Part shown: piece after piece, positions 1 to 24,000 of the stretch | Layout: every line of letters starts with the position of its first letter | How positions within the stretch are numbered: the first letter of the stretch is position 1 | Source: an uncultured Rickettsiales bacterium | GTDB taxonomy: Bacteria; Pseudomonadota; Alphaproteobacteria; Rickettsiales; Arcanibacteraceae | DNA: 24,000 nucleotides | Reading direction: 5' to 3' | Assembly: GCA_964643145.1 (NCBI GenBank) | Contig: CAZXPG010000012.1 | Coordinates: 3,485 to 27,484, forward strand | The notes under the pieces: model-generated | What the model was told of the DNA's origin: nothing | What the model saw: the letters and a program-made list of their open reading frames with translations, nothing else | Database searches by the model: none | Translations under genes and position numbers: made by a program

Positions 1-47
1 CAGCACTGGAACTGGTAAGAGAACTGGCGGAAGCGGTGAGAAGAAGG

Positions 48-140
48 GAGTCTGGAGTCTAGTGATAGTGTTCGCTACCGCTCGCCAATTATATATATTG
101 TGAGCGAAGCGAACTCAAAGCCCCACTAGACTCCAGACTC
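48..140. repeat. Long nested palindrome, probably a bidirectional terminator hairpin downstream of the BON gene
   Basis: The 17-bp arms gagtctggagtctagtg (48-64) and cactagactccagactc (124-140) are perfect reverse complements. Inner stems also pair: 70-76 with 108-114, and 79-83 with 102-106, around an AT-rich centre. The structure starts 3 nt after the BON gene stop codon (143-145, minus strand). Confidence 0.6.
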
Positions 141-142
141 TT

Positions 143-487
143 CTATCTAATCGTCAGTCGTGATACCACCCGTTTCACATCCTTAGTACCACGTGCTAAG
201 CGCACAGCGCGGTCAGCAGTGGCGCGGTTAGGCACATGGCCGTAGAGTGTGACCACTCCGTTATAGGTGTCAACATTAATGTCCAGGGCTTTTACCAGGT
301 CATCTTTCAGATATTTGGCTTTAACCTCAGCGGTAATAGAAGCATCTTGCGCAATGACGGTAACATTCCTGTCATCCTGCCCGACATAATAGCCCCCGGC
401 CGCTGCCCCGCCTACTAACGCAGGCACGCAGGCAGTTGTAGTAAGTACCGCCAGAATAGTTGAAAACACTATAGTAATTTTAGGCAT
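143..487 (-). CDS. BON-domain (OsmY-like) lipoprotein
   Basis: This is the 143..517 ORF. I prefer the internal start MPKITIVFSTILAVLTTTAC because a GGGAG Shine-Dalgarno lies just upstream of the ATG at 487. The N-terminus looks like a signal peptide with a lipobox-like TTAC. The remainder has a BON-domain-like pattern (DINVDTYNGVVTLYGHVPN...A..A). Confidence 0.75.
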   Translation of the reverse strand: MPKITIVFSTILAVLTTTACVPALVGGAAAGGYYVGQDDRNVTVIAQDASITAEVKAKYLKDDLVKALDINVDTYNGVVTLYGHVPNRATADRAVRLARGTKDVKRVVSRLTIR

Positions 488-607
488 ATCTCCCTCTGTA
501 TTGCTGGAATTATTCATTACGTTTTGTCTTACTGTAGTAACAATAGTATAAAAAAAACATATGAAGACAATCTGAATGATTGGACAAGGAAGCCGAAAGG
601 GGCTAGT

Positions 608-1351
608 ATGAGAAACACATCAAAATATACTATATATACAGCAAAGGAGCAAAGATTGGGAAACCATATCGTACATTCTTATGACCAGGAACTGGAATCT
701 ATTACCACACAAGTCATTGACATGGGATTGCTGGTGCGCGATTTGCTGCATATTGCAGAAAAAGCACTCAATACCCCAGGTGAGAGCATGGTTGAAAGCG
801 CTAAGGCCACCGATAAGAAAGTTAATGCCCTTGATATGCAGATAGAGCGGGAGGCCGTCAGTATGCTTGCACTACGCCAGCCGATGGCTATTGACCTGCG
901 TTTTGCCGTGTCCGTGCTGAAAATCGCCGTGATTATGGAACGGATGGGTGACCTGGCTAAAAATGCGGTTAAGCGTTCTGCTAAAATGTCCGCCACCCCC
1001 TCTGCCGCCACCCAGGCGCATATCAGCACTATGGTGGATATTATTACCACTATGCTTAAAGAGGTGCTGGAAGCGTTCAAGCAGCATGATGCGGAAAAAG
1101 CCCATCAGGTGGTGATGCGCGATGGCGAAGTGGATGTGATTTATCGTGAACTGATGGACACACTCCAGGCGGAAATGATGGCAGCTCCTGAAACTATTCC
1201 TTCCGCTATGCAATGTATTTTTGCTATCAAAAACCTGGAACGTATTGGCGACTATATCACTAAAACCGCCAAAATCGTGCATTATATTGTTTCCGGGGAA
1301 CGGGCGCCTAAGATAGCAAAACAGCCTGCTTCTGAAAAATCCGCACTATAA
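608..1351 (+). CDS. phoU: Phosphate signalling complex protein PhoU
   Basis: Two PhoU repeats are visible: one around A...D..VN..D..IE.E, the other with the ERIGD motif (NLERIGDYITK; the first repeat has the related MERMGDLAKN). The start is ambiguous. ATG 608 is possible, and so is TTG 656, which sits 6 nt after an AAGGAG and gives the usual N-terminus ...HIVHSYDQEL. The TTG at 524 in the ORF track is probably too far upstream. Confidence 0.88.
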   Translation: MRNTSKYTIYTAKEQRLGNHIVHSYDQELESITTQVIDMGLLVRDLLHIAEKALNTPGESMVESAKATDKKVNALDMQIEREAVSMLALRQPMAIDLRFAVSVLKIAVIMERMGDLAKNAVKRSAKMSATPSAATQAHISTMVDIITTMLKEVLEAFKQHDAEKAHQVVMRDGEVDVIYRELMDTLQAEMMAAPETIPSAMQCIFAIKNLERIGDYITKTAKIVHYIVSGERAPKIAKQPASEKSAL

Positions 1352-1363
1352 CGTTAATTGCCC

Positions 1364-2929
1364 ATGGAATCTATGACCTCTTCCCGCCCCAAACCTGTGC
1401 TTCTTTGTATCCTTGATGGTTGGGGATGCAGTAGCAACCCGGCAGATAACGCTATTTCCCAAGCACAAACCCCCTGCTGGGACAGGCTGCTTACCACCTA
1501 CCCTCATGCAAAACTTAATACCTCTGGTCTTGATGTAGGATTACCGGAAGGGCAGATGGGCAATTCGGAAGTAGGGCATATGAATATTGGTGCCGGCCGG
1601 GTGGTAATGCAGGAACTACCACGTATCAGCCTGGCAGCCTCTGATGGTTCGCTGGCTACAAACTCCATGGTGCGGCAATTTATTGCAGAACTCAAGGCCT
1701 CCGGCGGCAGTTGCCATTTACTGGGGCTGCTTTCCGATGGCGGTGTGCACGCGCATCAGGATCATATTATTGCGCTGACTAAGATTGTTGCCACTGAAGG
1801 AGTCCGGGTGCATATCCACGCCTTCCTAGATGGCCGCGACACTCCACCCGCCAGCGCACTTGGCACTATTGCCACATGTGAGGCTGCTTTAAGCGACACA
1901 CCACTTGCCACTATTGCCACCGTAAGCGGCCGGTATTACGCCATGGACCGCGATAATCGCTGGGAACGGGTGCAGCTTGCCTATAACGCCATGGTTGAAG
2001 CTATTGGCGCAAAAGCCAGCACAGCAACCATGGCGGTTGAAGCCAGCTACGCGGCAGGAAAAACCGATGAATTTGTGCTACCGGTGGCCTTAGAGGGCTA
2101 TCATGGCATGCAGGACGGCGATGGCGTGTTAATGGCCAATTTCCGCAGTGACCGCGCCCGCGAGATTCTCACTACCCTGGTAGACCCCAATTTTTCCGGC
2201 TGGCAACGCGCACGTACCGTCACATTTGCCGCAAAGCTAGGAATGGTGGAATATTCTGAGGAACTGAACCGCTATGTGCAAACGGTTTTTACTGCCGAGA
2301 AGCTGGAAAATATCCTTCCCGAAGTAATTTCCCATGCCGGGCTTACCCAACTCAGAATTGCTGAAACCGAGAAATACGCGCATGTCACCTTCTTTTTCAG
2401 CGGCGGTAAGGAGAAAGAATTTCCTGGCGAGCAACGCATTCTAGTGCCTTCGCCGAAAGTCGCCACCTATGATTTACAGCCCGAAATGTCTGCCCCTGAA
2501 GTCACGGACAAACTGCTTGCAGCCATTGATTCCGGCAGGTTTGATTTGATTGTTGTGAATTTCGCCAATGGTGATATGGTGGGGCACACAGGCGATATTG
2601 CCGCCGCCATAAAAGCCGTGGAAACACTGGATAGTTGTTTAGCACGGCTTGAGCCTGCTATAGGTGAAGCAGGTGGAGTGATGCTGATTACCGCCGATCA
2701 CGGCAATGCCGAACAGATGGTTAACCCTGACACACACGAGCCCCATACTGCCCACACCACTAACCCGGTACCACTGGTGCTGATCGGCAATAACGTGGCA
2801 TCGGTGAAGCTTGCCAACGGACGGCTAGCTGATATTGCCCCCACGATACTGGATATTATGGGTCTGCCAAAACCTGGCGAAATGACGGGAATATCGTTAC
2901 TTGCCAAGCTCAGTGAAAAATCCTCCTAG
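1364..2929 (+). CDS. gpmI: 2,3-bisphosphoglycerate-independent phosphoglycerate mutase
   Basis: Full-length iPGM pattern: LCILDGWG, GNSEVGHMNIGAGR, DGGVHAH, FLDGRDT, ADHGNAE. The start is ATG 1364 or ATG 1373; the TTG at 1358 is less likely. Confidence 0.95.
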   Translation: MESMTSSRPKPVLLCILDGWGCSSNPADNAISQAQTPCWDRLLTTYPHAKLNTSGLDVGLPEGQMGNSEVGHMNIGAGRVVMQELPRISLAASDGSLATNSMVRQFIAELKASGGSCHLLGLLSDGGVHAHQDHIIALTKIVATEGVRVHIHAFLDGRDTPPASALGTIATCEAALSDTPLATIATVSGRYYAMDRDNRWERVQLAYNAMVEAIGAKASTATMAVEASYAAGKTDEFVLPVALEGYHGMQDGDGVLMANFRSDRAREILTTLVDPNFSGWQRARTVTFAAKLGMVEYSEELNRYVQTVFTAEKLENILPEVISHAGLTQLRIAETEKYAHVTFFFSGGKEKEFPGEQRILVPSPKVATYDLQPEMSAPEVTDKLLAAIDSGRFDLIVVNFANGDMVGHTGDIAAAIKAVETLDSCLARLEPAIGEAGGVMLITADHGNAEQMVNPDTHEPHTAHTTNPVPLVLIGNNVASVKLANGRLADIAPTILDIMGLPKPGEMTGISLLAKLSEKSS

Positions 2930-2944
2930 AAAGAAGTAATATAC

Positions 2945-3724
2945 ATGAATAGCAGAACACAGGAACTGGAAACAACCGCCGTGAAACAGGAAGGCAAAAA
3001 AGACGATTTCAAAAGCATGGCGAAGTCGTTTGCCTGGGCATTGCTGTTTGCCATGATATTCCGCACCTTTCTGTTTGAACCGTTCCATATTCCTTCTGGC
3101 TCGATGAAACCAGGCTTGTTGATTGGTGATTATATCTTTGTCTCCAAATATTCCTACGGTATCAGCCGTTATTCCTTCCCCTTTGGCCCGGCACTATTTG
3201 AAGGCCGCATAGGGGAAATACAGAAACCAAAACGGGGGGATGTAGTAGTGTTTAAACTGCCAAAAGACCCCAGCACCAACTATATTAAACGCCTGATCGG
3301 GCTGCCAGGTGATAGGATACAGGTGAGAAGTGGGATTCTCTATATTAACGATACCGCCGTGCCGCGCTATGAGGTGAAGCCCTTTCTTGACCAGGATAAC
3401 ACGGTGATCCCGCAATATGTGGAAACCCTACCCAACCACGTTTCCTACCCTGTGCTTGACCAGTTGCCTTACGGGCGGCTGGATAATACCGATATTTATA
3501 TCGTGCCGCCCAAACATTATTTCTTTATGGGGGATAACCGCGATAACTCCCAGGATAGCCGGGTGCTTTCGGCGGTGGGGTTTGTGCCGGAAGAAAATCT
3601 GGTAGGGCCTGCCCAGGTCATTATGTTCCCCCATTCAGGAAAATGGTGGGATTTCACCAGCTGGGCAACAACAATTAAACATACGCCTTCTGTAGAGTGG
3701 CAGGCAGAAAACACACTGGAATAA
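2945..3724 (+). CDS. lepB: Signal peptidase I
   Basis: An N-terminal TM segment is followed by the catalytic-Ser box IPSGSMKPGL, the Lys box YIKRLIGLPGD and the GDNRDNSQDSR box. Confidence 0.95.
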   Translation: MNSRTQELETTAVKQEGKKDDFKSMAKSFAWALLFAMIFRTFLFEPFHIPSGSMKPGLLIGDYIFVSKYSYGISRYSFPFGPALFEGRIGEIQKPKRGDVVVFKLPKDPSTNYIKRLIGLPGDRIQVRSGILYINDTAVPRYEVKPFLDQDNTVIPQYVETLPNHVSYPVLDQLPYGRLDNTDIYIVPPKHYFFMGDNRDNSQDSRVLSAVGFVPEENLVGPAQVIMFPHSGKWWDFTSWATTIKHTPSVEWQAENTLE

Positions 3725-3739
3725 CGGGACAGATACGCG

Positions 3740-4423
3740 ATGCTTGATACAATGCTAGATGGCTACCAGTTCAATAATAAAGCACTGTTAAAAGAAGCAC
3801 TTACCCACCCAAGCCTGTGCCGTGAACCGGAAAGCAGAGCCCAACGTGGTGGCATACGTAATTATGAACGGCTGGAGTTTTTAGGCGATGCAGTGCTAGA
3901 TATGGTCATCAGTGCTTATCTGTTTACTGCTTACCCGGAAGAAAGCGAGGGCGATCTAGCTAAGCGCCGCTCTGCCTTGGTATGCGGCGAAACCATCTCC
4001 CGTATTGCCCTCTCGCACCAACTTGGCCATTCACTGCTCATGACCGAAGGGGAAGACAGCACTGGTGGCAGGGGCAATGCCGGCAACCTGGCTAATGCGC
4101 TGGAAGCCATTATCGGGGCATTATTCCTAGATGGCGGGCTAGAAGTTGCTACCCGCTTCATTCACACACATTGGTTGCCTTTTGCTAAAACCATGACCAG
4201 CCCACCACGTGACCCTAAAACCTTGCTACAAGAATGGGCGCAAGGCCATAAAAAACCTATCCCTTCTTATCGGGTGGTCAGAAATACCGGCCCTTCGCAC
4301 GCGCCTGTCTTTACAGTGAGCGTGTTGGTGGAAGGCGTGCCCTCTATGGAAGGCATGGGCTCGTCGAAACGGCTGGCTGAACGCGAAGCCGCACGACTCT
4401 TACTTGAACATATTAATAAATAG
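3740..4423 (+). CDS. rnc: Ribonuclease III
   Basis: Contains the RNase III signature ERLEFLGDAVLD and a C-terminal dsRBD (PKTLLQEW...GPSHAPVFTV...G.GSSKR.AE..AA). It sits in the conserved lepB-rnc-era order. Confidence 0.95.
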   Translation: MLDTMLDGYQFNNKALLKEALTHPSLCREPESRAQRGGIRNYERLEFLGDAVLDMVISAYLFTAYPEESEGDLAKRRSALVCGETISRIALSHQLGHSLLMTEGEDSTGGRGNAGNLANALEAIIGALFLDGGLEVATRFIHTHWLPFAKTMTSPPRDPKTLLQEWAQGHKKPIPSYRVVRNTGPSHAPVFTVSVLVEGVPSMEGMGSSKRLAEREAARLLLEHINK

Positions 4424-4431
4424 ATATCCGC

Positions 4432-5301
4432 ATGACCACAGATTCTTCGCAGAAATGCGCGTTTATTGCCTTGCTTGGCACGCCAAACGCCGGAAAATCA
4501 ACCCTGCTTAACCAATTGGTGGGAAGCAAGATTTCGATTGTTAGCCCGAAAGTGCAAACTACCCGTACCGCTATTAACGGTATTTGTATGGCAGGTAACG
4601 CACAGCTTATTTTTATAGATACGCCAGGAATTTTCTTACCCAAGAAACCGCTGGAAAAAGCCATGGTGAAAGCCGCCTGGGAAGGTAGTGCCACGGCCGA
4701 TAGCGCCGCTCTACTGATTGATGCACGCAAAGGCTTGGATGCAGGTACCCAACTGATTGTAGAGGCAATTATTCAGAAACAGCTGAAAGCCATTGCCATT
4801 ATCAACAAAATTGACCTGGTTGATAAAGCAAAGCTGTTTGAACTGGCAAAAGCACTAGATGCCTACGGGATTTTTGCCCGCATATTCATGATCTCTGCCC
4901 TAAAAGGCGATGGGGTAGAGGATGTAAAACATTATCTGGCCGACACCGCCCCCCTCAGCCCCTGGCTCTACCCGGAAGATGACCTCACCACCCTGCCGTT
5001 ACGTTTTCTGGCAGCCGAAATCACCCGCGAGCAGCTTTTCCTGCGGCTTGACCAGGAATTACCCTATGCGTTAACGGTGGAAACTGAGCATTGGGAAACG
5101 CTAGATAATGGCCAGGTCAAAGTTCATCAGGTAATTTATGTGCTGAAAGAATCCCAGAAAATGATTATTATCGGCAAAGGGGGAAGCATGATTAAAGCAG
5201 TGGGCACCAGTGCTAAACAGCAATTACAACGCCTGCTCGGTACAAAAGTACACCTGTTCCTGTTTGTAAAAGTGAACGAAGACTGGATAACCCAATGTTA
5301 G
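4432..5301 (+). CDS. era: GTPase Era
   Basis: G1 GTPNAGKSTL, G3 DTPG and G4 NKID are present, with a C-terminal KH domain (IIIGKGGSMIK). It follows rnc. Confidence 0.95.
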   Translation: MTTDSSQKCAFIALLGTPNAGKSTLLNQLVGSKISIVSPKVQTTRTAINGICMAGNAQLIFIDTPGIFLPKKPLEKAMVKAAWEGSATADSAALLIDARKGLDAGTQLIVEAIIQKQLKAIAIINKIDLVDKAKLFELAKALDAYGIFARIFMISALKGDGVEDVKHYLADTAPLSPWLYPEDDLTTLPLRFLAAEITREQLFLRLDQELPYALTVETEHWETLDNGQVKVHQVIYVLKESQKMIIIGKGGSMIKAVGTSAKQQLQRLLGTKVHLFLFVKVNEDWITQC

Positions 5302-5388
5302 CCCCCCTCTTTCCCTCCTTTTAAAAATTCGCTCTATTTTTATGCTATACTGCGCACGAATGAAGCGTGGCCCAACTCATCATTCGTG

Positions 5389-5440
5389 ATATGCTGCTCA
5401 CATTACAACTTAACCAAGTCTTGAACTGTGAGCAGTATAT
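5389..5440 (-). repeat. Palindromic repeat element, copy A (inverted relative to B and C)
   Basis: Arms atatgctgctcaca (5389-5402) and tgtgagcagtatat (5427-5440) flank a 24-nt spacer. The reverse complement matches copy B along its whole length, with a few substitutions. A separate 9-bp hairpin (5355-5363 with 5380-5388) lies immediately upstream. Confidence 0.85.
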
Positions 5441-5661
5441 ACCCAATAAAAGGAGTTTTTATCATCGTTTCATAAGTGTTTTCCACTTGCCTGATGCGCA
5501 TTATAAATCCTATTGTATATTTATAAAAAAAATATATACTAGGATGTATATATACATGTCTTTCTTAACTGAAATGTTAACCGGAAGCATATTGATGATG
5601 GCTACATATCTCACGTAAGTATTGTCTTTTACTGTAGGTTATGCCGTATTTTTTATGATAT

Positions 5662-7803
5662 ATGTTTAGGCAAGCAATTATGGATACACTATATGATTGG
5701 CTACCTGGAGACGACGATCTACGGACGTTACAGGATATAAAAAATACGTTACCTGGCTATGAAGCTGGTGCTATACACCCACTCGTACGGTTGTTTGAAA
5801 ACCCTGTTTCACCTATTGCCTTCAAAGGTGCTATTAGTTTGGAACGCCATGATTATGTGCATATTGTGCTTAATCGCGGGTTAACACCGCAAGATGAAGC
5901 CTTTGTATTAGGCTTTACGATGGGCACCTCGAAAAATGTTTCCTCGCTTGAGGTGTTCGTCTATGAAGAAATCACCAAATATCTTTATCCTCGTGAATAT
6001 AAATTTGATGACGATCTGCTCAAGGTCTTTGAACTAGGGCTACATTATGGCAAAAAATGTGATGTTGACCATATTTACGAATTCCCTTTTGAAGAGTGGA
6101 AACACTGCACATTAAGAGAAATACGGCAAAAGCTAAAGCTCAATATGCAGGAATTACAAGAAGTCTATTATGAGGAACAACAACAGCTTCCTGATAGTTT
6201 TGTAAGTAAACGCTTGCTCACAACGATGCCGACTTCTACTGAACATGCCGCAAAAAAAGTAGCAAATTCAAATACTAATCTTCATAAAATGGATACTATT
6301 ATGGCTGATGATACCGGGGATATTCGTACCTATACTATGTATCCTCGTATTGAAGGGTTGATCGTTACCTTGGTGATGCTGATTTCAATATGTAGTACGG
6401 CATATTTTATCTATGTACGCGCCTTAGATGCTGTGCAGGCCGAGATTCAGGGGGGGCTGTTACGTTCTGCCTATGCCATTGTAAATACCTCTATTGATCC
6501 CGAGCTCCACAAGACCTTTACCAAAGCTGAAGATGAAAAAACGGAAGCCTACCAAAAAGCAATACGGCCACTTGAACGTCTGCTGGAAACTGACCCAGAA
6601 ATACGTTTTACCTATACAAACGTATTGCGCGATGGCAAAGCCTATTTTGTTATGGATGGTACACCCGATGGCGATTGGGATAAGGATGGAGTACCTGATC
6701 AAGTAGGTGTCATGGAACTCTATAATGATGCGAGTGATGATTTGATGACTGCCCTAAAAGAGCAGAAAGTCGTGGTATCACGGGAACCTTACCAGGATAA
6801 ATGGGGATGGTTTGTGAGTGCACAAGTGCCTTTTTATGATAAAAATCATAATTTTGTTGGTGTCTATGTACTTTCTGTTGACGCAAGAAAATATTTTGAG
6901 CACCTAGAACCTATACAGCGCGCTACCATACGTGCAGTTATCCTTGGTGTGCTGCTTTCCGTTTTAGGAGGGATTACGGTCTGGTTCCTGCGCCGCTTCT
7001 CTGAACAGATTAATAATAGCCGTATGCGGTTGGTGACTGATTTAAAAGATGTAATAGGAAACACTCGCTCGTCCTCAAAGAAAAATATCGATATTGTTTC
7101 CAATATCACCCGTAGCATCAGTACCTCTGTTAACCGCGTAAAAGATCTTGCACAAATACAATTAGCACAATCCTCTGACAGCCGTAATACGCGTGAATTA
7201 GAGGTGTTAATGCGTTCCAGCGATGAGGTGTTACAGGTGCTCAATGATATGGTGGAACTGCTTTCGCTTCAAAATAATCTAGTGGTTTCCACCAAAGACA
7301 AAGTGCGGTTAGAACATATAGTGAATGATGTCATACAGATGATGTCATCACATAATTCATCGCGCAACATCGAGGTTTCACTCAGCGAAAGCACCGTGCT
7401 TTCGCAAGTGGTGATGGCTGATGCCCATTCTATCCAGCAACTTTTCAAGCATATCATAAGCAATGCAGTACGACACACCGATTCCTCAAAAGTGATGCTT
7501 GCAAGTAATGTGCTGGAAGAACTTGAAAATACTATTAATGTACAATTTACCATCGCTATTGATACCACTGCTAACACTAATGGTGAAGCCGCCAGCAAGA
7601 TATTAAAAGCCTTCCTGCACGATACCAGCAGTGGAACCGATAACCAGCTTAATATAACCGATATTGGCCTGGCAATCAGTAAAAACCTTGTTACGTTAAT
7701 GAAAGGAACAATAACCGCTGAAAGCAGTGAAAATAGCGTTAAGATTATCATTACGTTACTCTTAGATAAATCAAGTCCTACCGAAACACTTAATGTCGCT
7801 TGA
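5662..7803 (+). CDS. Membrane sensor protein: N-terminal Coq4-like domain, extracytoplasmic Cache/PDC-like domain, degenerate HisKA/HATPase_c (pseudo histidine kinase)
   Basis: Uninterrupted 713-aa ORF. Near residues 60-85 it has HDYVH-x11-E. Two TM segments (IVTLVMLISICSTAYFIYV and AVILGVLLSVLGGITVWFL) flank a domain of about 170 aa. The C-terminal part aligns by eye to HisKA plus HATPase_c: the N-box SNAVRHT and the G2-like DIGLAISKNLVTLM are present, but the H-box reads SNITRS and the G1 box is lost. An alternative start is ATG 5680. Confidence 0.75.
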   Translation: MFRQAIMDTLYDWLPGDDDLRTLQDIKNTLPGYEAGAIHPLVRLFENPVSPIAFKGAISLERHDYVHIVLNRGLTPQDEAFVLGFTMGTSKNVSSLEVFVYEEITKYLYPREYKFDDDLLKVFELGLHYGKKCDVDHIYEFPFEEWKHCTLREIRQKLKLNMQELQEVYYEEQQQLPDSFVSKRLLTTMPTSTEHAAKKVANSNTNLHKMDTIMADDTGDIRTYTMYPRIEGLIVTLVMLISICSTAYFIYVRALDAVQAEIQGGLLRSAYAIVNTSIDPELHKTFTKAEDEKTEAYQKAIRPLERLLETDPEIRFTYTNVLRDGKAYFVMDGTPDGDWDKDGVPDQVGVMELYNDASDDLMTALKEQKVVVSREPYQDKWGWFVSAQVPFYDKNHNFVGVYVLSVDARKYFEHLEPIQRATIRAVILGVLLSVLGGITVWFLRRFSEQINNSRMRLVTDLKDVIGNTRSSSKKNIDIVSNITRSISTSVNRVKDLAQIQLAQSSDSRNTRELEVLMRSSDEVLQVLNDMVELLSLQNNLVVSTKDKVRLEHIVNDVIQMMSSHNSSRNIEVSLSESTVLSQVVMADAHSIQQLFKHIISNAVRHTDSSKVMLASNVLEELENTINVQFTIAIDTTANTNGEAASKILKAFLHDTSSGTDNQLNITDIGLAISKNLVTLMKGTITAESSENSVKIIITLLLDKSSPTETLNVA

Positions 7804-7901
7804 TCGTATGGTAAATAAGTATAAGCTTAGTTTTGGATAGCGGTGACTTGTCCATACTGAGGTTAAGTATAACTATATCACCTTAAATACTAAAAAATGG
7901 T

Positions 7902-7957
7902 ATATATACTGCTCACAGTTCAAGAATTAGTTAGGTTGCAATGTGAGCAGTATATAT
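7902..7957 (+). repeat. Palindromic repeat element, copy B (best-preserved copy)
   Basis: Perfect 16-bp inverted arms atatatactgctcaca (7902-7917) and tgtgagcagtatatat (7942-7957) flank the 24-nt spacer gttcaagaattagttaggttgcaa. It lies between the sensor gene and the MFS gene. Confidence 0.9.
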
Positions 7958-8016
7958 CCTTCTTGATTGATACAATTTTCACGTGGGTTTAGACGATAAA
8001 AGGGGAAATAAGTATA

Positions 8017-9243
8017 ATGAGTGCTAATCCAGAAAATTTTTCTAAACAGCTAATGGCGGTGGCGGTTATTTTCTTTAGTATGCTTGGAGCTGGCACCTCA
8101 ATGGGGATGAATGCGGTAATATTCTCTATAAGCCTGAAGGATATGGACTGCCCCAGTATGATGATTGGTGCCATTTTAAGCCTAGAAATGCTGGCTATTC
8201 TGCTTACCCATGTTGCCTTATCAAGGTTTCCCGAAACACATCCACGTGTTTTTATGCTAGCATCAATGCTGTTCCGTATTACAGCATTGATAGTGATGCC
8301 TTTTTTCCTGACACCTCAATATTGGGTTATACTGATCATCATCCACGGGTTTGGAATGTTTACCTTCTTGATGCTGTTACAATCATGGCTTAATGCGATT
8401 CCCATTCAGAAATGTCGTGGCTTACTAATGTCAACATGGGGAACGGCACTTTCCATTGGGCTTACGGTTGGGCCTATGATTGTGACGGTAACCGAAGACC
8501 CTGCGCTTCCGGCATTACTCAAACCTATTCCCTATTTGCATGTATATGCTGATCATCTTCCCTTTTTAATCAGTACATTGATTAGTTTTATAGCCGTAAT
8601 ACCCATTCTTCTTGGTTGGTCACTGGCCCCAATGATAAAGCATAATAAATCTATCAAATCTATGACGATGCTTAAAGCCGAGCCGGTAGTAATGGCGGCA
8701 GGGTTGCTGGTGGGATGTTCTATTTTTGGGGTACAATCCTTTATCACACTTTATGGTATGATGAATAATCTTAATCTGCATGATGCGTTATTACTGTTAT
8801 CGGCATTTATGTTTGGGGCTTTCACTTTAGAAGCACCAATTGCAACATTATCCGATATCTTTAAGCGCGAAAAAGTCATGATGATTGCAGCGGGGGTTGG
8901 GCTTATATGCGCAGCTTGCTTACCTATTGTTATCTATAACCAATATCAGTCTTGGCTTTTGCTCTATATTTGGGGAGGGGTTGATTCGGCGATGTTTTCC
9001 ATTTCTCTCGCGACATTGGGGGAACGTTTTAGTAAAGACTATCTGATTGTTGCAAACCGTACATTCTTTACCATGCACGTGATAGGAGGTGCTATTGGTG
9101 CATTTATGATAGGTACAATTATGGAATTGTTCCAGTCAGATGGATTACCTTACAGTATCATGATTGCTACTGTTATCTATATTGTATACAGCCTTGCATA
9201 TTATATTTCATCCATGGGTCGAGAGGAAAAAATAGTTGTATGA
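8017..9243 (+). CDS. MFS-type transporter, substrate unknown
   Basis: 408-aa ORF that is almost entirely hydrophobic, with about 12 predicted TM helices arranged as two halves around a central loop (KHNKSIKSMTMLK). I recognised no specific subfamily motif. Confidence 0.8.
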   Translation: MSANPENFSKQLMAVAVIFFSMLGAGTSMGMNAVIFSISLKDMDCPSMMIGAILSLEMLAILLTHVALSRFPETHPRVFMLASMLFRITALIVMPFFLTPQYWVILIIIHGFGMFTFLMLLQSWLNAIPIQKCRGLLMSTWGTALSIGLTVGPMIVTVTEDPALPALLKPIPYLHVYADHLPFLISTLISFIAVIPILLGWSLAPMIKHNKSIKSMTMLKAEPVVMAAGLLVGCSIFGVQSFITLYGMMNNLNLHDALLLLSAFMFGAFTLEAPIATLSDIFKREKVMMIAAGVGLICAACLPIVIYNQYQSWLLLYIWGGVDSAMFSISLATLGERFSKDYLIVANRTFFTMHVIGGAIGAFMIGTIMELFQSDGLPYSIMIATVIYIVYSLAYYISSMGREEKIVV

Positions 9244-9704
9244 TAAATATACTACTCACAGTTCAAGAATTGGTTAGGTTGCAATGTGAGCAGACTATGC
9301 TTGAGTGCAAGCAATGCTGCATAAAGCAGGCATTGCGCGGCATTTCCGCGTTCCCTGCATTCTGCAGGAACGTAAAAATAAGGACTATACTGAAACCACT
9401 CTTCAAGTGGTTTCAGTACATCACTCCCAAAAAATGGCTGCTTCCATTCTCTGTGATGCTATTACTATCTATAGGAGCGGCCGCTAACGCAGAATACCAC
9501 AAAGAAACTCAAGAAGAGCGCACAATGCGAGTGGGGTTATGCCAGCAGAGGTGTTTTCTATCAGAAAAGCATTGCCTTTATGGTGTCGCTGAAGATAGCC
9601 ATTCTTCCAGCGAAGAGAAACAACAGAAAACGACAGAATGTGCTACAATACATGAAAAATGCCATAAAGGCTGTGATGTCGATTTGGTGCTTGGGGGGCA
9701 ATAA
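9240..9704 (+). CDS. Doubtful ORF; if real, probably only the C-terminal small Cys-rich protein starting at GTG 9453 or ATG 9456
   Basis: The ATG at 9240 overlaps the MFS stop codon as ATGA, but the first ~60 codons are read straight through the palindrome mosaic. Residues 64-84 (KKWLLPFSVMLLLSIGAAANA) look like a signal peptide. The tail has 7 Cys, including CQQRC and CHKGC. No homology was recognised. Confidence 0.3.
   Translation: MINILLTVQELVRLQCEQTMLECKQCCIKQALRGISAFPAFCRNVKIRTILKPLFKWFQYITPKKWLLPFSVMLLLSIGAAANAEYHKETQEERTMRVGLCQQRCFLSEKHCLYGVAEDSHSSSEEKQQKTTECATIHEKCHKGCDVDLVLGGQ
9246..9418 (+). repeat. Mosaic of palindromic units: copy C of the element plus five further hairpins
   Basis: Copy C has arms at 9246-9260 and 9285-9298 (11 of 14 positions pair) and the same 24-nt spacer. 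The further hairpins are 9298-9303/9308-9313, 9311-9320/9326-9336, 9336-9340/9346-9350, 9349-9359/9363-9372, and a 13-bp stem 9388-9400/9406-9418. Parts of this mosaic recur in inverted orientation at 15413-15498. Confidence 0.85.
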
Positions 9705-9710
9705 CCCCCT

Positions 9711-11486
9711 TTATCCCGCGAATTGCAGCTTTGCTAAGCGGGCGTAGAGGCCGTTTTGCTTCAGCAGTTCTTCATGGGTACCCACGGCTTCAATATGGCC
9801 TTCATTTACCACCACAATGCGATCAGCTTTCAGCACCGTGGCCAAACGATGGGCAATCACCAGCGTCGTACGCGTTCCCATCAATGTTTCGAGGGCTTTC
9901 TGTACGAGACGTTCATTTTCTACATCCAGATTGCTAGTGGCTTCATCTAAGAGCAATATAGGCGGGTTTTTAAGCAATGCCCGTGCTATGGCAATACGCT
10001 GCCGTTGCCCACCAGAAAGCCGGACACCACGCTCCCCTAAAAATGTATATATGCTTTCTGGTAATTTTTCCAGGAACTCCCATGCCTCGGCCAATTTAGC
10101 CGCCCGGATAACGTCCTCTTCGCTAGCATCATCTTTCCCATAACGGATATTATCATAGGCACTGCCCGAAAAAATAACCGGCTCCTGTGCCACCATACCA
10201 CACTGACTGCGTAATTCTTTCAGCAACAGTTGGTCAATCGCTATCCCATCCAGGGTAATTAAACCATGCTGCGGATCGTAGAAGCGTAAGAGAAGCTGGA
10301 GCACGGTGCTTTTCCCCGCACCCGATGGGCCAACCAGTGCCACGGTTTCACCCGCCTTTACATGTAGGGAAAAATCATGCAGGGACGGGGTGTGCAGACG
10401 TGCTGGGTAGGAAAATGTCACATGCTGAAAACAAATTTCCCCCTTTATAGGAATAGGCAATGCCACTGGCGTTGGCGGATCGATAATATCGGAAGGGGCA
10501 GAGAGTAGTTCAAATAGCCGTTCTGTAGCCCCTGCGGCGCGCTGTAGATCACCTGCTACTTCACTCAGTGCCCCCAGGCTACTTGCCACCAATATCGCGT
10601 AGAAAATGAAGGAGGAAAGCTCTCCAGCGGTCATTTTTCCCGCCAGCACATCATGCCCACCCACCCATAATACACAAGCAACCGAACCAAACACGGTGGA
10701 AATGACAATCGCCACCAATATCGCCCGCACCCGCACCCGTAACACCGCCGTATCAAGTGCCTCCTGCACCCGATTGCTGAAAATATCACATTCTGCTTTC
10801 TCACGCGTATAAGCTTGCACCGTTTTAATGCCGTTAATCGATTCCTCAATATGGGCACTGATATCAACAATCTTATCCTGTGCTAGCCGCGATAAACGCC
10901 TCACCCGCCTGCCAATCACGATAATGGGAACAAGCACCAGTGGTACAATCACCAACACATAGGCGGTGAGCTTGGCGCTGGTAATGATAAGCAGCACCAT
11001 CCCCCCCACCAACATTAGCAGGTTACGCAGGGCTATAGAGAGCACGGTGGCAATAATACCGTTCAGCAACGTTGTGTCGGTAGTGAGGCGTGAAAGTACA
11101 TCCGAGGTTTTATTTTGCTCAAAAAAACTGGGAGAGACACGAATAATATGGTTATATACATCGCGCCTGAGTGCCGCCACCACCCGTTCGCAGAGAATAT
11201 TAATTAAGGAAGCACGGGTATAGGTAGCGGCTGCGAGCAGAAGAATCACAGCAAGCAATACCAACAGCGATTTATCCAGCAGATGCGGATTATGCGCACT
11301 AAATCCTTTATCAATCAAATATTCAATACCTTTACCTAACCCCAGCACCGAGGAGGAGGTGAATATCAGGGCGACAAACACCCCAACCATCGCTTTTTTA
11401 TGCGGACGCAAATAAGGAATGATCGGTAAAAGACTATGCAACTTTCCCTTGGAGAGAGAGGAAGAATCACTATTTTTTCTAGGCAT
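9711..11486 (-). CDS. ABC exporter, fused permease/ATPase half-transporter (ABCB, MsbA/Atm1-like)
   Basis: An N-terminal six-helix TMD is followed by an NBD with Walker A GPSGAGKST, signature LSGGQRQR, Walker B ILLLDEATS and H-loop AHRL. Confidence 0.93.
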   Translation of the reverse strand: MPRKNSDSSSLSKGKLHSLLPIIPYLRPHKKAMVGVFVALIFTSSSVLGLGKGIEYLIDKGFSAHNPHLLDKSLLVLLAVILLLAAATYTRASLINILCERVVAALRRDVYNHIIRVSPSFFEQNKTSDVLSRLTTDTTLLNGIIATVLSIALRNLLMLVGGMVLLIITSAKLTAYVLVIVPLVLVPIIVIGRRVRRLSRLAQDKIVDISAHIEESINGIKTVQAYTREKAECDIFSNRVQEALDTAVLRVRVRAILVAIVISTVFGSVACVLWVGGHDVLAGKMTAGELSSFIFYAILVASSLGALSEVAGDLQRAAGATERLFELLSAPSDIIDPPTPVALPIPIKGEICFQHVTFSYPARLHTPSLHDFSLHVKAGETVALVGPSGAGKSTVLQLLLRFYDPQHGLITLDGIAIDQLLLKELRSQCGMVAQEPVIFSGSAYDNIRYGKDDASEEDVIRAAKLAEAWEFLEKLPESIYTFLGERGVRLSGGQRQRIAIARALLKNPPILLLDEATSNLDVENERLVQKALETLMGTRTTLVIAHRLATVLKADRIVVVNEGHIEAVGTHEELLKQNGLYARLAKLQFAG

Positions 11487-11502
11487 TTCTATCCTGTTGT
11501 GA

Positions 11503-11931
11503 TTAGAAAGGCTTTATTACCACCAATAATACGATTGCTATCATGATTACTGTTGGTACCTCGTTAATGAAGCGGTAAAAACGGGCAGTATGATGGTTAG
11601 TTCCACGGTTAAAATCTTTCCGCCATTTGGCAAGCATCCCATGCAGGGCAGCAAGTATCAGCACCAACAATATCTTCACATGAAACCAGCCGCCTAAGCC
11701 TTGCATTCCCAGCTTGGCTACCAACCAGCCACCAAAGATAAACGTGGCAATCATCGCCGGGTTGATAATATAGCGAAGCAACCGCCGTTCCATCGTTTGC
11801 AGTAACACATCACTCTCAGAACCCACCGTTACAGTTGCATGATAGACATAGAGCCGCGGTAAGTAAAGCATACCTGCCATCCAGGAGATTACAGCAATAA
11901 TATGTAAGGCTTTCAGTAGGAGATAATCCAT
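11503..11931 (-). CDS. hemJ: Protoporphyrinogen IX oxidase HemJ (UPF0093/CopD-like family)
   Basis: Starting at MDYLLLKALHIIAVISWMAGMLYLPRLYVYH gives a 142-aa four-TM protein typical of HemJ. That ATG (11931) lies 4 nt after the hemH stop codon. The longer ORF in the track (to 12090) would overlap hemH. Confidence 0.8.
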   Translation of the reverse strand: MDYLLLKALHIIAVISWMAGMLYLPRLYVYHATVTVGSESDVLLQTMERRLLRYIINPAMIATFIFGGWLVAKLGMQGLGGWFHVKILLVLILAALHGMLAKWRKDFNRGTNHHTARFYRFINEVPTVIMIAIVLLVVIKPF

Positions 11932-11935
11932 TATG

Positions 11936-13009
11936 TTATTTCCTTTGCGCTGCGCATTTACCAAATTTTCCTGGGCAGTGATTACAGTTGTTATTCTCAT
12001 TACCAGAGAAAATAGTATAATCGCCTTCACTGTCCCAATTAGCAACGGTCTGGCACAGGCTACTGAGTGCCTCAATAAATAACGGCTCAATACCTAAAGC
12101 AGGTACGCGTATATAAGCAGGTATAGCGTGTTTCTGGGCCAGTTCACGATATTCAATATCAAGTTCCACCAATGTCTCTGAATGTTCCGATACAAATGCA
12201 ATAGGCACTACCACTACAGGCACGTTGTCCTTTCCTGCCCGAATAATTTCTTCTTCAGTCGATGGGCCTATCCATTTCAATGGCCCTACTTTGCTTTGAT
12301 AGGAGATAACCCAGTCCGGCTGTTTGGTTTTTAGGGTAAATGCTGCAACAATGAAAGCAACGGTTTGTTCGACTTGCCACTGATACGGATCACCCGCGTC
12401 AATCACTTTTTGCGGTAAACCATGCGCTGAAAAAATGATACGTGGCTCACCCGCTTTTGTTGCTTCCGCATAACAAGGCTCAATAGCGTTTAGATGGGCG
12501 GTAATAAAATGTGTGTTGTTATGATAACAGCATATAGCCTTAGTTTTAACATTAAACTGTTGTTTTACTGCTTCCTCTTTCCAATTTTTAAAGGAAGAGG
12601 CTGTAGTGGTGGTGGAGAATTGTGGGTAAAGGGGAAGAAGAATAACTTCATCAGGCCCATAAAGCTTCACTTTATTAACAATTTCATCACTAAACGGATA
12701 CCAATAACGCATAGAGATAAATACTTTATAGCTATTTTCACTATTTGGTATATTAGCTAAATGTTCTTCTAACGCATGTTGTTGCTGCATGGTAGAAGGC
12801 AGAATAGGGGAATAGCCCCCCATTTGAGCATAGATAGCCTCGGCCATAGCAGCACGTTTCTTGGTAATACAGGTGGCTATAAAGGAGCGTAAGGGCTTGG
12901 GTACATTTAAAATAGCAGGATCATTGAATAGGTTAAGCAGGAAGGGTTGTACCGCTTCTATACTATCTGGGCCACCAAGATTAAAAAGAACAACCGCTAT
13001 TTTTTTCAC
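11936..13009 (-). CDS. hemH: Ferrochelatase
   Basis: Contains VVLFNLGGPD, LPLYPQFS..TT, FSAHGLP and VSEHSETL. There is a C-terminal Cys-rich extension (C-x22-C-x2-C-x6-C). Confidence 0.95.
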   Translation of the reverse strand: MKKIAVVLFNLGGPDSIEAVQPFLLNLFNDPAILNVPKPLRSFIATCITKKRAAMAEAIYAQMGGYSPILPSTMQQQHALEEHLANIPNSENSYKVFISMRYWYPFSDEIVNKVKLYGPDEVILLPLYPQFSTTTTASSFKNWKEEAVKQQFNVKTKAICCYHNNTHFITAHLNAIEPCYAEATKAGEPRIIFSAHGLPQKVIDAGDPYQWQVEQTVAFIVAAFTLKTKQPDWVISYQSKVGPLKWIGPSTEEEIIRAGKDNVPVVVVPIAFVSEHSETLVELDIEYRELAQKHAIPAYIRVPALGIEPLFIEALSSLCQTVANWDSEGDYTIFSGNENNNCNHCPGKFGKCAAQRK

Positions 13010-13016
13010 ACATCAC

Positions 13017-14051
13017 CTATAAGTTGCGCACCGTGTTAATCATAATCTCAACATTCTCTATGGGCGTTTCTGGCAATATGCCATGTCCTAGATTATAAAT
13101 AAAGGGGCGATTACGAAATGCAGTACAGATTTTTGTTGTTCGTTCGATAAGAGTAGTGTTATTGCCCAATAATAATAAAGGATCAAGGCATCCTTGCAGG
13201 GTTATAGTGTTAGGAATATGGCTATTAACCCAGGATAGTGGCATATATTGGTCGATACTTAGGCCATTTATACCAGTTTTTGTAGCATAACGTTCATATT
13301 CTATACCAGCCCCTTTAGGAAAACCAATAATAGGAACGTTAGGGTGGAGTATATGTATGGAATCTACAATTTTTTTAGTTGGTTCGATGACAAAGCGGGT
13401 AAACTCATCTTCTGCTAAAATACCTGACCAGGAATCAAATAATTGTATTACTTCAGCACCTGCACGTATTTGTGCATCGATATGCAGGATCGTTGCTTCG
13501 GTTAGGATGGATATCAACCTGGAAAGCAGTTCAGGTGATGAATAGGCCATCGTTTTAGCAAGAATGAAATCCCTACTACTTCTGCCTTCAATCATGTAGG
13601 TGGCTACGGTCCAAGGACTTCCTGCGAATCCTATTAATGCTGTAGTTGTGGGAAGTTTAGCAGAAATTGAACTTACTGCTTCATATACCGGTGCTAAGTG
13701 AGAAAGAACATTCTCAATTTTTAACCGTTGTAGATCTTTTTCTTCACGTATGGGTGCAACAACAGGGCCCTCTCCTTCTTTGAAGGTAACATTATTTCCA
13801 AGTGCATCAGGAATAACCAATATATCAGAGAATAAAATAGCAGCATCGCATCCAAATCTTCGTATAGGTTGTAATGTTACTTCCACTGCAAGAGCAGGGG
13901 TGTAGCATAATGTTAGGAATGAACCTGCTTGTTGTCGAATTTTGCGATATTCAGGGAGATATCTGCCTGCTTGTCGCATCATCCATAGTGGAGGTGAAGA
14001 ACAGCTATGGCCGTAAAGTGCTTGAAGGATGGGTTTCTTGGAGTGAAGCAT
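13017..14051 (-). CDS. hemE: Uroporphyrinogen decarboxylase
   Basis: Contains the UROD signature PPLWMMRQAGRYLPEYR, plus FSDILV and GFAG.PWT motifs. It is transcribed away from the adjacent DnaA-box region. Confidence 0.95.
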   Translation of the reverse strand: MLHSKKPILQALYGHSCSSPPLWMMRQAGRYLPEYRKIRQQAGSFLTLCYTPALAVEVTLQPIRRFGCDAAILFSDILVIPDALGNNVTFKEGEGPVVAPIREEKDLQRLKIENVLSHLAPVYEAVSSISAKLPTTTALIGFAGSPWTVATYMIEGRSSRDFILAKTMAYSSPELLSRLISILTEATILHIDAQIRAGAEVIQLFDSWSGILAEDEFTRFVIEPTKKIVDSIHILHPNVPIIGFPKGAGIEYERYATKTGINGLSIDQYMPLSWVNSHIPNTITLQGCLDPLLLLGNNTTLIERTTKICTAFRNRPFIYNLGHGILPETPIENVEIMINTVRNL

Positions 14052-14567
14052 AACAAATAATAATAATAATATTTATATCTTTATTGTAGATGTTGTTGTA
14101 GGGGCTGTTTTTATGTGGATACAATGTTATCCACATAATAATCCACCTTATTTGATTTAAAAATCTTTTTTTAGAAATTGTGATTATCTATCTGAATAAC
14201 TCTTGTAATCTATTGGAATAGAATTGCTATTTTTATGTATAATTTTTGTTGATAGTTGTTTTTTCATATAGACTTATGTGTTTATACTGAAAATATACAG
14301 CATTGGGAAATGATTTATCCACATGTGTATGGTTCTGTTTTAAGAATGTGCGCCGTGTGGATAATTAGACGGATGGGGATAACTATGCATCTTATGCACA
14401 AAAAAGGAAGAATAATTTGCTGGATAGGTTCATTCGTGCTATATACTTCATACAGTATTAAATTTTAAACAGCCCTACTATATATAGTGTTTGGCGCATA
14501 ATATGAAAGGATAGGGGAGAAAAACTTATTCACATTTTTGTGTGAATAAATTCTAATGCATTGAAAT
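14052..14567. other. Chromosomal replication origin (oriC), hemE-linked alphaproteobacterial type
   Basis: Perfect DnaA boxes TTATCCACA lie at 14127-14135 and 14315-14323, with the reverse form TGTGGATAA at 14356-14364. One-mismatch boxes lie at 14114-14122, 14374-14382, 14526-14534 and 14541-14549. A very AT-rich stretch at 14052-14100, continuing to about 14280, is a candidate unwinding element. The gap is a 516-bp non-coding region between divergent hemE and DUF299, the arrangement described for Caulobacter Cori and Rickettsia. Confidence 0.8.
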
Positions 14568-15404
14568 ATGAAGCAAATTCATTTACATCTTGTGTCAGAT
14601 TCTACGGGTGAAACCGTGTGTAGTGTGGCGCGTGCGGCTATTGTGCAGTTTGAGGGAATTGATGCGGAAGAGCATGTCTGGTCACTTATTCGCACTAAAG
14701 TCCAGGTGGAACGTATCCTTACTGCTATTGAAGAGAAACCAGGTGTCGTCATGTTTACGGTTGTGGAAAAAGAATTGCGCGATATGCTGACTAGTGGTTG
14801 TGCGCGTTTGAATCTTCCCTGTATACCAGTATTATCGCGGGTGCTTGCCGATCTTTCTACCTATCTTAATATGAATATTAGCCCACAGCCTGGCAGGCAA
14901 TATGAGTTGGATGAGAATTATTTCTCGCGGATGGAGGCGGTGAACTTTACCTTGTCGCATGATGATGGCCAGTCATTACGCGATGTAGATGAGGCGGATA
15001 TTATTCTGGTGGGGGTATCGCGCACGTCAAAATCTCCCACCTGCGTATATCTTGCCCATCGGGGGTATCGTGCGGCCAATATCCCATTTGTAATGCATTG
15101 TCCGCTTCCTTCTAATTTTTCTACAATGACCAGGCCATTGATTGTCGGGCTGACGCTTAGTGCCGAACGGTTAATACAGATCCGTAAAAACCGCCTGCTT
15201 GCCCTCCATGAGGAGAAGGAAACCGATTATGTTAATATGGAGGCGGTGAAAGAAGAAATTGCCGCTGCGCGCCGGTTATTTATGCAGCATGGTTGGCCGG
15301 TGATTGACGTAACACGCCGTTCGGTTGAGGAAACCGCCGCCACCATTATTCAATATTACCAGGATAAAAAAGGTAACAGCCGTAACCCCCATATTATTAC
15401 GTGA
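14568..15404 (+). CDS. Pyruvate, phosphate dikinase / PEP synthase regulatory protein family (DUF299, PDRP)
   Basis: The N-terminus HLHLVSDSTGETV and the P-loop-like GVSRTSKSPT are typical of DUF299 kinase/phosphotransferases. The gene occupies the position of RP001/CC0001 next to alphaproteobacterial origins. Confidence 0.9.
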   Translation: MKQIHLHLVSDSTGETVCSVARAAIVQFEGIDAEEHVWSLIRTKVQVERILTAIEEKPGVVMFTVVEKELRDMLTSGCARLNLPCIPVLSRVLADLSTYLNMNISPQPGRQYELDENYFSRMEAVNFTLSHDDGQSLRDVDEADIILVGVSRTSKSPTCVYLAHRGYRAANIPFVMHCPLPSNFSTMTRPLIVGLTLSAERLIQIRKNRLLALHEEKETDYVNMEAVKEEIAAARRLFMQHGWPVIDVTRRSVEETAATIIQYYQDKKGNSRNPHIIT

Positions 15405-15412
15405 AAAGGAAT

Positions 15413-15498
15413 TGTATAGACCTTATTTTTGTGTTCCTGCATTCTACAGCATTGCTTGCACTCAAGCGTTGTCTGACTCATCATTTGTGAGCAGACTA
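15413..15498 (-). repeat. Palindromic mosaic, copy D (inverted, internally deleted copy of 9246-9390)
   Basis: 15413-15440 matches the reverse complement of 9363-9390 at 25 of 28 positions. 15447-15467 is an exact 21-nt reverse complement of 9298-9318. 15470-15498 is a short-loop version of the ctgctcaca/tgtgagcag hairpin. Confidence 0.85.
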
Positions 15499-15637
15499 GG
15501 TGCGTCAAAAAACTTTGCTTGCTGGTTTGACAAATGGGAGAATTTCAAGGATAATCGGCGTAGTTTCCGCATGATTTCATCTACATCTAAAGCCGAACCG
15601 ATGTGTAGGCTTCAATTATTTTTTGGCACAATGTGTT

Positions 15638-24000: not shown

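Follow-up and report, generated by a model that had tools for sequence, protein, structure and literature searches.

Three palindromes near a sensor and an MFS gene in a Rickettsiales genome probably belong to a dispersed MITE family

The palindrome of about 52 nt that occurs three times around a sensor gene and an MFS gene, here called P1, is in all likelihood the left terminal hairpin of a non-autonomous MITE family that has recently spread through a small alphaproteobacterial genome. This P family would be a new MITE family, a new representative of a known element type. Because the three palindromes are three of about 75 scattered copies, their placement around two genes is ordinary and no sign of a cassette. 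For the window, by which we mean the whole analyzed stretch of 24,000 nucleotides, this removes a tempting reading: the palindromes define neither a mobile cassette nor a regulatory unit common to the sensor and the MFS gene. Beyond the window, the family offers a clean case of an orphan MITE family that is modular and targets TA, in an alphaproteobacterial lineage that is small and poorly known.

The three palindromes and related elements in the window

The P1 copies are located where an earlier note on this DNA had placed them, at 5389-5440 (copy A, reverse orientation), 7902-7957 (copy B) and 9246-9298 (copy C), and their positions relative to the genes had also been described correctly. 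Copy A follows era (stop codon at 5301), copy B is located between the gene for a 713-aa HATPase_c sensor protein and the MFS gene, and copy C lies at the 3' end of the MFS gene, starting 5 nt downstream of its stop codon. A search of the window with a 42-nt P1 consensus and up to three mismatches returned only these three sites; no match was obtained in 100 dinucleotide shuffles, and no copy is expected by chance. The repeat search of the window independently grouped the same three copies (family D1, pairs I1/I2). The 24-nt spacer quoted previously is present in copies B and C, and the core of copy A deviates from the P1 consensus by three changes. Copy B indeed has perfect arms of 16 nt and folds with -26.7 kcal/mol (z = -6.3). 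In copy C the left arm carries a G to A exchange, and the P1 hairpin is no better folded than shuffled sequences (z = +0.75).

The earlier note had overlooked that another, related hairpin directly adjoins copy A in a fusion, that copy C runs on without a break as part of a modular element, and that the P1 family is distributed genome-wide. The complete elements are listed in Table 1. Element A has the termini TACTG...CAGTA with TA flanks at 5346-47 and 5438-39 and is positioned 43 nt 3' of the era stop codon and 220 nt 5' of the sensor gene; relatives of its P2-type hairpin occur elsewhere in the genome on contigs C6, C23 and C24. Element B, which follows the sensor stop at 7803 and precedes the MFS start at 8017, has TA on each side, and the wider palindrome spans 7901-7957. 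Element C, whose core class is also found on contigs C32 and C43, is flanked by TA at 9248-49 and by a degenerate CA at 9419-20, and folds as a whole with z = -4.5. Element D, in the orientation opposite to element C, comprises the M2/M3 modules and the beginning of M5 besides a P2-type left arm, is missing the M5 hairpin, and begins 10 nt 3' of the stop codon of a Kinase-PPPase (PF03618) gene. The only terminator-like site that the scan detected among the window elements is the M5 hairpin of element C read on the minus strand, which faces the convergent ABC transporter gene (stop at 9711).

Table 1. P-family elements and their modules in the window.
Feature	Position	Strand	Description
Element A, 90 nt	5348..5437	-	P2-type hairpin fused to P1 copy A; sequence read, P1 match with 3 mismatches
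Element A, P2-type hairpin	5348-5393		arms CACGAATGA/TCATTCGTG
Element A, P1 core	5394-5435		reverse orientation
Element B, 46 nt, solo P1 hairpin	7907..7952	+	TACTGCTCACAG-loop-TGTGAGCAGTA; 0 mismatches to consensus; repeat pair I11
Element C, 169 nt, full modular element	9250..9418	+	165-nt core size class
Element C, P1	9250-9298
Element C, GCTTGAGTGCAAGC hairpin	9299-9312
Element C, AATGCTGCATAAAGCAGG	9313-9330
Element C, optional module	9331-9368
Element C, M5 right terminal hairpin and A-rich leader	9369-9418
Element D, degenerate, internally deleted relative of element C	15414..15499	-	repeat pairs I3, I5; M2M3 match
M5 hairpin of element C, minus-strand reading	9386..9420	-	16-bp stem then GTCCTTATTT; terminator scan

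Copy number, architecture and insertion of the P family

The earlier note had proposed a genome-wide count and had named absence of the element from the rest of the genome as a reason to abandon its idea. With about 75 P1 loci on 50 contigs of the 1.83-Mb draft assembly (96.6% complete; nhmmer), the family is clearly far from local. A P1 30-mer with up to three mismatches matched 65 times in the genome, compared with 0 matches of the reversed-pattern control, and 56 of the 65 cores are at most one mismatch away from the consensus. P1 usually forms the left terminal hairpin of a modular element of 127-190 nt. The basic unit of 131 nt consists of TACTG, the P1 hairpin, two small hairpins, an A-rich spacer, the M5 hairpin and CAGTA, and the order of the modules is fixed (P1-M2-M3-(M4)-M5). 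An optional internal module is present in the longer forms, which measure about 169 and 190-194 nt, short derivatives consist of a single terminal hairpin with a TACTG...CAGTA terminus on both sides, and the size of P-family elements ranges overall from 46 to 194 nt. The cores of the 27 P1...M5 composites come in discrete sizes of about 127, 165 and 186-190 nt, and the composites are all bounded by TATA/CTG...CAG/TATA; every element has the form TA/TACTG...CAGTA/TA. The composite ends have only about 5-8 nt in common (TATACTG), and each end is itself a hairpin with a different stem. Common ends of 5-8 nt are short for a DDE transposase, a point that counts against a MITE.

Open frames across the elements are artefacts of the ORF caller, and the elements have no coding capacity for a transposase. 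All 10 copies "inside ORFs" were located in upstream over-extensions of real genes, whose true N-termini were confirmed by Pfam, or in spurious ORFs of about 100 aa, and inspection of these ten ORF-overlapping cases revealed no P1 copy within a bona fide gene. Relative to the genes, the orientation of P1 is unbiased (10 same, 11 opposite), and both tandem and divergent spacers are occupied. The covariation score of the P1 arms is 0.036 versus 0.033 in shuffles, with 123 of 500 shuffles reaching 0.036; mutations in single arms are uncompensated, which fits a decaying selfish element and not a selected hairpin. Even at E <= 1 the P1 family has no match in Rfam.

A composite at C19:14224-14350 splits a copy of another repeat, of which seven uninterrupted paralogues exist. 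The empty site reads CTGTTATAGTAGCGG and the filled site CTGTTATA-TA(CTG..127 nt..CAG)TA-TAGTAGCGG. This filled/empty pair, the single one for the P family, represents a clean gain of 133 nt at TATA; it is compatible with a duplication of TA (or TATA) and equally with insertion 3' of TATA without duplication. At four readable sites in one other strain, no insertion polymorphism was observed, which counts against a MITE. Family Q, a companion repeat with about 270 loci (271), displays 6-8-bp duplications when compared with empty paralogues, and one of its copies is inserted inside a P1. These repeat families terminate 135 of the 206 contig ends. A few nested families of hairpin repeats (P, Q, R and others) are behind two thirds of the contig breaks; they also give rise to long spurious extensions of ORFs and, at several housekeeping genes, have taken the place of the 5' leader. 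They should be masked or modelled when genomes of this lineage are assembled and annotated.

The copies had been described as a possible REP/MITE-like mobile palindrome. The MITE half of this proposal is supported by the roughly 75 loci, the invariant termini and the filled/empty pair, whereas the REP/RAYT half is not: the proposed search for a RAYT-type transposase was carried out, and Y1_Tnp (PF01797) had 0 matches in the 96.6%-complete genome while the control genomes were positive. In a REP/REPIN system, where REPs usually flank the RAYT gene, P1 would be an inverted REP doublet that a RAYT or an IS200/IS605-type Y1 (HUH) transposase mobilizes in single-stranded form and that enters 3' of TATA without target duplication. 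The filled/empty pair fits such an entry of TACTG...CAGTATA equally well, the element ends are both hairpins with differing stems on a common foot (TATACTG...CAGTATA), and the terminal sequence in common is short. However, TnpB is without a match just as Y1_Tnp is, a 5' GTAG-type motif is missing at the foot (the consensus is TATACTGCTCACAG...), and the elements, which measure 127-190 nt and keep their modules in a fixed order, exceed classical REPs in length, so that we consider a REP/REPIN origin very unlikely.

Models for DDE_3, TnpB, IS256, IS1595 and IS110 gave no match in the 96.6%-complete draft; the mariner and Y2 models did not match either, but their controls also matched in no genome. 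Transposase remnants are restricted to degraded scraps of DDE_Tnp_1, rve and ISL3. One single-copy IS5/IS427-like element looks intact, and its 21-bp inverted repeat differs from the P-family ends. MITEs measure about 50-500 bp, and the P family has the small size without transposase coding, the many dispersed copies with invariant ends and the terminal inverted repeats (with a short shared part) that characterize MITEs; the related autonomous IS with matching ends that is also expected of a MITE was not found in the genome, a 96.6%-complete draft in which its absence is unproven. The enzyme that moves the family may not be encoded, or may not be assembled, in this genome, and an enzyme recognizing hairpins with only a TATACTG foot in common would perhaps be of an undescribed kind. 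The elements insert at intergenic TATA/TA, either with duplication of TA or by entry 3' of TATA without duplication. As MITEs, copies A (a P2+P1 fusion), B (a solo P1) and C (a full element) would represent three independent insertions into neighbouring AT-rich spacers.

Relation of the palindromes to the neighbouring genes

The sensor and the MFS gene are compositionally odd and are not neighbours of era in relatives; the label "accessory" that the earlier note gave to these genes of 41% GC is therefore reasonable. That the copies delimit each accessory gene like cassette boundaries is another matter. As a cassette or composite transposon, the inverted copies A and C, which enclose B, would have introduced the sensor-MFS block or could still move it, or the copies would be recombination sites that assembled it. 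Copies A and C are oppositely oriented and are located exactly at the edges of a block of 40-41% GC, which lies below the 5th percentile of this genome's genes. Neither gene stands beside era in 80 alphaproteobacterial loci or in three same-family genomes, where synteny ends directly after era, but these same-family relatives, at 56-61% Era identity, are too distant for the synteny break to weigh much. The nearby core genes hemH and hemE are just as low in GC, P1 pairs elsewhere enclose genes of normal GC such as ubiA (GC 0.51), and P1 loci are not associated with GC steps (p = 0.13). A P1 triple within 4 kb occurs in 27% of random intergenic placements, and the number of P1 pairs within 5 kb, 13 versus 10.2, gives no sign of clustering (p = 0.21). 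For the block taken as a whole, a TA flank carries no information as a duplication. The suggested use as a recombination site for assembling an island is not supported either: the best match of the integron integrase model TIGR02249 is XerC/D-like and reaches 76 bits compared with a cut-off of 265, the copies do not share one orientation, and attC-type core sites are missing from their arms. We regard a cassette as highly improbable; as independent MITE insertions, the three copies would neither delimit nor move the two genes.

The least probable of the explanations considered here is that P1 is kept as a selected regulatory stem-loop for terminating, stabilizing or processing the era, sensor and MFS transcripts. 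The hairpin of copy B is highly stable, copy C adjoins the MFS stop codon, and the P1 end is enriched at start codons genome-wide. In addition, promoters as well as sites for IHF and RNase III can be present on known MITEs (PMC10969869). Against selection stand the uncompensated arm mutations, the already broken hairpin of copy C, the lack of an orientation bias, the presence of P1 in divergent promoter spacers, and the absence of any functional tie among the three window copies. P1 has no U-tract and was neither terminator-like nor promoter-like in the scan; as the earlier note had stated, the copies are not generic terminators. The proposal that the copies co-regulate the cassette, as a binding site or an RNA stem-loop, is not supported as something particular to these genes: the same element accompanies unrelated housekeeping genes, occurs in either orientation and occupies divergent spacers as well as tandem ones. 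The stable hairpins 3' of era, between the sensor and the MFS gene and at the 3' end of the latter are probably by-products of MITE insertion, as is the weak terminator-like M5 hairpin directed towards the convergent ABC gene.

P1 ends lie 0-9 nt from a true ATG in 11 of 64 cases, including def, hisA, kdsA and glyQ; no M5 end does. At several sites the element makes up nearly the whole spacer between two tightly packed genes. The enrichment of the P1 end at start codons counts against a MITE and suggests that some copies are not neutral. It is conceivable, if rather doubtful, that the P1 end serves as a portable leader that aids translation initiation and that the whole element forms a ready-to-use spacer between cistrons, whose upstream side carries a weak terminator-like M5 hairpin and whose downstream side an initiation-competent P1 end. 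This would account for the P1 ends at ATG, the lack of M5 ends there and the filling of tight spacers. The orientation-specific association is a testable case of a mobile element supplying translation signals.

Comparison with known systems

The P1 family was not found in 40 relatives or in plasmid and phage sequences, and the exact 24-mer was not found in species-representative, metagenome and viral collections. Similar to integron attC sites, P1 copies are imperfect palindromes of about 55-60 nt beside stop codons of accessory-looking genes. attC sites vary in sequence and form co-oriented arrays beside intI with RYYYAAC/GTTRRRY core sites in their arms, whereas P1 copies are near-identical and scattered singly over 50 contigs in both orientations, GTTAGGT is present only in the loop, and no integron integrase scores above the cut-off in the genome. 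The Rickettsia palindromic elements (RPE) are palindromic repeats of similar size that also proliferated in a small alphaproteobacterial genome; they are known for in-frame insertion within protein-coding genes, in contrast to the P family, which has no copy inside a bona fide gene. With REP/BIME/REPIN sequences the family shares extragenic palindromes and mosaics of hairpin units, and P1 resembles a two-arm REPIN with a conserved loop; it differs in that no RAYT/Y1 gene was found, by the lack of GTAG and of a bias for gene 3' ends, and by the insertion of a defined 131-nt unit.

Correia elements (CREE) of Neisseria insert at TA with duplication of TA, and the filled/empty P-family pair is compatible with the same. 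Both are small and non-coding, with about 100 or more copies and inverted ends, and both are mostly intergenic and often immediately 5' of genes, as documented for the many-copy Correia elements (PMC10969869). In contrast, there is no sequence similarity (the P1 24-mer occurs in no other species representative), the common terminal repeat of the P family has only about 5-8 nt with a hairpin at each end, and its body consists of small hairpin modules in a set order, in which no sigma-70-like promoter was detected. Pneumococcal BOX, RUP and SPRITE repeats have a modular boxA-B-C build, comparable to P1-M2-M3-(M4)-M5, and, as in the present genome, several families are co-resident, cluster and insert one into another (PMC10969869, PMC3049150). 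Host phylum and sequences are unrelated, and in the present genome the duplications are of 6-8 bp for Q and, in a reading compatible with its filled/empty pair, of TA for the P family.

P1 as part of a dispersed modular element

Inspection of the window sequence confirmed the three palindromes which the earlier note had described around the genes downstream of era. These copies (A, B and C) of the ~52-nt palindrome P1 are the sole matches in the window to the 42-nt P1 consensus at up to three mismatches, and no match was found in 100 dinucleotide shuffles of the window. In copy B, the 16-nt arms match perfectly and the predicted fold reaches -26.7 kcal/mol (z = -6.3). The left arm of copy C carries a G>A exchange and its fold is no better than that of shuffled sequence. 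P2, a related hairpin type, has the same foot as P1 and a longer stem (CTGCTCACGAATGA); further P2 hairpins were located on contigs C6, C23 and C24 of the source assembly.

The source assembly consists of 1.83 Mb on 103 contigs with 48% GC and a completeness of 96.6%. The earlier note had suggested a genome-wide count of the palindrome, and iterated nhmmer searches of the whole assembly revealed that P1 is dispersed, with 75 loci on 50 contigs. Using a P1 30-mer with up to three mismatches, 65 matches were obtained in the genome compared with none for a reversed-pattern control, and 56 of the 65 cores deviate from the consensus by at most one mismatch. Since 19 contig ends fall inside P1, and P1 together with other repeat families accounts for 135 of the 206 contig ends, these counts probably underestimate the real copy numbers.

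Alignment of the copies with their flanks demonstrated that additional modules are usually located 3' of P1 in a fixed order: GCTTGAGTGCAAGC directly after P1, AATGCTGCATAAAGCAGG as the next module, an optional module of 38 or about 62 nt, and M5, the right terminal module, which comprises AACGCAAAAATAAGG followed by a 16-bp hairpin (CTATACTGAAACCACT-CTTC-AAGTGGTTTCAGTATAG). All 27 intact composites extending from P1 to M5, whose cores group at about 127, 165 and 186-190 nt, are bounded by TATA/CTG...CAG/TATA. The foot TATACTG...CAGTATA is common to P1, P2 and M5, the stems of which differ, so that each hairpin alone is framed by element termini. Such paired termini would explain the origin of solo copies.

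Coordinates of the P1 copies, neighboring genes and related features (plain positions refer to the window, others to contigs of the source assembly)
Feature	Position	Strand	Remark
Copy A, core	5394-5435	minus	3 mismatches to consensus
Copy B, core	7909-7950		0 mismatches to consensus
Copy C, core	9252-9293		1 mismatch to consensus
Copy A, element	5348-5437		P1 fused to P2 hairpin
Copy B, element	7907-7952		solo P1
Copy C, element	9250-9418		complete 169-nt element
Element D	15414-15499		fourth element, degenerate
lepB, rnc, era	era stop at 5301		adjoining the copies
713-aa HATPase_c protein gene (sensor)	5662-7803		
MFS transporter gene	8017-9243		
ABC exporter gene	3' of MFS gene		convergent
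154-codon ORF	9240-9704		overlaps MFS stop codon
6S RNA (RF00013)	16270-16424	plus	60.5 bits
Repeat family Q, examples	23669-23704; C3:51265-51526		
93-nt nested palindrome	48-140; C45:2323-2420; C30:9947-10038		small repeat family
Composite in interrupted repeat	C19:14224-14350		127 nt
IS5/IS427-like element	C13:12956-13781		826 bp
P1 ends at gene starts, examples	C11:33197-33251; C72:6576-6630; C7:1801-1854; C9:14919-14972		genes include kdsA, glyQ, def, hisA

Insertion of P elements and search for a mobilising transposase

A search for empty sites showed that the composite on contig C19 splits a copy of another repeat, of which seven uninterrupted paralogues exist. The empty site in the paralogues reads ...GTCAACTGTTATAGTAGCGGAGTAGT... 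and the filled site ...GTCAACTGTTATA-TA[CTG...CAG]TA-TAGTAGCGGAGTAGT..., with a net gain of 133 nt. Insertion of an element TACTG...CAGTA with duplication of TA would be the simplest symmetric reading of this pair, which fits equally well with a duplication of TATA or with insertion 3' of TATA without duplication. The target belongs to a repeat family (...CCCCTCAAGGGGGAGGGAGTGCGCCTGTCAACTGTTATAGTAGCGGAGTAGTA...) represented at C4:14965-15019 and by six further paralogues (C16, C100, two on C8, C97 and C73). When the flanks of M5, P1 and Q were scanned again, four filled/empty pairs emerged for the repeat family Q and none further for the P family.

Q, with 271 loci more abundant than the P family, is palindromic and 45 nt long (TAACCTCAGTTTTGGATAAGC-N3-GCTTATCCAAAACTGAGGTTA). 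In addition, it occurs in a long form of 245 nt, the two termini of which correspond to the halves of the short form, and 94 of the 206 contig ends lie in Q. Comparison with empty paralogues identified AT-rich target duplications of 6-8 bp, and Q was found inserted within a P1 copy and within the optional module of P elements; past activity of small mobile elements in this genome is therefore clear. The 93-nt nested palindrome constitutes another family of about 5-10 loci, and its inner arms (CCGCTCACA/TGTGAGCGA) have a GCTCACA/TGTGAGC core in common with P1 and P2.

The modular elements throughout the genome and the C19 pair bear out the proposal of the earlier note that P1 is a MITE-like mobile palindrome. 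We regard the P elements as a new family within a familiar type of element; by sequence they belong to none of the families described so far. They work like the TA-targeting MITEs of the Correia type, and are built in a modular manner like the pneumococcal BOX and enterobacterial BIME mosaics (PMC10969869, PMC3184786, PMC3049150).

An insertion sequence mobilising the P elements would end in TACTGCTCACAG... or TACTGAAACCAC..., and twelve family searches together with inspection of the IS remnants identified no transposase with matching ends in this genome. Its IS content consists of degraded fragments of IS5, IS3 and ISL3 plus one single-copy IS5/IS427-like element, which encodes DUF4096 and DDE_Tnp_1 in two frames and possesses perfect 21-bp inverted repeats with TA flanks. 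This element splits an ORF resembling the capsid gene of a phage or GTA. Its repeat agrees with the P1 arm and loop at 11 of 19 positions; we rejected the element as mobiliser because this match is shifted by 5 nt relative to the end and the element is present only once. The ISL3 and rve remnants merely adjoin Q copies and were likewise dismissed as partners. P1 is not a RAYT-dependent REP, as neither a Y1 transposase nor TnpB was found in the 96.6%-complete assembly. An integron attC site was also discarded, the copies being near-identical, scattered and present in both orientations; the best match to the integron integrase model in the genome reached 76 bits versus a cut-off of 265.

The host represents an isolated alphaproteobacterial lineage: the best Era identity is 61% inside the family, and for MAGs carrying the label Rickettsiales or Alphaproteobacteria the best values are 50-58%. 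Neither the 30-mer nor BLAST of the full composite detected the P family in 40 relatives, the two BLAST matches of 24-28 nt being at chance level. An exact 24-mer was absent from species-representative, metagenome and viral collections, and the family was not found in plasmids and phages. One other strain, identified in a Logan assembly by exact-protein look-up, is 99.86% identical over 1.4 kb, with era-A-sensor and B-MFS-C arranged as in the source genome. Around an ADH gene, the contigs of this strain end at the same Q copies, and no empty P site was obtained from it. Exact-protein look-ups for def and hisA returned no other strain, and a 320-aa gene was present only in the source genome's own sample.

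The sensor and MFS genes between the copies

The sensor and MFS genes do stand out in this genome. Their GC is 41.3% and 40.9%, respectively, with the 5th percentile of gene GC at 42.7%, and neither gene adjoins era in any of 80 alphaproteobacterial loci or three same-family genomes; in these three, the gpmI-lepB-rnc-era synteny stops directly after era. A full-length sensor orthologue was not found among 12 relatives. The sensor is a mosaic in which only the C-terminus is HATPase_c: residues 10-185 show 51-52% identity to stand-alone proteins of ~200 aa from other families of the order, and for residues 219-462 a paralogue with 42% identity is located on contig C49.

The geometry of P1 around these genes is not special, and the view of the earlier note that the copies mark cassette boundaries was not supported. 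P1 loci do not generally coincide with GC steps, the median absolute GC difference being 0.029 versus 0.025 for all spacers (p = 0.13), and 13 P1 pairs lie within 5 kb compared with 10.2 ± 2.8 expected (p = 0.21), which indicates no clustering beyond chance. Random placement into intergenic gaps produced at least one P1 triple within 4 kb in 27% of the trials. Elsewhere, P1 pairs bracket genes of normal composition, and the nearby core genes hemH and hemE are equally low in GC. Nothing positively supports a MITE-flanked composite transposon carrying the block, which is still conceivable since a TA flank carries no information.

Elements C and D are oppositely oriented around a 6-kb block of the ABC exporter, hemJ-hemH-hemE and Kinase-PPPase (PF03618) genes, and could act as inversion substrates. 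The GC skew switches sign around 11-13 kb of the window.

Regulatory signals and start codons at P1

The suggestion of the earlier note that P1 co-regulates the adjoining genes found no support. Mutations in the arms lack compensating changes and the covariation score is the same as in shuffles, which speaks against a selected RNA or DNA structure; Rfam gave no match even at E <= 1. No intrinsic terminator was called in P1 by consensus and no sigma-70-like promoter was called, nor was a suitably spaced hexamer pair visible by eye. The sole terminator-like call concerns M5 on the minus strand, where the hairpin is followed by GTCCTTATTT.

P1 is, by chance, open in one frame per orientation, so that ORF callers stretch real genes upstream. 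Every case of P1 inside an ORF was due to such over-extension or to a spurious short ORF, and an RPE-like intragenic element was therefore rejected. The initial ~180 nt of the 154-codon ORF are mobile element; a distinct small protein, rich in Cys and beginning like a signal peptide, may genuinely be encoded around 9456-9704.

In 11 of 64 copies, a distance of 0-9 nt separates the outer P1 end from the ATG of a long ORF, compared with 6.4% of control intergenic TATAT sites (Fisher p = 0.003). The corresponding number for the M5 end is 0 of 27 (p = 0.01 within composites). Pfam alignments identified the ATGs as true N-termini for peptide deformylase, HisA, KdsA, GlyQ, an inositol-monophosphatase-family protein and a dicarboxylate symporter. 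Altogether the P1 end directly adjoins or overlaps (CAGTATATG) the true starts of kdsA, glyQ, def, hisA and seven other genes, and several elements take up nearly the entire intergenic spacer (e.g. stop-7 nt-element-9 nt-ATG). At these starts the native leader and ribosome-binding site have thus been displaced by the element. Since the terminal bases are the same at both element ends, the asymmetry between P1 and M5 points to orientation-dependent survival: translation initiation appears to be possible at the P1 end and not at the M5 end.

Follow-up and report, generated by a model that had tools for sequence, protein, structure and literature searches.

The window, by which we mean the whole 24 kb stretch of DNA analysed here, carries on its plus strand (5662-7803) a single reading frame of 713 codons, which is a real gene and in which a Coq4-like domain is followed by a membrane sensor with a degenerate histidine kinase core. 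Taken as a whole, this arrangement is best explained, with moderate confidence, as a fusion of two genes, comprising a sensor that would be independent of phosphotransfer and partnered with an MFS transporter, and a Coq4-like domain that would have been added to it in this lineage specifically.

According to this explanation, two formerly separate neighbouring genes would have become one: a one-base change in the A-run of the junction would have brought the two reading frames into phase, and the ensuing lineage-specific read-through would have joined the Coq4-like half to the sensor, anchoring it on the cytoplasmic side of the membrane. The sensor half (residues 210-713), which we infer to work without phosphotransfer, would have its ligand, probably a biogenic amine or a basic amino acid, in the periplasm, and would make protein-protein contacts with the neighbouring MFS transporter so as to act on it or together with it, while the dead kinase core would persist as a dimerisation or scaffold module. 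Such contacts are proposed by analogy with UhpC/UhpB, DctA/DcuS and LysP/CadC, and, as the window holds no decarboxylase, the link to amines is one of association only.

The fused reading frame and its junction

The features of the gene are the following:
5662-7803, plus strand: fused ORF, 713 aa (713 codons); public gene calls begin at Met7 and give 707 aa
5662-6222, plus strand: Coq4-like domain, residues 1-187, matching the standalone ~185-aa family from end to end, all-helical and predicted to be cytoplasmic
5848-5898, plus strand: putative metal site HDYVH-x11-E (H63, D64, H67, E79), invariant in a 36-sequence alignment
6223-6288, plus strand: junction of 22 codons (66 nt; TMPTSTEHAAKKVANSNTNLHK), interpreted as once intergenic; the A7 run occupies 6252-6258
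6289-6291, plus strand: Met210, apparently the retained ancestral start codon of the sensor kinase, from which homologue N-termini align
6355-6423, plus strand: TM helix 1, about residues 232-254 (Kyte-Doolittle maximum of 2.2 over 19 residues; helical in the model)
6424-6927, plus strand: periplasmic sensor of PDC/Cache fold, about residues 255-422 (AF2, Foldseek and Pfam matches of homologues)
6670-6699, plus strand: conserved acidic loop GDWDKDGVPD within the sensor domain
6928-6999, plus strand: TM helix 2, about residues 423-446 (hydrophobicity), followed by an Arg-rich cytoplasmic stretch (RRFSEQINNSRMR)
7048-7419, plus strand: degenerate DHp (HisKA-like) region (alignments to kinases and homologues; no HisKA Pfam match)
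7099-7128, plus strand: H-box remnant SNITRSISTS, with Arg484 at the phospho-acceptor position (7111-7113)
7420-7758, plus strand: degenerate CA (HATPase_c) region, residues 587-699 (Pfam PF02518, 31.9 bits, E=2e-7)
7561-7578, plus strand: G1 remnant DTTANT (column analysis), the G2 remnant being NITDIGL

The 707-aa product is identical in two Logan assemblies, L001 and L002, which represent two slightly differing strains. The first matches the window at every position (100%) and may share source data with it; the second (run SRR35566598) differs from the window by 4 SNPs and no gaps over 4528 nt, two of these SNPs lying inside the ORF and both being synonymous. The fusion is judged real because the same product is found in both assemblies, one of them SNP-distinct and carrying the same A7 run, and this also answers the possibility, raised by a previous reading of the sequence alone, that a sequencing error had joined two genes. 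The single ORF and the order of domains given by that reading (Coq4-like, TM, PDC sensor, TM, degenerate kinase) are both borne out. Indeed, its claim that the architecture is undescribed agrees with a phmmer search run exhaustively over 1.84 billion representatives, in which the protein itself was alone in spanning both halves, and with the literature searched, in which no description of a Coq4-like/sensor fusion was found. Scans of the ORF with Pfam and NCBIfam returned HATPase_c and generic kinase matches only, those to Coq4, Cache and HisKA being absent.

The junction has the look of DNA that once separated two genes. Members of the N-terminal domain family terminate at ..SKRLPV* in the family alignment, and the homologous sensor proteins P0002, P0099 and P0104 begin at the position of Met210, a column occupied by Met in 92% of the other sequences of a 53-homologue alignment. 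Between these two points, replacing the A7 run by A6 creates a stop at codon 200, and replacing it by A8 a stop at codon 206, so that either change yields exactly two well-formed genes. The A-run as the route to fusion is nevertheless what we infer from these letters: no unfused relative of exactly this locus was found, nor were Coq4-like and sensor genes found adjacent or fused in another genome (about 80 loci of the N-terminal family, 76 MFS-related loci and the 1.84 billion representatives).

The N-terminal Coq4-like domain

The N-terminal domain belongs to a widespread and uncharacterised family, a remote and shortened relative of Coq4 in which the metal motif is kept. Its homologues form 73 protein clusters, with up to 62% identity and nearly all about 180-235 aa in length, on which no precomputed Pfam domain is recorded, and the standalone family occurs in at least 295 species genomes, including Rickettsiales MAGs, Pirellulales, Cellvibrio and Kuenenia. 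All of the 31 columns that are invariant in the 36-member family alignment are kept in the fused copy (31/31), whose AF2 model has a pLDDT of 92. The HDxxH-x11-E signature is present as the sequence-only reading had described it (HDYVH at residues 63-67, then E79).

That reading had further assigned the domain to the Coq4 family, which holds at the level of the superfamily and fails at that of the Pfam family. Indeed, alignments place the signature in register with the motif of Coq4 (PF05019), as represented by eukaryotic COQ4 and the cyanobacterial proteins Npun02000094 (3MSQ) and Alr8543 (6E12); both families are all-helical and share a second, collinear C-terminal motif, [FW]E..L..[LI]R..LGI. 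Comparison of the family with a Coq4 mini-profile by hhalign gave a probability of 94% (E=1.4e-7, 136 columns), and comparison with the two PDB Coq4 sequences alone gave 50% (E=1.7e-4) in the same register, controls with a reversed sequence and a kinase profile reaching 0.3% and 0.2%. Pfam Coq4 matches in the correct register were obtained for 14 of the 36 family members, all of them sub-threshold (best E=0.0018; 11 bits for two members scanned singly, against a gathering threshold of 22.9 bits), and the best Foldseek match in the PDB, albeit a weak one (TM 0.37-0.39, E=0.28), was the Coq4-family structure 3MSQ. However, the Pfam scan gave no Coq4 match to the window protein even at E<=10, the search of PDB sequences with the family profile yielded one spurious match and nothing else, and the family, at ~185 aa, is missing about 80 positions at the N-terminal end of the Coq4 domain, which has 221.

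COQ4 acts in ubiquinone biosynthesis through a metal-dependent C1 oxidative decarboxylation of membrane-embedded substrates, its HDxxH..E motif binding the metal and the D164A substitution abolishing function (PMC10680789). In contrast to Coq4, the N-terminal family has no ubiquinone-gene context: the neighbours of the eight closest members inspected vary, with no conserved neighbourhood of ubi genes or of any other kind, and here the domain is fused to a membrane protein. We found no evidence for quinone signalling by the fused protein, and the quinone link suggested earlier is not upheld for a family that falls under the Pfam threshold, is N-terminally short and has no constant neighbours. 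The idea that such Coq4-like genes normally lie beside a kinase was rejected, as no kinase adjoins them in about 80 loci examined (80-82) and their neighbours vary; the gene upstream of P0002, considered as a candidate family member, was likewise rejected, being an M50-like protein (hhalign probability 0.5%).

The sensor, its kinase core and its genomic partners

The two TM helices enclose about 168 aa, as the earlier description of a Cache/PDC-like domain of ~170 aa had anticipated. The AF2 model of this domain (pLDDT 85.5) shows a long helix followed by a beta-sheet and retrieved 44 PDB structures by Foldseek at E<=1e-3, with the sensors of WalK, KinD, CitA, Tlp3 and CqsR among the top matches. 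Homologues match Pfam MCP-like_PDC_1 and dCache_1, P0100 passing the threshold of the former (28.6 versus 27), and identity to P0002 and P0099 is 46-48%. By these alignments the sensor domain is normally conserved, with 26 of the 32 conserved columns kept and a value within the homologue range (0.69-1.0), unlike the kinase core, where only 18 of the 57 conserved columns are kept (homologue median 0.95, minimum 0.39) and where the retention of 0.32 is the lowest of 54 sequences.

That the C-terminus derives from a HisKA/HATPase_c kinase core is supported by the HATPase_c match, which exceeds the PF02518 cut-off of 26.4 bits, and by alignments to solved kinases; HisKA (PF00512) gave no match to the ORF in the Pfam scan. 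The previous proposal that the phospho-acceptor His is replaced by Asn stemmed from an alignment one turn off. Once ANMSHEIRTPLN of the homologues is paired with SNITRSISTSVN here, the residue replacing this His, which is present in 52 of the 53 homologues, is Arg484. Essentially the whole H-box is gone, the conserved columns lost from the DHp region being nine in all (A471S, K475N, F478I, L479V, S483T, H484R, E485S, R487S, P489S). The G1 box is degenerate, as had been noted (DTTANT versus DTGIGI in homologues; G636T, G638N), whereas G2, previously thought to be kept, has lost three of its four conserved glycines (NITDIGL versus GGTGLGL; G664N, G665I, G667D). The N-box does retain Asn601, as well as A602 and T606, with changes in the flanking positions (K604R, F605H, N597H). 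Judging by these motifs, the core has almost certainly lost productive ATP binding and autophosphorylation. The segment nonetheless still looks coding, with some 250 codons uninterrupted by a stop at a GC content of roughly 40% and a purine fraction of 0.69 at codon position 1. A receiver domain is absent from every ORF of the 24 kb window, which agrees with the earlier remark that no response regulator is encoded nearby. A rough NJ tree, computed without bootstrap, groups the window sensor with the intact kinases P0002 and P0099, outside the clade of histidine decarboxylase (HDC)-linked, pseudo-kinase and MFS-associated sensors, so that its kinase decay may be independent and recent.

Downstream of the fused gene, the following features were identified, together with a palindromic element that also occurs upstream:
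8017-9243, plus strand: MFS_1 transporter, 408 aa (Pfam MFS_1, E=5e-24), conserved neighbour of the sensor group
5382-5447, no strand assigned: palindromic element copy 1, about 55-60 nt, downstream of era and inverted relative to copy 2 (hairpin -22.6 kcal/mol, z=-6.1)
7897-7957, no strand assigned: palindromic element copy 2, downstream of the fused ORF (hairpin -26.7 kcal/mol, z=-6.2)
9240-9298, no strand assigned: palindromic element copy 3, 90% identical to copy 2, with one arm degenerate and overlapping the MFS stop codon

By gene order, the conserved genomic partners of the sensor, which the sequence-only reading had not seen, are an MFS transporter and amino-acid decarboxylases. Along its entire length, the window transporter is 31-35% identical to the MFS proteins encoded after P0104, itself another His-less kinase, and after P0102, and equally so to the gene following P0101, over the 155 aa available of that cut gene. 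Among the 31 best metagenome relatives of this transporter, 26 have a sensor directly upstream on the same strand; many of these 26 loci are near-identical populations, perhaps representing about 10 independent lineages. The window fits this layout, the fused ORF ending at 7803 and the homologous MFS gene beginning at 8017 on the same strand. Within the sensor/MFS group, the kinase core is repeatedly degenerate or absent: the sensors at these loci are either kinase-less proteins of 251-285 aa or proteins of 446-614 aa that end in a degenerate kinase tail of about 216-364 aa, for which HATPase_c scores of 24.6 bits (L102) and 26 bits (L103) were obtained, and L106-type tails align to intact kinase cores with an hhalign probability of 83%. 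A histidine decarboxylase (NCBIfam, 342-424 bits versus a cut-off of 305) or a PLP decarboxylase of DAP/ornithine type usually adjoins the sensor and transporter genes. No decarboxylase was detected in the 24 kb window by tblastn with three decarboxylase queries, and no Coq4-like N-terminal domain at 76 MFS-related loci; in the window, the Coq4-like part occupies the slot held by the decarboxylase in relatives, directly upstream of the sensor. No description of decarboxylase/PDC-sensor/MFS clusters was found in the literature searched.

As for the surrounding DNA, an AT-rich cassette between palindromic repeats had been proposed. Both the repeats and the low GC (0.36-0.44 over 5.5-9.5 kb, versus about 0.50 on either side) are present, but AT-richness is not specific to this region, and its value as a mark of a foreign cassette is weakened, since hemE and hemH show the same AT-richness at third codon positions (GC3 of 0.29-0.35). 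Nor are the palindromes supported as transposon ends. They are at least as likely to be REP-like or terminator-like elements, because each lies just 3' of a plus-strand gene and folds as a hairpin, copy 3 having no stable fold (z=+0.9). The pattern CTGCTCACA..TGTGAGCAG has 2 matches versus 0 expected, and Rfam has no match for these elements.

Alternative explanations and known systems

The fusion and the dead kinase core could also reflect genome decay: in a host-restricted bacterium, the kinase, or else the sensor half in its entirety, would be a non-functional relic, the fusion would be a neutral frameshift, and the Coq4-like part would be the only one, if any, that still matters. The record-low kinase retention is consistent with this, as are the Ser/Asn/Thr-rich composition of the core, an AT-rich neighbourhood with orphan ORFs, the absence of a partner response regulator from the window, and the fact that all tested housekeeping proteins are singletons at 90% identity, which indicates an isolated lineage. 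However, 504 codons of this AT-rich DNA are free of stops and show coding periodicity, conservation of the sensor domain is no lower than is usual among its homologues, and the differences between strains within the ORF are synonymous only, although there are just two of them. In addition, the sensor/MFS pairing is conserved over many lineages and degenerate tails as long as this one persist in the HDC clade, which argues for a selected pseudo-kinase state. We therefore consider decay fairly unlikely. An atypical kinase or phosphatase that is still active, through another residue or through a partner kinase in trans, would agree with the preserved fold length of DHp and CA, with the retention of Asn601, D587, Q593, D634 and part of G2, and with the presence of RetS structures among the PDB sequence matches; RetS forms heterodimers with a second histidine kinase and so modulates it, and DivL binds the phosphorylated form of a response regulator. 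The loss of G1 and of three G2 glycines, the absence of a kinase or regulator partner from the 24 kb window and the existence of close sensor relatives without any kinase part make it a very improbable reading.

The view taken by the sequence-only reading was that of a designed coupling, in which the Coq4-like domain would provide the sensor with a working input or output, for instance as a metal-binding, lipid/quinone-binding or enzymatic domain gated by the PDC ligand, with the dead kinase as transmission scaffold. In its favour are the integrity of every invariant family residue, metal site included, the persistence of the fusion in two strains with synonymous ORF differences only, the cytoplasmic location of both the N-terminal domain and the kinase core beside the membrane, the membrane-embedded nature of Coq4 substrates (PMC10680789), and the position of the Coq4-like gene in the decarboxylase slot. 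Yet no other fusion exists among the 1.84 billion representatives, no kinase adjoins the family at about 80 loci, the N-terminal domain is found at 0 of 76 MFS loci, and the family has neither a conserved neighbourhood nor a shown quinone link. The junction, moreover, resembles an accidental read-through of a spacer, with its A7 run and the ancestral start Met still present. The idea of two halves evolved as a wired signalling device is thus not supported, and we regard designed coupling as unlikely. A related possibility, that a Coq4-superfamily enzyme took by non-homologous replacement the decarboxylase slot of a decarboxylase/sensor/exporter module and was fused to its pseudo-kinase sensor, has only a small chance of being correct; were it true, the protein would be a ligand-gated, membrane-tethered enzyme, and the standalone ~185-aa family might be one of decarboxylases or oxygenases that act on small molecules and have no part in ubiquinone metabolism. 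Finally, a miscount of the A7 homopolymer could have joined a Coq4-like protein of ~199-205 aa to a 504-aa sensor in the assembly alone. One base more or fewer at 6252-6258 does give two well-formed genes, and L001 may derive from the window's own data, but the separate run of L002 keeps the A7 run in a gapless alignment with SNPs, and a run of this length is normally within short-read calling accuracy; an artefact is hence hardly credible.

Under the preferred reading, a fusion with a phosphotransfer-independent sensor, the fusion itself is a single-lineage event, possibly accidental, and the broader interest lies in its parts. A seemingly undescribed family of ~185 aa, outside the Pfam family and with the Coq4 metal site kept, offers a handle on the Coq4 fold beyond ubiquinone synthesis. 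The decarboxylase/PDC-sensor/MFS cluster, seemingly undescribed as well, provides a natural series from two-component sensor to phosphotransfer-independent transporter partner, and is a candidate for the means by which some bacteria sense or export histamine or other amines.

Among known systems, canonical PDC/Cache HisKA kinases (CitA/DcuS, KinD, WalK and, as nearest intact homologues, P0002, P0099 and P0100) share the topology TM, PDC, TM, DHp, CA. The fused protein differs from them by an additional N-terminal domain of about 210 aa, by the loss of the H-box His, G1 and most of G2 with HATPase_c still detectable, and by the lack of a HisKA match and of a nearby response regulator. Further counterparts are the metagenome clusters (L086, L090, L097-L123), whose sensors are 36-47% and downstream MFS transporters 26-38% identical to those of the window, and whose kinase core is degenerate, as in P0104 and in L102, L103 and the L106 type. 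In contrast to them, the window lacks a decarboxylase gene and is alone in having the Coq4-like N-terminal domain, and decay of its kinase core has gone less far than in the L106 type.

Pseudo-kinases and non-canonical kinases such as DivL (Tyr for His), RetS and the HK-like domain of RcsD have likewise kept the kinase fold while phosphotransfer was lost or bypassed, and in them, as here, protein-protein contact would be the expected mode of signalling; RcsD and RetS are indeed among the weak sequence matches of the fused protein. However, these proteins act on other two-component proteins, whereas the conserved partners here are an MFS transporter and decarboxylases, and none of them has a Coq4-like domain. 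Transporter/sensor pairs that sense jointly, namely UhpC-UhpB, DctA-DcuS, LysP-CadC and BceAB-BceS, similarly place a membrane sensor gene beside a transporter through which the sensor is proposed to work, LysP-CadC also involving an amino-acid decarboxylase system. The sensors of these pairs keep a working kinase or DNA-binding output, whereas in the fused protein no output domain is evident and the interaction is a proposed one.

The fused reading frame and its surroundings

The reading frame at 5662-7803 encodes a Coq4-like domain, a transmembrane helix, a PDC sensor, a second transmembrane helix and a degenerate kinase, in that order; the public gene call (P0001) starts at Met7 and yields 707 aa. 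This fusion is real and unique. Indeed, the identical protein is encoded by two Logan assemblies, one of which differs from the window by four SNPs; the reading frame contains two of these, both synonymous, and the junction sequence is unchanged. When 1.84 billion representatives were searched exhaustively with phmmer, the sole protein to span both halves was the query itself, the other top matches covering either residues 8-187 or residues 220-700. The sequence-only reading had suggested an undescribed signalling arrangement; the same domain order occurs nowhere else among these representatives.

Features of the window
5662-7803, + strand: fused reading frame, 713 aa
5382-5447: palindromic element (approx. 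55-60 nt), copy 1
7897-7957: palindromic element, copy 2
9240-9298: palindromic element, copy 3, degenerate
9240-9704, + strand: 154-aa reading frame, overlapping the stop codon of the MFS transporter gene; its first 59 nt are palindrome copy 3
6864-7244 and 7269-7751, - strand: antisense reading frames (126 and 160 aa) opposite the degenerate kinase region
11503-14051, - strand: hemJ (UPF0093)-hemH-hemE cluster, GC3 0.29-0.35
16270-16424, + strand: 6S RNA (Rfam RF00013, 60.5 bits)
16996-17706, 17774-20017 and 20082-21269, - strand: three successive reading frames (236, 747 and 395 aa) within AT-rich DNA

The fused frame follows lepB-rnc-era and precedes the MFS gene (8017-9243), a small unsupported reading frame and a convergent ABC exporter. 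This small 154-aa frame, without a match in family searches, is probably not a gene, and the antisense frames are probably a by-product of composition. The region had been described as an AT-rich cassette bracketed by palindromes. Low GC (0.36-0.44 over 5.5-9.5 kb versus approx. 0.50 on the flanks) and flanking palindromes are both present, but AT-richness is not specific to the cassette: hemE and hemH, in the same window, are equally AT-rich at third codon positions, so that AT-richness alone is no mark of foreign DNA. Compared with the GC3 of rnc, era and the ABC exporter (approx. 0.50), that of the hem cluster is unusually low, indicating a marked compositional heterogeneity of the genome that extends to housekeeping genes.

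Each palindrome (core CTGCTCACA..TGTGAGCAG) lies directly 3' of a + strand gene, namely era, the fused frame and the MFS gene. Copies 2 and 3 share one orientation, opposite to that of copy 1; copies 1 and 2 are 91% complementary and form strong hairpins (z approx. -6), and copy 3 has decayed. The element, for which Rfam gave no match, is a candidate REP-like repeat, terminator or mobile-element end.

Elsewhere in the window, the 6S RNA lies between zapA (15937-16257) and the 5-formyltetrahydrofolate cyclo-ligase gene (16431-17021), the same arrangement as in E. coli. Together with lepB-rnc-era, this gene order is suggestive of a gammaproteobacterium. None of the three products of 236, 747 and 395 aa has a Pfam match, and clustering at 90% identity left the two longer ones as singletons; these genes may be specific to the lineage and possibly serve host interaction.

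The Coq4-like domain and its family

Residues 1-187 make up an entire member of a family of standalone proteins. Using residues 1-217 as query retrieved 73 clusters (nearly all of approx. 180-235 aa, up to 62% identical), none with a precomputed Pfam domain. A species-genome scan placed the family in at least 295 loci from very different phyla, with hosts including Rickettsiales and other alphaproteobacterial MAGs, Pirellulales, Cellvibrio, Kordiimonas, Thermochlorobacter, Kuenenia and one Streptomyces. No conserved gene context was found among the family loci (L003-L082, match usually at 6001-6530). Other fusions occur now and then: in P0004 (476 aa) the domain is C-terminal, and P0179 is extended by 90 aa at its N-terminus.

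In a 36-sequence alignment of the family, 31 columns are invariant, H63, D64, H67 and E79 among them. The domain had been likened to Coq4 on the strength of this HDxxH..E signature, an idea that holds at superfamily level. Pfam Coq4 gave sub-threshold matches in 14 of the 36 members (best E=0.0018), and HDxxH fell on the Coq4 HDxxH in both members inspected individually. Profile comparison by hhalign returned a probability of 94% (E=1.4e-7, 136 columns, motif in register) with a Coq4 profile of three sequences, i.e. human COQ4 (confirmed by Pfam at E=6e-95) and the segments of 3MSQ and 6E12 as aligned in the PDB search. With only these two PDB sequences the probability was 50%, in unchanged register; the controls gave 0.3% (reversed sequence) and 0.2% (kinase profile). 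The AF2 model (pLDDT 92) had a member of the Coq4 family, 3MSQ, as its top, albeit weak, PDB match (E=0.28, TM 0.37-0.39). The family is thus a remote homologue of Coq4; it is not a member of PF05019, as it scores under Pfam's own threshold, and its members do not reach the length of the Coq4 domain. In the synthesis of coenzyme Q, COQ4 itself is responsible for the C1 oxidative decarboxylation; its HDxxH..E motif is a zinc-binding site, and the D164A substitution leaves the protein without function (PMC10680789).

Sensor, degenerate kinase and gene neighbourhood

Hydrophobic helices at approximately residues 232-254 and 423-446 enclose approximately 168 aa, in agreement with the Cache/PDC-like domain of about 170 aa read from the sequence. 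A model built from three sequences (pLDDT 85.5) had 44 PDB matches at E<=1e-3, with PDC/Cache sensor domains among the top ones, including WalK, KinD, CitA, Tlp3 and CqsR; matches of sensor homologues to MCP-like_PDC_1 and dCache_1 were weak to threshold-level. The domain contains an acidic loop:

6670-6699 (residues 337-346): GDWDKDGVPD, consensus GDxDxDGxxD, 81-96% conserved across the sensor family

This loop resembles the DxDxDG calcium-binding loop, and could bind a cationic amine instead of calcium.

Sensor conservation is normal, and the kinase core has lost its catalytic motifs. Among columns at least 80% conserved in 53 homologues sharing sensor and kinase, the window protein retains 26 of 32 in the sensor half (0.81; homologue range 0.69-1.0) and 18 of 57 in the kinase half (0.32; homologue median 0.95, minimum 0.39). 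The H-box is lost as a whole, together with G1, the F-box region and all but one of the four conserved glycines of G2. Residues 460-705 align with ordinary sensor kinases in NCBIfam and PDB sequence searches; the sole Pfam match of this half is HATPase_c (residues 587-699, E=2e-7), and scanning the fused protein with Pfam gave no HisKA match. In the NCBIfam, PDB and nearest-homologue alignments, ANMSHEIRTPLN is aligned with SNITRSISTSVN. Loss of the phospho-acceptor His, as proposed from the sequence, follows from this, but it is Arg484 that occupies its position and not the proposed Asn. The 53-homologue alignment bears out the loss of G1 (DTGIG to DTTAN) and the retention of the N-box (Asn601), and contradicts that of a G2-like box. 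The core presumably no longer phosphorylates.

Relatives of the sensor lie in a conserved neighbourhood of sensor, MFS transporter and decarboxylase. In P0104 (489 aa), which lacks the N-terminal domain, the same sensor is joined to a kinase that has degenerated independently: the His has become Glu, and neither the N-box nor G1 nor G2 survives. The P0104 gene stands between a histidine decarboxylase (HDC) gene and an MFS gene 31% identical, over full length, to that of the window. The sensor-only P0101 and P0102 are followed by the same MFS subfamily (34-35% identity), a DAP/ornithine-type decarboxylase precedes each of the intact kinases P0099 and P0100, and the frame after P0103 resembles, by eye, an Orn/DAP-type PLP decarboxylase. 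Scanning metagenomes with an MFS alignment gave 76 loci, with the sensor immediately upstream in 26 of the best 31; many of these 26 are near-duplicates, perhaps ten lineages being independent. Two layouts emerged:

— Type A, HDC, sensor (446-614 aa), MFS: L086 5856-9921 and L102-L123, e.g. L106 1445-5180 and L103 2401-6062. The decarboxylases score 342-424 bits against the NCBIfam HDC equivalog cut-off of 305. The sensor tail after the second helix (approx. 216-364 aa) is a degenerate kinase core, with HATPase_c scores of 24.6 (L102) and 26 bits (L103), and an hhalign probability of 83% between L106-type tails and intact kinase cores.

— Type B, sensor-only protein (251-258 aa), DAP/Orn-like decarboxylase, MFS: L097, L099 and L105.

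No description of the HDC/sensor/MFS cluster was found in the literature searched. A rough NJ tree groups the window sensor with P0002 and P0099 and places the HDC/pseudo-kinase/MFS clade next to them; the 24-kb window, though it has the MFS gene, encodes no decarboxylase. The sensor would probably act with the MFS transporter by contact, and close sensor relatives manage without any cytoplasmic domain. The sensor ligand may well be an amine or basic amino acid.

Origin and significance of the fusion

Standalone family members end in SKRLPV and a stop, where the fused frame has SKRLLT (residues 182-187); 22 codons then lead to Met210, the position at which P0002, P0099 and P0104 begin. Inside this junction lies a run of seven A (6252-6258): six A would give a stop at codon 200, eight A a stop at codon 206. 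In the simplest history, two neighbouring genes would have come into the same frame when this run gained or lost a single base, probably recently. The Coq4-like domain would then have been gained by accidental read-through and be merely tethered to the membrane. The same run could suggest a sequencing artefact, which is most improbable given the same run of seven in the Logan assembly that differs by four SNPs. The closest sensor-only relatives, P0101 (L089 4306-5487) and P0102 (L090 918-2492), are themselves extended at the N-terminus by unrelated sequence, of 143 and 272 aa, that includes an additional hydrophobic segment; N-terminal accretion onto the sensor has thus seemingly occurred more than once. 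A SET-domain protein is encoded upstream in L090.

Uniqueness of the domain order bears also on the possibility that the Coq4-like domain is coupled to the sensor by design: no kinase adjoins the family gene in 82 loci (80 of them family loci), no family gene occurs in the 76 MFS-related loci, and we consider such coupling quite unlikely. That the protein is a decaying relic, as the kinase losses might suggest, is unlikely too: the kinase segment keeps an open frame of approximately 250 codons in DNA of approximately 40% GC, with coding periodicity, next to a normally conserved sensor. An atypical kinase partner acting in trans has very little probability; the 24-kb window is free of receiver domains, as the sequence-only reading had stated for response regulators.

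The fusion is possibly fortuitous and confined to a single lineage. Two by-products may be of longer interest: a large Coq4-superfamily clade without assigned function, and the decarboxylase/sensor/MFS cluster, which shows serial kinase loss. Pseudo-histidine-kinases and PDC sensors are already known; the Coq4-like N-terminal partner is new.
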